The notes: generated from the letters alone by a model not told the origin. A stretch of 64,000 bases of DNA from Candidatus Omnitrophota bacterium (GCA_903901225.1 CAIUQE010000037.1:106580-170579); one strand, 5' to 3'. Positions 1 through 64,000 are shown, counted from the first letter of the stretch. Translations and numbers: made by a program.

Positions 1-580
1 GATAAACGGCACCTTCATACTGCCCGGCATTGTAATCGCATTCGCCCAGCTTGAAGGCCGCGTCCTCCGCAAGATTATTGGATGGGAATTTTTCGATCAG
101 TTCCTGAAATGTTTTCTTGGCCGTGTCATAATCGCCTTTCTGGAAATAGCTCCAGGCGAGAGAATAATAAGCCTGCGAAGCGTAAAGTGATGAAGCGAAA
201 CCTTCGATCACCTGGCGGTACTGTTCCTGGGCCTTGACAACATCGCCGCCCTTAAGATAAGTCTCCCCCAGCCAGAACAAGGAAGCGTCCTTATATTCCC
301 CGCGGGCAACAAGGTCCTTGAACACCGCAAAAGCTTTCACGTACTCTTTCTTGAAAAAGTAACTCTGCCCCTCGAGAAGCCGGGCCTCGACGAGTTTTGT
401 CGTTGAGGGGAATTCGGTCAGGAGTTGCGTGACATACCGGAGGCACACGTCGTAAAAACCATCCTCAAACGCGCGCTGCGCCACCACAAAAAGTTCTTTT
501 TCATTCGATGCTGAAAAAGAAACCGATGGCAGGGAAAAGGAGACCAGGAAGATTAAAAATATCGGGAATATGATTTTCAT
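1..580 (-). CDS. TPR-repeat secreted protein (3' end truncated by window edge)
   Basis: ATG at 578-580 (minus); I translated an open frame to position 1: MKIIFPIFLIFLVSFSLPSVSFSAS... N-terminal signal-peptide-like segment followed by repeated TPR-like Ala/Tyr/Leu patterns (FKKEYVKAF, YLKGGDVVKAQEQY). Confidence 0.55.
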   Translation of the reverse strand, partial: MKIIFPIFLIFLVSFSLPSVSFSASNEKELFVVAQRAFEDGFYDVCLRYVTQLLTEFPSTTKLVEARLLEGQSYFFKKEYVKAFAVFKDLVARGEYKDASLFWLGETYLKGGDVVKAQEQYRQVIEGFASSLYASQAYYSLAWSYFQKGDYDTAKKTFQELIEKFPSNNLAEDAAFKLGECDYNAGQYEGAVY

Positions 581-631
581 GACGATAGCATTTTAACAAA
601 AAAAAACTTTAAATGAAGAAAGAAGCGGAAT

Positions 632-3418
632 TTATCGTTTCAGGAAATGGCTCAGGTATTGGCCGGTGTAAGACGCGGGCTGAAGGGAAAGTTGTTCCGG
701 TGTCCCGGCAAACATCAACCGCCCTCCCGCGCCGCCTCCTTCAGGGCCGAGGTCGATGACATGATCCGCGGATTTGACCACCTCAAGGTTGTGCTCGATA
801 ACAAGGACCGTATTGCCCTTGTCAACAAGCCGCTGGAGGACTGATAATAACTTTTCGACATCCGCGAAATGCAAGCCCGTCGTCGGCTCATCAAGGATGT
901 AAAAAGTGCGGCCTGTCGCCGGCTTGCAAAGCTCCGCCGCCAGCTTGACCCTCTGGGCCTCCCCACCGGAAAGAGTGGTCGCGGACTGGCCCAGTTTGAT
1001 GTAACCAAGTCCAACGTCATTCAATACCTCAAAAACACGCCGGGCACGGGGAATATTTCCAAAAAACTCAAGGGCATCGACAATGGACATGTCAAGGACA
1101 TCGCTGATATTACGGCCTTTATATTCAACCTGGAGGGTCTGCTCATTAAAACGACGTCCATGGCAGATCTCGCACTCCACATGGACATCCGGCAAAAAAT
1201 GCATTTCGATCTCCTTGATCCCGTCACCCTCGCACGCTTCACAGCGCCCCCCCTTAACATTAAAACTGAACCGCCCCGGCCCGTAACCGCGCAGCTTTGC
1301 CTCAGGCAACCTGGAAAAAAGCGTCCGTATGTCCGAAAAAACCCCCGTGTACGTGACCGGATTCGACCTGGGGGTCCGGCCGATAGGCGACTGGTCAACG
1401 ACAACCACCTTGTCAATGTGTTCGACCCCTTCGATCTTCTTGAAGGCCCCCGGCTTCTCGCGCGCGCCGTAGAGTTTTTGCGCCAGGACTTTGTGGAGCA
1501 CATCGTTGACCAGCGTTGATTTCCCGGATCCTGAGACCCCTGTGACACACGTGAACGTCCCGATCGGGAAATCCACGTCGATACCCTTCAAATTATGCTC
1601 GTTCACACCCTTCAAACTTATGAATTTTCCCTTAAAAGCCTTGCGGCGCTCCAGAGGCAAAGGGATCTTCAGGTCTCCGCTCAAATACCTGCCTGTCAAT
1701 GAGCCCTTGACCGACATGATCCCGGCCACAGGCCCCGCGTACATCACCTCACCGCCGAATTTCCCCGCGCCCGGGCCAAGATCGATCAGCCAGTCGGCAT
1801 TGCGGATCGTATCCTCATCATGCTCAACGACGATCAGCGTATTACCAAGGTCTCTCAAAGCATGCAAGCTCGCCAGAAGCCGTTCGTTATCTTTTTGATG
1901 CAGGCCAATGGATGGTTCATCAAGTACATACACCACGCCCACAAGGCCGGAACCCACCTGCGTGGCCAGGCGAATGCGCTCCGCTTCACCGCCGGAAAGG
2001 GTCGCGCTTCGGCGGTCAAGGGTCAAATAGTCCAGCCCGACATTAACGCAAAAATCCAGGCGCCGCGCGATCTCTTTCAGGACAGGTTCCGCAATGGCAA
2101 CCGCATCCCCCTGCAGTTGGAGCGTGGAAAAGAATTCTTTCGCCCCCTTGATGGAAAGTTTGACCACATCGGCAATATTTTTCCCGCCCACGAGGACCAT
2201 GAGCGAAGACTTTTTAAGCCGGTCTCCCCCGCAAAAAGGACATGGGGCTTCCGACATGAACCTGGATATCTCTTCTTTCAACCAGTCGCTGTCCGTCTCA
2301 CGAAAAAGCCTTTCCAGGTACCCTGTCACACCCTCAAACCGGCGGCCCCAGATAATGTCCTCCCCCCCGTACAAAATACGCCGTTTAAAATCTTTGGGGA
2401 GTTTGCTGTAGGGCAGGGTCACATCAATATCGTAAAGCCCTGCAAGTTCACGCATCACCGCGCGATAATACATCATGTACCCTCGCTGACCCTTGCGCCA
2501 GGGGACAATGGCGGCAACCCAGGGTTTTGAAGGATCCGCGACTAGAACGTCGATATCGATCTCCATCTTCGTCCCAATGCCGTTGCACTGCGGGCAGGCG
2601 CCATAAGGCGAATTGAACGAAAAAGTCCTCGGTTCAAGTTCCGGAAGGTCGATCCCCTCCTCCGGCACGGAATAACTTTCGCTCAAGACAATATCTTCAT
2701 CCCCGTCAGAAAAAGCGATCACAACGGATCCCTTGCCCACCTTGAGGGCTGTTTCTACTGAATCCGTCAAACGAAGCTTAATATCGGATTTGACGCTCAA
2801 ACGGTCAACCAAGATCTCTACAGAATGGACCTTGTAGCGGTCAAGCTTGATCTTTTCACTGGCATCGTATATTTTGCCATCAACGCGAAGGCGGGCAAAC
2901 CCGGCCTTGGCCACATCCTGGCCAATATGAGGGTAGGTCCCTTTCTTCCCTTTGACAAAAGGCGCGAGGACAAGCACTTTTGTGCCCACCGGCAAACGCA
3001 ATATCCGCTCGACCATTTCCTGGGCAGACTGCTTCTCCAGCTTCTGGCCTTTATAATAGGGAACCCCCACCCGGGCGAACAAAAGGCGCAGATAGTCATA
3101 GATCTCCGTCTGGGTCGCGACGGTGGATCGCGGGTTACGGCTGATGGTCTTCTGTTCGATGGAAATGGTGGGGCTCAAACCGTCGATGGATTCAACATCG
3201 GGCTTCTGCACTTGCCCCAGGAACTGGCGGGCGTAGGCCGAGAGGCTTTCAACGTAACGCCGCTGGCCTTCCGCGTAGATCGTATCGAACGCGAGCGATG
3301 ATTTTCCGGAACCGCTCAAGCCCGTCACAACGATGAAAGCATCCCGCGGCAGATCCAGCGAAATGTTCTTGAGATTATGCTCCCGCGCGTTCTTGATGAC
3401 AATATGGTTCAGCGACAT
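632..3418 (-). CDS. uvrA: Excinuclease ABC subunit A (UvrA)
   Basis: Supplied ORF 632..3508; two ABC ATPase modules with Walker [15 protein letters not shown] and [13 protein letters not shown], zinc-finger CxxC motifs, ~930 aa. Likely true start MSLNHIVIK (cat at 3416-3418); upstream 30 codons look like a spurious extension. Confidence 0.95.
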
Positions 3419-3597
3419 AAGATTTACGGCCCCATTACCCTTGTTCAAAGTGCGCGACAACCCGCGGGCGGGTAAAATACCAGATTCCGCAGGCCGCGAA
3501 CACCCCATCTATGGCCCAACGGCACAGCACGTTGATCCATGTGAACATTTCAAGGGATACCATTGACGTCAGCGTCCCGTGAAAAAAATGTTTCGCG

Positions 3598-3819
3598 CTA
3601 CAATAAAAAGATGAATATGAATGCCGCCCCTATCCCGCACGCAAGCCCGGTCATCCTTAACAAATACGATATGCCATAACGGATGAACAGCAAACTGTCG
3701 GGAACACCGGGATTGACCTCCTTGTAATTTGTAATATGTGGTATGTAATATATCTGCCCGACGGAAGTCAAGACAAGCGTGATCCCGAAAATTATGGCAC
3801 CCAAAGGACCCTTTCTCAC
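3598..3819 (-). CDS. small hydrophobic membrane protein, hypothetical
   Basis: 73 aa ORF with two predicted TM stretches (AIIFGITLVLTSVGQIYYI; LACGIGAAFIFIFLL); no recognisable family. Confidence 0.3.
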   Translation of the reverse strand: MRKGPLGAIIFGITLVLTSVGQIYYIPHITNYKEVNPGVPDSLLFIRYGISYLLRMTGLACGIGAAFIFIFLL

Positions 3820-3873
3820 CCGCGCCGCCTCCTGTTAATGGGCTTTCATGATCACCCTGCCCGGAATAGACAG

Positions 3874-3906
3874 CAACCCCTGCCGTCATACTGACGGCAG
3901 GGGTTG
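3874..3906 (-). terminator. perfect 15-bp GC-rich stem-loop downstream of the Lys-rich protein gene
   Basis: caacccctgccgtca-tac-tgacggcaggggttg; strong hairpin 24 nt past the stop of the 3930..4178 gene; lacks a clean U-tract, so intrinsic-terminator status is uncertain. Confidence 0.35.
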
Positions 3907-3929
3907 TGCCTTAGATCAAAAAAAGAAGA

Positions 3930-4178
3930 TCACTTCTTCTTTTTCTTTTTACCGCCCTTCACCATCGCGGCGCTGGAAATATCACCCTGCTTATCAATGA
4001 AGTAAAGGAAACCCTTTTCCTTCTTGATACCGACCTTGGCGACCTTCTTGGGCTTGCCGCCCTTCTTGTCACCACGGGCCATTGCCGCGCTTGAAACGTC
4101 GCCCTGTTTGTCAATGAAGTACAGGAAACCCTTTTCCTTCTTGACGCCCACCTTAGCAACCTTCTTGGCCATTCTCAT
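3930..4178 (-). CDS. Lysine-rich small protein composed of two tandem 39-aa repeats (KKVAKVG[VI]KKEKGFLYFIDKQGD[VI]SSAAM), poly-Lys C-terminus; candidate nucleic-acid-binding/nucleoid protein
   Basis: 82 aa; RBS gaaaggggg 8 nt upstream of ATG; protein = MRMAKKVAKVGVKKEKGFLYFIDKQGDVSSAAMARGDKKGGKPKKVAKVGIKKEKGFLYFIDKQGDISSAAMVKGGKKKKKK; basic, beta-rich unit reminiscent of small SH3-like DNA binders (inference only). Confidence 0.55.
   Translation of the reverse strand: MRMAKKVAKVGVKKEKGFLYFIDKQGDVSSAAMARGDKKGGKPKKVAKVGIKKEKGFLYFIDKQGDISSAAMVKGGKKKKKK
3960..4168. repeat. In-frame 117-nt tandem duplication (2 copies) inside the Lys-rich protein gene
   Basis: 3960-4051 vs 4077-4168 align with only a few substitutions (period 117 nt = 39 codons). 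Confidence 0.85.
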
Positions 4179-4311
4179 TCACCCCCTTTCACATGATATC
4201 CGGTTTAATGTACGTTTTCTTAATGGTCGACGGGATGCCCGCCATCCCCGATAACACTCACCAGGTCACTGCCCGGCGGAGCAATAAAGTTTCACCCGAC
4301 ATGAATACCCA

Positions 4312-5139
4312 CTAGGTCCCGATCTTGATATTTGTCGCCATGCTCTGAAGCGCGCGAATGCCTGACAAGACCGCAAGATAGCTGGTCTTGGGATTATCCG
4401 GACAAACAGTGTTTTCGGTCTTGGTCGTGATACGCCCGAATTCACCCTCGAGAACAACTTCATGGGTGTTGCGAATGACCTCCGGCGAAGCAATGATGCG
4501 CACGCGAAGTTTGACACCCGGACCAGCGGCCAGCGCGACGGTCGCCGCGACATTGATGTTTTGCGGAAAAAGGCGGACAGCATCCTTGACGTCACCCTCG
4601 AAAAGAACAACGTCACGGGCAATATCCTTAAGATGTATGCCTTTTTCCCTAATATAAGGGTTGTCACTGAATCCGGCGGGAGGCTTGCGGGTCGTCAATG
4701 TGATGGAGGTGATACCAAGAAGGGCCGCCGCCTTGATCGCGTCAAGCCCGGCCACGGCGCCCGAAGGAAGGATCAGCTGGCCTTTGGAACGGCGCGCCAG
4801 GTCAAAAAGGGTGCCGTCGCTCAGAAGTCTTCCGATGCTCATGGCCATGACACTTTTGCCCGCGTTAAGGGCCGCGCGGACAATATCGACAGTGGCTTGC
4901 GTGTTGACCGCCTCAATGACGATATCGGAACGGCGGATGAGGTCATCTATATCTTTGGCCGCGCCGCCACGGACATTGAGCCGCTCGGCAAGTGCCCCGA
5001 CCTTGGCCTGGTCGATATCGTAGAGGGCAACCACCTCAAACGCGCCTTTGAGCTCTTTCATCACACTGCGCGCGATCCTTGAGCCGATCGCCCCGCAACC
5101 GATGATCCCCAGTTTTAATTTCGTATTTCTAGATGTCAT
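4312..5139 (-). CDS. nadX: L-aspartate dehydrogenase (NadX family)
   Basis: 275 aa; N-terminal Rossmann GIIGCGAIGSRIA, aspartate dehydrogenase-like core; size typical of NadX. Confidence 0.75.
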   Translation of the reverse strand: MTSRNTKLKLGIIGCGAIGSRIARSVMKELKGAFEVVALYDIDQAKVGALAERLNVRGGAAKDIDDLIRRSDIVIEAVNTQATVDIVRAALNAGKSVMAMSIGRLLSDGTLFDLARRSKGQLILPSGAVAGLDAIKAAALLGITSITLTTRKPPAGFSDNPYIREKGIHLKDIARDVVLFEGDVKDAVRLFPQNINVAATVALAAGPGVKLRVRIIASPEVIRNTHEVVLEGEFGRITTKTENTVCPDNPKTSYLAVLSGIRALQSMATNIKIGT

Positions 5140-5984
5140 TACGTGGTGACTATAATGTTATCTATCAGCCTGGTGGTGCCGAACCTGGCCGCAACCGCTA
5201 TCAACACCCGCCCTTCTATCCGACGGGCAACACGAAGATCATGAAGCGTTACGCACGAAACATATTCAATGCTAGCACCGGCACCGACGGAAATCAACTT
5301 TTTTATTGCGGAATTTATTCTTGCCGTCCGACGCTCACCGGCGATGACCATTTTCCTGGCATGGCAAAGGGCCCTGTAGATCGACGGAGCCGCGGCCCTA
5401 TCACCGGCGGAAAGGTATGTGTTGCGGGAGCTCATGGCCAGGCCGTCTTTTTCGCGGACCGTCGGGCAGACTTTCAGCCCCGTCGCGAGGTCAAGGTCTT
5501 TCATCATGCGCCGGATGATCTCGACCTGCTGGGCATCTTTCTGCCCCAGGTACATCACATCCGGCTGGACGATATTCAATAATTTGGCCACCACGGTGGC
5601 AACCCCGCTGAAATGGCCGGGCCGCGACGCCCCGCAAAGGCCATCCCCGATCTTCTTCACGTCGATATGCGTCAGAAACCCCGCGGGGTACATTTCATCC
5701 ACGGACGGGACGAAAAATAGCTCGACCCCGGCCGCGGATGCCATCTTCCTGTCGCGGTCAATGTCACGCGGATACCTTCCAAGATCTTCTGCCGGACCGA
5801 ATTGGATAGGATTCACGAACAAACTGACCACAGTGGCATGATGGTCCTTCACGGAGCGCTCCATCAATGACACATGGCCCGCGTGAAAATACCCCATCGT
5901 CGGGACAAAACCGATCGTCCTGCCGCGCGCGCGCAACCGGACCAATTCATGCCTGAGAGCCTTGATCGTTCTCACCAGTTTCAT
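5139..5984 (-). CDS. panC: Pantoate--beta-alanine ligase (pantothenate synthetase)
   Basis: 281 aa; PTMGYFHAGHVSL HIGH-type motif, conserved MSSRNTYL and LNIVQPDVMYLGQKDAQQ segments. Confidence 0.93.
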   Translation of the reverse strand: MKLVRTIKALRHELVRLRARGRTIGFVPTMGYFHAGHVSLMERSVKDHHATVVSLFVNPIQFGPAEDLGRYPRDIDRDRKMASAAGVELFFVPSVDEMYPAGFLTHIDVKKIGDGLCGASRPGHFSGVATVVAKLLNIVQPDVMYLGQKDAQQVEIIRRMMKDLDLATGLKVCPTVREKDGLAMSSRNTYLSAGDRAAAPSIYRALCHARKMVIAGERRTARINSAIKKLISVGAGASIEYVSCVTLHDLRVARRIEGRVLIAVAARFGTTRLIDNIIVTT

Positions 5985-5994
5985 CGCGACTCCT

Positions 5995-6396
5995 TCAATA
6001 TCCTCTTACTTCACGCAACGGGGCCATAACGAACTCCCTCTCCTTCATCCTTGGATGAGGGATACAAAGTTCCGGGATTTCAAGCGAGACACCCTCATAA
6101 AGGAGGATATCGATATCAATGGTCCGCGGGCCATCCTTAACAGCGCGAACCCTGCCAAGATCTGACTCAACCTGTTGGATCACTTTCAAAAGCTCCTGCG
6201 GGCCAAGCAACGTTTCAGCTCGAAGCACGGCATTAAGAAAAAGCCCCTGGGGAGGTCCTCCGACAGGGGCAGTTTCAATGATCGTCGATAATTTAAGCTC
6301 GCTGATGCCGTATCCCGACAAAAAACGCACGGCATCATGGATGTTCTGTTCACGGTCACCAAGGTTCGATCCTAAACCAAGATAAATGACGGGCAA
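5995..6396 (-). CDS. folK: 6-hydroxymethyl-7,8-dihydropterin pyrophosphokinase (HPPK)
   Basis: 133 aa; IYLGLGSNLGDR ... GPRTIDIDILLY ... IPHPRM signature of FolK. Confidence 0.9.
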   Translation of the reverse strand: MPVIYLGLGSNLGDREQNIHDAVRFLSGYGISELKLSTIIETAPVGGPPQGLFLNAVLRAETLLGPQELLKVIQQVESDLGRVRAVKDGPRTIDIDILLYEGVSLEIPELCIPHPRMKEREFVMAPLREVRGY

Positions 6397-6411
6397 CAGC
6401 CCCCCCGGTTC

Positions 6412-7581
6412 TTAGGCCAATACTTTGCTCATCCGCTGGACCGCCTCATGGATGCGCTCGACGGGTACCGTGAGGGCCATGCGCACATACCCTTCACCGC
6501 ACTTGCCGAAACCGACTCCGGGCGTCACAACGATATCCGCCTGATCCAGGAAAGCTTTCGCGCAGGCCATCGAATCAGGAAATTTCGACGGTATTTTGGC
6601 CCAGACATAGTAGGCCCCTTTGGGCGGGTCGATCTTCCAGCCCAACGAACGGCAACCATTGATCAAGGCGTCCCGGCGCTCCTGGTAACAGGTCCTCATA
6701 TCCTCAATTTCAGCGGTATCCATCTGAAGCGCGGCAATGCCCGCGTGCTGGATGGCATTGAAAACCCCTGAATCCACATTGGACTTCACTTTCGCCAATG
6801 CCGCCACAAGCTGAGGATTACCGCAGGCCCAGCCCAACCGCCAGCCTGTCATGAAATACGTCTTGGAGAATGAATGGAATTCAATGGCGATATCTTTGGC
6901 CCCCGGGATCTCAAGGATGCTCGAAGGCTTGAGCCCGTCGAAATAAACTTCCGAATAGGCAAGATCTGAAACAATGATGATATTTTTTTGGGTGCACACC
7001 CGGACCAGTTCGGTATAAAACTCTTTGGTGGCCACGGCAGCCGTCGGATTGTTCGGGTAACAAACAATGATGGCCTTCGGGTCCTTGGATGCTTCGATAT
7101 CGGTTATCTTGGGAAGAAAATCATTCGACGCCTTGAGCGGCAAATACTGGATCTTCCCGCCGGCGAACGCAACCGCCGCCTGGTAAGCGGGATACGCGGG
7201 ATCACCCAGCAAAACCTTGTCGCCGGGATTGATCACCGCCAGAGGAAAGTGAGCGAGGCCTTCTTTGGAACCAATGAGCGGATAAACTTCACTCGCCGGA
7301 TCAAGCGGGACATTAAAACGCCGCAAAAACCATCGGGCGATCTCAACCCGTAATTGCGGCACGCCCGCGTCGAACGGATAATGATGGTTAGCCCCGTCAT
7401 CAACAGCCTTTTTCATCGCCTCAACGATCGGCTTATGCGTGACCTGGTCCGGATCACCGATCCCCAGGCTGATCACATCGCGGCCTTCCGCGATAGCCGC
7501 CCGTCGGGCTTTGTCAATTTCCACGAATAAATACGGAGGCAACTGTTTGAGACGCTCGGAAACCTCAAAATTTAAAGGCAT
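6412..7581 (-). CDS. dapL: LL-diaminopimelate aminotransferase (DapL-type class I aminotransferase)
   Basis: 389 aa; PLP-lysine motif SFSKTYFMTGWRLG; embedded at the end of the dapB-dapA-dapF-lysA run with no dapD/dapC/dapE present. Confidence 0.8.
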   Translation of the reverse strand: MPLNFEVSERLKQLPPYLFVEIDKARRAAIAEGRDVISLGIGDPDQVTHKPIVEAMKKAVDDGANHHYPFDAGVPQLRVEIARWFLRRFNVPLDPASEVYPLIGSKEGLAHFPLAVINPGDKVLLGDPAYPAYQAAVAFAGGKIQYLPLKASNDFLPKITDIEASKDPKAIIVCYPNNPTAAVATKEFYTELVRVCTQKNIIIVSDLAYSEVYFDGLKPSSILEIPGAKDIAIEFHSFSKTYFMTGWRLGWACGNPQLVAALAKVKSNVDSGVFNAIQHAGIAALQMDTAEIEDMRTCYQERRDALINGCRSLGWKIDPPKGAYYVWAKIPSKFPDSMACAKAFLDQADIVVTPGVGFGKCGEGYVRMALTVPVERIHEAVQRMSKVLA

Positions 7582-7588
7582 AAAACTC

Positions 7589-8305
7589 CTATATCAAACC
7601 CAGCACTTGCTGCATGTTGAATAATCCCTTATCCTTCTTTTTCAGGAATTTTGCGGCGACAAGGGCTCCCGCGACGAACATGTCACGGTCCTTGGCATTA
7701 TGGGAGATCTCGATGGTGTCGACCGGTCCTTCAAAAACCACCTTGTGGTACCCGACAACCTCCCCCTCCCGCAGGGACTCAATATCCGTTATCTTCTTCC
7801 CGGTCACACCTTCAACGACCTCGGCCATGGTCTTTGCCGTACCCGAAGGCGCGTCTTTTTTGTGCACATGATGGGTCTCGGTAATACCGACATCATACCC
7901 TTTAAGGACCGTCGCCATCTGTTTCAGGAGGCCAAAAACCAGGTTGACGCCCACCGACATATTGGTCGACTGGACGATCGCGATCTTCCGCGACGCCTTG
8001 GTGATCAATGAACGCTGTTCTTCAGAGAAACCCGTCGTTCCTATAACCGCCCGCACATTATGCTTCAAACAGGCCTTGAGCGCTTCGATAGACGGCCCCG
8101 GCAGTGTAAAATCGATCAGGACATCCGCGCCTTTGATGGCATTGATATCCCGCGACACCTTGACCCCTAACAATTGGGCCGGAACATCCGCGCGGTCGGG
8201 ACTTTCGATCAGCGCCGTGATCTTGAACGACTTGTCCCTTGAAGCAAGCAGGGCAATGCGCTGACCCATCCGTCCCTGGCAACCGGTGATCGCTAGTTTC
8301 ATCAT
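7589..8305 (-). CDS. dapB: 4-hydroxy-tetrahydrodipicolinate reductase
   Basis: 238 aa; N-terminal MMKLAITGCQGRMGQ Rossmann and conserved ETHHVHKKDAPSGTA segment typical of DapB. Confidence 0.92.
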   Translation of the reverse strand: MMKLAITGCQGRMGQRIALLASRDKSFKITALIESPDRADVPAQLLGVKVSRDINAIKGADVLIDFTLPGPSIEALKACLKHNVRAVIGTTGFSEEQRSLITKASRKIAIVQSTNMSVGVNLVFGLLKQMATVLKGYDVGITETHHVHKKDAPSGTAKTMAEVVEGVTGKKITDIESLREGEVVGYHKVVFEGPVDTIEISHNAKDRDMFVAGALVAAKFLKKKDKGLFNMQQVLGLI

Positions 8306-9189
8306 TCCGCCTTCTCGATAAGGTCAAATCCGACCAGAACTTTCTTCAGTTTTACAAGATTCTCAGGTTCAAGATCGCACAAGGGAAGCCTGACCTTCGG
8401 CGAACAAAGCCCCATCAGGCCACACGCTGTCTTGACAGGCGCGGGATTGGTCTCCAGGAACAGCGCCTTGATGATGGGCATAAGCTTGGCCTGTTTTTCT
8501 TCGGCCTCTTTCACTTTTCCCTTGAGCATCAGGTTCACGACTTCCGCCACCTCTTTGGGCATGATGTTAGCCAGGACAGAAATAACACCGGTCCCGCCGA
8601 GCTTCATGATCGGGATCGTCAAGGCATCATCACCGGAAAGGACATCAAAATCCTTGCCGCAAGCGGCTTTCACCGCCTTGGCCTGGTCGATATTACCCGA
8701 GGCTTCTTTCACGCCAACGATATTTTTGCAGTCCTTGGCCAGTTTCTTGACAGTTTCCGTTTCAATATTGCGGGCGCAACGGCCTTCAATGTTGTAAAGG
8801 ATAATGGGGATCTTGACGCTGTCAGCGACTGCCTTGAAATGAAGGTACAGTCCCTTCTGGGTCGGCTTGTTGTAATACGGCGTCACCACAAGCGCCGCGT
8901 CGACGCCGGATTCCTCCGCGTGCCTGATGAGGCGCACGGCTTCGGCCGTTGAATTCGACCCGGTCCCCGCGATGACCGGGACACGGTGGCGCACGGCATC
9001 CACGGTGATCTCAACGACCTTGTCGTGCTCTTCATGGGACAAAGTCGGCGACTCCCCCGTCGTACCGCACGGGACAATGCCTTTGGTGCCACTCTTGATC
9101 TGCCGCTCAACAAGCTCCGCGAGCTTCCATTCATCAACCCCGTGTTCCGTGAAAGGCGTTACCAGCGCGACAATGGATCCTTTGAACAT
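8302..9189 (-). CDS. dapA: 4-hydroxy-tetrahydrodipicolinate synthase
   Basis: 295 aa; GSIVALVTPF, GTTGESPTLS, active-site Lys region VGVKEASG. Confidence 0.93.
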   Translation of the reverse strand: MFKGSIVALVTPFTEHGVDEWKLAELVERQIKSGTKGIVPCGTTGESPTLSHEEHDKVVEITVDAVRHRVPVIAGTGSNSTAEAVRLIRHAEESGVDAALVVTPYYNKPTQKGLYLHFKAVADSVKIPIILYNIEGRCARNIETETVKKLAKDCKNIVGVKEASGNIDQAKAVKAACGKDFDVLSGDDALTIPIMKLGGTGVISVLANIMPKEVAEVVNLMLKGKVKEAEEKQAKLMPIIKALFLETNPAPVKTACGLMGLCSPKVRLPLCDLEPENLVKLKKVLVGFDLIEKAE

Positions 9190-9204
9190 TTTTTTCTCCT
9201 GTTG

Positions 9205-10041
9205 CTAAAGATAATACTCGCCTTTGCAAATGAGCTTCCCGCTCCCTTTCAACCAGACATTCGTCATCACCGGACGGTCCTTATCCACCACATCAAGGTC
9301 GAACGTCACATCCAGGACCTCTCCGCTTTTGGTCGCTACCCGCATCGCCGCGCCTTTTTGAGGCGTCAACTTTCCAGTGGAATGAAGATACCCGATAAGC
9401 GCTGAGGCGACACTGCCCGTGCCGCAGGCCAGCGTTTCAGCCTCGACACCGCGCTCATACGTGCGCACCGCGACAACACCCTCCCTGACCTTCTCTACAA
9501 AATTGACATTCGTCCCCTTGGGGGCGAACAGCGAATGCTGACGGATCAGACGGCCAAGTCCGTCCACATCCATCTCCTGAAGGCCCTGCACAAAAACGAC
9601 CACATGCGGCACGCCGGTATTGATAAAATGCCCCGTGAGCTTATGCCCGGCGGCCTTGATCTCAACTTCAGGACGATAATCCGCGGGATCGCTGAGCCTG
9701 ACAGCGGCAATATCCCCATGGACACTGGCCTGCAGGGTCCCCGCCTTGGTCTCGACCGTAAAAATTTCAGGAACAACCGCAAACTTGTTCGCCACGTAAA
9801 CAGCGAGGCAGCGGGCGCCGTTACCGCACATCTCCGCTTCAGACCCGTCAGCGTTAAATATACGCATGCGATGGTCGCACACGGTAGAGCTGCCAAGAAC
9901 GATCACGCCATCCGCGCCGATGCCCATATGCCGGTCACAGGCTTTCCGCGCAAGAACGGGATAATCAAGCTGGGGATCGTGGTCAATGACCACAAAATCA
10001 TTGCCCGCTCCCTGCATCTTTTGGAAAAGGATCTTCTTCAT
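9205..10041 (-). CDS. dapF: Diaminopimelate epimerase
   Basis: 278 aa; KMQGAGNDFVVID and two catalytic Cys motifs (MCGNGARC; ACGTGSVA). Confidence 0.92.
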   Translation of the reverse strand: MKKILFQKMQGAGNDFVVIDHDPQLDYPVLARKACDRHMGIGADGVIVLGSSTVCDHRMRIFNADGSEAEMCGNGARCLAVYVANKFAVVPEIFTVETKAGTLQASVHGDIAAVRLSDPADYRPEVEIKAAGHKLTGHFINTGVPHVVVFVQGLQEMDVDGLGRLIRQHSLFAPKGTNVNFVEKVREGVVAVRTYERGVEAETLACGTGSVASALIGYLHSTGKLTPQKGAAMRVATKSGEVLDVTFDLDVVDKDRPVMTNVWLKGSGKLICKGEYYL

Positions 10042-10123
10042 AAGAAGGAATTATACACAAATCCGACGAAAAAACCAATGGGTCAGAAAATAAAAGATGC
10101 CTGCCCGGAATGGCCGCAGCGCT

Positions 10124-11401
10124 TCATTTGAGGAAAGCCGGTATATGGGCACCCTTCACAAGGTCCCTGAATGTCTCTCTTGCCTGCACAACGGCCCACC
10201 GGTCGCCCTTGACCATCACTTCCGAAGCCCGGGGACGGACATTATAATTGCTGGCCATCGAATAGCCATAGGCGCCCGCGGACAGCAAGGCCAGGCATTT
10301 CCCGTCGGCAATATCAGGAAGTTTGCGGTCATGGGCAAAAACATCCCCGCTTTCACAAATAGGGCCGACCACATCACAAACGATCTTACGGGCCGCGGAA
10401 CGTTCAAGCGGGATGATCTCATGATGCGCCCCGTACATAGAGGGGCGCACAAGGTCATTCATCCCCCCGTCGACGATCATGAATTTCTTGACACCATTAT
10501 CTTTGGTGTAAAGTTTTCGCGTCACGAATATCCCGGCATTGCCAACGATAAAACGGCCCGGCTCCATGATAAGGCGCAACGCGCGGCCCTTGAGCAGCGG
10601 GAGCACCCTGTTCGCGAATTCCTTGGCCGTCTGGGGTTTTTCATCGCTGTAAATGATGCCCAGTCCGCCGCCGATATCAAAATACGTGACGCGCACGCCT
10701 TCACGGGCCAGGCCGTCAATGAAAGCCAGGGCCCTGCGTATCGCTTTCAAAAAAGGCGCCCCCTCGGTGATCTGGGACCCGATATGGATATGGACGCCAT
10801 TGATCAAAAGGTGCTTATATTTCTTCTGGCCAAGGAATATGCCCCTCGCCGTCGACAAGTCAATGCCGAATTTCTTCTTGAGGCTTCCCGTATTGATCTT
10901 GTCATGCGTGGGCGCTTGCACATCGGGATTGATCCGCAATGCCACCTGGACGGTCTTTTTCATACTGCCGGCGATGCGTTCGATGTTCTCTAGTTCCGGG
11001 CTTGATTCAACATTAAAAAGCAGTATCCCGGCTTTGATGGCATCCGCGATCTCAGCGTCGGTCTTGCCCACCGAAGCATAAACGATCTTCCTGACATCCG
11101 CCCCGACCAGCCGGGCCTTGCGCAATTCCCCGCCGGAAACAATATCGAAACCAGCCCCCGCGCTCACCAGGGCCTTGAGGACCGCCAGATTGCTGTTCGC
11201 CTTCATGGCAAAGCAAATGAGCGGATCGACCTCGTCGAAAGCGGCCTTGATCTTGTTAAAATGATCAACCAGTGTCTTATGGCTGTAGATATATGCCGGT
11301 GTGCCTGTGGTCTTGACGATGGAGGACACCTTCACGCCTTCGCAAAACAGTTCCCCGGCTTTGTAATGAAAATCATGGATCGGGTGGGGTGATCTTGTCA
11401 T
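10124..11401 (-). CDS. lysA: Diaminopimelate decarboxylase
   Basis: ORF 10124..11419; PLP-fold decarboxylase motifs (FAMKAN, EPGRFIVGNAG, CESGD); likely start MTRSPHP with ATG at 11399-11401 forming an ATGA overlap with the argH stop. Confidence 0.92.
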   Translation of the reverse strand: MTRSPHPIHDFHYKAGELFCEGVKVSSIVKTTGTPAYIYSHKTLVDHFNKIKAAFDEVDPLICFAMKANSNLAVLKALVSAGAGFDIVSGGELRKARLVGADVRKIVYASVGKTDAEIADAIKAGILLFNVESSPELENIERIAGSMKKTVQVALRINPDVQAPTHDKINTGSLKKKFGIDLSTARGIFLGQKKYKHLLINGVHIHIGSQITEGAPFLKAIRRALAFIDGLAREGVRVTYFDIGGGLGIIYSDEKPQTAKEFANRVLPLLKGRALRLIMEPGRFIVGNAGIFVTRKLYTKDNGVKKFMIVDGGMNDLVRPSMYGAHHEIIPLERSAARKIVCDVVGPICESGDVFAHDRKLPDIADGKCLALLSAGAYGYSMASNYNVRPRASEVMVKGDRWAVVQARETFRDLVKGAHIPAFLK

Positions 11402-12774
11402 TTCAGGCGCTTTTTCCACTTGTTGATCTGGGCTTTCACCATGTCGGGATTCGTGGAACCGAGGGATCGCTTGATCCTGACGGACATCTCGGGAGTCAGG
11501 AGGTTCTTCACGTCTTCTTCGAAATGCATGGAATAACGCTTCAACTGGGCGACATTCATGTCGGAGATCTTACGCCCGTGGTCCAGGCATTCCCTGACCA
11601 TGGCCCCGATCGTGTCATGGGCGTCACGGTAAGAAACGCCTTTCTTGACAAGATAGTCGAGGATGTCGACCGAAAAGAAATACTCCCCGGTGATCTTCCC
11701 CTTAATGACATCCTTCTTGACCTTGATGCCGTCAAAGACCTGGGCCATGATCTCCAGCATGTCTTCCATCGTCTCAAGGGCGTCAAAAAGAGCCGGCTTA
11801 TCCATCTGCATATCCCGGTTATAGCTGAGTGGCAACCCTTTCATGAGGACCAGAAGTTCCATAAGGCGGCCCGGGAATTTGGACGCGGTGCCGCGCACAA
11901 GCTCCAGCACGTCGGGATTCTTCTTGTGCGGCATGATGGACGAGCCCGTGCACACCGTATCCGCCAGTGCAATAAAATCAAATTCGCTGGTGACCCACAG
12001 GATAAGGTCTTCACAGACCCGCGTCAGATGCATCCCCGTGATCGCGATGGCCGCCATGATCTCAATGATGAAATCCCGGTCCGCGACCGCGTCGATGCTA
12101 TTGGCCGCGGTGGTCAAAAATCCAAGCTTCTTTGTCACATAATCGCGATCCGTCGGCAATGACGTCCCGGAAAACGCGCAGGCGCCGAGCGTGTTGACAC
12201 TCGTGCGCGCGCGGGCATCCTCAAACCGGCCCTTGTCGCGTTCCAGCATCTCGACATACGCCAGCATCTGATGGGACATCAGGACGACCTGCGCCGATTG
12301 CAGATGCGTGTAACCCGGTATGATAACGTCCTGGTTCTTGTCAGCGAACGTGACCAGCGCGATCTGCACCCCCTCGATGAGGGCCAGGATATTTTCCAGG
12401 TGATCCAGGCAATAAAGCCGGACATCGGTCACCACCTGGTCATTGCGCGAACGTGCGGTGTGAAGCTTGTCCGCGGGCTGGCCGATCAGCTTCTTCAATT
12501 TTATCTGGATATCGGTGTGGACGTCCTCGGAGGCAGGATCGAACACATAAGTCCCGCCCTCAATGCTCTTGGTCAGGGCCTTAAGGCCCGCCACAAGGGC
12601 GCTCGCGTCTTTCCTGGGAATGATCCCCTGTTCACCAAGCATCTGGGCATGCGCTGTCCCGGCGATACAATCATACAAAGCAAGCTTGTGGTCATAGGAA
12701 ATACTGTATGTGAACTTCTGGGAAGATTTACTTAAACTTCCCGCAAAGCGTGAACCCCATAATCGTGTGGCCAT
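11398..12774 (-). CDS. argH: Argininosuccinate lyase
   Basis: Fumarate-lyase signature GSSIMPHKKNPD; true start MATRLWGSRF (cat at 12772-12774); the supplied 542-aa ORF carries an 84-codon N-terminal extension overlapping argG. Confidence 0.93.
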   Translation of the reverse strand: MATRLWGSRFAGSLSKSSQKFTYSISYDHKLALYDCIAGTAHAQMLGEQGIIPRKDASALVAGLKALTKSIEGGTYVFDPASEDVHTDIQIKLKKLIGQPADKLHTARSRNDQVVTDVRLYCLDHLENILALIEGVQIALVTFADKNQDVIIPGYTHLQSAQVVLMSHQMLAYVEMLERDKGRFEDARARTSVNTLGACAFSGTSLPTDRDYVTKKLGFLTTAANSIDAVADRDFIIEIMAAIAITGMHLTRVCEDLILWVTSEFDFIALADTVCTGSSIMPHKKNPDVLELVRGTASKFPGRLMELLVLMKGLPLSYNRDMQMDKPALFDALETMEDMLEIMAQVFDGIKVKKDVIKGKITGEYFFSVDILDYLVKKGVSYRDAHDTIGAMVRECLDHGRKISDMNVAQLKRYSMHFEEDVKNLLTPEMSVRIKRSLGSTNPDMVKAQINKWKKRLK

Positions 12775-12829
12775 ATCCGCCCCCTTCAAAGCATTTGAAC
12801 TATTACAGCCCTGATAAGGCCGTGGCGCT

Positions 12830-14005
12830 TCATGAAAAACGCTGGAACGGAACAGTCCAAAGCTTGATGAAACCTTCCGCCTGAGACTGGTCGAACTTGT
12901 CGCCCTTGCCGTAGGTCGCCATTTTCTCACTGTAACGGGAATATGGTGATTTGCGTCCAACGACCATGGCATGCCCCTTGTAAAGCTTGATCCGGACCGT
13001 GCCGGTGGTGTTCTTGTGGTACTCATTGAAGAACGCGTCCATCTGCGCCTTCAACGGCGTCCACCACAAGCCATTATACGTCAGCTCGGCGTATTTCTGT
13101 GACAATATCTCTTTGAAGCGAAGGCTGTCGCGGTCAAGGACCAGGCTTTCGATCTCGCGGATGGCAAGATGCAGCGCCGCGCCCGCCGGATTCTCATAAA
13201 GCTCGCGTGACTTGATGCCGACGAGCCGGTTCTCGATCATATCCACGCGCCCGATCCCGTGCGCCCCGACGATCTCGTTCAATTTCAACACCAGCGGCAA
13301 CGGCTTCAGCTTGACCCCATTGACAGCGACAGGAACACCTTTTAAAAATTCGATCTCGACGTACCCCGGCTTGTTGGGCGCTTTGCGGGGATCGACCGTC
13401 ATGGAGAACACATCATCCGGCGGCTCGACCATCGGATCTTCAAGAAGGCCGCTCTCAATGGCCTTGCCGTAAACATTGGTATCAATGCTGTAGGGGCTCT
13501 TTTTGGTTGCCGCGACGGGAACGCCCTTGGACTTCGCGTAATCAATCTCTTCATCGCGCGATTTGAATTCCCATACACGGACCGGAGCGAGGATCTCCAT
13601 CTTCGGCTCCATCAAGCGGTAGGTCACTTCAAAGCGGACCTGGTCATTGCCCTTGCCCGTACAGCCATGAACAAGCCCGTCCGCCTTTTCCTTGCGGGCG
13701 ACCTGGACCTGATGGTACGCGATGAGCGGGCGCGAAAGCGCGCAGGCAAGATTGTATTTGCCTTCATACAGAGCGCCGGCCTTCAACGCCGGTATGGCAT
13801 AATCCTCGATCAACTCCTGTTTCACATCAAGGCAATAGACCTTGGAAGCGCCAGACGCGACGGCCTTGGCCTTGACCTTCTCGAAATCATCCCCCTGGCC
13901 AACATCCGCGATGACCGCGATGATCGAATAACCGCGATCCTTGAGCCACGGAATAATGCATGATGTGTCAAGCCCGCCCGAATAAGCCAATACAACTTTC
14001 TTCAT
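12830..14005 (-). CDS. argG: Argininosuccinate synthase
   Basis: 391 aa; AYSGGLDTS ATP-binding motif and conserved ArgG core. Confidence 0.95.
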   Translation of the reverse strand: MKKVVLAYSGGLDTSCIIPWLKDRGYSIIAVIADVGQGDDFEKVKAKAVASGASKVYCLDVKQELIEDYAIPALKAGALYEGKYNLACALSRPLIAYHQVQVARKEKADGLVHGCTGKGNDQVRFEVTYRLMEPKMEILAPVRVWEFKSRDEEIDYAKSKGVPVAATKKSPYSIDTNVYGKAIESGLLEDPMVEPPDDVFSMTVDPRKAPNKPGYVEIEFLKGVPVAVNGVKLKPLPLVLKLNEIVGAHGIGRVDMIENRLVGIKSRELYENPAGAALHLAIREIESLVLDRDSLRFKEILSQKYAELTYNGLWWTPLKAQMDAFFNEYHKNTTGTVRIKLYKGHAMVVGRKSPYSRYSEKMATYGKGDKFDQSQAEGFIKLWTVPFQRFS

Positions 14006-14020
14006 TGCTATTCTCCCTTT

Positions 14021-14941
14021 TTATGCTGAATATAAAAAAACCATGACCGCCTTCTGCACATGAAGACGATTCTCTGCCTCGTCAAAAACGACCGAACGCG
14101 GCCCGTCGATCACTTCGGCTGAAACCTCCTGCCCCCGGTGCGCCGGAAGGCAATGCATGAAAATGCGGTCCTTGCCCGCCCGGGCAAAAAGTTTCGCGTC
14201 GATCTGATAACCTTTAAAATCCTTCAAACGCCGGGCCGTCTCATTTTCCTGGCCCATGCTCACCCACGTGTCCGTATAAACGACATGCGCCCCCTCGACC
14301 GCTTTCACAGGGTCGCGCGTCAAAGATATCTTCGCCCCTGTCGCTTTGGCGCAGTCGACCGCCTGCCTAAAACAACCGGCATCGGGCTCATACCCTTTGG
14401 GCGTCGCCACCGTCATATCCATGCCGGTTTTAGCCGCCGCCAGCATCAGTGAGTTTGTCATGTTGTTCCCGTCACCGATATAAGCCAGTTTGATGCCTTT
14501 CAACGTCCCGAATTTCTCCTGGACCGTCATCACATCTGCCAAAGCCTGGCAGGGATGCGAATGGTCGGAAAGCGCGTTCACGACAGGGATACGCGCGTAC
14601 CTCGCCAGGTCCAGAAGGTCCTGGTGCGCGAAAACACGGGCCACGATCCCCTTCACGTAACGGGAAAGGGTCTGGGCGATATCCGCCGTGGGCTCTCTCT
14701 TGCCAAGGCTGATATCATCAGGCGCAAGGTAGATGGATTTCCCGCCAAGCTGGAATATGCCGGCTTCGAACGAAACGCGCGTGCGATTGGACGGCTTCTG
14801 AAAGATCAGCGCCACCGATTCGCCTTTCAGCAGCGTCGCGTGCGACGAAGGCTTCTTCTTCAGTTTATGCGCCAGGTCAAGTATCCGCGCGATATCGTCG
14901 GAAGAATGGTCGGCGATCGAAATAAAATCACGTTTCTTCAT
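14021..14941 (-). CDS. argF: Ornithine carbamoyltransferase
   Basis: 306 aa; carbamoyl-phosphate motif STRTR (KPSNRTRVSFE) and ornithine-binding HCLP. Confidence 0.9.
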   Translation of the reverse strand: MKKRDFISIADHSSDDIARILDLAHKLKKKPSSHATLLKGESVALIFQKPSNRTRVSFEAGIFQLGGKSIYLAPDDISLGKREPTADIAQTLSRYVKGIVARVFAHQDLLDLARYARIPVVNALSDHSHPCQALADVMTVQEKFGTLKGIKLAYIGDGNNMTNSLMLAAAKTGMDMTVATPKGYEPDAGCFRQAVDCAKATGAKISLTRDPVKAVEGAHVVYTDTWVSMGQENETARRLKDFKGYQIDAKLFARAGKDRIFMHCLPAHRGQEVSAEVIDGPRSVVFDEAENRLHVQKAVMVFLYSA

Positions 14942-14949
14942 AACTATCC

Positions 14950-16155
14950 TTACCTTTTAACGGCATGCGTCAACGCCGCTTCCAGTATTCCCAGTGCCTT
15001 ATCGATCTCTTTGCGCCTGACGTTGAGCGCCGGCATGATCCTCAAAACATTGCCCTGCGTGCAATTGATGATAAGCCCGTTCGCGAAACATTCGTCGAAG
15101 ATCCCCTTCCCTTCGATCGACAGCTCAACCCCGATCATGAGGCCAAGCCCGCGGACATCCTTGATAAGGGAAAAGCGCCCCTGCATTTGCCTGAGACGCT
15201 CAAGCATATAAGCCCCCATGAGCCGGCAATTCTTGAGCATTTTATCCCTGTAGATCGCTTCAAACGTTCCTAACGCTGCTTTGGCGACCAGTGGATTCCC
15301 TCCAAATGTCGTGCCGTGCATCCCGGGTTGCAGCAAATGCGCGAACTTCCGGCAGGCCAGCATGGCGCCAATGGGCAGCCCGCCGCCGAGCGCTTTGGCC
15401 AGCGTCATGACATCCGGCTGGATACCGAAATGCTGATACGCGAACATTTCACCGGTGCGCCCCATACCCGTCTGGACCTCATCAAGGATGAGCAACAGCT
15501 TGCGCTCATCGCATAACTTCCGTACCGCCTTCATATAGTCGTGCGTCGCGACATTGATCCCGCCTTCACCCTGGACAGGTTCAAACATGACCGCGACAGT
15601 CCTGGGCGTGATGGCCACCCGCAAAGCTTCGATATCATTGAAAGGGACATGGACAAACCCCGGTACCAGCGGCGTGAAACCTTTTTGGTGTTTTATTTGT
15701 CCCGTCGCGGAAATAGCACCCATGGTGCGCCCGTGGAATGAATTGAACGCGGTCACGATCTCGAACCTTGACCCCTCAGCGCCGGGATGGGCCGCGCCGA
15801 AAAGCCGGGAGAATTTGATCGCGGCTTCATTGGCCTCCGCCCCGCTGTTGCAGAAGAAAACTTTGCCGTCAAAGGACTGGCGCACGATCTCTTTGGCCAG
15901 CCGGGCCTGATTGGCACCGAAGAAATTGTTCGGGATATGGATGAGCTTCCCGACCTGGTCGCGCACCGCGGCCATGACCTTGGGATGGCAATGACCGACA
16001 TTGGAAATGCCCCAGCCGGGAAAAAAATCAAGATACTTCTTCCCGTCGATATCCGTCAGGACGCTCCCCTTGCCTTTTACAAAAATAACAGGCAGGCGCG
16101 TGTACGTCGGGAACACGAACTGGTCATAACTGTCGAAAATATCTTTTTTTGTCAT
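14950..16155 (-). CDS. argD: Acetylornithine aminotransferase
   Basis: 401 aa; class-III aminotransferase, PLP-Lys region ILDEVQTGMGRTG ... TLAKALGGG. Confidence 0.9.
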   Translation of the reverse strand: MTKKDIFDSYDQFVFPTYTRLPVIFVKGKGSVLTDIDGKKYLDFFPGWGISNVGHCHPKVMAAVRDQVGKLIHIPNNFFGANQARLAKEIVRQSFDGKVFFCNSGAEANEAAIKFSRLFGAAHPGAEGSRFEIVTAFNSFHGRTMGAISATGQIKHQKGFTPLVPGFVHVPFNDIEALRVAITPRTVAVMFEPVQGEGGINVATHDYMKAVRKLCDERKLLLILDEVQTGMGRTGEMFAYQHFGIQPDVMTLAKALGGGLPIGAMLACRKFAHLLQPGMHGTTFGGNPLVAKAALGTFEAIYRDKMLKNCRLMGAYMLERLRQMQGRFSLIKDVRGLGLMIGVELSIEGKGIFDECFANGLIINCTQGNVLRIMPALNVRRKEIDKALGILEAALTHAVKR

Positions 16156-16163
16156 AAGTCCGG

Positions 16164-17018
16164 CTATTTCTGGACGATCTGGGTGCCGACACCCGTGTCT
16201 GTGAAGATCTCAAGCAGGAGCGCGTGATCAAGGCGCGCGTCGATGATATGGGCCTTGGGGATACCTCCCAGGACCGCTTCAATGCAGGAATCAACCTTCG
16301 GGATCATACCGCCGGCAATGATCCCTTCACCCTTAAGCCGTTTGACCTCATCAAGGGTCAATGTGGAATAGAGCGTAGACTTATCTTTCGGATCCCGCAT
16401 CACGCCGGGAACATTCGTCAACAGGACAAATTTCTCGGCGCACATTGACGCCGCGACCGCGCTCGCCACCTCGTCGGCATTGACATTGTGCGTCTGCTTG
16501 TCAAGGCTCATCCCCATCGGCGCGATGACCGTTATATGCCCCTGACGCAAATGCTTTTCGATGATGCGCCGCTCGATATTCGTGATCGTGCCGACGAAGC
16601 CAAGATCCCGTTCCGCCTGTTTCTTCTCAACGTAAACGATATTCTCATCGCCTTTGAGGCCGGTCACATCACCTTTGAGAGAACGCAATTCGGTCACGAT
16701 CTGCTCATTGATATCATCAAGCTCCTCGATCACGATCTTGAGCGTCTTTTCATCGGTCACACGGATACCATTGTGGAATTCAGGCTCAACGCCGATGGCC
16801 TTGAGGCGGTTGGAAATATGCGGGCCGCCGCCATGGATCAGGATGATGCGGATACCGACAAAACTCAGAAAGACAATGTCTTCCAGGACGCTGCGGCGGA
16901 TGGCATCATCATGCAGGACGCTGCCGCCATACTTGATGACGAAGACTTTCTTGCGGAACTGGTGGATGTAAGGAACGGCTTCGACGAGAACGCCGGCCTT
17001 TTTAATTATATTTTCCAT
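16164..17018 (-). CDS. argB: Acetylglutamate kinase
   Basis: Amino-acid kinase fold, VIKYGGSVL and IILIHGGGP; probable start MENIIKK (supplied ORF extends to 17093). Confidence 0.9.
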   Translation of the reverse strand: MENIIKKAGVLVEAVPYIHQFRKKVFVIKYGGSVLHDDAIRRSVLEDIVFLSFVGIRIILIHGGGPHISNRLKAIGVEPEFHNGIRVTDEKTLKIVIEELDDINEQIVTELRSLKGDVTGLKGDENIVYVEKKQAERDLGFVGTITNIERRIIEKHLRQGHITVIAPMGMSLDKQTHNVNADEVASAVAASMCAEKFVLLTNVPGVMRDPKDKSTLYSTLTLDEVKRLKGEGIIAGGMIPKVDSCIEAVLGGIPKAHIIDARLDHALLLEIFTDTGVGTQIVQK

Positions 17019-18141
17019 TGATATCAATGTATTTGTGAGTGAGATCGCACGTATAAACAATAGCCTGGGCATCGCCCTGCCCGAGGTCGGCATTGATGTA
17101 GATCGTATTGCGCTTGACGGAAAAATCGATCTTCAGGGATGTTTCCGTGACAGCCTTGAAACCGCACGCCCCGATAGCCGCCGCGACCCTGCCCCAATTG
17201 GGATTGTCCGTATAGTCCGCTGTCTTCACAAGGTTGGAATTAGCCACTTTCATGGCGGCATCTCTCGCCTGTTTAAAATCCTTCGCGCCGGTCACCTTGA
17301 TCTCGAAGAACTTTGACGCGCCCTCACCGTCAACGACAATATCCCGCGCGAGCTTGACGCATGCCGCTTTCAACGCTTCGACAAAAAGTTGATAGTCCTG
17401 GCCCGCGGCGCTGATCGTCCTGTTGCCGGCTAACCCGCTGGCCATCAGGGACACCATGTCATTCGTGCTCATGCAGCCGTCGACCGTAATGGCATTGAAC
17501 GAAACGTCCACAGCATCCTTGAGGGCCTTCTGGAGCATTGGCGTCGTGATCGCGCAATCCGTGGTGACGCACGCCAGCATGGTGGCCATGTTCGGCTCGA
17601 TCATGCCCGAACCTTTGGCGCACGCGCCGACCGTCACTGTCTTGCCGCCGATCTGGGTGGTGACCGCGATTTGTTTATCGATCGTGTCCGTGGTCATGAT
17701 CGCTCGCGCGAAACTCACGCCCCTTTTGGCGCTCAAGCCCTTGAACAAGGAAGGGATGGCCACGCGGATCTTCTCGTAAGGGAATGTGCGGCCGATGATC
17801 CCGGTCGACATCACAAAGACATGCGCCGCGTCAATGCCCATCTTTTCAGCAACAAGCTCCGTCATCCGCCGGGCGTACATAAAACCATATTCCCCCGTGA
17901 AACAATTGGCATTGCCGCTGTTGGCAAGAAGCGCCTGGATCTTGCCGGTCTTGAGGTTCTTCTGGCAAACGACAACAGGGGCCGCCTTCACGGAATTGAT
18001 CGTGAACACCGCGGCGGCATTGCACATCACGTCGGCGCAAATAAGGCCAAGGTCAGGCTTGCCGGATTTCTTAATGCCGGCCCAGAAACCGTTCGCCTTG
18101 AATCCCCTGGGAGAAGTGACCCCGCCCTTGATAAGTTTCAT
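17002..18141 (-). CDS. argJ: Bifunctional glutamate N-acetyltransferase/amino-acid acetyltransferase
   Basis: 379 aa; ArgJ autoproteolysis site ATMLACVTTD (Thr nucleophile) and conserved core. Confidence 0.9.
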   Translation of the reverse strand: MKLIKGGVTSPRGFKANGFWAGIKKSGKPDLGLICADVMCNAAAVFTINSVKAAPVVVCQKNLKTGKIQALLANSGNANCFTGEYGFMYARRMTELVAEKMGIDAAHVFVMSTGIIGRTFPYEKIRVAIPSLFKGLSAKRGVSFARAIMTTDTIDKQIAVTTQIGGKTVTVGACAKGSGMIEPNMATMLACVTTDCAITTPMLQKALKDAVDVSFNAITVDGCMSTNDMVSLMASGLAGNRTISAAGQDYQLFVEALKAACVKLARDIVVDGEGASKFFEIKVTGAKDFKQARDAAMKVANSNLVKTADYTDNPNWGRVAAAIGACGFKAVTETSLKIDFSVKRNTIYINADLGQGDAQAIVYTCDLTHKYIDINGKYN

Positions 18142-19157
18142 AATAGCCCTTCCGACTCGTTGAACCCGCTCATGATGTTCATGTTCTGGACCGCCTGCCC
18201 GCTGGCACCTTTGACAAGATTGTCAATGGCGGAAGTTATGACAAGTGTCTTTTTATTCTCACTGACCGCGAGGCCGATGTCACAAAAATTCGTCCGGACA
18301 ACATGCGCCAGTTCCGGCTGCCGCCCTGGCTCCAGGAGCCGTACGAATGGTTCTGTTTTATAGAACTTCTTGTAAAGCGCGTGCAACTGATCCGCGGATA
18401 TCCTGGCGTTCAGATGGACGTAAATGGTCTCCTGAATGCCTGAATCGACAGGCAAAAGATGCGGGACGAACGTAACGTCGAGCGGCCGTCCCGCCACCTT
18501 CGACACATAATATGATATTTCGGGCGTATGCTGGTGATCAAGGACCCTGTACGCCTTGAAATTCTCGTTCACAAAACAGAACATGAAGCCTTCCGCGACC
18601 TTACGCCCCGCGCCGGAAACACCGGACTTGGCATCAATGGCAATGGAGGCGATCTTTCCGCCATGGACCGCGGCGAGCGGCGCCAGCGCCAGGACCGCGG
18701 CCGTCGGATAACACCCCGGATTCGCGATAAGGCTGGCTTTCTTGATCGCGGGACGATGCAACTCGGGAAGCCCATACACCGCCTTGAGCAGATTCTTTGG
18801 GTCCTTGTGCTCCGCGTGATACCACTTTTTATAAACAGAAATATTTTTCAGGCGATAATCAGCGCTGAGGTCAATGACCTTCTTGCCCGCCTTAAGGAGC
18901 TTGCCGGCGATGGCCATGGATTCGGTATGCGGCATGGCCAGGAAAACAATGTCGCATTGCGCGATCGCAACAACCGGATCATACGCCTCGCAGACAAGGT
19001 TGGTCCGCCCCCGGAACTGGGGCCATATCGCATCAACCCGACCCGTGGTCGAACGCGCCGCGACATAAGTGACACGGACTTCCCTGTGATTCAAAAGGAT
19101 ATCCAGCAGCACTTTGCCTGAAAAACCACTTATCCCGACGATGCCAACGCGTATCAT
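18138..19157 (-). CDS. argC: N-acetyl-gamma-glutamyl-phosphate reductase
   Basis: 339 aa; GISGFSGKVLLDIL NAD(P) fold, catalytic Cys in ANPGCYPTA. Confidence 0.92.
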   Translation of the reverse strand: MIRVGIVGISGFSGKVLLDILLNHREVRVTYVAARSTTGRVDAIWPQFRGRTNLVCEAYDPVVAIAQCDIVFLAMPHTESMAIAGKLLKAGKKVIDLSADYRLKNISVYKKWYHAEHKDPKNLLKAVYGLPELHRPAIKKASLIANPGCYPTAAVLALAPLAAVHGGKIASIAIDAKSGVSGAGRKVAEGFMFCFVNENFKAYRVLDHQHTPEISYYVSKVAGRPLDVTFVPHLLPVDSGIQETIYVHLNARISADQLHALYKKFYKTEPFVRLLEPGRQPELAHVVRTNFCDIGLAVSENKKTLVITSAIDNLVKGASGQAVQNMNIMSGFNESEGLL

Positions 19158-19204
19158 ATGCGGATCATTCCCGTTTTTCCGTCTAAGAAAACAGATTTAA
19201 ATAA

Positions 19205-19255
19205 TAAATGAAAAAGCCTGCGCCGTCAATAAAACTTTTTGAAGACGCAGGCTTT
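19205..19255 (-). terminator. Rho-independent terminator after rpsI
   Basis: aaagcctgcg ... cgcaggcttt 10-bp stem followed on the minus strand by a T-rich run (tttcatttattattt); 40 nt past the rpsI stop. Confidence 0.6.
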
Positions 19256-19297
19256 GTAAGTTCTTGAAAAACAAAAATTTGTGTTAAAAAACAACCC

Positions 19298-19693
19298 TTA
19301 ACGTTTGACCCACTGGAACTTCCTGCGCGCGCCCTTCTGCCCAGGCTTTTTACGTTCCTTCATGCGCGAATCACGCCTTAAACAAAGATTCTTTTTAAGG
19401 ATCGCGCGCGTATTCTGGTCAAACAATGTCAACGCCCTTGATACGGCCATCCGAAGAGCGCCAGCCTGCCCTGTGAGGCCGCCACCCGTGGCATTGACAT
19501 CCATGTCAAACTTGTTAAGAAAATTCGTCAACTTGAACGGCGACAGGATGATGATACGGTCTGTCTCTCTCGGGAAATAATGTTCGAACGCACGGCCATT
19601 GACCGTGATCCTGCCAGCACCCGGCGTAATGATGACACGCGCCACGGATGTTTTACGGCGACCGGTAGCTGCATATTTGACGACTTCGACCAT
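19298..19693 (-). CDS. rpsI: 30S ribosomal protein S9
   Basis: 131 aa; YAATGRRKTSVARV ... C-terminal basic tail ending KR, typical uS9. Confidence 0.95.
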   Translation of the reverse strand: MVEVVKYAATGRRKTSVARVIITPGAGRITVNGRAFEHYFPRETDRIIILSPFKLTNFLNKFDMDVNATGGGLTGQAGALRMAVSRALTLFDQNTRAILKKNLCLRRDSRMKERKKPGQKGARRKFQWVKR

Positions 19694-19712
19694 TGTTCGT
19701 ACTCCTCTGGAA

Positions 19713-20156
19713 TTAAATGTCTAACGGAACAGGTTTCTGAGCCTTGTGCGGATGATCCGGGCCGGCATAAACGTAAAGATGCGTCCTGACGCGCTCGCCG
19801 AGTTTTCCCTTGGGGATCATGCGCCCGATGGCCAGTTCAAGGACCTTGTGCGGATACTTGATGATCATATCCGAGAACCTGACGCTCTTCAGCCCGGAAT
19901 GGAAACCCGAATAGCGGTCATAGAACTTGTCATTGGCCTTCTTGCCGGTAACACGGATCTTCTCCGCGTTGATGATGATGACGTTGTCACCCGTATCCAT
20001 AAAGGGTGTGAACGTCGGCTTGTGTTTGCCGCGCAGGATGGACGCCACCTTGGTGGCCAAACGCCCCAACACTTTCCCGTCGGCATTGACAAGGAAATAC
20101 TTCTTTTCGATCTCGTTCACTTTAGGTAATGTGGTTTTCTGTGCGGCCATCTTCAA
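19713..20156 (-). CDS. rplM: 50S ribosomal protein L13
   Basis: 147 aa; KKYFLVNADGKVLGRLATKVASILRGKHKP is the uL13 N-terminal signature. Confidence 0.95.
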   Translation of the reverse strand: MKMAAQKTTLPKVNEIEKKYFLVNADGKVLGRLATKVASILRGKHKPTFTPFMDTGDNVIIINAEKIRVTGKKANDKFYDRYSGFHSGLKSVRFSDMIIKYPHKVLELAIGRMIPKGKLGERVRTHLYVYAGPDHPHKAQKPVPLDI

Positions 20157-20253
20157 CTCTCTTGATATTTAACTAGTTCCAAATTATGAGCCAAAAGTAT
20201 ATCACTGAATCCGGACAAGTCAATAGAAAATATCGTCGGATCATATACGCCGG

Positions 20254-20997
20254 CTAATACTTGACCTCTTCGAGGCAAAGCCCCTGCGCCACCGCGGCCA
20301 GGCCCGCGGCCCTGCGGTCGCGGTCGTTGAGCATCTTTTTGATGCTGCCGCGCGGGAACCGGCCTGAAGCCACCTCCAGCAGGGTCCCCACCATATTGCG
20401 GACCATCTTGTACAAAAAACCATCCGCCTCAACGACGATACGGATAATGTCGCCGGACTTCGTGACCTGGAAGCGTTTGATGGTCCTGACGGCGTCACAT
20501 GCGCGCGAACGGTCGACATTCGCGAACGAAGAAAAGTCCTTCTTCCCGACGTACGCCCGCGCTTCTTCACGCATCAGTCTGATATTGAGCTGGCGCGGAA
20601 AATAACAGCAACGGTTTCGCTCAAGCGCCGAGGCATACGGACGATTAAGGATGGTGTACGAATATACCTTTGACCGGGCGCTGTGCTGGGCGTGGAATTT
20701 CGCGGAGACCAGTTGGGCATCCACAACGACCACATCGCGGGGAATATTATGGTTCAGCGCCCGCATGAGCTCTTCGGGCGGCATCTCTGTATCAACACGA
20801 AAATGCGCCACCTGCCCCCTGGCGTGGACGCCGCTGTCCGTGCGGCCTGAACCGATGCAGGGGATCCTGTCTTTCTTGAAGATCTTTGAAAGAGCTTTTT
20901 CCAGTTCGCCCTGGACGGTGCGGCGGGCATTGGCCTGGAGTTGCCAGCCGTTAAAATCCGTCCCGTCGTATTCGAGGGTAAGCTTGAAGGTCTTCAA
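20254..20997 (-). CDS. truA: tRNA pseudouridine(38-40) synthase
   Basis: 247 aa; LEYDGTDFNGWQLQ and catalytic GSGRTDSGVHA motif. Confidence 0.9.
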   Translation of the reverse strand: MKTFKLTLEYDGTDFNGWQLQANARRTVQGELEKALSKIFKKDRIPCIGSGRTDSGVHARGQVAHFRVDTEMPPEELMRALNHNIPRDVVVVDAQLVSAKFHAQHSARSKVYSYTILNRPYASALERNRCCYFPRQLNIRLMREEARAYVGKKDFSSFANVDRSRACDAVRTIKRFQVTKSGDIIRIVVEADGFLYKMVRNMVGTLLEVASGRFPRGSIKKMLNDRDRRAAGLAAVAQGLCLEEVKY

Positions 20998-21008
20998 ACA
21001 ATGAACCC

Positions 21009-21992
21009 CTAAAGGAGCTTGTAGCCGATCAGCGTCTCCGCGATCTGCACAGCATTGAGCGCCGCGCCCTTGCGGAGATTGTCAGAGACAACCCACATGT
21101 TGATGCCGTTGGGGATGGATTCGTCCTCACGGATACGGCCCACAAAGGTCTCATCCTTACCGTCCGCGTCAATGGGCATGGGATATTTTTTCCGCGCGGG
21201 ATCATCAACAACCTTGACGCCGGGGGCCTTGGATAAGAGCCTGATGACATCCGCGCGCGTCAGCTTCTTTTGCGTTTCAATGTTGACGGATTCGGAGTGC
21301 GCGTTAAATACAGGCACGCGCACGCATGTTGCCGTGACGCGCATCTTCTCGTCGTGGAGGATCTTGCGCGTTTCGTTGACCATTTTCATCTCTTCCTTCG
21401 TGTAATGGTTCTCAACGAAAACATCGATCTGCGGGATCAGGCTGTGCAGGATCTGGTACGCCAGTTTTTTGGGGACCAGGTCGCCTTTCAGCTGATTCTT
21501 CATTTCCTCAATGGCCTCGGAACCCGCCCCCGAAATGGCCTGGTAGGTCGACACCACAATACGCTTGATCTTCGCATGGTCATGCAGGGGCTTGAGCGCG
21601 ACCACCATCTGTATCGTTGAACAGTTGGGATTCGCGATGATGCCCTTGTGCCACTTCACGTCTTCAGGATTCACCTCGGGAACAACGAGCGGGACATCCT
21701 TGTCCATGCGAAACTGGCTCGTGTTGTCAATGACAACCGCGCCGACCCTTGCCGCCACCGGCGACCAGACCTTGCTGATCTCGGCGCCAGGAGAACTGAG
21801 GACGATATCGACACCCTTGAAAACATTTTCATCGAGCGGCAGCAACGGGAGCCCGTGCATCTTCCCCTTGGCGCCGCTGGGCGAAATAAGCCGCAACTCC
21901 CTGACGGGGAATTTACGCTCCTTGACGATATCATACATGCATTGGCCGACCGCGGAACGGGCGCCCAGGATAGCGACAACATACTTTTTCAT
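21009..21992 (-). CDS. asd: Aspartate-semialdehyde dehydrogenase
   Basis: 327 aa; VAILGARSAVGQ NADP fold and active-site Cys in IIANPNCSTIQMV. Confidence 0.92.
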   Translation of the reverse strand: MKKYVVAILGARSAVGQCMYDIVKERKFPVRELRLISPSGAKGKMHGLPLLPLDENVFKGVDIVLSSPGAEISKVWSPVAARVGAVVIDNTSQFRMDKDVPLVVPEVNPEDVKWHKGIIANPNCSTIQMVVALKPLHDHAKIKRIVVSTYQAISGAGSEAIEEMKNQLKGDLVPKKLAYQILHSLIPQIDVFVENHYTKEEMKMVNETRKILHDEKMRVTATCVRVPVFNAHSESVNIETQKKLTRADVIRLLSKAPGVKVVDDPARKKYPMPIDADGKDETFVGRIREDESIPNGINMWVVSDNLRKGAALNAVQIAETLIGYKLL

Positions 21993-22004
21993 GACAACAA
22001 CTCC

Positions 22005-23060
22005 TTACAGGTGCTTGACAACAAGATCGCCGACTTCCGTCGTGGAATAACCCATCTTCCCCGCGGCCAGGTCCTTGATCTTCGTGGTAACGACCAGGCG
22101 GATGGACGCCTCGATGGCATCGGCCGCTTTGGCTTCACCCAGCTGGCGCAACAACATGGCCCCGGCGCCGATGGCCGCCAACGGGTTGATCACGTTTTTG
22201 CCGGTGTACTTGGGAGCCGAACCGCCGATAGGCTCGAACATCGAAACCCCCTGAGGGTTGATGTTGCCGCCCGCCGCGATCCCCATCCCGCCCTGGATCA
22301 TGGCGGCGAGATCGGTGATGATATCGCCGAACATGTTGTCCGTCACGATAACGTCGAACCACTCGGGGTTCTTCACAAACCACATCGTGATGGCGTCGAC
22401 GTGCGCGTAGTCGGTCTTGATATCGGGATATTCCTTCCCGACCTCCTGAAAAGTCCGCAGCCACAGGTCAAAGGCAAAGGTCAGCACATTGGTCTTGCCG
22501 CATAAAGTCAATTGTTTCTTCTTGCCGTATTTGCGGGTGAACTCATAGGCGTAACGCACGCAGCGCTCGATACCAAACCGGGTGTTGATGCTTTCCTGGA
22601 TGGCAACTTCCTGGGGCGTCCCTTTGAAAAGACTGCCGCCCGCGCCCGCGTAAAGGCCTTCGGAATTCTCACGCACGACGGTAAAATCAATATCCGCGGG
22701 TTTCTTGCCTTTCAAGGGGCAAAAACGGTCGTCAAACAACTGCACGGGGCGCAGGTTGATATACTGGTTAAGGTCAAAACGGAGCTTCAGCAGTATCCCC
22801 TTCTCAAGGATACCCGGCTTGACATCCGGATGGCCGATGGCGCCGAGGAACATGGCGTCAAATTTCTTGAAATCCGCCACGGCTGACTCCGGCAGGACTT
22901 CACCGGTGCGCAGGTAGCGCTCACCGCCAAAATCAAAATTAACGGCCTCATACTTGAAAGAAAATTTTGAACCGGCAGCCTCCAGGACTTTCATCCCTTC
23001 CCGGACCACCTCAGGCCCTGTGCCGTCCCCCGGAATGACCGCGATCTTGTAATTCTTCAT
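22005..23060 (-). CDS. leuB: Isopropylmalate/isocitrate/tartrate dehydrogenase family enzyme (probably 3-isopropylmalate dehydrogenase)
   Basis: 351 aa; [15 protein letters not shown]-terminus and [13 protein letters not shown] ... GSAPKYTGK motifs of the beta-decarboxylating dehydrogenase family; exact substrate not resolvable by eye. Confidence 0.65.
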
Positions 23061-23079
23061 GGTGTGTCGCTTTCTTTAA

Positions 23080-24324
23080 TTAACCCTGGAACCGTTTCAC
23101 GAGAATGGTCGCGTTATGGCCGCCAAACCCGAGGGAATTGGAAATGGCCACATCGACCTTAGCCCGGCGCGCCTCGTTGGGCACATAATCAAGGGTGCAG
23201 TCAGGGTCCGGTGTTGTATAGTTGATCGTCGGCGGGATTATCCCGTCGCGGATGGCCAAAGCGCAGGCCGCGAACTCGACCGCGCCGGCCGCCCCGAGCA
23301 AATGCCCCGTCATGGATTTGGTGGAACTGACCGCCAGCTTGCTGGCGTGCGCCCCAAAAGCCTTGTTGATCGCCAGCGATTCGATTTTGTCGTTCAGATA
23401 GGTCGAGGTGCCGTGCGCGTTGATGTAATCAACATCCTCAAGCTTGAGCCCGGCGTATTTGACGGCATCACGCATCGCGCGCGCCGCGCCTTCGCCGGAA
23501 TCTTCAGGTGCTGTTGAATGGAAGGCGTCGGACGTCTGCCCGAAACCGGCCACTTCAGCGATGATCGTAGCTCCGCGTTTCTGGGCATAGCCCAATTCCT
23601 CAAGCACCACAACGCACGCGCCTTCGCCCATGATGAACCCGTCACGGTCCTTATCAAAAGGCCGGCTGGCTTTTTCAGGCGCGTCGTTACGGGTCGAGAG
23701 GGCTTTTAACGCGCAAAAACCGCCCACGCCAAGGATGGAAATAGCCGCTTCAGTACCGCCGGCAAAAGCCGCGTCGATCTCGCCGTACTGGATCATCCGG
23801 AACGCGTCGCCGATGCAGGTCGTCCCTGTCGCGCAAGCCGTGACCGAACACGTGGCCGGACCTTTGGCGCCGGTCTCAATGGAAACCTGCCCCGCCGCCT
23901 CATTAATGATCATTTTAGGGATAAAGAACGGTGAGATGCGCCCAGGCCCTTTGTCCAGGAACTTCTGGTACTCTTCCTCGGCGGACCTGATACAGCCGAT
24001 GCCGGAACCGACCACAACGCCCACGCGATGAGGATCGACCTCCGCCATCTTGAAACGCGCGTTGATGACAGCCTCGCGCGCGGCCACAACCGCGTACTGG
24101 ATGAAAGGAGATATCTTGCGGGCATCCTTGGAATTGAAGTGCTTGTCCACCTCATACCCCTTCAGTTCTGCCGCGATCTTCGTGTCAAACGTGGACGCAT
24201 CGAACTTCGTGATGGGAGCGACACCGCTCTTTCCGGCGACAAGGGCCTTCCAGAAATCATCAAGCCCGTTCCCGACAGGTGAAAGCACGCCGATCCCTGT
24301 AACAACGACTCGCCTTTTTTCCAT
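23080..24324 (-). CDS. fabF: 3-oxoacyl-ACP synthase II
   Basis: 414 aa; catalytic Cys in [11 protein letters not shown], His-His in YINAHGTST / [12 protein letters not shown]. Confidence 0.93.
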
Positions 24325-24348
24325 AATAACGGCCCCTTAAAAATTTTT

Positions 24349-24371
24349 GCCCCGACAGATGATGTCGGGGC
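24349..24371 (-). terminator. Stem-loop between acpP and fabF (partial terminator/attenuator)
   Basis: gccccgaca-gatgat-gtcggggc followed on the minus strand by aaaaauuuuu; sits 39 nt after the acpP stop. Confidence 0.45.
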
Positions 24372-24409
24372 AATTATTCAACTCAAACGTTCAAGTAGAA
24401 CCGCTCCCG

Positions 24410-24649
24410 TTACGCCTTGGCAGCCTTTTCCTCGATATACTTGATCGCATCGCCGACCTTGGTCATCTTTTCAGCGTCCTCGTCAGGAATTTCAACGCTG
24501 AATTCCTCTTCAAGGGCCATGATGAGCTCAACGGTATCAAGAGAATCGGCACCCAGGTCATCAATGAATGACGCCTCGGGCTTGACTTCCTCGATCTTGA
24601 CGCCCAACTGTTCCGCGATGATGGATTTCACTTTTTCTGCAACAGCCAT
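24410..24649 (-). CDS. acpP: Acyl carrier protein
   Basis: 79 aa; phosphopantetheine attachment motif [12 protein letters not shown]. Confidence 0.95.
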
Positions 24650-24693
24650 GCAAGCCTCCTTTTTACCTTCTTTACTTTTTCTTTAAGACCTTT

Positions 24694-25443
24694 TCAATAC
24701 ATGACCATGCCGCCGTCGACGAGGATCGTCTGGCCGGTGACATAATCAGCTTCTTTTGACGCCAGGAACAAACACACGTTCGCCACATCCGCGGGAAGTC
24801 CCATGCGGCCCAGCGGAACATTCTCAAGTATCTTGTTCTTCACCTCATCGCTCAGTTTGTCGGTCATGGCGGTCTTGATATACCCGGGGGCCACGGCATT
24901 GACCGTGATGCTGCGCGAGGCGAATTCACGCGCCAAAGACTTGGCCAGCGCGATAACACCGGCTTTGCTCGCGGCATAATTTGCCTGACCCGCGTTGCCC
25001 ATCACGCCGATCACGGAACCGATATTGATGATCTTGCCTTTGTGCGCCTTCAACATGGGCCTGGAAACCGCCTTGCAGGCGTTGAACGTGCCTTTAAGGT
25101 TGACACTGATGACCGCGTCCCATTCCTCTTCCTTCATGCGCAGGAAAAGGCCGTCACGGGTAATGCCGGCATTGTTCACTAATATATCGATACGGCCGTG
25201 CTTTTCAATGATCTTGGCCACACACTGGTCCACATCGGCAGAATTTGTCACATTGCAGGCAAACGCGTCAGCTTTATAACCCTTGGCCACAAGTTCAGCG
25301 GCCGTAGCCTGGCAATCTTCGATCTTGATATCGGAAATGATGACCAAAGCCCCTTCGCGGGCATAGGTTTCAGCGATCTCACGGCCAATGCCGCGCGCGG
25401 ATCCTGTGATCAAGGCGATCTCGTTGTTCAATCTCATGGTCAT
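24694..25443 (-). CDS. fabG: 3-oxoacyl-ACP reductase
   Basis: 249 aa SDR; TGSARGIGREIA, NAG, YAASKAG catalytic tetrad region. Confidence 0.9.
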   Translation of the reverse strand: MTMRLNNEIALITGSARGIGREIAETYAREGALVIISDIKIEDCQATAAELVAKGYKADAFACNVTNSADVDQCVAKIIEKHGRIDILVNNAGITRDGLFLRMKEEEWDAVISVNLKGTFNACKAVSRPMLKAHKGKIINIGSVIGVMGNAGQANYAASKAGVIALAKSLAREFASRSITVNAVAPGYIKTAMTDKLSDEVKNKILENVPLGRMGLPADVANVCLFLASKEADYVTGQTILVDGGMVMY

Positions 25444-25454
25444 GAACCTTCCTT

Positions 25455-25495
25455 TTTGAAAATCAGGGTATATAGTAGCAACAAAAAGCCTATTG
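25455..25495 (-). promoter_or_regulatory. Putative sigma70-type promoter of fabG-acpP-fabF
   Basis: Minus-strand reading: TTGCCAataggctttttgttgctacTATATA then RBS aaaggaagg 7 nt before fabG ATG. Confidence 0.35.
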
Positions 25496-25508
25496 GCAAG
25501 AGAAATTT

Positions 25509-25988
25509 CTATCTTTCTTCGATCACTTCAGCGTCAACGGCCCCGCCTTTATTGATCGAAGGCCCGGGTGCCCCTGCGGGTGAAGTAGCCCCCACGGCCT
25601 GGTTCCCGGAAGAAAGGATATGCGCCTGGAATCCCCTGAGAACGAACCACCGGACCAGAACGCGGGTCAACGGGAAAACAAGGATCAGGCCCAGGATATC
25701 ACTGATAAACCCGGGCAGGACAAAAAGGACGCCCCCCAGGAAAACAAGCAAACCGTCGACCATTTCAACCGTAGGCGGCCGCCTTTCCGCCAGGGACGCC
25801 TGTATCCTCTGAAGGATCACCATCCCCTGGTGTTTGGCCAGCGAAGACCCCAGGACCGCGGAAGAGAACAATAGGAGAATCGTCTGAAGGACCCCTATCC
25901 TGGCGGCAACCTTGCCCATCACCACGAATTCCGCGTAAGGAAAGAACACAAGGAAGAACAAAAGGAGCAGGCAACCCATCAGCAGCAC
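25509..25988 (-). CDS. fxsA: FxsA-family cytoplasmic membrane protein
   Basis: 159 aa; hydrophobic N-terminus and the FxsA core LPGFISDILGLILVFPLTRV. Confidence 0.7.
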   Translation of the reverse strand: MLLMGCLLLLFFLVFFPYAEFVVMGKVAARIGVLQTILLLFSSAVLGSSLAKHQGMVILQRIQASLAERRPPTVEMVDGLLVFLGGVLFVLPGFISDILGLILVFPLTRVLVRWFVLRGFQAHILSSGNQAVGATSPAGAPGPSINKGGAVDAEVIEER

Positions 25989-26380
25989 CGTGTCGTGGTC
26001 ATCACCCTGGCACCCGATCTTTGGGCCGTCATCACAAGGGCGACGGCCCTGGCATCAGCCAAAACCCCGGCTTTCGAGATCGACACGGTGGCCGTAACGA
26101 TCCGAGGCTCTTCCATAATAAGATCTAGGATAAAAGCGGCAAGGCGCTCCAGCAGAAAGAACTTTGTCCCCGCGACCTTTTTCACAATAGCCGCATGAAT
26201 GGCCGCGTAATCGACCGCGTGCCCCAAAGCATCGGTGGTTGCGGCCAGGGACGCGTCATAATCAAAGGAAATATTGAGCACCAGCTCCTGCGGGGTCTCC
26301 CTTTCATGAGGCAAAGTCCCTATAATGACTTTGACCCTGGCATCTTTGATCGTGACCGTCGCGTTGGAAAAATGGCTCAT
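25979..26380 (-). CDS. folB: Dihydroneopterin aldolase
   Basis: Supplied ORF 25979..26494; FolB-like core [27 protein letters not shown]; probable start MSHFSNATV (about 26380), overlapping the folE stop. Confidence 0.78.
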
Positions 26381-26916
26381 CGGATAAGGCTGAGGAATTC
26401 GCTGCGGGTGGAACTGTTGGAACGGAACGTCCCCAGCATGCAGGAGGTCTTCATCACGGAGTTCTGTTTTTCGACACCCCGCATCATCATGCACAAATGC
26501 TGGGCGTCAATGACGACGCCGACGCCGCGGGCGTCCGTGTGTTCCATGATCGTGTCCGCCACCTGCTTGGTGAGGTTTTCCTGGATCTGGAAACGGCGGG
26601 CAAACACATCCACGATCCGCGCGATCTTGGAAAGGCCGAGGACCTTGCCGCGCGGGATATACCCGACGTGGCACTTGCCGAAGAACGGCAGGAGGTGATG
26701 CTCGCACATCGAGTACATCTCGATGTCCTTGACGATGATCATTTCGTCGTTGTCCGAATCAAAAATGGCGCCGTTGATGACCTTCTTGATATCCTGGTTA
26801 TAACCCGTGGTCAGGAATTCATACGCTTTCGCCGCGCGCCGCGGGGTCCCCTTGAGGCCGCCCCGGTTGAGGTCTTCGCCGACAGTCTTTAACAATTTGC
26901 GGAACACATCTTCCAT
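26377..26916 (-). CDS. folE: GTP cyclohydrolase I
   Basis: 179 aa; [18 protein letters not shown] zinc/active-site signature of FolE. Confidence 0.93.
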
Positions 26917-26990
26917 ACATATCCTTTGGAAATAATTTTCATCGATATTAGCACATGCGCCAGGTTTTCAATAGAAAAATCCCTTCCCCC

Positions 26991-27018
26991 TTGTTCTCGG
27001 ATGATCCCGTGTTATAAT
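26991..27018 (+). promoter_or_regulatory. Putative promoter of the histidinol-phosphatase gene (TTGTTC-16-TATAAT), possibly leaderless transcript
   Basis: -10 TATAAT at 27013-27018 lies only 6 nt before the ATG at 27025. Confidence 0.3.
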
Positions 27019-27024
27019 CGCAGC

Positions 27025-27828
27025 ATGTTACCGATATCTGATTACCATATGCACACACCCCTGTGCGGTCACGCGACAGGCGAACCCCAGGCCTACGCGA
27101 GGCGCGCGATCGAGGTCGGATTGAAGAAGATCGGGTTTTCCGACCACGCCCCCCTTGTGTCACACAATGACCGTTCCATCACGATGGACCATTCGCAACT
27201 GCCCATTTACCACCACATGATCGAAAGCGTGCGCTCCGAATTTGAGGACGATCTGGAGGTCATTGTCGGGATCGAGGCGGATTTCATCCCCGGCTATGAG
27301 GAACTCACGCGCTCCATGCTCAGCGCCTATCCCTACGACTATGTGATCGGCTCCGTCCATTTCATCGAAAAATGGGGTTTTGACGACCCGATCCAGATGA
27401 AGGAATGGAACGCCCGGGATGTGAACGACGTTTACCGCGAGTACCACCGCCTGCTGCGCAAGAGTGCTTTGTCACGGTTGTTCGACGTGCTCGGGCATGT
27501 GGACCTTGTGAAAAAATTTGATTTCCACCCCACGGTGGACATCACGGCGGAGATCGAGGAGAACGCCCGCGTGTTCAAGAAGACCGGCGTCATTGTGGAA
27601 GTGAACAGCTCGGGCCTGCGCAAGCCCGCGAAAGAAATTTATCCTGCCCTGCACGACCTGAAGATCTACTGCGCCAAAGGGGTCCCGATCACGTTCGGCT
27701 CCGACGCCCATGACCCGCACGACGTCGGGCGAGATTTCGACAAGGCGCGCGACCTGGCCCTGGCCGCGGGGTACACCGAGTACGTCCTGCTCAAAGGCCG
27801 CAAGGTTTCACATACCGTTTTACTGTGA
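27025..27828 (+). CDS. hisJ: Histidinol-phosphatase, PHP family (HisJ/HisK type)
   Basis: Supplied ORF 26926..27828; PHP metal-binding motifs DYHMHT, GFSDHAP, EVNSSG; likely start MLPISDYHMHT at 27025. Confidence 0.8.
   Translation: MLPISDYHMHTPLCGHATGEPQAYARRAIEVGLKKIGFSDHAPLVSHNDRSITMDHSQLPIYHHMIESVRSEFEDDLEVIVGIEADFIPGYEELTRSMLSAYPYDYVIGSVHFIEKWGFDDPIQMKEWNARDVNDVYREYHRLLRKSALSRLFDVLGHVDLVKKFDFHPTVDITAEIEENARVFKKTGVIVEVNSSGLRKPAKEIYPALHDLKIYCAKGVPITFGSDAHDPHDVGRDFDKARDLALAAGYTEYVLLKGRKVSHTVLL
27590..27828 (+). repeat. Direct repeat copy A (3' end of hisJ), ~95% identical to 29096..29334
   Basis: By my manual alignment the two copies differ at about 12 positions over ~235 nt; 11 changes are synonymous and one is T->K. 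Confidence 0.85.
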
Positions 27829-27919
27829 TTTATCCCAGTCACTTTCCCTGATCTTTCCTGACCTTTGTGTGTACCCTCTAGTAAACACATGTCTATTTAA
27901 GTAAACGACAACGTCATCA

Positions 27920-28327
27920 CTACTCCGGCAGTTTGGCCATTCCCCACTGATAAAATCGCTCAACTTGTTTTAAAATATCAAGCGCATCCGCCTGACGGAA
28001 ATCCCGTTCTTCATACTCAATGGCTGTTTTCTTCGCAAGGATCCTGGAATAATTCTTCGCCTGAGCCTCTACGCCATCGATGTTCACCCTGTAAAGAAGC
28101 TCCGCGGCCGTGGCATGATCCTCCCCAGCGGAACGTTGACCCAGATGACACACAGTGATCGCATCGTTAAGCGCGATCGCGCAATGAACCGCGTTGACAC
28201 CTAAAGCTGCCCAATATTCTTTTTGTTGCGCAACTTGCATCATTTCATACAACTGACTGGCTCGATCCAAAAAGATCGTATAACTGCTTTTTGCAACGAT
28301 CTTTACTTTCATCGACCTGGCATTCAT
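27920..28327 (-). CDS. hepT: HEPN-domain toxin (HepT-like, Rx4-6H RNase motif)
   Basis: 135 aa; HEPN motif RSAGEDH (R-x5-H) in CHLGQRSAGEDHATAAELL; 4-nt overlap with upstream MNT gene. Confidence 0.78.
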   Translation of the reverse strand: MNARSMKVKIVAKSSYTIFLDRASQLYEMMQVAQQKEYWAALGVNAVHCAIALNDAITVCHLGQRSAGEDHATAAELLYRVNIDGVEAQAKNYSRILAKKTAIEYEERDFRQADALDILKQVERFYQWGMAKLPE

Positions 28328-28950
28328 AGAAATGCCTCCAATTTTTTACCCCAAATTATTTTATTCGAATCCAAAGCCGCTTTAATAAACGACAGCCCCT
28401 CGGAGGATTTTTTACGAAATTCAGCAACTGAATAAATGTGTGCGTCTATACTTAACCCGACTTCCTGCAAGACAGAAACGTTGATATCCAGAAATAAGTC
28501 TTCCACAAGAGATCTTACTTTCTCACTGTTGATAAGCACAAGCAGATCAACATCACTCGTCGGACGCTCCTTTTTTTTATGAACGCTTCCAAACAAAGCT
28601 ACTGACACAATATCTTCTTTGATCCCAGAACCTTCTATTTTTTTATGAAATTCCGTCCAAAGATCCGACGGATAATCTCCTTCCGTCTTGAACATGGGTT
28701 TTAACACTTTTGCCACGACCCAATTCTTCGGGTTTAAGCCGTACGCGTGCACTGTACCAAAACCTTTCCTCTCCAGCACTCCTTCTTCATAAAGGTCCCG
28801 AAGAGCCACCCTGACAGTCGTTGTCGAAGCCTGCAGTAATTGCGCGACCTGTCTCCCGCTGGTCTCGCCCCCAACAGAACAAAACAATCGCAAGATCTTT
28901 ACTTTAGTCTCACTATTCAAAATTTTATTCAATGGTTTATTCAACCGCAT
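28324..28950 (-). CDS. mntA: Minimal nucleotidyltransferase antitoxin (MntA-like) fused to an N-terminal winged-HTH
   Basis: 208 aa; NTase signature ALFGSVHKKKERPTSDVDLLVL (GS...D.D); N-terminal wHTH KILRLFCSVGGETSGRQVAQLLQASTTTVRVALRDLYEEGVLER. Confidence 0.78.
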   Translation of the reverse strand: MRLNKPLNKILNSETKVKILRLFCSVGGETSGRQVAQLLQASTTTVRVALRDLYEEGVLERKGFGTVHAYGLNPKNWVVAKVLKPMFKTEGDYPSDLWTEFHKKIEGSGIKEDIVSVALFGSVHKKKERPTSDVDLLVLINSEKVRSLVEDLFLDINVSVLQEVGLSIDAHIYSVAEFRKKSSEGLSFIKAALDSNKIIWGKKLEAFL

Positions 28951-28954
28951 ATTA

Positions 28955-29065
28955 ACTGCTTCCCATTTCTATGTTCCGCTTTCAGTTCATGTGTGCCATT
29001 TTCAGTCTACATGAACTGTTTTCGGTTCATAGGATATAATAAAAAATTACACTTGTCAAGCCGGT
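28955..29065 (-). promoter_or_regulatory. Promoter/operator of the mntA-hepT operon
   Basis: Minus-strand TTGACA (complement of 29055-29060) then a TATAT -10 about 15-17 nt downstream. Between promoter and ATG lie three imperfect direct repeats (ttccgctttcagttcatg / ccattttcagtctacatg / ctgttttcggttcatag). GTCACTG/GTGACTG repeats sit upstream. Confidence 0.45.
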
Positions 29066-29095
29066 CACTGTGACTGTCACTGCGCCTCCACGGCC

Positions 29096-29334
29096 TCATT
29101 GTGGAAGTGAACAGCTCGGGACTGCGCAAGCCCGCGAAAGAAATTTATCCTGCTCTGCACGACCTGAAGATCTACTGCGCCAAAGGGGTCCCGATCACGT
29201 TCGGCTCCGACGCCCATGACCCGCACGACGTCGGGCGCGATTTCGACAAGGCGCGCGACCTGGCCCTGGCCGCGGGTTATAAAGAATACGTCCTGCTCAA
29301 GGGGCGCAAGGTCTCACATACTGTTTTGCTGTAA
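29096..29334 (+). repeat. Direct repeat copy B (displaced 3' end of hisJ)
   Basis: See copy A; copy B begins right after the HEPN/MNT promoter region and ends with its own stop codon (TAA). Confidence 0.85.
29101..29334 (+). pseudogene. Orphan C-terminal fragment of histidinol-phosphatase (77 codons, no N-terminal PHP motifs)
   Basis: Translation EVNSSGLRKPAKEIYPALHDLKIYCAKGVPITFGSDAHDPHDVGRDFDKARDLALAAGYKEYVLLKGRKVSHTVLL is identical to the hisJ C-terminus except T->K. Confidence 0.7.
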
Positions 29335-29339
29335 TTCCA

Positions 29340-29735
29340 TCAAAAATCCTGCAGAGCAACCACGATATTAGGAAAAGCCTTCAGAAGATATTTATCAGCT
29401 GTCGCAAGCTTGACCCCCAACATCTGCGCCAGGGCAACATATTCCGCGTCATACGCCGAGCACCCCCCATGGCAAGCGGTCTCCATGACCTGGGTGGATG
29501 GGACACTTTTTGTCCGCGGACTAAAAACAAGCTCCACCCTGACCGCAAGCTCGATGGCATCCTGACGAGCTAATTGTTTCGCGCGCACAAAACCCAGCAG
29601 GATATTCCTGAATTCCGACACCATGATCGGCGGGACGATCCAGACAGTATCCTTCCGGATCACCGCTTGCGCCAACGGCTGAAAAGGCCCCGGCAAATAA
29701 TAATACGCGACAAGATTCGCATCCGCGACGATCAT
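29340..29735 (-). CDS. vapC: PIN-domain ribonuclease toxin VapC
   Basis: 131 aa; MIVADANLV N-terminus with acidic PIN residues (D5, E42, D... pattern); 4-nt overlap with upstream antitoxin. Confidence 0.78.
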   Translation of the reverse strand: MIVADANLVAYYYLPGPFQPLAQAVIRKDTVWIVPPIMVSEFRNILLGFVRAKQLARQDAIELAVRVELVFSPRTKSVPSTQVMETACHGGCSAYDAEYVALAQMLGVKLATADKYLLKAFPNIVVALQDF

Positions 29736-29971
29736 GCCTGGCCTTCTTTCTTGAAACGATCGATATCCTCGGGCAATGCCTCGCCCTTGAACGCATGGCG
29801 CATCAACGCCGCATCAAACGCCATCTGCTGGGCATCCAGCGGCACGAACCCTGTTGCCGTTTCAAGGCTGGAAATGATCTCATTGTTCAAACTGCGATGT
29901 CCCATAACGGCCCTGCGCTTTAAAACCTCATGCAACCGGCGCGGTATGTTCTTGACAGTAATATTGGCCAT
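29732..29971 (-). CDS. vapB: VapB-type antitoxin (ribbon-helix-helix, FitA/StbC-like)
   Basis: MANITVKNIPRRLHEVLKRRA matches the RHH antitoxin N-terminus; supplied ORF extends 12 codons further upstream. Confidence 0.7.
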   Translation of the reverse strand: MANITVKNIPRRLHEVLKRRAVMGHRSLNNEIISSLETATGFVPLDAQQMAFDAALMRHAFKGEALPEDIDRFKKEGQA

Positions 29972-30006
29972 GGCAAGCCCTCCTTGATAGAACCATAACA
30001 CAACCA

Positions 30007-30477
30007 TTATGGTTCGTCAATGATCGCTGAATACATAAACCCGGATTTTTCATTAGAAAAATCTGCCCCGCAGGGGTCGCGTGGCAAATCCAACACCCGC
30101 TCCATCTCTCGTCGATCCTTCTTGGTCGGTCGCCCTTCGCCTTTCGCGCGACGCGGCGCCCATCCGCCCTTGATGAGGGCAAGCTTATTTCTTTCTTCTG
30201 GTGGGGTTATATCCTCACAGCACTCTTTTACAAGCTGAGCACCAACCCGTTTATCGATGCATTTCAAAACCCGATACTGCCAGCTGACACCTTCTTTTCG
30301 AACAACGATCACCTGCCCTATCTTTACATCCCGCGACGGCTTAACCGCCTGCCCGTCGATACTTACCTTATGCCTTTTACACAGATCAGTTGCTATCAAC
30401 CGCGTCTTGCAAATGCGCACCGACCACAACCATTTGTCGATCCGCACGCTGATTGAAACAGGATCAGGACCCGTCAC
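30007..30477 (-). CDS. S4-domain RNA-binding protein (Hsp15/YbcJ-like)
   Basis: VRIDKWLWSVRICKTRLIATDLCKRHKVSIDGQAVKPSRDVKIGQVIVV is a classic S4 fold signature; basic C-terminal tail. Confidence 0.65.
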   Translation of the reverse strand: MTGPDPVSISVRIDKWLWSVRICKTRLIATDLCKRHKVSIDGQAVKPSRDVKIGQVIVVRKEGVSWQYRVLKCIDKRVGAQLVKECCEDITPPEERNKLALIKGGWAPRRAKGEGRPTKKDRREMERVLDLPRDPCGADFSNEKSGFMYSAIIDEP

Positions 30478-30758
30478 GCATCCCCAAACTTATAATGCTT
30501 ACGCACGGGCTTCTTGACATGCCAGGTACAGCTTAAGCCCTGCGGGAATGTCACAAGATCCCCTTTTCCAAATGAAACAGATTCAAAAGGTGTCTTGAGC
30601 GTCACTTCACCCTCCAGGAACAAACAAACCTCTTTTTCATCATATTGCCAATCAAACGATGAGACCTCTTTGGTCCATATCGGCCAGGATCGCACGCCCA
30701 GATCGACAAGCCGTTGTTCGTACGGCTTTTCGACTATTACCTTAAATGTATGTGGCAT
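30474..30758 (-). CDS. Small cupin-domain protein
   Basis: 94 aa; beta-rich, two cupin-like motifs (G.LVTFPQG...W.V). Confidence 0.45.
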   Translation of the reverse strand: MPHTFKVIVEKPYEQRLVDLGVRSWPIWTKEVSSFDWQYDEKEVCLFLEGEVTLKTPFESVSFGKGDLVTFPQGLSCTWHVKKPVRKHYKFGDA

Positions 30759-30819
30759 TGGCTCTCCTCCTGATGGCTATGATCTCCAACTCCCACACTT
30801 CACGGGGAGGGGAAAATAA

Positions 30820-32037
30820 TTACTTTGTGAACCGTTGTGCGATATAATTTTCAAGGATCTGGATAAACTCTTCCTTGATATGGAGGCCTTTGAGGATTGC
30901 GGTCTTCTTCCCGTCCACATAGACCGGCGCGGCGGGATCTTCCATGGAACCGGGCAGGCTGATGCCGATATCCGCGTGGGCGCTTTCGCCGGGGCCGTTG
31001 ACCACACAGCCCATCACAGCGATCTTCAATGTTGCAACATCCGGGTATTTCTTTTTCCATTCCGTCATCCTGGCGGCAACATGCTCACGCACATCCCTGG
31101 CGAGCTCCTGAAAATAAACGCTCCGGGTACGTCCGCACCCCGGGCAACTGGTGATCCCCGGATAAAAATAACGGAAGCCCATGGACTGCAGGATATCCTG
31201 GCAAACCTCGACCTCGCGCGTGCGTGATATTCCCGGCTCCGGCGTCAACGACACGCGGATCGTATCGCCAATCCCCTGCTGAAGCAAAACCGCCAGTGCC
31301 GCGGCACTCGCCGCCACACCCTTGACCCCGCCGCCGGCCTCCGTCAGGCCAAGATGCAGGACATGGTCACACTCCGCCGCGATACGTTCATTGACATCGA
31401 TCGTGTCCTGCAGGACAGATAATTTCGCGCTGACCACCAGTTTCTCCCTGGGAAGACCTAACGCAAGGGCCGCCTGGCAGCTGGCCAAAGCGCTCTCGAC
31501 CATGGCATCAGCCATGATCTGCTTGACTGTGCGGGGCTGGGTTCGTTTGGCATTCTGGTTCATGAGCGCCGCCAAAAGGTCCTTGTCCAGCGACCCCCAG
31601 TTAACGCCGATGCGCACCGCCTTGTCATACCTGACCGCGAAGCCGATAATGGATGAAAAATTGCTGTCTTTCCGGACTCCCTGCCCAACATTCCCGGGAT
31701 TGACGCGGTATTTGTCCAGCGCCTTCGCCAGTTCCTCATGCCGGGCAAGGATCTCGTGGCCGTTGAAATGGAAATCCCCCACAACAGGCGTACGGACACC
31801 TGAAGCGCGCAGGGACCGGAGTGCTTCAAGCGCGCCGATGGCCGCCGCGTCATCATTGATGGTCCAGCGGACAAGCTCGGAACCGGCCTCGATCAGGTCA
31901 ATGGTCTGCCGCAGGGTCGCGGGGACATCAGCGGTCGGTGTGTCTGTCATGGACTGGACCACAACGGGATCATCCCCACCCATGCGGACATCCCCGATAA
32001 TAACAACCGGTGTTTTGCGACGGACTAATTTGGACAT
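30820..32037 (-). CDS. ispG: 4-hydroxy-3-methylbut-2-en-1-yl diphosphate synthase (flavodoxin)
   Basis: Supplied ORF to 32160; GcpE core with 4Fe-4S Cys ligands (GITSCPGCGRT ... MGCVVNGPGE); likely start MSKLVRRKT (cat 32035-32037). Confidence 0.93.
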   Translation of the reverse strand: MSKLVRRKTPVVIIGDVRMGGDDPVVVQSMTDTPTADVPATLRQTIDLIEAGSELVRWTINDDAAAIGALEALRSLRASGVRTPVVGDFHFNGHEILARHEELAKALDKYRVNPGNVGQGVRKDSNFSSIIGFAVRYDKAVRIGVNWGSLDKDLLAALMNQNAKRTQPRTVKQIMADAMVESALASCQAALALGLPREKLVVSAKLSVLQDTIDVNERIAAECDHVLHLGLTEAGGGVKGVAASAAALAVLLQQGIGDTIRVSLTPEPGISRTREVEVCQDILQSMGFRYFYPGITSCPGCGRTRSVYFQELARDVREHVAARMTEWKKKYPDVATLKIAVMGCVVNGPGESAHADIGISLPGSMEDPAAPVYVDGKKTAILKGLHIKEEFIQILENYIAQRFTK

Positions 32038-32104
32038 TATGGATTTACTCGGTTTAAGGTAATGATATAATGACCAATTGTAATGAAAGGAAGGGACATC
32101 AGCA

Positions 32105-33034
32105 ATGCAAATTTTCCTCGCGCGCACACAGGGTTTTTGCGCGGGTGTCGCCCGTGCCATCGAGGTCGTTGAACGGACCCTGGCCGCCCACGGTACGCCG
32201 CTGTATATCTTTCACGAGATCGTGCACAACACCTCCGTCGTCAACAGTTTCAAGGCCAGGGGCGTCGTGTTCGTGGATGACATCGCCGCGATACCTGACG
32301 GTCAGCGCGTGATCTTCAGCGCGCACGGCATTTCTCCCTGGGTCCTGGAAAACGCAAAGAAAAAGAACCTCGTCACCATCAACGCCACCTGCCCGCTGGT
32401 CACAAAAATACACAGGGAATCCGAAGGTTTTTCGCGGCAAAACATTCCGGTCGTCCTGATCGGGCACAAAGGCCACGAGGAAATGGTGGGCACCTCAGGC
32501 CACGTGCGCCCCGACCTGCTTCATATCATCTCCACGCGCGCGGATATTGAAAAACTCGACATTGACCCGCGCCAGAAAGTCGCCTACGTGACACAGACCA
32601 CCCTATCGGTCGACGACACCCGCACGCTCATCGCGCAGTTGCGGGAAAAATTCCCGCTGCTGACAGGCCCCGCGCGCGAGGACATCTGCTACGCGACCCA
32701 AAGCCGCCAGGATGCCATCAAAGAACTTGCAAGCCTTTGCGGCCAGAAGGGCCTCATCATAATCTGCGGGTCATCCAACAGCTCAAATTCAAACCGCTTG
32801 AGGGAAAAAGGCCAGCAACTCGGTGTCACCAGCATCATTGTGGACAATGCCAGTGACCTAGATCCTACGATCATTGACGGGGAAAAAAATATCGGGATAA
32901 GTTCGGGTGCTTCCGTGCCCCGCTACCTCGTGGACGAGATCGTGCTCAAGATCAGGGCTGTCTGCCCGCACGCTGAACTGATCAATTTCGACAACCCGGA
33001 AAAAGATGTTGTTTTTCCATTGCCCAGGATCTGA
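32105..33034 (+). CDS. ispH: 4-hydroxy-3-methylbut-2-enyl diphosphate reductase
   Basis: 309 aa; LytB signature GFCAGVARAI, HEIVHN, ATCPLVTKIH with the three Fe-S Cys. Confidence 0.93.
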   Translation: MQIFLARTQGFCAGVARAIEVVERTLAAHGTPLYIFHEIVHNTSVVNSFKARGVVFVDDIAAIPDGQRVIFSAHGISPWVLENAKKKNLVTINATCPLVTKIHRESEGFSRQNIPVVLIGHKGHEEMVGTSGHVRPDLLHIISTRADIEKLDIDPRQKVAYVTQTTLSVDDTRTLIAQLREKFPLLTGPAREDICYATQSRQDAIKELASLCGQKGLIIICGSSNSSNSNRLREKGQQLGVTSIIVDNASDLDPTIIDGEKNIGISSGASVPRYLVDEIVLKIRAVCPHAELINFDNPEKDVVFPLPRI

Positions 33035-33035
33035 C

Positions 33036-33995
33036 ATGGACTTGTCTTGCCTCAATGATCTCGACGTAAAGATCGAAAGGGATACGCCCCTCAGCCGTCA
33101 CACGACTTTCAAGCTGGGTGGAAAGTGCCCTGCTGTCATCGAATGCCGCGACGCCAAGATCCTTCAGGCAACCGTCACGCGCCTGCGGGACCACCGCATT
33201 GACTTTTTGCTGATGGGGTTTGGCTCCAATATCCTCGCTTCTGATAATGGTTGTGACAAAGTCATTGTCCGCTACACATCTGCCTTGCCCCTCATTCAAC
33301 GGGAAGAAAATATCATCACCACCGATGCCGCCACCCCGCTCGACAGCCTCGCGGCGTATGCCGCTGACGCGGGGCTCGACGGCCTTACAGCCATGTTCGG
33401 GATCCCCGGCACTGCCGGCGGCGCGATCGCGGGCAACGCGGGCGCTTACGGCGAGCAGATATCCGACCATCTTCAAAGCGTCAACGTCCTTAGAAAAGAC
33501 TCCTCCATCGCGACGTTGCCCACGGCGTCCATCCCGTTCTCCTACCGCGATTCACCGTTCAAACATAATGGAGACATCCTGCTGACAGCATCGTTCGCCC
33601 TGACACCGCTGACCAAAGACGCGCTTCACGCCAAACGGGACAAGGTGCTCAAGGAGAGGAAATTCAAGCTGGATTTTTGGCAGCATTATCCCTGCGCCGG
33701 ATCGTTCTTCCGCAACGTGGCCCCGACTTCCAATGCTGGACAGCGCCGGGCCGCGGGATGGTTCCTGGAACAGGCCGGCGCCAAAGACCTTTGCCTCAAC
33801 GGCGCCCGGACCTACGCCGAACACGCCAATATCATCACCCATGCGGATGGCGCGACGGCCCAGGACGTTTACGAACTTTCCCTGAAAATGGCCGCGCTTG
33901 TCAAAGCCAAATTTGATATTGATCTGGTGCGTGAAGTACGGCTTCTGGGGAAATTCAAAGGAATGGCTGCCAGCGATCCCAAAGGATACTGGTAA
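33036..33995 (+). CDS. murB: UDP-N-acetylenolpyruvoylglucosamine reductase
   Basis: FAD-binding TTFKLGG ... GFGSNIL and C-terminal MurB domain; ATG at 33036 is 2 nt after the ispH stop (supplied ORF starts at 33006). Confidence 0.88.
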   Translation: MDLSCLNDLDVKIERDTPLSRHTTFKLGGKCPAVIECRDAKILQATVTRLRDHRIDFLLMGFGSNILASDNGCDKVIVRYTSALPLIQREENIITTDAATPLDSLAAYAADAGLDGLTAMFGIPGTAGGAIAGNAGAYGEQISDHLQSVNVLRKDSSIATLPTASIPFSYRDSPFKHNGDILLTASFALTPLTKDALHAKRDKVLKERKFKLDFWQHYPCAGSFFRNVAPTSNAGQRRAAGWFLEQAGAKDLCLNGARTYAEHANIITHADGATAQDVYELSLKMAALVKAKFDIDLVREVRLLGKFKGMAASDPKGYW

Positions 33996-34004
33996 AGCAG
34001 GTCG

Positions 34005-34460
34005 CTACTCTGTTGAAACGGTCTTCTTCTGATCCAAAGCGCCGTTCATGGTATGCCAGGCGAGGATCGCGCATTTGACACGACTGGGGTATTTCCATAT
34101 CCCGGAAAAGACTGTGAGCTTCCCCAGGTGCTGCTCCGGCGATGCCGGATCAAGTTCTTTGGTCACAAGCTTCCTGAATTCCTCAAACAGAGCCTTGGCT
34201 TCAGCGACAGTTTTTCCCTTCAACGCGACCGTCATCATGGACCCGGATGCTTTTGAAATAGCGCACCCGTCGCCATGGAACGCCGCCTCCTCGATCACAC
34301 CGCTGTCGCTGACCCTCAAATAAACATGCAGATGATCGCCGCAGAGCGGATTGTAACCTTCCGCTTCATGCGAACAGGGTGAAAGCTCGACGAAATTGCG
34401 CGGGCGCTTGTTGTGCTCAAGGATAACCTGCTGATAAAGATCTTCGCTATGTGTTGTCAT
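34005..34460 (-). CDS. sufU: SufU/IscU-like Fe-S cluster assembly sulfur-acceptor protein
   Basis: Conserved Cys ligands NPLCGDHL ... HGDGCAISKAS; likely start MTTHSEDLYQQ; supplied ORF has a 42-codon extension into the hairpin-rich intergenic region. Confidence 0.8.
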   Translation of the reverse strand: MTTHSEDLYQQVILEHNKRPRNFVELSPCSHEAEGYNPLCGDHLHVYLRVSDSGVIEEAAFHGDGCAISKASGSMMTVALKGKTVAEAKALFEEFRKLVTKELDPASPEQHLGKLTVFSGIWKYPSRVKCAILAWHTMNGALDQKKTVSTE

Positions 34461-34527
34461 AATACACGTCCAATTTAGATAGTACGTTTCGTCAATAACG
34501 ATATTTGAGCAGGAATTGTGTGTAGGG

Positions 34528-34626
34528 GCGGACCTTGCCTGCCTGTCGGCAGACAGGTGTCCGCCCGATGAAGCGGGCCGAGACAAGCTCGGCCCCTACG
34601 CTCAATCTGGACAACAAAATGTTGTC
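34528..34626 (-). promoter_or_regulatory. Three closely spaced stem-loops in the sufS-sufU intergenic region (REP-like or processing/attenuation element)
   Basis: Nested ggcggac ... cctgtc-ggca-gacagg ... gtccgcc (34528-34565); gggccgag-acaag-ctcggccc (34575-34595); gacaaca-aaa-tgttgtc (34610-34626). Confidence 0.4.
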
Positions 34627-34637
34627 ATAAACTCCTG

Positions 34638-35867
34638 TTATTCATGAAAGATCTTGATGCTTTTTTTCAGCGCCGCCGCAAAAATGTCCAGCTCTTCTTT
34701 CGTGTTATAGAAAGCGAGCGACGCGCGCGCCGTGCCGGGAATGCCGAAATGTTTCATGACCGGTTGGGTGCAGTGATGGCCGGTGCGAATGGCGACGCCT
34801 TCCCTGTCAACCAGGGTCCCTATGTCATGGGCATGGATGCCGTCGATCACGAATGAGAATATGGGCGCCTTCTCTTTGGCCATGCCGATCATCCTGAGGC
34901 CAGGCACCTGTGAAAGGACCTTGTGGCCATGAGCTAGAAGGTCCTTCTTATAAGCGATCAATGCGCCCGCGTCAAGGCTGTTAACGTAGGAGATCGCCTC
35001 GCCGAGCGCGATGACACCCGCAATATTGGGCGTGCCAGCCTCGAACTTGTAGGGCAAACGGTTAAAAATGGTCTTTTCAAACGTGACGCTCAGGATCATG
35101 TCGCCGCCACTCTGGTACGGGGGCATGCTTTCCAGAAGTTTCTCCTTCGCGTAAAGGACGCCAACGCCCGTCGGGCCGTAAAGTTTATGGCCGGAGAATA
35201 CGAGGAAATCACAGTCCAGGTCCCCGACATCAATGGGCGCGTGTGACACGCTCTGCGCCGCGTCAACCAGCGCCAACGCTCCGGCAGCATGGGCCAGGCG
35301 GATGATCTCCTTCACGGGATTGACCGTCCCCAGAGAATTCGACACATGGACGACCGACACCAGCTTTGTCCGCGGCGAGAGGAGCTTGCGATATTCCTCC
35401 AGGATCAACTCCCCGTTATCATCGAAGGGGATCACCTTGAGCACACAGCCGGTCTCTTCGCGAAGAAGCTGCCACGGCACGATATTCGAATGGTGCTCCA
35501 TCTCGGAGATAATGATCTCGTCTCCCGACTTGATGAACTTGCGGCCGTAACTCGCGGCCACAAGATTGATGGATTCCGTCGAACCTTTCGTAAAGATGAT
35601 CTCGAACGTGTTACGGGCGCCCAGGAACGCCCTGACCTTCTCGCGCGAAGATTCATATTCAGCCGTGGCTTCTTCGCTCAGATAATGCACCCCGCGATGG
35701 ATGTTGGCCGTACGATGGCAATAGTGGGAATGGGTCGACGAAATGACCTGGCATGGCTTGAACGTCGTGGCGGCGTTATCAAAATAAATGATCGGTTTAT
35801 CATCCCTTCCGCGCGTGGCCAGGTTCGGAAAATCACCGCGTATCTTGTCAATGTCGAGAACAGGCAT
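34638..35867 (-). CDS. sufS: Cysteine desulfurase SufS (class V aminotransferase)
   Basis: 409 aa; PLP-Lys FSGHKLYGPTGVGVL and catalytic Cys RTGHHCTQP. Confidence 0.93.
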   Translation of the reverse strand: MPVLDIDKIRGDFPNLATRGRDDKPIIYFDNAATTFKPCQVISSTHSHYCHRTANIHRGVHYLSEEATAEYESSREKVRAFLGARNTFEIIFTKGSTESINLVAASYGRKFIKSGDEIIISEMEHHSNIVPWQLLREETGCVLKVIPFDDNGELILEEYRKLLSPRTKLVSVVHVSNSLGTVNPVKEIIRLAHAAGALALVDAAQSVSHAPIDVGDLDCDFLVFSGHKLYGPTGVGVLYAKEKLLESMPPYQSGGDMILSVTFEKTIFNRLPYKFEAGTPNIAGVIALGEAISYVNSLDAGALIAYKKDLLAHGHKVLSQVPGLRMIGMAKEKAPIFSFVIDGIHAHDIGTLVDREGVAIRTGHHCTQPVMKHFGIPGTARASLAFYNTKEELDIFAAALKKSIKIFHE

Positions 35868-35870
35868 GTA

Positions 35871-36689
35871 TTACCTCAGGCTCCTTTGAACTTCATTTTT
35901 TAACCGGGGATCACTGATCCGGTCGACCACATCCTCGACAAAGCCGTTGGTGAGCATCTCACCGGCCGCGGCCTTGTCGATGCCGCGCGTCTGCAGATAA
36001 AACAGCTGGTCATGGTCCATGTGCCCGATCGTGGCCCCATGGGAACATTTGACATCATCCGCGAATATCTCAAGCTCTGGCCTTGTATCCGCGCGCGCCT
36101 GGGTGCTCAACAACATGTTCTTGTTCAACTGGTACGCGTTGGTCAATTGCGCTTCACGGCGGACAAGGATCCTGCCATTGAACAAAGAATATGACGTGTC
36201 ACGCAGCAGGCATTTATAAAGCTGATCGCTGGTCGTTGAAGGCGCGGCGTGTTCAATGTTCGTGGTGCTTTCCGCCTTGGCCTCACCGGCAAGCAGGTGC
36301 AGCCCGTTCAAAAAAACCCCGGCACCGGCCCCTTCGAGAACCACATTGATATCATCGCTGACGCCGGACTCTCCTCTGGTAAAGAAAAACGACCTCAAAC
36401 AACTGCCCGCGGCCAGGCGCGCCTTAAAATGCGACACGCAAGGACTGATGCCGTCCGCCCGCGCGACACGCAATATCTCAAGATGAGCGCCTTCTTCAAG
36501 GACCGCTTCGACCTCGGAAGGACCAAAATTACCCGCGACAGCAACACGGGCACCTTCCTCCACATGAAGGACGATATGCCGAGCACCCGCGGGAATGCGC
36601 ATAATATCCGTTGCCTCTGAACGGCGGCGGAAGCGAAAGATCTGAGGGACAGCGGTCAAATGATCCATATCAGGCGATGAGCCAATCAT
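35871..36689 (-). CDS. sufD: Fe-S cluster assembly protein SufD (short form)
   Basis: 272 aa; beta-helix SufBD C-terminal core (LLSTQARADTRPELEIFADDVKCSHGAT). Confidence 0.75.
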   Translation of the reverse strand: MIGSSPDMDHLTAVPQIFRFRRRSEATDIMRIPAGARHIVLHVEEGARVAVAGNFGPSEVEAVLEEGAHLEILRVARADGISPCVSHFKARLAAGSCLRSFFFTRGESGVSDDINVVLEGAGAGVFLNGLHLLAGEAKAESTTNIEHAAPSTTSDQLYKCLLRDTSYSLFNGRILVRREAQLTNAYQLNKNMLLSTQARADTRPELEIFADDVKCSHGATIGHMDHDQLFYLQTRGIDKAAAGEMLTNGFVEDVVDRISDPRLKNEVQRSLR

Positions 36690-37422
36690 ACCCTTTCTCT
36701 TCGATCTGCAGGGCTAGTTCAGGCCCCGCCGTCTTGATGATGCGCCCCTGGTAAAGGACATGGACGATATCCGGCTTGATATAATTCAGCAAGCGCTGGT
36801 AATGCGTGATGACCACCATGGCATTGCGCTTGGTCCGCAGGACATTGACCCCGTGGGCCACGATCTTCATCGAATCCACGTCAAGACCGGAGTCCGTCTC
36901 GTCCAGGACGGCAAGCCTGGGATTGAGGACCGCCATTTGAAGGATCTCGTTGCGCTTCTTCTCACCACCGGAAAAATCGACGTTGACGGCCCGGTCGATA
37001 TATTTCTCGTCCATCTCCAGGACTTTCATCTTTTCACGAATAAAAGGGTCGAAATCAAGGGGATCCATTTCCGCCAACCCGTGATGGCGGGCCAGCGCGT
37101 TATAAGAAGAACGGAGGAATTCAGACGTCGGCACGCCGGGGATCTCGACAGGATACTGGAACGCCAGGAAAATGCCTTCACGGGCGCGCAGGTCAGGCTC
37201 CATGGCCGCGATATTTGTCATCGCGCCGTTGATCTCGAATTCAATGCTCCCTCTGTCAACCGTATACTGGGGATGCCCGGCCACGATCTTGGAAAGGGTG
37301 CTTTTGCCGGAACCATTGGGGCCCATGATGGCATGCACCTCCCCGGCTTTAACGGAAAGGTCCAGCCCCTTCAATATCTGATGCCCGTCGACGCTAGCGT
37401 AAAGGTCTTTGATGTTCAGCAT
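36670..37422 (-). CDS. sufC: Fe-S cluster assembly ATPase SufC
   Basis: 250 aa; Walker A GPNGSGKST, ABC signature FSGGEKKR, Walker B AVLDETDSGLD. Confidence 0.95.
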   Translation of the reverse strand: MLNIKDLYASVDGHQILKGLDLSVKAGEVHAIMGPNGSGKSTLSKIVAGHPQYTVDRGSIEFEINGAMTNIAAMEPDLRAREGIFLAFQYPVEIPGVPTSEFLRSSYNALARHHGLAEMDPLDFDPFIREKMKVLEMDEKYIDRAVNVDFSGGEKKRNEILQMAVLNPRLAVLDETDSGLDVDSMKIVAHGVNVLRTKRNAMVVITHYQRLLNYIKPDIVHVLYQGRIIKTAGPELALQIEEKGYDWLIA

Positions 37423-37430
37423 GATGTCTC

Positions 37431-38888
37431 CTAACCGACACTGTTCTCCAGTTTCATCTCCAGCAGCCTTACCGCCTCGACAGCAAACTCAAGGGGCAGG
37501 GTCTTGAATACGTCCTTGCAAAAACCATTGATGACCAGCGCGATAGCTTCTTCCTTGTTAAGACCGCGCGACTGCAAGTAAAAAACCTGCTCGGCGCTGA
37601 TCTTTGAGGTGGTCGCTTCGTGCTCCAGGGTCGCCGAGTTGTTCTTGACCTCGATGCGGGGAAAAGTGTTCGCGCTGCAATTGTTGCCCACCAGCATGGA
37701 GTCGCACTGTGAAAAATTACGGGCATTTTCCGCCGAGGGCATGATCTTGACGAGCCCGCGGTAACTGTTATGTGAAAAATCGGAAGAAATCCCCTTGGAA
37801 ATGATCGTGCTGCGCGTGTTGCGCCCCATATGGATCATTTTTGTGCCCGTATCCGCGTTCATGCGGTTGCTGGTCAGGGCCACCGAATAAAATTCGCCCA
37901 CCGCATTGTCGCCCTTGAGGATCACACTGGGATATTTCCAGGTAATGGCGCTGCCCGCCTCGACCTGGGTCCACGATATCTTGGAATTCACGCCGGCGCA
38001 CATGCCGCGCTTGGTCACGAAATTATAGATCCCGCCGCGGCCTTCCTTGTCGCCGGCATACCAGTTCTGGACCGTTGAATATTTGATCTGGGCATCATCA
38101 AGGGCGATCAGCTCAACCACGGCGGCGTGTAGCTGGTTCTCGTCGCGCACCGGCGCGGTACATCCTTCAAGATAACTGACATACGCGCCTTTTTCCGCGA
38201 TGATCAGCGTGCGCTCGAACTGCCCCGTATCCTTGGCGTTGATACGGAAATATGTCGAAAGGTCAACCGGGCAACGCACGCCCTCGGGTATGTAGCAAAA
38301 TGACCCGTCGGTAAAAACGGCGGCATTAAGCGCGGCAAAGAAATTGTCGGTGTGCGGGACAACACTGCCCATGTATTTTTTGACAAGTTCCGGGCATTTG
38401 CGCAACGCTTCGGAAATAGGGCAAAAAATGATGCCTAATTTCTCAAGGTCCTTCTGGTGCGTCGTACCGACGGAGACACTGTCGAATACCGCGTCAACCG
38501 CGACCCCGGCCAGGCGCTTTTGCTCCGTCAGGGGTATCCCCAGCTTTTCAAAAGCTTTCACAACCTCGGCATCCACCTCATCGAGACTGCTGGGCCCTGT
38601 CCCCTTCTTTTTGGGTGCGGAATAATATCGGATATCCTGGTAATCGATCGGCGCGTACTTGAAATTCGCCCAGTGCGGCTCTTTCATCCCCAACCAGTGG
38701 CGATACGCTTTCAACCTCCACTCCAGCATAAAGGCAGGCTCATCCTTCTTGCGTGAAATGAAGGCAATGATCTGCTCATTCAGGCCCTTGGGCGCGGCAT
38801 CAGCCTCGACATCCGTGATAAAGCCGTACTTGTATCCGCCAGGCTCGACGGGATATGAATTCTGGAGAACTTCACTCTTGTCTGACAT
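37431..38888 (-). CDS. sufB: Fe-S cluster assembly protein SufB
   Basis: 485 aa; conserved SufB core incl. C-terminal [21 protein letters not shown]. Confidence 0.95.
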
Positions 38889-38894
38889 AAATTC

Positions 38895-39293
38895 CTAGAT
38901 CATTTCCAGTACAGGGACATCCTTGAAAGTCCTGACCACCTTCGCGTTCAGCTTGACCATGGCCCCCTTGAGGACACAATGCTCAAGGCGCTCGCATGAA
39001 GCTTTCGCCGCGGCACAGTCCGTAACGGAGAACTCTCCGACAACAGTGCGGCTCAATTCATACACCGTTAATTTTCCAAGATCGCCCGCCAGCCGGTAGC
39101 CGCCGTAAGCGCCCTGCTCGGCTTTCAGTATCCCCTGCTGGGACATCAACTGAAGGACCCGCGAGGTAGGATCAAACGGAATATCGTATTTGGAACATAT
39201 CTCCTTGGCCGTGACCAGGCGGTCTTCGCCGGAACGGGCCATGTGCTTCAACGCGATAAGCGCGTATTTAAGCTTTTTATGGATCTTGAACAT
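38895..39293 (-). CDS. Rrf2-family transcriptional regulator (IscR/SufR-like)
   Basis: 132 aa; N-terminal wHTH KLKYALIALKHMA and C-terminal Cys cluster (TDCAAAKASCERLEHC) suggesting Fe-S sensing. Confidence 0.85.
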   Translation of the reverse strand: MFKIHKKLKYALIALKHMARSGEDRLVTAKEICSKYDIPFDPTSRVLQLMSQQGILKAEQGAYGGYRLAGDLGKLTVYELSRTVVGEFSVTDCAAAKASCERLEHCVLKGAMVKLNAKVVRTFKDVPVLEMI

Positions 39294-39296
39294 CCC

Positions 39297-39899
39297 TTAT
39301 CCTAACTGCACCACGATGTCAGGCCTGTACTGGTCCTGAAGGATATTCTGGATGGCGAAGAGCGTCCCCATCCCCCCATGCGGACAACAGCCACAGGCGC
39401 CCTGGTAGCTGATCGTCAGGACATTTCCCTCCAGGGATACCACCTGGAGATCCCCGCCGTCGCGCTGCAACGCCGGGCGTATGGTGGAATCCAGGATGGC
39501 GCTGATCCTGGCCAGTTCACCGGAAAGAGCTTCACCGCCACCCGCCTTGTTGGCGGCAATTTCGAACGAAGGGTTATGCCCCGCGATGTTCTGTAAAATA
39601 GCATCCTTGATCGATCCCTCAAGAACATCCCAGTTGCCATCACCGTTCTGGGTCACGGTAATGAACTTGCCGGAAAAATATACCTCGGTCACATGGTCCA
39701 GCTTGACCAGCGCCGCGGCCAGCGGGACCGTCAACGCATCCGCCGACGAGCGGAAGATCGCGCTGTCCGTGGTTTTGACCGGAACATTCAGCACAAATTT
39801 TAAAGCATTCGGGTTGGGTGTGGGTTGGGTCGTTACTGTGTAGTCCATGGTTTTCTCCTTGTTGTGAGCTATCATATCGCCCGGGTTTAAATCCGTCAA
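39297..39899 (-). CDS. Nfu/NifU-family Fe-S scaffold/carrier protein
   Basis: Nfu_N-like N-terminal half plus C-terminal NifU domain with CxxC (GACGCCP). Confidence 0.72.
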   Translation of the reverse strand: MTDLNPGDMIAHNKEKTMDYTVTTQPTPNPNALKFVLNVPVKTTDSAIFRSSADALTVPLAAALVKLDHVTEVYFSGKFITVTQNGDGNWDVLEGSIKDAILQNIAGHNPSFEIAANKAGGGEALSGELARISAILDSTIRPALQRDGGDLQVVSLEGNVLTISYQGACGCCPHGGMGTLFAIQNILQDQYRPDIVVQLG

Positions 39900-39962
39900 A
39901 TAATTACTTATTTAAATCCACCTAACGTTAACACGGGAAAAGAGCTCTCTCCGCTGCGAACC

Positions 39963-41168
39963 TCAATCTCGATCGAGGATGAATTCCTGGCAGACAAAAT
40001 CAGCGAAGGGAAAAGCGCACGTGAAGGCGGGAGAAACAGCGTTGAGGACATGGACCGAAGAACGGTCGGCCTCAACCACAAAATCCTGGACCAGCGCCGA
40101 CCTGGACCTGTCAAGGAGCTGCGCGCGAATGCCGGGACGCGTGAAATCCCCGAACCCCTGTGGATCAATGCCCGGGATCATCTTGACAGCAAGCCCGATA
40201 AAATGCTTCCTGTCATACTTTCTCATCTCATCGAAAGCCAGGTCTCTGAAACCAAACGCGTTGGTCATGAACAGCTTCGCTTCGGCGCACGCGATCTGGC
40301 ACAATTCACCGGGATGGAAACCGTGGCTCCACGCGTAATTCTCACGCCAGAAAGCCGGGATCGCCGTCGGCCCGATCTTGATGGTCCCGTCGATCGTCTT
40401 GGTGAAATGCACCCCCAGGAACGGGTTCTTCAGGTTAGGGACAGGGTAGATGTTCATCCGCACATCCGTCTTGTTCTTGGCGTATTTCAGATAGATCCCC
40501 TTGAACGGGATCATGGTGTATTTTTTCCCGAACCCGTAATCATGCGCCACCTGATCAGCATAAAGCCCGGCGCAATTGATGACCTTCTTCCCCTCGAACG
40601 TGCCGGCGGTCGTCTGGACAACACGTCCCTTGTGTCCGATGAACTTCGCTGAAAAGACGAACTCCACGCCGGAAGCCAAAAGATCCTCCTTAAGGGCCTC
40701 AAGGACCGTCAAAGGATCAAGGCTCGCGGTATCCGGCGAATAAAGGGCCATCTTGTGCGTGAAGACCCCGGGTTCGTACTGGCGGGCTTCGGCGGCATCG
40801 ATCAGGCGGACATTGGACCCGTTGCGTTTCCCCCGGCGCTCAAGCTCGTGGAGCAATTCCAGCTCATTCTCATCCATGGCCACAACAAGCTTGCCGCAGG
40901 CGTTGAACCGGATGCCTTTTTCCAGGCAGTATTCCTTCAATGCCCTCGCCCCCTGGACCGTGAACCTGGCCTTGAGCGTGTCCGCGGTATAGTAAAAACC
41001 GGCATGCAGCACGCCGCTGTTGCGCCCGGAAGAATGCCCGCCGATGTCGTTCTCCTTGTCAAGGATGAGTACCGAAGCCCCCGGCCGGACCTTGAGCAAG
41101 GCGCGCGCGATGGCCATACCGATCACGCCGGCGCCGATAATGATATTATCGTAAACTTTCTTGGGCAT
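39963..41168 (-). CDS. lhgO: FAD-dependent L-2-hydroxyglutarate oxidase/dehydrogenase
   Basis: 401 aa; dinucleotide fold IIIGAGVIGMAIA and LhgO-like core. Confidence 0.75.
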   Translation of the reverse strand: MPKKVYDNIIIGAGVIGMAIARALLKVRPGASVLILDKENDIGGHSSGRNSGVLHAGFYYTADTLKARFTVQGARALKEYCLEKGIRFNACGKLVVAMDENELELLHELERRGKRNGSNVRLIDAAEARQYEPGVFTHKMALYSPDTASLDPLTVLEALKEDLLASGVEFVFSAKFIGHKGRVVQTTAGTFEGKKVINCAGLYADQVAHDYGFGKKYTMIPFKGIYLKYAKNKTDVRMNIYPVPNLKNPFLGVHFTKTIDGTIKIGPTAIPAFWRENYAWSHGFHPGELCQIACAEAKLFMTNAFGFRDLAFDEMRKYDRKHFIGLAVKMIPGIDPQGFGDFTRPGIRAQLLDRSRSALVQDFVVEADRSSVHVLNAVSPAFTCAFPFADFVCQEFILDRD

Positions 41169-41226
41169 ATATTGCTTTCGCTGAATGACGTTCTATAATA
41201 TGTGAACGACCAACAGGAGATCCCCT

Positions 41227-41586
41227 ATGACAAAAAAAACATGCTGCCGACTCATTACGATCATCCTGGCCCTGATGCCCTTCGGCATCCTGCCGCGGCC
41301 ATCATGGGCTGACGCAACGCCTGATTTCGAAAAGATCATACCCTTTACCACCGCCACCGGACGGCTTGGCTTCTTTGACAAAAGTAACGGCAATATTTTT
41401 GTCTACGATGAGAACTGGAAGAATTGTGTTTTCAAAGGGCAGCTTAAAACCCTGGGCGCACCGCTGGAAACAATTGCCGGCACTGAGGCGTCATCCCTTC
41501 CCGGCGAGAAGCCAACATCCGGAAAGAACATCTCGATCGATGAAAAAGGGAGCAAAACGATCACGCTTTCCGGCGAACAGAATTAA
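41227..41586 (+). CDS. Small secreted hypothetical protein (only plus-strand gene in its neighbourhood)
   Basis: 119 aa; signal peptide CCRLITIILALMPFGILPRPSWA; no recognisable domain. Confidence 0.4.
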   Translation: MTKKTCCRLITIILALMPFGILPRPSWADATPDFEKIIPFTTATGRLGFFDKSNGNIFVYDENWKNCVFKGQLKTLGAPLETIAGTEASSLPGEKPTSGKNISIDEKGSKTITLSGEQN

Positions 41587-42167
41587 TTCCGCCTCAGGAC
41601 AAAGATCCCCGAATCCGCGAGCAGATTGGTGAAGTAACGGACCTGCCTGCCATTGCAAAGGCAGGGATTCTTCTCGACCACGATCCGTTTCTCAACACAA
41701 AAATCACGAAAATCCTTGAGGCTCAGGAACCTGAGGTTTGGCGTATTGTACCACTTATAAGGCAGGCTTTCCGTCACAGGGACCTGGCCCATGAAAAATA
41801 TCTGCGCTCTCGCCCTTATATTACAGAAATTCGGGATGCCGACAATGACCTTCTTGCCCACGCGCAACGCGTCCGTCAGGACCTTCTCGATGTTCATGAT
41901 CTGCTGCAAACTTTCATTGAGGATCACATAATCGAAACGCTTGTCCTCATAAACATCCATGTCGGAATCAATGTTCCCCTGGGCGACCGAAACGCCGCGT
42001 TCCATGCACCTGTATATCTGCTGGGGTGATATCTCGATGCCGGTGGCATGGCAGTTCTTTTTCTGTTTCAGGAGGGACAGCAGTTCCCCGTCACCGCACC
42101 CCAGGTCGAGGACCCTGGCGCCAGGTTCAATGATGCCCGCGATGATCTCATAGTCCAGCCTGATCAT
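41583..42167 (-). CDS. metW: Methionine biosynthesis protein MetW
   Basis: 194 aa; SAM-MTase-like [15 protein letters not shown]; 4-nt overlap with metX. Confidence 0.9.
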
Positions 42168-43297
42168 GGCAATGACCTTTCCCGTCCGACTTTCGCCAGG
42201 TAACTTGAAATCGCCCGCGTCTGGTCCTCAAACTCGACCAGGAACGCGTCATGGCCGTAATCAGACTCCATCTCGACATACGTGACATCAACGTCATTCG
42301 CCTTCAAAGCCCGGACCATTTCCTGGGACTGGGATGAAGGATACAGCCAGTCGGATGTAAAGCTGATGACCAGAAGATCCGCCTTGATCCCCTTGAACGC
42401 CTCGCTGAGCTTCCTGCCTCCGGCAAGGTCAAAATAATCCATGGCCTTGGTGAGATAAAGGTAACTGTTCGCGTCAAAGCGTTCGACAAAGCTCTGCCCC
42501 CGGTACTCCAGGTAATTCTGGACCTCGAAATCCTTGGAAAAGTCATACCCCAGCTTTTCCTTGTCCAGGAGCTTGCGCCCGAACTTCTGCTCCATCGAAA
42601 CCCAGCTCATGTAGGTGATATGCCCCAGCATGCGGGCAACGGCCAGGCCGCGCGCCGGCACAGGCTGGCCGTAATAATTACCGTCCTTCCAGTCCGGGTC
42701 AGCCACGACCGCCTGGCGGCCGACCTCGTGGAACGCGATCTGTTGCGCCGTATGACGATGACAGGCCGCGATAACGATCGCGGAATGGACGCATTCCGGA
42801 TATCTCACGGCCCACGTCATGGCTTGCATCCCGCCCATGGAACCGCCCGCGCAGCTCAAAAGCTTTTTGATGCCCAAATGGTCAAGGAGGGCCTTTTGAA
42901 CATCGACCATATCCTCAATGGTGATCACCGGGAACGTCAAGCCATAGGGCTTGCCGGTCGCGGGGTTGATCGAACCGGAACCAGTGGTCCCCTTGCAGCT
43001 TCCCAGGACATTGGAACAGATCACGCAATATTTATCCGTGTCGAACGCCTTGCCCGGACCGATCATATCCGCCCACCAGCCGGGCTTTGCGTCGCCTTCA
43101 TGATAAGAAGCGGCATGCGCGTCACCGGTGAACGCGTGAAAGATCAATATGGCATTGGACCGCGCCGCGTTGAGCTCACCATAAAGCTCGTAAGCCACCG
43201 TCACCGGCCCCAGCGACACGCCGCTCTTGAGAACAAGCGGACGCGGCGGCTCGGCAAAAGTGAAATACAAAGTTTGTACAAAGTTCGGGTCACTCAC
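42164..43297 (-). CDS. metX: Homoserine O-acetyltransferase
   Basis: 377 aa; alpha/beta hydrolase nucleophile motif GGSMGGMQ. Confidence 0.93.
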
Positions 43298-44348
43298 AGG
43301 CGGCTTTCCGGGATAACACAGGTTCCGCGTACTTGAACATCTCTTCCAGGCATTTCAAGGCCCTGACGCGCACGGCCTCGTCGATCTGAACGCGCTCACG
43401 GGGATGCGGGGCCTTCAGGACCCTGAGGATGCTCTCCAGAGTATTGGACTTCATATATTTGCACATCGTGCAGCTGCCAACAAGTTCCTTGTCCGGAAAT
43501 TCCGACTGCAGCCGTGCCGAAAGCCCGCATTCGGTCAGCATCAAAAAACGCTTCGACGTTGCCTTGCGCATATAATCAAGCATCTGTTCCGTCCCGCCGA
43601 CAAAATCCGCGTTCGCCACCACCTCGGCATTGCATTCGGGATGGCAAACGATCTTCACGTCGGGATATTCGCCGCGGACCTTGAATATCTGCTCCCCGCT
43701 GTATTCCTCGTGGACATAGCAGGTGCCCGAGAAATAGCGGATGTCCTTGGTGACACCGCGCCGCTGCATCTCGTTCTTGAGGTTCATCCCCATGAACTTG
43801 TCCGGCAGGAAATATATCTTGTCGCAGGGGTATTTTTCAACGATCTGGTACACATTGGCTGACGTGACGCAAACATCACACTCCGCCTTAACCTCAGCCG
43901 TCGTGTTGACATAACAGACAAACGCATAACCAGGGAACTCTTGCCTGAGGCGGCGCACATCCTCGGCGGTAATGGCATCCGCGAGCGTGCACCCGGGATC
44001 ATCGGCGGTCACCAGGACTTCCTTACCGGGATTCAGTATCTTGGCCGTCTCACCCATAAAACGGACCGCCACAAAAACAATGGTCCCCGCGGATGTCTTG
44101 ATCGCGTCACGGCTCAACTTGTAGGAATCACCCACAAAATCCGCGACCCCGTACACCATTTCAGGGCTGACATAGGAATGAACAAGGATAACGGCACCTT
44201 TTTCCTTCTTCAGAGCGTTGATCTCATTGATCAAGGGAGCCAGTTCTTCACACTTTTTGAAGGAATACTGGCAGACCGAACTTCCGGCACGAACATTCTT
44301 CAATCTTTCATAAAGCTGCATAGGTGTTATTGATAATGGGGCGGGCAT
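43290..44348 (-). CDS. nadA: Quinolinate synthase A
   Basis: 352 aa; three Cys ligands in the conserved NadA triple-repeat fold (PGCTLAD, VCYVNT, CHPEC ... SCTMC). Confidence 0.93.
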
Positions 44349-44401
44349 GGAGTCCTTCTATTTAACGTAAATATTTTGATACTATATATGAATTCAAGGA
44401 T

Positions 44402-46105
44402 TTATTCAAGATTGCCGGCTGACAACGACCGCCTGGAACGCAAATAAAATGCCAGCCCGGCCAGAAAAAGCAACGATACCCAGGATAAAACACCCGCCAT
44501 CAGCCGCAACGGTGTTTGTCCCAGGAATATCTTCACGTCATGCTCCCCTGGTGGCACCTGAAAGAGGATCAAGCCCCAAGGGTTGTCATATACGATGGCG
44601 GTTTCTTTCTTGTCGACCGTGACCTTCCATCCCAAGAAATAAAACTGATGGAAGCAAAGGATAGACTGGGTTGCGGCATTCACATGAAACTCATGCCGCG
44701 ATGAGGACACTTGACGGGCACTCGTAATGACAGCCACCCCGCGGGCAACCTCATACCTTTGGTCCGGCGGCTTCAAAGGAACAGCCTTGACCCATACCGG
44801 CAAGAATCCCTTGCTGTCCATCGGACGGGTATTGTAAAGAAATTGCTGCGGGTCTTTAATATCGTACGATCTCATCGGATTGATAGGCGCTTCAAAGGGA
44901 ACGCTGACCACGATCAGGAACAATGACGCCGCCACGGCCAGCAACCATCTCAACCTGCCGTCGACCCATAAAACAAAACCTCCGGCGAGAAAAGATATGC
45001 AGAACGAAATGGCAACGAAGATGCGCCAGGGGAACTGGACATATTTCAATACCGGGATCGCGTCCCAGACAGGCAGTGCGCGATCGAGGGTCATGAACCC
45101 TAAAACTGCCGCGGCAAGCAACCAAAAGATCTGGATCCATGTCCGATTAATATCCACACGCCAGATCTTAAAGAACGCCAGGAAAGACGAGCCCACAAGA
45201 ATCAAATGAACCCATCCAAGCTGAAATGACGGCCCCATGCCCTGTCCCAGCGGCCCTGACTTCCACGGCGCGAAGATAAGATGGTACAGGGACATAAAAT
45301 GTTGATGATAATCCCCAAGCCCGCCATAAATGTTGCTGTTGGTAACATACTTCATCTCAAGATTGGCCGGAAGCCAGTAATAAGTGGTGATCCCCAAAGC
45401 ACAAGCCACCGCCAGCAAGACCCAGGCTAGCCCGGAACGTTGCGTTGGCCCAACGATAAAAAACAGGAAGAACGCGTACGCGATGGCCACGGGAAAGAAC
45501 AGGATCATCGTGATATTATGCGAAAGGATCAATCCCGTGACCGACAGCGCAAGGCCAATGAAAGCCGCGGCATTCAAGCGCGCGAAGACCCTGTTAATGT
45601 AAAAGATCACGAACGGCAGGAAAATATAGGCGAACATCTGCGCGAAAGCCGTGCGCCGGTAAATATCGCACAAATGGAACGGCGCGAAAATGAAGGCTAC
45701 CGCTGACAACAGCGCCCCGGGACGTCCGAAAAAATCGCGGGCGAGATAATACATCCCCACCCCGGAAAGAAAGAACGAAAGAACAATCGTCAAATTCGCC
45801 GCGAGAAGGAAGTCCCGGACAATGAAGAACAAGCCGGCGGCGACATAATAAAAAAGCGGCGGATAAAAATTGAACAGGGAATAACCGTAACCAAAGTTGA
45901 TGTCCGGCAGCCAGCGGGCGGCGAATTGGCCATCCTGCCAGACATGAACAAGCCCAATAAGCCTGAGCAGCCCCGCGTAAACATCTTCCGACCCGATCAC
46001 CTGCGAACCCAGAAAAGACTTCGCTGCCAGCAATGACAAGGCAAACAGCGTTGTCACGCAAACCAGGTCCTGGAACCATGCTTTTTTCAGCAAACCGGAA
46101 TTCAC
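44402..46105 (-). CDS. Polytopic membrane protein, GT-C-like (ArnT/PMT/YfhO-type glycosyltransferase superfamily) - tentative
   Basis: 567 aa; >10 TM segments with large loops, Trp/Tyr-rich; family assignment by architecture only. Confidence 0.35.
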   Translation of the reverse strand: MNSGLLKKAWFQDLVCVTTLFALSLLAAKSFLGSQVIGSEDVYAGLLRLIGLVHVWQDGQFAARWLPDINFGYGYSLFNFYPPLFYYVAAGLFFIVRDFLLAANLTIVLSFFLSGVGMYYLARDFFGRPGALLSAVAFIFAPFHLCDIYRRTAFAQMFAYIFLPFVIFYINRVFARLNAAAFIGLALSVTGLILSHNITMILFFPVAIAYAFFLFFIVGPTQRSGLAWVLLAVACALGITTYYWLPANLEMKYVTNSNIYGGLGDYHQHFMSLYHLIFAPWKSGPLGQGMGPSFQLGWVHLILVGSSFLAFFKIWRVDINRTWIQIFWLLAAAVLGFMTLDRALPVWDAIPVLKYVQFPWRIFVAISFCISFLAGGFVLWVDGRLRWLLAVAASLFLIVVSVPFEAPINPMRSYDIKDPQQFLYNTRPMDSKGFLPVWVKAVPLKPPDQRYEVARGVAVITSARQVSSSRHEFHVNAATQSILCFHQFYFLGWKVTVDKKETAIVYDNPWGLILFQVPPGEHDVKIFLGQTPLRLMAGVLSWVSLLFLAGLAFYLRSRRSLSAGNLE

Positions 46106-46180
46106 GCCATATCCCTTCGATAAAGTTCTCTGTCAAATATGCATCAATTTTATACGCGTCGCGCGAGGAGCGCAATGGAA

Positions 46181-47485
46181 TTAAGAACTAAGAAGTTCAC
46201 CTTTTAACTGGTGCGGCGTGGCACGGGTAATGCGGACATTCACCATATTCCCTGCCTTGAACGCGCCCTGAGCGAGGGCCACGATCTTGTTGGCATCGTT
46301 GCGCCCATACGCGCCGCCATCGTTGATCTTCCCGGAGGATTCAACAAGGACTGCCTGGACCTTCCCCACCAGTTCCTTGTTCTTTTGCAAAGAAATGTCC
46401 GTCTGTAATTTGTTCAACCGGACGATCCGAGCTGTCTTTTTGGCTTCCGAAACGTCATCCTTCCACTTGAGCGCGGCTTCAGTCCGCGGACGCGGAGAAT
46501 ACTTGAAAATGAACGCCGAATCAAAACGCGCCTCTCGTGTCAGCTCAAATGTCTCCTCGAATTCGGCGTCTGTCTCCGTAGGAAACCCGACAATAATGTC
46601 CGTCGAAAGGGCCAACGACGGGCATGCCGCGCGCAGTTCTCCAACAAGCGACATGAACTCCCTCCCTGTATAATGACGCCGCATGAGTTCAAGGACACGA
46701 TCATTGCCGGCCTGCAAGGGCAAGTGGACCTGCTTGCAGACCTTCGGGTTAGTGGCCAGGACCTGAATAAGGTCTGCCGGGAAATCTTTGGGATGGGGCG
46801 AGGTAAAACGGATGCGTTCGATGCCTTTGACCGTTGAGACCTGGTCAAGAAGGCTGGCGAAGTCCACACCGTCCTGCCGGTAAGAATTGACATTCTGACC
46901 CAGGAGCGTCACCTGCTTGAATCCTTCATCCGCCAGTCGTCGGACCTCATCGATGATATTGCCCGCGGGCCGGCTGCGTTCCCTTCCCCGGGCGTGAGGG
47001 ACGATGCAAAAAGAACAGAAATTGTTGCACCCGCGCATCACCGCCACCCAGGCATTCACGCCTTCCGCGCGCGCCGGAGAGACATCCGCGTACGTCTCGC
47101 ATTCGGAAAGGGTCACGTCATAACCTGGACCATCCACGGCAGCCGCCAGTATCTCCGGCAAACGCTTGTAACTGTCGGGGCCGACGACAAAATCCAGCGC
47201 CAGATGTTTGTTCTCGATCAACTCCTGGCGCAGCCCCGTGGCCATGCAGCCCAGGATGCCGATCAAGGCCGGCTTGCCATTGCGGCGATGACGGAGATCA
47301 TGGATATGGCCGTAAACCTTGCGGTGGGCATTCTCGCGGACGGAGCACGTGTTGAGCATGATGATATCCGCATCGAGATCATCCTGGGTGAACACATATC
47401 CCGCCGCAGAAAGGATGGAACGAACGATCTCGGTGTCGTATTCGTTCATCTGACAGCCGAAACTGAGAAGGTAAATTTTTTGCAA
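46181..47485 (-). CDS. miaB: tRNA-2-methylthio-N6-dimethylallyladenosine synthase
   Basis: 434 aa; N-terminal Cys triad plus radical-SAM CNNFCSFC and TRAM domain. Confidence 0.93.
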   Translation of the reverse strand: MQKIYLLSFGCQMNEYDTEIVRSILSAAGYVFTQDDLDADIIMLNTCSVRENAHRKVYGHIHDLRHRRNGKPALIGILGCMATGLRQELIENKHLALDFVVGPDSYKRLPEILAAAVDGPGYDVTLSECETYADVSPARAEGVNAWVAVMRGCNNFCSFCIVPHARGRERSRPAGNIIDEVRRLADEGFKQVTLLGQNVNSYRQDGVDFASLLDQVSTVKGIERIRFTSPHPKDFPADLIQVLATNPKVCKQVHLPLQAGNDRVLELMRRHYTGREFMSLVGELRAACPSLALSTDIIVGFPTETDAEFEETFELTREARFDSAFIFKYSPRPRTEAALKWKDDVSEAKKTARIVRLNKLQTDISLQKNKELVGKVQAVLVESSGKINDGGAYGRNDANKIVALAQGAFKAGNMVNVRITRATPHQLKGELLSS

Positions 47486-47532
47486 ATTGCTAACCTCTAT
47501 AGCGTTACAATTAAATACTACGGGATGAACAA

Positions 47533-48039
47533 TTATGACTTAAAGGCAGGAAAAACAAACACGTCAGGATCAGTATATTCATAAACTTTCTTTACGCGTC
47601 TTGAAGGATTCTCCGCATGCCCCTCCCCCTGCCGAACATCCATATCAATATAAGCCCTTCCATTCTTCAAGGACATCCTATTGATCTCGATTGCTCCCTC
47701 TAAACGACGGGATGCCTTGTGCACAAGCCTCTCTCCATCATTGATCAAGAAGTTAAGCACATAACAATAACCACTACCTCCGGAATTCTGTTCTGTTATA
47801 ACCGCAGCATCCTTCAATCCGTCGTCATTGAGATCGCCATAAATATACTTATTATAGTAAAAAACATTCAGAGGCAATGAGCGATAAGAAGAGTTGACAA
47901 GTGTTACGGACTCAACAGAACGCTCATCACCTATATAATAAGTCATATTCCCGAACAAGCGCGCTGCATTACGATTCTCTACCCCACAGCCGGCCAAAAA
48001 AACTATCAGAACCAAGAATAAGGTCGAGACTAATCGCAT
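47533..48039 (-). CDS. Lipoprotein, hypothetical (island gene)
   Basis: 168 aa; signal peptide + lipobox LAGC; AT-richer codon usage than flanking genes; 10-nt overlap with upstream SLT gene. Confidence 0.5.
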   Translation of the reverse strand: MRLVSTLFLVLIVFLAGCGVENRNAARLFGNMTYYIGDERSVESVTLVNSSYRSLPLNVFYYNKYIYGDLNDDGLKDAAVITEQNSGGSGYCYVLNFLINDGERLVHKASRRLEGAIEINRMSLKNGRAYIDMDVRQGEGHAENPSRRVKKVYEYTDPDVFVFPAFKS

Positions 48040-48737
48040 ATGAATACCGGGTGTTCATCAATCGTAACCCAATGCCCCTTTGAACAACGACCTTTGGGCT
48101 TGTTGATTTTCTTATTCTTTGCTCCCTTATCCACCAAAGATTTATCAGAAAATTCAGCTTCATTCTTAAAAACATCTTTAACATATTTACGTACTTGATC
48201 TGGATTATCCGCTTTAGCTTGCTCCAAAAACGCCTGAACATCATTCCAGCTTTTGGGATTCTTTTTAGCTTTTTGAGCCAATGCCTGCGCCTTCGCTATA
48301 GTTCCTTCGCCACCATTATAGGCCGCAAGGATAAACTTCTTTCGCTCTAATACATCCTTGACAGGTATTGTTTTTATTTTCGCTGATAAAATAGTTTCTT
48401 TAGAAAATGATCTGTCGAGATCGTCTATATACCGAGCTGCTGCAATGGATGCATAATCAATATCAAAACGCTGGTCATTCTTCTTAGAAACAATTAAATG
48501 ATAGCGTTCCGCCGTATCTCGTTGTAAATGAAAGTGTCCTGCGGCACCGTCCATGCCTCTATCTCTTTTTAATACCCCGAAACTGCTCTCCTGTCCATAG
48601 ATTGCTTCCAGCGTATTTACAGACAACGCATCATTCTTATCAAAATAACTCGATGCATTCTCAAGAGCCTTGCGTATATGTGAAGTTTCCCGTGCAAGCC
48701 AACCATCAACATCTGTTCTTCTTGGTTTTTTTGCCAT
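48030..48737 (-). CDS. Lytic transglycosylase (SLT domain) lacking a signal peptide
   Basis: 235 aa; SLT motifs EAIYGQESSFG, GHFHLQ, AAYNGGEG; N-terminus MAKKPRRTDVDGW is hydrophilic. Confidence 0.7.
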   Translation of the reverse strand: MAKKPRRTDVDGWLARETSHIRKALENASSYFDKNDALSVNTLEAIYGQESSFGVLKRDRGMDGAAGHFHLQRDTAERYHLIVSKKNDQRFDIDYASIAAARYIDDLDRSFSKETILSAKIKTIPVKDVLERKKFILAAYNGGEGTIAKAQALAQKAKKNPKSWNDVQAFLEQAKADNPDQVRKYVKDVFKNEAEFSDKSLVDKGAKNKKINKPKGRCSKGHWVTIDEHPVFICD

Positions 48738-48794
48738 AATCTTCTACCTCCTATCTGATCATTATCGCTTTTATGAATTGCGCAACCTGATCAA

Positions 48795-50120
48795 TCAAAG
48801 AACAACCCCATCATTTAACAAAAGCCATTTCCAGAGAGCAGTATAAATTATCTTTCTACCCTTGTGCTCTTCAATTGCTTCATAGTCATCAGTCAATATT
48901 ACCGCATCATCAATCTTCAGCTCATCCATAGCCTTAAGAAGGCTTTTCGTTTCCCGATTTCTAGTCTTTTCATCTGTCAGATTCCAACAAACTTGTATAA
49001 GCCCATTTGTTTTTGTACCATCTTTCAACACAAAATCAACTTCCCTATGCTGTTCATCTTTCCAGTAGTAGAGCTCAAGCTCGGGGTTAAGCACCTGTCT
49101 TTTCTTTAGAGCCAGAAAAACAATATTCTCAGCAAGCCTCCCTACATTTTCAGAAAAGCGAAATCCTACGGAGTTACATAACCCCGGGTCTATTGCGTAT
49201 ACTTTTCTTGGACTCTTTTCCTGCTCTTTTACTTTGAACGAGAAGCGTTTGACGAAGAATACAAGGTAGACATCCTCAAAATATCCGGCGAATTTCTCGA
49301 TAGTATCAGCCGATGCATGAAGGAACCGTTCCGTCGACATAAACGTAGTGAGATTCCCGACATTGCTCAAATAGTATTTTATGAGCGACTTCATGACCTG
49401 CGGTTTTCTCACACTGAATCGCTTAAAAAGGTCTTTTACAAGAAGGTCTTCAAAGTATTTCAGCAGTATTTCTCTCTTTTGCTCCGACAGGACAACTTCA
49501 GGAAAAGAGCCGAACTCCATATATCTGCGAAAAAGGCCTCGTATTTCGGCTTCCTTCCCGGCTATATCGAGATTGTCTGTAATCGTGATCTTGTTAAACG
49601 CCAAGAATTCAGTAAATGATAAAGGAAACACTGTAAGATCAAGATGTCTGCCCGTAAGAAGCGTGCCCAGTTCGCGGCTTAACAGTTTTGCATTTGAGCC
49701 GGAGACAACTATTTTTGCCTTCTTCAGCTCGTGCATCATGCGAACCCATTTCTCCCATCCTTCCACTTCCTGGACTTCATCAAAGAATATGTAAGGTATA
49801 CCTGTAGGTGAGAGAAATTCCTTATAGACATCAAATATCTGTGTCATGAGTTTTGCATCAAGCGTAGAAAATCTGGGATCTTCAAAATTAACGAGAAGAA
49901 TATTTTCTTTCTTTACGCCTTTCTCGGTAAGCTTCTTTGCCATCTGCCGCATAAGATATGACTTACCAGCACGTCTGGGGCCAGTTATCGTTATGACCTG
50001 ATTTGACGTTAAAAGGGCTTCCAGCCTGCCAAGATAGGCATCCCTGACGACACCGGTAGCCTGCTCCGTCCGCCAACTATTCCAGTCATTCAATACCGCT
50101 AAAATCTCATTTTTGTCCAT
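48795..50120 (-). CDS. AAA+ ATPase with C-terminal DUF4143-like domain (COG1373-type)
   Basis: 441 aa; Walker A GPRRAGKS, Walker B IFFDEVQ. Confidence 0.72.
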   Translation of the reverse strand: MDKNEILAVLNDWNSWRTEQATGVVRDAYLGRLEALLTSNQVITITGPRRAGKSYLMRQMAKKLTEKGVKKENILLVNFEDPRFSTLDAKLMTQIFDVYKEFLSPTGIPYIFFDEVQEVEGWEKWVRMMHELKKAKIVVSGSNAKLLSRELGTLLTGRHLDLTVFPLSFTEFLAFNKITITDNLDIAGKEAEIRGLFRRYMEFGSFPEVVLSEQKREILLKYFEDLLVKDLFKRFSVRKPQVMKSLIKYYLSNVGNLTTFMSTERFLHASADTIEKFAGYFEDVYLVFFVKRFSFKVKEQEKSPRKVYAIDPGLCNSVGFRFSENVGRLAENIVFLALKKRQVLNPELELYYWKDEQHREVDFVLKDGTKTNGLIQVCWNLTDEKTRNRETKSLLKAMDELKIDDAVILTDDYEAIEEHKGRKIIYTALWKWLLLNDGVVL

Positions 50121-50172
50121 ATAAATAGTCTGTATTAGTCAGGATTTATAAATCTTACCTATTACAACGTAA

Positions 50173-50201
50173 AATATACGTTAAAAACCTGATTTTGTCA
50201 A
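50173..50201 (-). promoter_or_regulatory. Near-consensus sigma70 promoter for the AAA-ATPase/SLT/lipoprotein operon
   Basis: Minus strand TTGACA (complement of 50196-50201) - 17 nt - TATATT (complement of 50173-50178); ~45-nt leader to ATG at 50120. Confidence 0.45.
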
Positions 50202-50279
50202 ACAAGAAGGCAATAATAACAAGCTCATTATTTCTTTGCCAGCCCCTAAAGTTTTACTTAAAAACCACTTCAGAATTTT

Positions 50280-50345
50280 CTCAACCTCTGTCCTTTTTCG
50301 CATCCATCCGACATCCGAAGGTCAACAGGGCGACTTTTTTTGAAT
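50280..50345. repeat. Island repeat element, copy 1 (31-nt core identical to 52763-52793 followed by degenerate second half)
   Basis: ctcaacctctgtcctttttcgcatccatccg is 31/31 identical to copy 2. Confidence 0.75.
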
Positions 50346-50388
50346 TACTTGTCATTTCAGCCACTTACAGCTCCGTCCTTTACGAGAT

Positions 50389-51759
50389 TCATCTGACCTG
50401 AGATGAATGATTATGACTTTTTCCAATCTGTTTCGATCGATTCGCCAAATCAATACAGGAATACTGAGTCAACGGATCACTCTCTTGTATAGCTAAAATG
50501 GCCCAAGCGCCACCAACAGCACTCAAACTCCCGGTTGAAGGAGTTTTATTTTCATGTCCGATTTCAGCGTCAGACAAAGTTGCATACGGGAAAGCCAAAC
50601 CACTTGAATCCTCAGAAGCAGCCGCTAGCAATTGTTCCAATAATTGTTCTCTCTTGCTTCGATATATTTCAGCCTTTTTATTCTCACCCAACTGTTTATA
50701 ATCATGCGCCAGTCGGCCATAAGCATTGATCAATTGAAAGGTCCATTCAAAAGAAACCATCTGTAGACGTTTTAGTTCCCCTACTCGTTTTTTGTCAGTA
50801 AAATCAACCCCACGAATAATCATCGTCTTCCCTGCAAGAACAAAAGAACTTTCCGAGAGACAATTTTCTTCAACAAACGCAATCATTCTTTCTGCCGCAC
50901 CAGGTTCAATAAAATTTAATCCATCCACCCCCAGGGCAGAAATCCCCCAACTCTGTACGTCAGTAGCAACCATCTGATCCTTATAGCCACGATTAAACCG
51001 ATGCTCAGACTTGTTCCAGGCATTATTCTTAAGCCACTGCAAACAATTGGCAGCGGCAAGCTGATATGTGTTTTTCTTTGTTACCTGAAACAGTCTCTGA
51101 AATAACGCATAGCCATCAATGGAAACTTCTGTTGCATACACTCGATAAAATTCAGGCATTCCAAGATCGCACCCAATATATTGATCTTTCGAATAGGCAG
51201 GGTCTCCCTTTGGGCCTAACGCGATGCCTCCATAATTAGCATCTTTATTGTCTGAATTCTGCAGGGAAGCGGTGAAGTTCGCGATTTTCTCAGCCAGCTC
51301 TAAATATTTTTGTTCCTTTGTGCTCAGGTAAAGGTTTATAGCGGCAATTCCTATCCAAATATTAGCGCCACCACGAACTGACCAATCTTTTCCTAAGAAA
51401 GTTTTTCCGGCAACATAACACTCAATAATTCCTCCCAAACGCCAGATTTGAGGTGTATCAATATAATAATCCAATATTTTCTTGGCATCGGAATATTTAC
51501 CAACAGCTGAATACGCCAAGGCCACAACCGCCGCATCATACGTTATAGTCCAATGTTGGAATCGAGCATCCCCAACATGACTAAACGGAAGCCCGGTATC
51601 TTGGTCGCTGTTAGTTCTTAACCAATTAGAGAATTTATCGGCATAATTTTGGCTAATATCATTCGAATCTGGGACGGCACATACTGCGGAAGCGCTTAAA
51701 ACAACAAAAAGAAAACTGACGAAGAGAGTACGTGTAATAACGAAACAGTTCGTGTTCAT
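50389..51759 (-). CDS. Secreted protein with probable alpha/alpha-barrel glycoside-hydrolase-like fold
   Basis: 456 aa; signal peptide; recurring aromatic/Ala-rich helical hairpin pattern; family not resolvable. Confidence 0.35.
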   Translation of the reverse strand: MNTNCFVITRTLFVSFLFVVLSASAVCAVPDSNDISQNYADKFSNWLRTNSDQDTGLPFSHVGDARFQHWTITYDAAVVALAYSAVGKYSDAKKILDYYIDTPQIWRLGGIIECYVAGKTFLGKDWSVRGGANIWIGIAAINLYLSTKEQKYLELAEKIANFTASLQNSDNKDANYGGIALGPKGDPAYSKDQYIGCDLGMPEFYRVYATEVSIDGYALFQRLFQVTKKNTYQLAAANCLQWLKNNAWNKSEHRFNRGYKDQMVATDVQSWGISALGVDGLNFIEPGAAERMIAFVEENCLSESSFVLAGKTMIIRGVDFTDKKRVGELKRLQMVSFEWTFQLINAYGRLAHDYKQLGENKKAEIYRSKREQLLEQLLAAASEDSSGLAFPYATLSDAEIGHENKTPSTGSLSAVGGAWAILAIQESDPLTQYSCIDLANRSKQIGKSHNHSSQVR

Positions 51760-52640
51760 GCCCGGATCGCCCGTCCCTTGGCCGACTTGTCATTTTTCTC
51801 CAGCTTCTTTTTCTTCTCCGGCTCTAGAACGTAGTTTTCTTTTGTCGAGACCGGACGACCCAACTCACGCTCCGTCTCTTTCCTGGCATTGCCGGCCACT
51901 CGCCCGCCGCGCTTAGCCGCACCCTCAACTTGCTGATACCCCTGAGCATCTTCCTGCCGTGTAATCTCGGTTGAAACTCGTTCTCCCAGCATAGAAAAGA
52001 TCAGTTCCAAGTCATTCATGTGGTCGCGGAGATTTTCCTTATCCAGCCCTTTGAAATTCTTGTATTCGCTTGGCGTCATACCGAAAGTGGCTTTTGAAAT
52101 TTCTGCGGTCAAGATCGCATATTCCCGTTCCTCAGACACTCCCCGCTTCTTCCACTCATCCGTTAACTCATCCGTTAACTCATCCCTAACCGCAATACCG
52201 CGAACTCGCTTCTCAATCCAGCCCTCGGAATACCCCTTGGCCCGGTAAATATCCTTCATCCTCTTTTGAGCCAATTCAGGGTTGGCTATTTCCTGAACCC
52301 TATCATATCCAACCTCGGCCAACCACTGCTTGAAAGGCTCCGCTTTCTTTGATGGGATCGACTGAATAACTCGAAAGGCATTCTTGGTTGTAACGCAATC
52401 CGTCGCATAAGCCTTTCCGTCAGCAGCCAAAACTTTCAGTTGTCCGATTTTTTCGGACAACTGAAATCCTTCATCAATCAGCCGCTTCTTCAAGTCGGCC
52501 CAATACTTGCGCGCCCGTCCGGTTTCAGTCAATGCCTCAACAATATCAACGACAGAAAACCACCACTCGTCATTGGACCAAACCCGTCTTATCTTCTTGT
52601 TTTGAAACACCACAAGCGACTTGTCTTTGTCCATAAACAA
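51756..52640 (-). CDS. dinD: DinD-like (Bro-N domain) DNA-damage-inducible-type protein
   Basis: 294 aa; N-terminal KSLVVFQNKKIRRVWSNDEWWFSVVDIVEALT matches the Bro-N/DinD signature; contains in-frame 12-nt tandem repeat (ELTDELTDE). Confidence 0.68.
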   Translation of the reverse strand: MFMDKDKSLVVFQNKKIRRVWSNDEWWFSVVDIVEALTETGRARKYWADLKKRLIDEGFQLSEKIGQLKVLAADGKAYATDCVTTKNAFRVIQSIPSKKAEPFKQWLAEVGYDRVQEIANPELAQKRMKDIYRAKGYSEGWIEKRVRGIAVRDELTDELTDEWKKRGVSEEREYAILTAEISKATFGMTPSEYKNFKGLDKENLRDHMNDLELIFSMLGERVSTEITRQEDAQGYQQVEGAAKRGGRVAGNARKETERELGRPVSTKENYVLEPEKKKKLEKNDKSAKGRAIRA

Positions 52641-52750
52641 CCTGTATTTAATAAAGAGTTAATAAATTTATCTGGCAACTCACGCCAAGAGATTAATACC
52701 TCATATATTACCCTGTTTCAAACTTTATTGCCCTGCTTCCTAACAAACGC

Positions 52751-52830
52751 CTTCAAAATCCGCTCAACCTCTGTCCTTTTTCGCATCCATCCGTCAGCCA
52801 AAAGTTTGCAGATATACGTGTTTCATCCAG
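52751..52830. repeat. Island repeat element, copy 2 (full ~80 nt)
   Basis: cttcaaaatccgctcaacctctgtcctttttcgcatccatccg + tcagccaaaagtttgcagatatacgtgtttcatccag. Confidence 0.75.
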
Positions 52831-52903
52831 TACACCTTCCTGCAAAACTTTTAGCGCATCCCAAAGGTTGTGCCGAGCGCGAAGCGCGAGAAGCCACCGT
52901 GGG

Positions 52904-52936
52904 ACAGCCGAAAGTTTGAAGGTAAACTTTGTTCAT
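52904..52936. repeat. Island repeat element, partial copy (second half only) abutting the fic stop codon
   Basis: acagccgaaagtttgaaggtaaactttgttcat, containing the hairpin aaagttt-gaaggt-aaacttt. Confidence 0.6.
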
Positions 52937-52938
52937 AA

Positions 52939-53934
52939 TTAATTCAATTTATTGATCAAATTTGTCACCAATGCCGAAATGACGGCCTTCTCCTTTGGCT
53001 GGCTTTCAGCGATCAGAAGCGTGATGGCGACCAGCGCATTATCCGCAAGGCGTTTGCTGCCGTCAGGCCGATAAAGAATTTTATTCCGGTCCAGGAACCA
53101 AACAAACAGCGCCGCGGCGATACGCTTGTTACCATCTGAAAAAGCATGGTTTTTTACAACCAGATAAAGAAGGTTAGCCGCCTTCTCCTCAACGCTAGGA
53201 TACAAGTCTTTTCCGCCAAACGTCTGATAAATTGCCCCCAAAGCACTCTTGAAAGAGGCATCTTTTTCATTTCCAAACAACCCACTGGCTCCAAACTTCT
53301 TACGCATCTGCTCGATAACATTTATACCTTGCTCATAGGTCAACTGGTAGGACTCTTTAGCAGTCGCCGACTTGATCTTGGTTCGTCCATGGTCATAATC
53401 GTCCAGGATATCCAACCCGTACCTATAATCCCGGATGACCTCGAACAAGCCTTTAGCCTCATCACTCGTTAATGCTTTACGCTCACTCAAATCAGCCAAC
53501 ATCTTCACAGCCTGTTGCAATGTCTTTAAACTGGCCGTATGTTCCTTGAGCCGCTTTTCATTAATGGTATAACCCTGGATCAGATGTTGTTTCAAAACAT
53601 TCGTGGCCCAGATGCGGAATTGCGTCCCCCGCTTGGAATTAACACGATATCCAACGGAAATGATCATATCTAAATTATAAAAAGCTGTCTGATATGTCTT
53701 CCCATCTGCGGCAGTATGTGCAAAAAATGCACATACTGAATCCTCTTTAAGTTCTTTAGAATTCAGTATGTTACGAATATGCTTAGTCACAACGCTACGC
53801 TCAGTTAAAAATAAGTCTGCCATTTGGGCCTGCGTTAACCAAACAGTCTCATCCTTCAACTTAACCTCTAGAGATACTTTTGCCCCTTGAGGATGAAAAA
53901 CGATCAGATCAGTCTTTTTTACTTTATCTTCCAT
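52939..53934 (-). CDS. RhuM-family N-terminal domain fused to a Doc/Fic-family domain (Doc-like motif HAFSDGNKR)
   Basis: 331 aa; N-terminal LTQAQMADLFLTERSVVTKHIRNI (RhuM-like), C-terminal Fic/Doc motif HAFSDGNKRIAAALF. Confidence 0.72.
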   Translation of the reverse strand: MEDKVKKTDLIVFHPQGAKVSLEVKLKDETVWLTQAQMADLFLTERSVVTKHIRNILNSKELKEDSVCAFFAHTAADGKTYQTAFYNLDMIISVGYRVNSKRGTQFRIWATNVLKQHLIQGYTINEKRLKEHTASLKTLQQAVKMLADLSERKALTSDEAKGLFEVIRDYRYGLDILDDYDHGRTKIKSATAKESYQLTYEQGINVIEQMRKKFGASGLFGNEKDASFKSALGAIYQTFGGKDLYPSVEEKAANLLYLVVKNHAFSDGNKRIAAALFVWFLDRNKILYRPDGSKRLADNALVAITLLIAESQPKEKAVISALVTNLINKLN

Positions 53935-53940
53935 AAATCC

Positions 53941-54020
53941 TCTCCAAAATCCTCAATATCATCGTGCGTATCTTCTCCATACGGTCAGCAGAAAGTTTGC
54001 AGATAAACGCGTTTCATCCG
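53941..54020. repeat. Island repeat element, copy 3 (full ~80 nt) just upstream of the fic start
   Basis: Second half tcagcagaaagtttgcagataaacgcgtttcatccg nearly identical to copy 2; contains palindrome aaacgcgttt. Confidence 0.75.
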
Positions 54021-54137
54021 GCGTCCCTCTTTGCCATCACGAGAATTGTGTCGCATATCAGATATTCCCATTATCTCAAAAAAATCTGAACCATTCTTTT
54101 CCTTCGGCACTTAATTTCTAAAATGGAATTCTCTAAA

Positions 54138-54722
54138 TTATGATAAAAGCCGGTGCCGCCAGCATGTCGTCAGGTGATCGTTGACCAGGCCGGTCGCCTG
54201 CATGTGGGCATAAATGATCGTGGAACCGACGAACGACATGCCGCGTTTCTTCAGGTCCTTTGACAACGCATCGCTTTGCAGGCTGGTTACGGGGATGTCT
54301 TTAAACGTCCGGCAACGGTTGACGATCGGCTTTCCACCTACAAAAGACCAGACATACGCGTCAAAACTCCCAAACTCCTGCTGTATCGCCAGGAACACAA
54401 GGGCGTTGCGGCGCGCCGCGAAGATCTTGAGTCTGTTGCGGATAATCCCGGGATCAAGCATCAACTTTTCAAGCTCTCCATCCGTCATGCACGCCACCTT
54501 CAGAGGATCAAAACCATGGAATGCTTTACGATAACCATCCCTTCGGCACAAAATCGTGTACCAACTCAAGCCAGCCTGCGCGCCCTCAAGGATCAGGAAC
54601 TCAAAATGAATCCGGTCATCACGGACAGGCACGCCCCATTCAGTATCGTGATAACGCTGGTAAACCGGCTTGTCCATCCCCGCCCAGGGGCAACGGATCC
54701 TGTCTTTTAATTTCTTAACCAT
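54138..54722 (-). CDS. tag: DNA-3-methyladenine glycosylase I
   Basis: 194 aa; RCPWAGMD ... YQRYHDTEWG zinc-binding Tag signature. Confidence 0.92.
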   Translation of the reverse strand: MVKKLKDRIRCPWAGMDKPVYQRYHDTEWGVPVRDDRIHFEFLILEGAQAGLSWYTILCRRDGYRKAFHGFDPLKVACMTDGELEKLMLDPGIIRNRLKIFAARRNALVFLAIQQEFGSFDAYVWSFVGGKPIVNRCRTFKDIPVTSLQSDALSKDLKKRGMSFVGSTIIYAHMQATGLVNDHLTTCWRHRLLS

Positions 54723-54743
54723 GCGCCATCTCGATTCGCGAGA

Positions 54744-55724
54744 CTATTCCAATAGTTTATACAATCCCGAAGAAGCCCGAAGATATTTATCCCGCAGGAT
54801 CTCCTCCATCCACCGCTTCTTCACGATCTCATTAACCTCGACCCGTGAATCTCCCCAATGCCACCCTTTGCACAAAGGGATCTCATCCCAATAAAGGTTG
54901 TTATAACAGACAACGCGCACTTTTTCATCGGAAATGAACTTGAAGAACGGCCCGAACCATAGTTTCCATGACCCTTCCCCATACCGCGTGCCCGATCCTC
55001 CCGGGGCTGCCGCCGCGACCATGAACCCTTTATGGTGCTCTTTGGCCATTTCAGCGAACTTCTTCATGTAAATATTGGGCTGCCCAAAGACAGACACACC
55101 AAACCAGTCAACGTAATCGTCACCGGGATACCAGTCCGCCCACGGATGCTGCGGCAGGTTTGAAAAAGAATGCCATACAAAGGCGACATTCCTGACCTGC
55201 GCGGCCCTTAACCTTTCAACAATATGACGGAACGCCAGACGGTAGGCCTGCGGCTCATACTTGTTCAACGGAAGATCAAACTCATACCCGATGCGCAAGA
55301 ACACGGGACGCTGCGCTTTTTTGATCCAGGCGCCTATCTTGTCAATATTGCGGTCATAATCACCTTTCACAACGCCGTCAAGCGCCCCCACCATCCAGAG
55401 CCCCATCTGGACAACGCTCTGGGGATATTGGTCGAGCAAATACTGCCCGTGCTGGATCCCGCCGCCATGATCGGCCGCGGACCCCATGGAATCAGCGAGC
55501 TGTATGGAAGTATAGAACATCGTGCCGGCGGGAACGACGCCCGTGGCGCGCGCATAACCATCGATCGAGGGTTTGTCTTCGCCGACGAGAAGAAGGACTT
55601 TCCCTTCGGGCGGCATGAACGGCACCGGCCGCTCCCCGGCCTCGGAACGGGATGGCGCCGAAAGAATGAACGCTACCGCAAAATAAAATATTAGAAATAG
55701 TCTTATATATCTATTTAATGGCAT
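54744..55724 (-). CDS. Secreted glycoside hydrolase, GH26-like (beta-mannanase-type TIM barrel) - tentative
   Basis: 326 aa; signal peptide; clan GH-A-like motifs (RIGYEFDL candidate acid/base, WHSF, WDEIP). Confidence 0.4.
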   Translation of the reverse strand: MPLNRYIRLFLIFYFAVAFILSAPSRSEAGERPVPFMPPEGKVLLLVGEDKPSIDGYARATGVVPAGTMFYTSIQLADSMGSAADHGGGIQHGQYLLDQYPQSVVQMGLWMVGALDGVVKGDYDRNIDKIGAWIKKAQRPVFLRIGYEFDLPLNKYEPQAYRLAFRHIVERLRAAQVRNVAFVWHSFSNLPQHPWADWYPGDDYVDWFGVSVFGQPNIYMKKFAEMAKEHHKGFMVAAAAPGGSGTRYGEGSWKLWFGPFFKFISDEKVRVVCYNNLYWDEIPLCKGWHWGDSRVEVNEIVKKRWMEEILRDKYLRASSGLYKLLE

Positions 55725-55794
55725 TGGTATTCATGCTAAAACAAACTCTTCATCATGTCTACTCTTTCGGGAAAAGATACTGTGGAAGGTTTTT

Positions 55795-56793
55795 TTAGAA
55801 AGACCACAACCAGGACACGGCCACTTCGCGGGGCTTGCCATTAGGGACCACGAGGTTCAATTCCTCCGGTGCGTACCCTTCATCGTACCTTGCGACAGAA
55901 ATATCCAGAGGGTATTTATCGTCGATGACCTCAGGCCGGGGGAAAACTTTTTTAGGGCCTAAGACATGCATGCGGCTGTGACGATCCTCCCGCCCGACAA
56001 CGGGCTGACCGTGTTCGCCTTTGGCCTTGTCCATGAAAAACACGAACATGATCGCCTGTTTACGCCGGTGATTAGATATCCTGGTAAGCTGGAACGGCTT
56101 TTCCCGGATCGCGTCCTCTGAAGAAACCCCTGACACAAAACCCTTTCGGGGATGACCCATGTACTGATACGGGTCGGATAAACTCTTATAGACCGCAACG
56201 ATCAGATTGTCACTGCGCCCGGGACGCTCACTCGCGAACCATGTCTCATCCTCGATCTTCCATGCCCCATCCGCCTTGACCATATGGATCTTTCCTTGCA
56301 TAAGCCCAAGGGTGGAATACCCGCTGACCGCGAATTCACCCCGCCCGTCTTCAACCCTGGAATCAATGATGCGGATATTGCGCGGACGCGTGACCTGAAG
56401 CATGGCAAGGACAACATGCCCGGAAACCCCTGCCTTGACCCTGGCCTTGAGGAATTCAATGTTCTTGTCGACGAGGAACGGCTTCAGGTCATCGATCCGC
56501 GCGGCATTGGAAATGGCGTTGCATATTTTTTCGAAAGCCCTGATATCCGCCTGGTCCGGCGGCACAGCCGCTTCGGCCGTGCTGATCATGGATAACGAAA
56601 GTGCTGTTTTTATCCTGGAGGCGTGATCGATCTGGATGCGGGGGACCGGAGGGATGACTAGTTTGAGATCGGAAAAAACGTATGATACGCGGGAAAGATC
56701 AGGGTCAAGCTCCGCCTCGGCCTTGAAGGCCGGAACAAGAGAGAATGAACAAACAATGAGGGCCCCGATCAACATATTCATCCCGACCACCAC
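55795..56793 (-). CDS. Secreted hypothetical protein
   Basis: 332 aa; N-terminal signal peptide MLIGALIVCSFSLVPAFKAEA; no recognisable family. Confidence 0.35.
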   Translation of the reverse strand: MVVGMNMLIGALIVCSFSLVPAFKAEAELDPDLSRVSYVFSDLKLVIPPVPRIQIDHASRIKTALSLSMISTAEAAVPPDQADIRAFEKICNAISNAARIDDLKPFLVDKNIEFLKARVKAGVSGHVVLAMLQVTRPRNIRIIDSRVEDGRGEFAVSGYSTLGLMQGKIHMVKADGAWKIEDETWFASERPGRSDNLIVAVYKSLSDPYQYMGHPRKGFVSGVSSEDAIREKPFQLTRISNHRRKQAIMFVFFMDKAKGEHGQPVVGREDRHSRMHVLGPKKVFPRPEVIDDKYPLDISVARYDEGYAPEELNLVVPNGKPREVAVSWLWSF

Positions 56794-56979
56794 CTTTCAA
56801 AAACATATCGCATACATCCGCGATCTTTTTTGAAAACTGCGCGCGATGAACCCCGTATTACAAAGATCACGAAGCCTGACCTGCCCTCCCCTGGCCAGCC
56901 TTCCCGTTTAAAGTATAGCACACAAACGAGGCACTAATCTTGATGCCATTTCATGGAAAAACATCAAAAAAAGGAAGGG

Positions 56980-58176
56980 TCAAACGACTTGCTTGAACTT
57001 TTTGGTAAGAAGGGGGACGACTTCAAAGATGTCACCGACGATGCCGTAATTGGCGACACTGAAGATCGGTGCTGAAGGATCGCGGTTGATCGCGATGATG
57101 ATGTCGGAAGATTGCATGCCCACGAGATGCTGGATCTGCCCGGATATGCCGCACGCTATATAAACCTTCGGACAAACGGTCTTGCCGGTCTGGCCCACCT
57201 GATGGGCGTAAGGCATCCACCCCTCATCAATGGCCGCGCGTGAGGCACCGACAGCGCCGTTGAGCACCCCGGCAAGGTCTTCGAGCATCTTGAAATTCGC
57301 GGCGCCAGCCATAGCACGGCCGCCGGATACGATCACGTTCGCCTCGGTAATATTGACCGTGGCGGTGACCGCATCGACCACTTCCAGGACTTTGGTCCGG
57401 GATGTGAAAAATGACCTGTCGAACGCCAATGACTCGATATGGCCTTTCCTGGAGATGTCAGGCGCCAATTCTTTCATGACCTTGTGGCGAACGGTCGCCA
57501 GCTGGGGCCGGTGGTGCCGGGACAAAATCGTGGCCATGATATTGCCGCCAAACGCCGGGCGCGTCTGCAGTAAAAAGCGTTCCTCAAGATTCACGTCCAA
57601 TGCCGTGCAATCAGCGGTCAGCCCGACACGCAACTGGACAGCGACCCTGGATACAACAGAACGTCCAATGGATGTCGCCGGCGACAGGAGTATCTCGGGG
57701 CGATGCTTCCTGATAAGGTTCGCCAGGATACGGGCATAAGGTTCATCCAGGAAATGCTCGAGCTTTGGGTCATCGGTCACATACACCGTATCCGCCCCGC
57801 GCTGGATCAACTCCTGGGCCTTATCCTTGACGCCATGACCCAATAAGACCGCGGCCACGCCAACACCAAGCTTATCGGCCAATTCCCTGGCCTTCCCCAG
57901 CAACTCGAACGCCACAGGCTGGACAACACCCTTTTTCTGTTCAACAAAAACCCAAACACCTTTGTATTTCTCAATATCAGGCGTACGGGTGGTCTCACGG
58001 ATGATCTCGATGGCATTGGTCTTGCGGCACGCTTCAACGCAAGAACTGCACAGGGTGCACTTGTCGAGATCGATAACAGCCTTCTTGTCGACGACCGTGA
58101 TCGCCTCGAAAGGGCATGCCTTCACGCAGAGCGAACAACCGATGCATTTATCTTTGTAAACCGTGATCCCGCTCAT
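56980..58176 (-). CDS. etfA: Electron transfer flavoprotein alpha subunit with N-terminal 2x[4Fe-4S] ferredoxin domain (FixB-like)
   Basis: 398 aa; CIGCSLCVKACP and CTLCSSCVEACR ferredoxin motifs then ETF-alpha FAD-binding domain. Confidence 0.88.
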   Translation of the reverse strand: MSGITVYKDKCIGCSLCVKACPFEAITVVDKKAVIDLDKCTLCSSCVEACRKTNAIEIIRETTRTPDIEKYKGVWVFVEQKKGVVQPVAFELLGKARELADKLGVGVAAVLLGHGVKDKAQELIQRGADTVYVTDDPKLEHFLDEPYARILANLIRKHRPEILLSPATSIGRSVVSRVAVQLRVGLTADCTALDVNLEERFLLQTRPAFGGNIMATILSRHHRPQLATVRHKVMKELAPDISRKGHIESLAFDRSFFTSRTKVLEVVDAVTATVNITEANVIVSGGRAMAGAANFKMLEDLAGVLNGAVGASRAAIDEGWMPYAHQVGQTGKTVCPKVYIACGISGQIQHLVGMQSSDIIIAINRDPSAPIFSVANYGIVGDIFEVVPLLTKKFKQVV

Positions 58177-58219
58177 AGTGATCCCTGATCCTGTTTTAGA
58201 ACTATTTCCCGAAGGACGC

Positions 58220-59002
58220 TCAATAAAGAAGGCCCTTTAAAGAATCCACAAGCTGATCGACCGATCCCTGCGCCTCGCCTTGCAATATCATACCCTGGGC
58301 CCTGGCCGGGGGCGTGAATATCTTCCAGACCTCGGTCGGCGATCCTTTGAGCCCGATGCGGTCAGCCTCAGCCTCAATATCAACGGCTTTCCATGCCTGG
58401 ATCACCGCGCTTTTGGCTTTCATCTTCCCTTTCAAGGAAGGCAAACGCGGCGTATTGATCTCTTTCACGACCGTGATCAGGCACGGCAACTTGGTCTGGA
58501 CGACCTCATACCCTTCCTCGGTCGAACGCTCGGCCGTGATCTCGCCGTCCTTGACGTCGCTGATCTTGCGGACATACGTGATCTGGGGGATGTCCAGCAT
58601 GGCGGCGATCCCCGGCCCGACCTGGGCGGTGTCACCGTCAATGGCCTGCTTCCCGCAAATGATCACATCGTAATCTTTGATCTTGGCAATAGCCTTGGAA
58701 AGCGTATACCCTGTGGCCAGCGTATCCGACCCGGCGAAAGCACGGTCACTGACAAGAATAGCATCATCGCAACCAAGGGAAATAGCCTCCCGAAGCACTC
58801 CCTCCGCCTGCGGAGGCCCCATGGTAATAGCCGTGACCTTGCCACCGAATTTTTCTTTCAGGCGGACGCCTTCTTCAATGGCATAAGCGTCAAAAGGATT
58901 GATGATCGACTTGACGCCTTCCCTGACAAGGTTCTTGGTGACCGGATCGATCCTGACCTCTGTGGTGTCGGGGACCTGTTTGATGCAGACAATGACGTTC
59001 AT
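58220..59002 (-). CDS. etfB: Electron transfer flavoprotein beta subunit
   Basis: 260 aa; MNVIVCIKQVPD ... conserved ETF-beta core. Confidence 0.9.
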   Translation of the reverse strand: MNVIVCIKQVPDTTEVRIDPVTKNLVREGVKSIINPFDAYAIEEGVRLKEKFGGKVTAITMGPPQAEGVLREAISLGCDDAILVSDRAFAGSDTLATGYTLSKAIAKIKDYDVIICGKQAIDGDTAQVGPGIAAMLDIPQITYVRKISDVKDGEITAERSTEEGYEVVQTKLPCLITVVKEINTPRLPSLKGKMKAKSAVIQAWKAVDIEAEADRIGLKGSPTEVWKIFTPPARAQGMILQGEAQGSVDQLVDSLKGLLY

Positions 59003-60153
59003 CGGGCGGATTCTTTGATCAGGCCCAGGCCAATGATATTGCGCTGGATCTGATTCGTCCCTTCATAAATTTGGGTGATCTTCGCGTCACGCATGAATTT
59101 CTCGACGGGATACTCTTTCATATAACCGTAACCGCCGAATATCTGGACCGCGTCCGTCGTGACCTTCATCGCTATATCGGAAGCAAACAGCTTGGCCATG
59201 GCGGAATGCACGCCGACATGCTTTTTCCCGGCGTCGACTTCCCTGGCCGAGGCATAAACCAGGGCGCGGGAGGCTTCCACTTCCGTGGCCATGTCGGCCA
59301 GCATCCACTGGATGCCCTGGAACGTCGAAATAGACTTGTCGAACTGCTTTCTCTGCTTGGAATACTTGACCGCCTCATCGAGCGCCCCCTGGGCAATGCC
59401 CACGGCCTGCGCGCCGATACCGGGACGGGACATATCGAATGTCTTCATGGCCGCGATAAAGCCCATCCCCTCTTTGCCAAGGAGATTTTCTTTCGGGACC
59501 TTGCAATTGTCAAAAATAAGTTCGCGTGTTGAGGACGCGCGGATACCCAGTTTGTCTTCTTTCTTGCCGAAGCTGAAACCAGGCGTGCCTTTTTCAACGA
59601 CAAAAAGGCTGGCACCCCTCGGGCCCTTGGTCTTGTCGGTCATGGCAATGATCGTATAGATCTCCGCGTCACCGCCGTTGGTGATGAAATGCTTGACCCC
59701 GTTAAGGACATAATGGTCGCCCTGCTTGACAGCCGTGGTCTGAAGCGCGCTGGCGTCCGACCCCGCGGCAGGTTCCGTCAGGCCGAACGCGGCCAGTTTT
59801 TCACCTTTGGCGATCGCGGGAAGATATTTCTGTTTCTGCTCCTCGGTACCGAAAAGGATGATCGGATATGCCCCCAGCGCTGACGCCGAATAACAAATGG
59901 CGATACCCGCGCAACCCTTGGAAAACTCTTCGGTCGCGAGGCAAAGCTCAAATACACCGCCGCCCAAGCCACCGTACTTTTGTTCGATATAAACACCGAA
60001 CAGGTCCGACTGGGCCATGACCTTCATGATCTCCCACGGGAATTTCTCGCTTTTATCATGTTCCGCCGCCACAGGGCGGATCTTTTCGTCGGTTATCTGG
60101 CGGGCCAGATCGCGGATCATCTGCTGTTCTTCGGTAAGTAAATAATCTATCAT
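58999..60153 (-). CDS. Acyl-CoA dehydrogenase (short-chain/butyryl-CoA type)
   Basis: ACAD motifs (GSDAS, catalytic Glu near YEGTNQIQRN); start MIDYLLTEEQ preceded by RBS GGAGGA (supplied ORF begins 11 codons upstream). Confidence 0.9.
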   Translation of the reverse strand: MIDYLLTEEQQMIRDLARQITDEKIRPVAAEHDKSEKFPWEIMKVMAQSDLFGVYIEQKYGGLGGGVFELCLATEEFSKGCAGIAICYSASALGAYPIILFGTEEQKQKYLPAIAKGEKLAAFGLTEPAAGSDASALQTTAVKQGDHYVLNGVKHFITNGGDAEIYTIIAMTDKTKGPRGASLFVVEKGTPGFSFGKKEDKLGIRASSTRELIFDNCKVPKENLLGKEGMGFIAAMKTFDMSRPGIGAQAVGIAQGALDEAVKYSKQRKQFDKSISTFQGIQWMLADMATEVEASRALVYASAREVDAGKKHVGVHSAMAKLFASDIAMKVTTDAVQIFGGYGYMKEYPVEKFMRDAKITQIYEGTNQIQRNIIGLGLIKESAR

Positions 60154-60235
60154 TGATCCTCCACTCGATTGACTATTCCCGGGCAACTAAATTCCACCAA
60201 TAATATCACATGTTCTTGAAATGAAAAATATTTTT

Positions 60236-61843
60236 TTAGGTTTTACTCCGGTGCTTCTCGGTGACCCTGAACTGAAGGTCCCTGCCCAGCATGAGGCGCG
60301 TTTGGGCGTCGAGCGCGGGGACCGAACTGAGCAGCAGCACCACAAAAGGGATCGCCAGCCAGTCAAAGACATGGAGGATCATATGCGAACGGCGCTGACG
60401 GATCGTGCTGGTCGATAAAAGCGCGAAGCTGATGGCAATGCAAATGACAAGGCCTATAAGGGAAAGCCCGAAGATCACATCCTTGATCCTGGGCGCCATG
60501 TAATACATGGTCGTTGAGGAGAACTCACGTCCCGCGAAAAGCATGGGCAGCCACGTGATGACGGTCAAAAGATATGACCACGTCGCCCAGGACACGAACA
60601 AGTCGAAGAGCCTGCTGGCGAACATCCACTTCTTATAAACAGAGATCTTCTTCGACCTCAGGAACGCCCGCAGGACGACCGGCAGATTCTCGACCCCCCA
60701 GGCCCAGCGGCGTTTTTGTTTGTAAATATTGACGAACGTGCTGCCAAAGCTCCTGCCTGAGGCGATATCCATGGACACGGTCGTGTAAATAGGGACAACC
60801 GTGTAATCACCATCGTAATGGATAAAAGATTTCCAGAAGATCGCGGAATCATCCGAGATCATGTCAACCGGCCAGTACCCCACCTCCACAAGGGCCTTGA
60901 AACTCATGCTGTGGCTCGAGAAAGTCACAAGTTTCTCGGTATTGGTGGCCTCGACAAGCTGAAAAAAAGAAGCGCCGATATCGAGGATCCTGGCAAAACT
61001 TGGCACATCCCAGAGGTTATTGTAATAGACCGGTATCGGCTGGTAACTCACGCGCAACCTTGCCGGCGTGATCATAAAGTAGTACGTAAGGCACGCGAGA
61101 TACTCCTTGTGCGCCACCGTATCCGCGTCAAAGCAGGAAACGATCACGTTCTCTTCCGCGATGCCCTTCTCCCGCAGGTACCGCGCCGCGTGTTTTGCCG
61201 CCCATGTGGCATTCGCCCCCTTGACCATCGCTTCGCCGGGGATATCCGCGGGATGCTCAACGACGAGAAAATCAAGGAAGGAAGCCGCGTGGAGCTTTTG
61301 GATCGCCTGGACATCCTGTTTCACGGCGTCCGAAGCCCTGGCCTCAAGCGCGATAACAACCAGGACCCGGCGCGAGGGATAATCCCCGCCCGCCAGGCTT
61401 TGGACCCCGGGTTCAAGGATGTTGCGCCCTTCTCTCACGACGGGCAGGATAACAAGGTGATAAAGCTCTTCCGGGGCCGGAGGCCGATGGTCAGGTGCCG
61501 ATACTGACGCGATCTGCCGGCGCCGGAACGGGTCAAGCGCTTTAAGGGCCTCCGGAGGAAGCCCAACCTTCGCGATAAGCCCCATCCAGTCAGTCCCTTT
61601 TTCAAGATGGAGCCGCATATACGAGATCACAAGAAAAATGTTCATGTAAAGCAGGCGAAAGACCCAGAACAGGACAAAGGCGACCATGATCGCGGACGCC
61701 AGAAGGTGATGCGTGATGGAAAGGACCGTCATCCCGACAATGATCGACCAGGACAAAGCGCCGGGAAGCATTTCGAACATCCGCTCGAGACGCCGCTCTT
61801 TGGGGTCAAGTTGATGGCGCGAATATACGAACTGCACGTTCAA
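60236..61843 (-). CDS. Membrane-embedded processive family-2 glycosyltransferase (cellulose/hyaluronan-synthase-like)
   Basis: 535 aa; D,D,D and QKRRWAWG (QxxRW) motifs, flanking TM helices. Confidence 0.75.
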   Translation of the reverse strand: MNVQFVYSRHQLDPKERRLERMFEMLPGALSWSIIVGMTVLSITHHLLASAIMVAFVLFWVFRLLYMNIFLVISYMRLHLEKGTDWMGLIAKVGLPPEALKALDPFRRRQIASVSAPDHRPPAPEELYHLVILPVVREGRNILEPGVQSLAGGDYPSRRVLVVIALEARASDAVKQDVQAIQKLHAASFLDFLVVEHPADIPGEAMVKGANATWAAKHAARYLREKGIAEENVIVSCFDADTVAHKEYLACLTYYFMITPARLRVSYQPIPVYYNNLWDVPSFARILDIGASFFQLVEATNTEKLVTFSSHSMSFKALVEVGYWPVDMISDDSAIFWKSFIHYDGDYTVVPIYTTVSMDIASGRSFGSTFVNIYKQKRRWAWGVENLPVVLRAFLRSKKISVYKKWMFASRLFDLFVSWATWSYLLTVITWLPMLFAGREFSSTTMYYMAPRIKDVIFGLSLIGLVICIAISFALLSTSTIRQRRSHMILHVFDWLAIPFVVLLLSSVPALDAQTRLMLGRDLQFRVTEKHRSKT

Positions 61844-63258
61844 TCCCCCTCATTAAGGAATTTCTGGACAAGATTCTCCGGCGGGACCAGTTGTATCCTC
61901 TGGAAACGGCCTCCTTCGTCAAGAAAATACACACAGCCCGTGGCGTTGCTGTAAAAAATAGATGTGCCTTTCTTGATGTTCGCGATGAATTCACTGTGTT
62001 CCTCACCCTGGAGCTCGACCTCGATCAGAAGGATTCGGTCATTATCGTTGCAGACAATATGGGACGCGTCCAGCGCCCAGAAACATTGACGGATATCCTG
62101 CCCTGTCCTGAACACCGTCTTCACGCCGGCCCCGCCTTTGCTCCCCTTCTTCTCATCGCCCGCGTCAAATATGGCAACCGTAGACGCCGTCCAGCTCATA
62201 AATGTCCTGCCATGGTCATAAAATTTTACCCCCAGCACTCCCTTGTCAGTGATGGTGTACGGCGGATGATTGGACAGCAGGCTCCCGTTCTCACCCAGGA
62301 GAAAGACCCTGTTTTCTTCAGGCGCGAGAATACGATAAAAAACTTTTCTTGAAAGGACCCGCGGGTCAAAACGTTCCGGCAGGAGAAAAGGCTCGGCCCT
62401 GGCCTTGTCGCGGGCATACTTGATGAAACGGTCATCTCCGGTCATCAGGTAAACACGGTTATTCTGGAAGCCGCAGCCTTTAACGTCCTCAATGTCCCTG
62501 GGATAAATGGCGGCCATCGCGGTGTTGATCCGGTCGATGGCATCCGGATAGATCGCGAATATCTGGTCAGGCTCAAGCGGGTCCCATTCAATGAGCAGAG
62601 GGTCGCGGGCCAGCAACTTCGTGATATCCGTGATCACTGGCACATCCGCTTTCACATTGACCAACAGATATTTTCTTTCCCATAGCCCCCCGCCGTAAAC
62701 GATGAACGACTTGCTTTCATCCTCGTGGTAGATCGATATGACGGAAAAAGACCGCCACAAAGAACCCGCCCCGACCAGCGGCAAGGCCTTGTCCTCCTTG
62801 ATATTGTACAACTGGAAATTATCGAGCTCTGAAGATCCGGCGACAAGGAGAAGGTCGGTCCCCGGCAGCGGGTAGATCTGTTTATACCCCCCCTCAAGAA
62901 CGGTCTTCGACGACAAATTTCCGGGAAGCAGCAGGACTTTGTCAAACGCCGTCGCCTTGCCGGGCTTGACGGAAACTTTTTGCGACCATGTCCTGTATCC
63001 GGGAAGATCAATGGTGACCCTGTAATCACCCGGATAAAGTTTCTCCAACGTCGCGGGGGTCTTCTGGATAAAACGGCTGCGTTCCAGGTACACTGCCGCG
63101 CCGGGCGGGATAGATGCCAGGTGGATCAATCCCGTGCGCGCCACTTCCCGCGTCAAAGGGTCAAAGATATACCCTGACGCATAGAGCAACAGCCCCGGGC
63201 AAAGGACCAGGTACATCAGTAAAAACGTATAGAAAACGACCCTGCGGAGTATCAGCAT
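61840..63258 (-). CDS. Membrane-anchored protein with PEGA-like domain, probable partner of the GT2 synthase
   Basis: 472 aa; N-terminal TM, PEGA-like beta motif PGDYRVTIDLPGYRTWSQKVSVKPGKAT; 4-nt overlap with GT2 gene. Confidence 0.45.
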   Translation of the reverse strand: MLILRRVVFYTFLLMYLVLCPGLLLYASGYIFDPLTREVARTGLIHLASIPPGAAVYLERSRFIQKTPATLEKLYPGDYRVTIDLPGYRTWSQKVSVKPGKATAFDKVLLLPGNLSSKTVLEGGYKQIYPLPGTDLLLVAGSSELDNFQLYNIKEDKALPLVGAGSLWRSFSVISIYHEDESKSFIVYGGGLWERKYLLVNVKADVPVITDITKLLARDPLLIEWDPLEPDQIFAIYPDAIDRINTAMAAIYPRDIEDVKGCGFQNNRVYLMTGDDRFIKYARDKARAEPFLLPERFDPRVLSRKVFYRILAPEENRVFLLGENGSLLSNHPPYTITDKGVLGVKFYDHGRTFMSWTASTVAIFDAGDEKKGSKGGAGVKTVFRTGQDIRQCFWALDASHIVCNDNDRILLIEVELQGEEHSEFIANIKKGTSIFYSNATGCVYFLDEGGRFQRIQLVPPENLVQKFLNEGD

Positions 63259-63572
63259 TGTTTGATCAATTTTTCTTTTGCCTTGCGCGTGAGCGTCTTG
63301 ATGCGCGCCTCTTCCCTGATAGCGAACTTATAATACCGGTAAGGCCTGGAATAGACAAGCGAAGCGGGCCTCCGCGCCCGGACATATTTTGAACCACGCC
63401 CGGCATTGTGAAGCTTGAGGCGCGCTTTCAGGTCTTTGGTATAGCCGGTATAGAACGTCCCGTCAGCACAGCAAAGGATATAAACGACAAATCCCGCCCG
63501 ACGGACGATCTTTTTCCTGCGCCGGACGGCCGCCTTGGAACGTACCTTAACGCGCCGCGACCTTGACGACAT
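63252..63572 (-). CDS. GIY-YIG nuclease-family small protein (UPF0213-like)
   Basis: GIY-YIG core FVVYILCCADGTFYTGYTKDLKARLKLHNAG ... KYVR; start codon uncertain (M16/M18 of the supplied ORF overlap the upstream gene end). Confidence 0.62.
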   Translation of the reverse strand: MSSRSRRVKVRSKAAVRRRKKIVRRAGFVVYILCCADGTFYTGYTKDLKARLKLHNAGRGSKYVRARRPASLVYSRPYRYYKFAIREEARIKTLTRKAKEKLIKQC

Positions 63573-63990
63573 ACGCATCACCGACCACGTTGAGCTGCTG
63601 GGCAAAAAATCCGTTGCGCTCACAGATGCCCTTGAGTTGTTTCCAGGAATCTTTCTTCAGGATACCGAATGTTTCAGGCTGGCTTTTCAGGAGCTCCAGC
63701 ACCTTGGCCTCCGTGTTCAGGTCCGGGACCGGATGGGGGCTGAAAAAATTCGAGCTGTTGACATTCATCAGCACCACATCTTTTCCCGTATAAAAAAGCA
63801 CCGCCCTGGCAAAGAATTTGGAAGAAAGCACCTTGCCGTTGACCGTCCGTCCGTTCATCAACCAGGCGGCAGCCTCCTTGGTTGAGACATACGGTTCGAT
63901 ATTCTGATGGACCGCGAACAACAGGAAAATAAGCAGCGGCATCTGCAGGCTGAATATTCCCGTCGCCAGACGGGCATTCTTGCGCAGCAC
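63547..63990 (-). CDS. Membrane-anchored hypothetical protein
   Basis: 147 aa with one N-terminal TM (MPLLIFLLFAV); starts 10 nt from the window end, so 5' boundary uncertain. Confidence 0.35.
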   Translation of the reverse strand: MLRKNARLATGIFSLQMPLLIFLLFAVHQNIEPYVSTKEAAAWLMNGRTVNGKVLSSKFFARAVLFYTGKDVVLMNVNSSNFFSPHPVPDLNTEAKVLELLKSQPETFGILKKDSWKQLKGICERNGFFAQQLNVVGDAYVVKVAAR

Positions 63991-64000
63991 AAAGATACCC

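Follow-up and report, generated by a model that had tools for sequence, protein, structure and literature searches.

Elements of the SCC/SCCmec type (CcrAB/CcrC) are integrated by large serine recombinases at the 3' end of rlmH/orfX, a conserved gene for RNA modification, and the gene is kept. Repeated insertion leads to tandem elements split by direct repeats of the integration site, which are 15-18 nt in size, and in composite islands both tandem elements and recombinase-less units (pseudo-SCC) occur (PMC3900703). The dusA islands and prophages, which employ tyrosine integrases, insert at the 5' end of a tRNA-modification gene, supply a replacement 5' end, and leave the remnant 5' end at the far border; in Polaromonas, a MiaB-like (rimO) gene is, in rare cases, targeted instead (Farrugia et al. 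2015, PMC4482086). Integrons, which possess IntI, attC hairpins, and attI, gather co-oriented and compact toxin or defence cassettes at one chromosomal site, each bounded by a recombination site and often consisting of a single gene.

In this work, we analysed a window of 64 kb (the whole stretch of DNA, 64,000 nucleotides, with positions counted from its first letter) from Candidatus Omnitrophota, in which a family of direct repeats of ~80-110 nt is located at miaB. Very probably, these repeats are attachment junctions derived from a family of integrative elements of large serine recombinases (LSRs) whose target in Candidatus Omnitrophota is formed by the first miaB codons. A puzzling repeat family would thereby be explained as the record of repeated site-specific insertions, and, in an uncultured phylum, the first miaB codons would serve as the dedicated landing site of a large clade of serine recombinases that had not been described before. 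In a literature search, no paper was found that links miaB, serine recombinases, and Omnitrophota.

The island concerned is 6.6 kb in size, extends exactly from the miaB start to tag, and has a low GC content of 39-47% versus 52-58% in the flanks; in the GC profile, values are back to 50-58% from tag onward. Four junctions, designated c3, 'part', c2, and c1, together with the live miaB start bound four segments, which contain the Fic gene, no gene at all, the genes for Bro-N and a secreted protein, and the genes for an ATPase, an SLT protein, and a lipoprotein-like protein, respectively. None of them encodes a recombinase. The strand of every local gene is minus, and the features are listed in the direction of transcription:

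54138..54722, minus strand: tag (DNA-3-methyladenine glycosylase I; Pfam), conserved upstream flank
53924..54017, minus strand: junction c3, distal attL-like end of the array; left arm 54017-53991 (MKRVYLQTFC*), core TGCTG 53990-53986, right arm with +1-frame tail ADRMEKIRTMILRILERIYGR*, stop at 53926-53924
52939..53934, minus strand: RhuM-Fic/DOC protein, single-gene cassette (Pfam; PADLOC PDC-S23)
52830..52936, minus strand: junction 'part'; left arm 52936-52910 (MNKVYLQTFGC), core GGCTG 52909-52905, right arm of a different type, +1 frame AVPRWLLALRARHNLWDALKVLQEGVLD, assigned by position and pattern only
52718..52826, minus strand: junction c2; left arm 52826-52800 (MKHVYLQTFG*), core GGCTG 52799-52795, right arm with +1-frame tail ADGWMRKRTEVERILKAFVRKQGNKV*, stop at 52720-52718
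50389..52640, minus strand: Bro-N cassette, two overlapping genes
51756-52640, minus strand: Bro-N protein (Pfam; PADLOC PDC-S13)
50389-51759, minus strand: 456-aa secreted protein with a weak GH76-like match, gene overlapping the Bro-N gene
50250..50345, minus strand: junction c1; left arm 50343-50317 (KKVALLTFGC, without start codon), core GGATG 50316-50312, right arm from 50311, +1 frame DVGWMRKRTEVEKILKWF...
47533..50120, minus strand: cassette nearest miaB, three genes
48795-50120, minus strand: AAA_14/DUF4143 ATPase (Pfam; PADLOC PDC-S01)
48030-48737, minus strand: SLT lytic transglycosylase (Pfam)
47533-48039, minus strand: 168-aa secreted or lipoprotein-like ORF
47400..47485, minus strand: fifth, functional repeat copy, attR-like; left arm 47485-47459, core GGCTG 47458-47454
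46181..47485, minus strand: miaB, the live target gene, encoding a radical-SAM methylthiotransferase (Pfam UPF0004, Radical_SAM, and TRAM)

A repeat search of the window bore out the repeat family and the positions given for it in a first-pass annotation. One set of matches comprises 52793-52828, 52903-52938 (72%), and 53984-54019 (89%), a second one the pair 50254-50322 and 52737-52805 (81% over 69 nt). The 30-mer GGATGGATGCGAAAAAGGACAGAGGTTGAG is present with the same letters at 50280-50309 and 52763-52792 and had no further match in the 64 kb at ≤3 mismatches (0 expected, 100 shuffles), and the core 20-mer TAYCTGCAAACTTTYGGCTG gave 3 matches in the window versus 0.05 expected. All matches are located inside 47.4-54.0 kb. 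A spread of the REP type was not seen within the 64-kb window, and a dispersed repeat of the REP or MITE type was rejected for it, the copies being restricted to one locus. Because all genes are on the minus strand, the half previously termed the first one is the 3' half in gene orientation. As had been described, repeat copies flank the Fic gene (52939-53934, minus strand) on both sides; the copy on its 3' side (52904-52936), formerly regarded as partial, does exist, but it is a full junction (52936 to ~52830) with another right arm.

Read on the minus strand, the repeats are composed of two arms around a GG[CT]TG core, the position of the crossover being resolved to a few bases around this motif. 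The left arms are pseudo-5' ends of miaB (MKRVYLQTF.C, MNKVYLQTFGC, MKHVYLQTFG, and KKVALLTFGC). They align with the 5' end of the real miaB gene, which has a TTG start and encodes the N-terminus MQKIYLLSFGCQMNEYD, and match native MiaB N-termini of Omnitrophota (MKRIFLQTFGC, MNKVFLQTFGC, NSKKVALLTYGC); in Omnitrophota, homologues of the window's miaB product carry the name MiaB. The right arms yield open tails in the +1 frame, and these resemble the C-terminal tail of an LSR family that is common in Omnitrophota. The junctions thus combine one half-site from the host with one from the element, joined at a short core common to both, and the arms assort independently around it. The left arms of c2 and c3 are 89% identical, their right arms just 50%; c2 and junction Jc of the related locus L127 have right arms with 94% identity and different left arms; and the left arms of Jc and of the junction in L095 are 100% identical, their right arms 42%. 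The right arm of c1 is 85% identical to that of c2 and 88% to that of Jc. The short palindromes that had been pointed out in the repeats are present; they derive from the codons for K-V-Y-L-Q-T-F and differ between the copies.

Since miaB homology is found in all copies, the repeats might also have arisen without a site-specific recombinase, by local duplication of the miaB 5' end or by Campbell insertion, dependent on RecA, of circles that contained part of miaB. This origin is very improbable, as the right arms are not miaB (23-35% ungapped identity) and, as LSR-tail sequence, show conservation across genomes, the switch from one arm to the other occurs at the same few bases in every junction, and an LSR gene occupies the exact site in relatives. 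RecA-mediated recombination requires longer and less divergent homology than ~30 nt at 50-75% identity.

The fifth copy, which had been overlooked, is the start of the real miaB gene (47485-47400). Downstream of its core, it consists of genuine miaB codons, and its +1 frame reads ...FSVSAVR*, an ending typical of integrated recombinases. The first-pass annotation had recognised neither the miaB 5' end and the serine-recombinase 3' tail within the repeats nor the end of the array at the live miaB start. At the opposite border, c3 represents a displaced miaB start adjoining tag. Replacement of the 5' end with the old 5' end at the distal border, seen in c3 and in a pseudo-copy of L095, is reminiscent of the dusA islands. 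There, however, a tyrosine integrase is encoded next to the junction, whereas here the link is to an LSR and the window contains none; furthermore, tandem multi-cassette arrays and recombinase-less units have not been described for the dusA family.

The 64-kb window, like the arrays of L095, L010, and L127, gave no match to an LSR gene or a remnant of one (tblastn; for the window also Pfam domains of the neighbours), and therefore nothing in the window is now able to move the cassettes in cis. At the homologous site of L123, L209, L125, and L130, an LSR with Resolvase, Recombinase, and Zn_ribbon_recom domains adjoins the junction. In L123 and L209, the gene for a 553-aa protein of this domain composition overlaps the miaB start, its stop codon being located in CAG-ATG-A. 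Among 120 LSR homologues, 93 end with [AV][KR]*, as is predicted for an ORF that stops within the miaB codons for Cys-Gln-Met-Asn, and the remaining 27 bear tails. When the C-termini of these 27 proteins were compared with the window by tblastn, the top matches were located on c3 (P0141 and P0236, 60-65% over 20 aa, E-values of 6e-4 and 2e-3); c1 and c2 were matched too, with weak similarity at the protein level (E-values of 0.08-0.2), including a weak match of c1 to the tail of P0184. In L125, the physical 3' tail of the LSR gene is itself such a junction, followed by two recombinase-less Fic cassettes and miaB. Left arms made of miaB starts, right arms made of LSR tails, and LSR genes abutting miaB in relatives lead us to infer that the repeats are attL-like junctions of LSR-driven elements which replace the miaB 5' end and that the LSR was the catalyst of the insertions. 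The distal end of a complete LSR element was not reached in L123 and L209, which end too early, and L126 showed no junction.

The best NCBIfam matches of the relatives' LSRs are CcrB and CcrC; orthology to Ccr was rejected, since the score was 222 bits and the cut-off of SCCmet_CcrB is 900. With the SCC elements, the proposed system shares insertion by a large serine recombinase, the preserved RNA-modification gene with insertion at one end, and the tandem arrangement between direct repeats of the integration site, with five copies and four segments in the window and comparable arrays in L095, L010, L125, and L127. It differs in that the 5' end of miaB is used and the element replaces the N-terminal codons, that attP lies within the recombinase ORF, whose C-terminus is swapped, that the repeats are considerably longer, that units can be single genes of ~1 kb, and that the host belongs to the Omnitrophota.

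Of the three functions previously considered for the repeats, recombination sites delimiting cassettes without a canonical integron proved essentially right, whereas an operator or promoter and a structured RNA found no support. A shared promoter, operator, or leader co-regulating the island genes would agree with the location of the copies upstream of genes on the coding strand, and the distal copy, which retains a miaB-like start codon, may sit behind the original miaB promoter. However, one of the copies runs directly into the next without a gene in between. Moreover, promoter-like sites, 18 in number, are not enriched over shuffled sequence (12.9 +/- 3.3), and the best of them, at 50201-50173, is located just upstream of the ATPase gene, outside the repeat. 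The conserved parts are miaB and LSR coding sequence instead of hexamers or operator palindromes, and the palindromes vary between copies, so that joint regulation is a most improbable function. The cassette-like layout of co-oriented, mostly single-gene units of the toxin or defence type could equally suggest attC sites of the integron type or a small structured RNA. Fold z-scores of -1.6 to +1.0 on both strands, the lack of Rfam matches in the repeats, the lack of a tyrosine integrase in the Pfam lists within +/-10 kb, and the fact that the sequence is accounted for by two coding regions make this origin extremely unlikely.

For integration by an LSR, the following sequence of events can be proposed. 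In the attP site of the element, the last ~12 LSR codons would overlap a miaB-like 5' end in the +1 frame (P arm), and the LSR ORF would continue through the core, which in the target corresponds to the Gly-Cys codons of the conserved FGCQMN motif, into a tail of ~20-27 codons (P' arm). Integration would place the P arm before miaB, where it would provide the new N-terminus, and the old miaB start, now joined to the P' tail, would end up at the opposite border of the insert. The target gene would stay intact because attP mimics its N-terminal codons. As the miaB-proximal junction still resembles a miaB start, further elements could insert there, and repeated insertion, presumably sequential at this site, would generate a co-oriented tandem array.

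Extra pseudo-miaB starts are present in five arrays of the Omnitrophota type (the window, L095, L010, L125, and L127) and in 0 of ~75 miaB loci of other phyla. Relatives that share the genes also carry such junctions, and a permutation of cassettes, which had been proposed as a check between strains, was found between relatives, the same cargo families occurring in another order. L127 has the Fic, ATPase, and Bro-N families in common with the window, with the order of ATPase and Bro-N swapped. The Fic gene shares 83% nucleotide identity with L127 60-1061, against 70% for miaB, and the Bro-N gene with its upstream junction is homologous to L127 4800-5729. The Fic gene of L127 is preceded by other sequence than that of the window; homologous cargo is therefore not always linked to the same right arm, and the units are not perfectly fixed cassettes. 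In L095, the tag and miaB flanks are kept with different cargo between them, and the displaced pseudo-copy equals the present N-terminus in the window (QKKIYLLSFG).

The small units could have been left by full LSR prophages or islands which inserted at miaB in succession and were later deleted in situ, in which case the cassettes were never mobile. We regard this as a serious, if somewhat doubtful, possibility. Relatives contain full elements with phage-like genes (Phage_rep_O, HTH_17, PDDEXK) at the same site, SLT and Bro-N are frequent in prophages, cargo and right arm are not always co-inherited, and the arrangement is unvarying across samples. Circular cassettes, empty sites, or excision products were not observed, and all contigs with identical proteins are arranged alike. 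On the other hand, no LSR fragment is present in any of the ~10 recombinase-less segments from four genomes, and the boundaries are exact. The Fic cassette, 1081 nt from junction to junction, is without surplus DNA: the c3 tail extends over its ATG, its ORF fills the space from the tail stop to the next left arm, and its stop is located 2 nt before the next miaB-like ATG, with equal abutment in L125 and L127. In addition, 'part' is followed directly by c2, which gives an empty cassette (junction pair 52936-52800), the cassette order varies between species, and L095 and L127 share an identical left arm and upstream remnant with unrelated right arms. That the recombinase-less cassettes were moved in trans, rather than being deletion remnants, has in our estimation just under an even chance.

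The cassettes are candidate phage-defence genes stacked before miaB at an integration hot spot: recombinase-less, single-gene candidate anti-phage cassettes (PDC-S01, PDC-S13, PDC-S23) form tandem piles whose order differs between species. Going beyond mobilisation in trans, Omnitrophota may, as a tentative proposal, possess an integron-like gene-capture platform that is run by an LSR acting in trans, with attP inside the LSR ORF as a state sensor. Minimal circles would consist of one cargo gene, such as Fic/DOC, Bro-N, a DUF4143 ATPase, or a toxin-antitoxin pair, mostly PADLOC candidate defence genes, and of an attP of ~110 bp mimicking the miaB start. These circles would be integrated at the miaB 5' end by an LSR provided in trans, and stacking, reshuffling, and co-transcription with miaB would follow. 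Like an integron, the locus is a single chromosomal site at which compact cassettes of toxin or defence type, often with one gene each and all in the same orientation, have gathered between recombination sites, and their order varies in relatives. In contrast to integrons, IntI, attC hairpins, and attI are absent, the sites consist of double-stranded coding sequence that mimics the target gene, and a promoter-like site of its own (50201-50173) belongs to at least one cassette. Should mobilisation of the small cassettes in trans prove true, the system would be a serine-recombinase analogue of the integron, and it would offer natural attP/attB pairs whose target is conserved and well defined.

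The recombinase 3' end spanning attP is of interest both for the biology of mobile elements and for recombinase tools, as are the mimicry of the miaB N-terminal codons by attP and the tandem piles of small cassettes. With attP inside the LSR ORF, the last ~25 residues of the recombinase would be exchanged upon integration, and this C-terminal exchange could, hypothetically, act as a built-in sensor that distinguishes the integrated from the free state. A related situation is integration-dependent truncation in mycobacteriophages, where attP lies inside the repressor gene and the C-terminus of the protein differs between the integrated and the free state (PMC4557955). In both cases, attP is located within an ORF and the protein C-termini differ between the two states; there, however, the repressor is shortened and a tyrosine integrase is involved, whereas here the recombinase's own 3' end spans attP. 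L130 could represent an integrated or tandem state instead of a free attP. On an IMG/VR contig with a small-terminase gene, the LSR is present in the tail state with embedded PRVLLRTFGCKM, which resembles an attP.

Every gene in the 46-57 kb interval lies on the minus strand. Between tag and miaB, four ~80-nt repeat copies (c3, 'part', c2 and c1) alternate with the following genes:

54722 to 54138, minus strand: tag, first in gene order, followed by copy c3
53934 to 52939, minus strand: RhuM-Fic/DOC gene, after c3 and followed by 'part' and then c2
52640 to 51756, minus strand: Bro-N protein gene, after c2
51759 to 50389, minus strand: gene for a 456-aa secreted protein, after Bro-N and followed by c1
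Minus strand, after c1 and before miaB: AAA_14/DUF4143 ATPase gene, SLT transglycosylase gene and 168-aa ORF
47485 to 46181, minus strand: miaB, last in order

The GC content is 39-47% over 47.5-54.1 kb against 50-58% on either side, and the boundaries of the low-GC island therefore coincide exactly with the miaB start and the tag stop. The repeat positions given in the first-pass annotation were confirmed by a repeat search of the window, with one family at 52793-52828, 52903-52938 and 53984-54019, and a second family was recovered at 50254-50322 and 52737-52805. An identical 30-mer is present at 50280-50309 and 52763-52792 (expected number 0) and has no third site within the 64-kb window, even when three mismatches are allowed; a core 20-mer gave three matches in the window against 0.05 expected. 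Searching with an nhmmer profile built on the copies added a fifth family member, the true miaB start. In the source population, Candidatus Omnitrophota from ENA metagenomes, the arrangement is unchanged in all contigs with identical Fic, Tag or MiaB, and several assemblies break off at the repeats.

In gene orientation, each copy consists of a left arm, a GG[CT]TG core and a right arm, the arms reading as follows:

c3, minus strand: left arm MKRVYLQTFC*; right arm in the +1 frame ADRMEKIRTMILRILERIYGR*, nucleotide sequence starting ACCGTATGGAGAAGATACGCACG...
'part', minus strand: left arm ATGAACAAAGTTTACCTTCAAACTTTCGGCTG, peptide MNKVYLQTFGC; right arm in the +1 frame AVPRWLLALRARHNLWDALKVLQEGVLD
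c2, minus strand: left arm MKHVYLQTFG*; right arm in the +1 frame ADGWMRKRTEVERILKAFVRKQGNKV*
c1, minus strand: left arm KKVALLTFGC; right arm in the +1 frame DVGWMRKRTEVEKILKWF...
Real miaB N-terminus, minus strand: MQKIYLLSFGCQMNEYD

The left arms resemble native MiaB N-termini of other Omnitrophota (MKRIFLQTFGC, MNKVFLQTFGC, NSKKVALLTYGC). The likeness to miaB ends past the Gly-Cys codons; the right arms, which are open in the +1 frame, are 23-35% identical to miaB in ungapped comparison. As blastn-short searches upstream of miaB with the gene's own 5' end were insensitive and barely recovered the window's own copies, extra copies upstream of miaB were scored by the nhmmer profile and a peptide-pattern scan. 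Such pseudo-miaB starts were found in the window and in four compared loci (L095, L010, L125 and L127), and were absent from all ~75 miaB loci of other phyla. The conserved right-arm 19-mer GATGGATGCGAAANAGGAC gave 23 + 1 matches in JGI metagenome contigs and IMG/VR, all by chance and without miaB context.

The window contains no recombinase. In relatives, a matching large serine recombinase (LSR) family occupies exactly this miaB site. Genes of the family lie at these positions:

L123:8343-10004, recombinase gene
L209:4523-6184, recombinase gene
L125:1994-3685, recombinase gene
L130:5983-7728, recombinase gene

In L123 (GCA_002753465.1; MiaB 73% identical), a gene for a 553-aa protein with Resolvase, Recombinase and Zn_ribbon_recom domains follows a set of phage-like genes and lies directly upstream of miaB. 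Its final ~12 codons overlap, in the +1 frame, the opening codons of miaB, and it terminates at the TGA in CAG-ATG-A(A), where miaB encodes Gln-Met-Asn; L209 is arranged likewise, its recombinase being 88% identical. From this geometry, integrated LSRs of the L123 type were predicted to end in [AV][KR]*, and this ending is present in 93 of the best 120 LSR homologues, which are mostly from Omnitrophota. The other 27 carry tails of 20-27 residues (e.g. LSAGRMAKFRTMILKVLKMVSDCDI or PTDGRWLRYRGTMEKIAEAIIKWE), with a GRW.RYR.TME.IAEAL-like consensus conserved among the tailed copies. When the tails were used as tblastn queries against the whole window, the c3 right arm received both of the best matches (60-65% identity over 20 residues; E 6e-4 and 2e-3), and c1 and c2 weaker ones. 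In L125, the LSR gene tail physically forms such a junction (KKVYIRTFG* / ADRWCKYRVMILMILEKLTDCK*); next come a Fic cassette, another junction, another Fic cassette and miaB. An IMG/VR contig with a small-terminase gene, recovered by alignment-based search after a single-protein query of IMG/VR with the L123 recombinase had given no match, encodes a tail-state recombinase with embedded PRVLLRTFGCKM, the arrangement to be expected of an attP. A distal junction of complete LSR elements was not found, the L123 and L209 sequences stopping short and L126 having none between the pilus genes and the element.

Judged from their sequence, the copies demonstrably combine a miaB 5' end with an LSR-like 3' tail, and the feature is real, was correctly recognised in the first-pass annotation, and is best described as a set of probable attachment-site junctions of a miaB-start-targeting serine-recombinase family. 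The attP would span the 3' end of the LSR gene, and integration at the Gly-Cys codons would provide miaB with an element-derived N-terminus, the old miaB start, fused to the tail, being moved to the distal end of the insert. The regenerated miaB start would be the next target, so that arrays would grow at the miaB-proximal end, and the cargo, all co-oriented with miaB, would permit read-through transcription. Direct evidence for replacement of the 5' end comes from L095 (MiaB 86% identical), in which the window's present miaB N-terminus, QKKIYLLSFG, is displaced as a pseudo-copy before a different cassette. Literature searches returned nothing linking miaB, serine recombinases and Omnitrophota.

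When all junctions were aligned on the GG[CT]TG core, c2 and c3 showed 89% identity in the left arm and only 50% in the right. The right arms of c1 and c2 (85%) and of c2 and junction L127-Jc (94%) are alike, with unrelated left arms, and junctions L095-J and L127-Jc share identical left arms (100%) and an upstream remnant of a class-D beta-lactamase-like gene, their right arms being 42% identical. Independent assortment of this kind is the hallmark of site-specific exchange within the core, a fixed point at which the arms are shown to recombine.

The degraded class-D beta-lactamase/PBP-like gene itself is located at L095:5838-6440 and L127:4640-4790 (KTG and FWL motifs by eye); its 3' end and the next left arm are nearly identical in both loci, and in L095 a junction tail has apparently been co-opted as start or signal peptide of this ORF.

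Several other readings were considered. Besides recombination sites, the first-pass annotation had proposed a shared operator/promoter or a small structured RNA; promoter-like sites are not enriched, the best lying outside the repeat (promoter/terminator scan), and the repeats gave neither an Rfam match nor a folding signal. Duplication or RecA-mediated insertion leaves the non-miaB right arms conserved between genomes and the fixed switch point unexplained. Decayed miaB pseudogenes, suggested by the apparent frameshifts, were dropped, since in the recombinase frame the right arms remain open, and they are conserved between genomes. An XerCD/dif-type module lacks a dif-like core and Tn7-like targeting the transposition genes, and relatives have a serine recombinase at the site; no tyrosine integrase is encoded within +/-10 kb.

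The arrays differ among species. L095 has the tag and miaB flanks of the window with other cargo between them, and L010 a single junction, after which come a HigB/HigA-like pair and one small secreted protein. In L127 (MiaB 73% identical), miaB is preceded by Fic, DUF4279, two small ORFs, a DUF4143 ATPase and Bro-N; the cargo families are those of the window, with the ATPase/Bro-N order swapped. Nucleotide identity between the window and L127 is 83% for Fic and 70% for miaB, and the RhuM-Fic protein, 70-91% identical over many Omnitrophota, is more conserved than MiaB. PADLOC candidate single-gene phage-defence families are very strongly matched by the products of the three main cargo genes: the ATPase (48795-50120; PDC-S01, 5e-120), Bro-N (51756-52640; PDC-S13, 2e-114) and RhuM-Fic (52939-53934; PDC-S23, 7e-136). 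In L095, the stretch from tag to the first junction contains, at 4077-4610, an ISL3-family transposase fragment and a GDSL lipase; the tag-miaB interval therefore also gathers unrelated insertions.

For the segments without a recombinase, mobilisation in trans, which we consider close to an even call, is favoured by the tight packing of the Fic unit (1081 nt, no spare DNA), the stop-to-ATG abutment of Fic recurring in L125 and L127, the empty junction pair in the window, the absence of LSR fragments from all segments and the permuted cassette order between species. However, circular or empty-site forms were not seen, the array is invariant within this population, and different right arms precede homologous cargo. 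That the segments are deletion remnants is a tenable possibility, to which we would give rather less than even weight.

Among known systems, the SCC composite island is closest in architecture to the window array. SCC elements enter at the end of rlmH through a Ccr serine recombinase, which yields tandem units, some without ccr, parted by integration-site repeats (PMC3900703). CcrB and CcrC are the best NCBIfam matches of the relatives' LSR, with scores far below cut-off, and it is thus not a Ccr orthologue. In dusA islands the 5' end of a tRNA-modification gene is replaced, as at miaB, but by tyrosine integrases; the MiaB-like rimO gene is a rare target according to the dusA-island paper (PMC4482086). 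In mycobacteriophage integration-dependent immunity attP lies within an ORF (PMC4557955), as it would here. The array of candidate defence genes is best described as SCC-like and in part integron-like.

The recombinase ORF of the L123/L209/L125/L130 family spans the attachment core, its stop lying in the miaB Gln-Met-Asn codons when integrated, and has two C-terminal forms; integration therefore swaps the recombinase C-terminus, which could regulate the enzyme. Two short contigs from other samples have a miaB start identical to the window's (L005:1-60, L006:1-50) and part from it ~85 nt upstream of that start, in the 3' end of the 168-aa ORF (window 47540-47600), which suggests strain variation in the miaB-nearest cassette, not at the att core. 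A 14-bp perfect-stem hairpin (TTTCAGTTGTCCGAAAAAATCGGACAACTGAAA; 52434-52466, minus strand), flagged as terminator-like, is located within the Bro-N coding region. Between miaB and nadA, a 567-aa PTPS_related gene (44402-46105), missing there in L095, L123, L124 and L209 and lying in a region of unusually strong AT skew (<=0.48), could mark a second insertion, unrelated to the first, on the downstream side of miaB. The internal methionine of MNEYD (422-aa form) is often called as the miaB start, as in the window (46181-47485) and about a dozen of the 120 homologues listed; such calls probably stem from element-derived N-termini with TTG/GTG starts or overlap with the recombinase ORF, so that MiaB annotations in Omnitrophota are often truncated.
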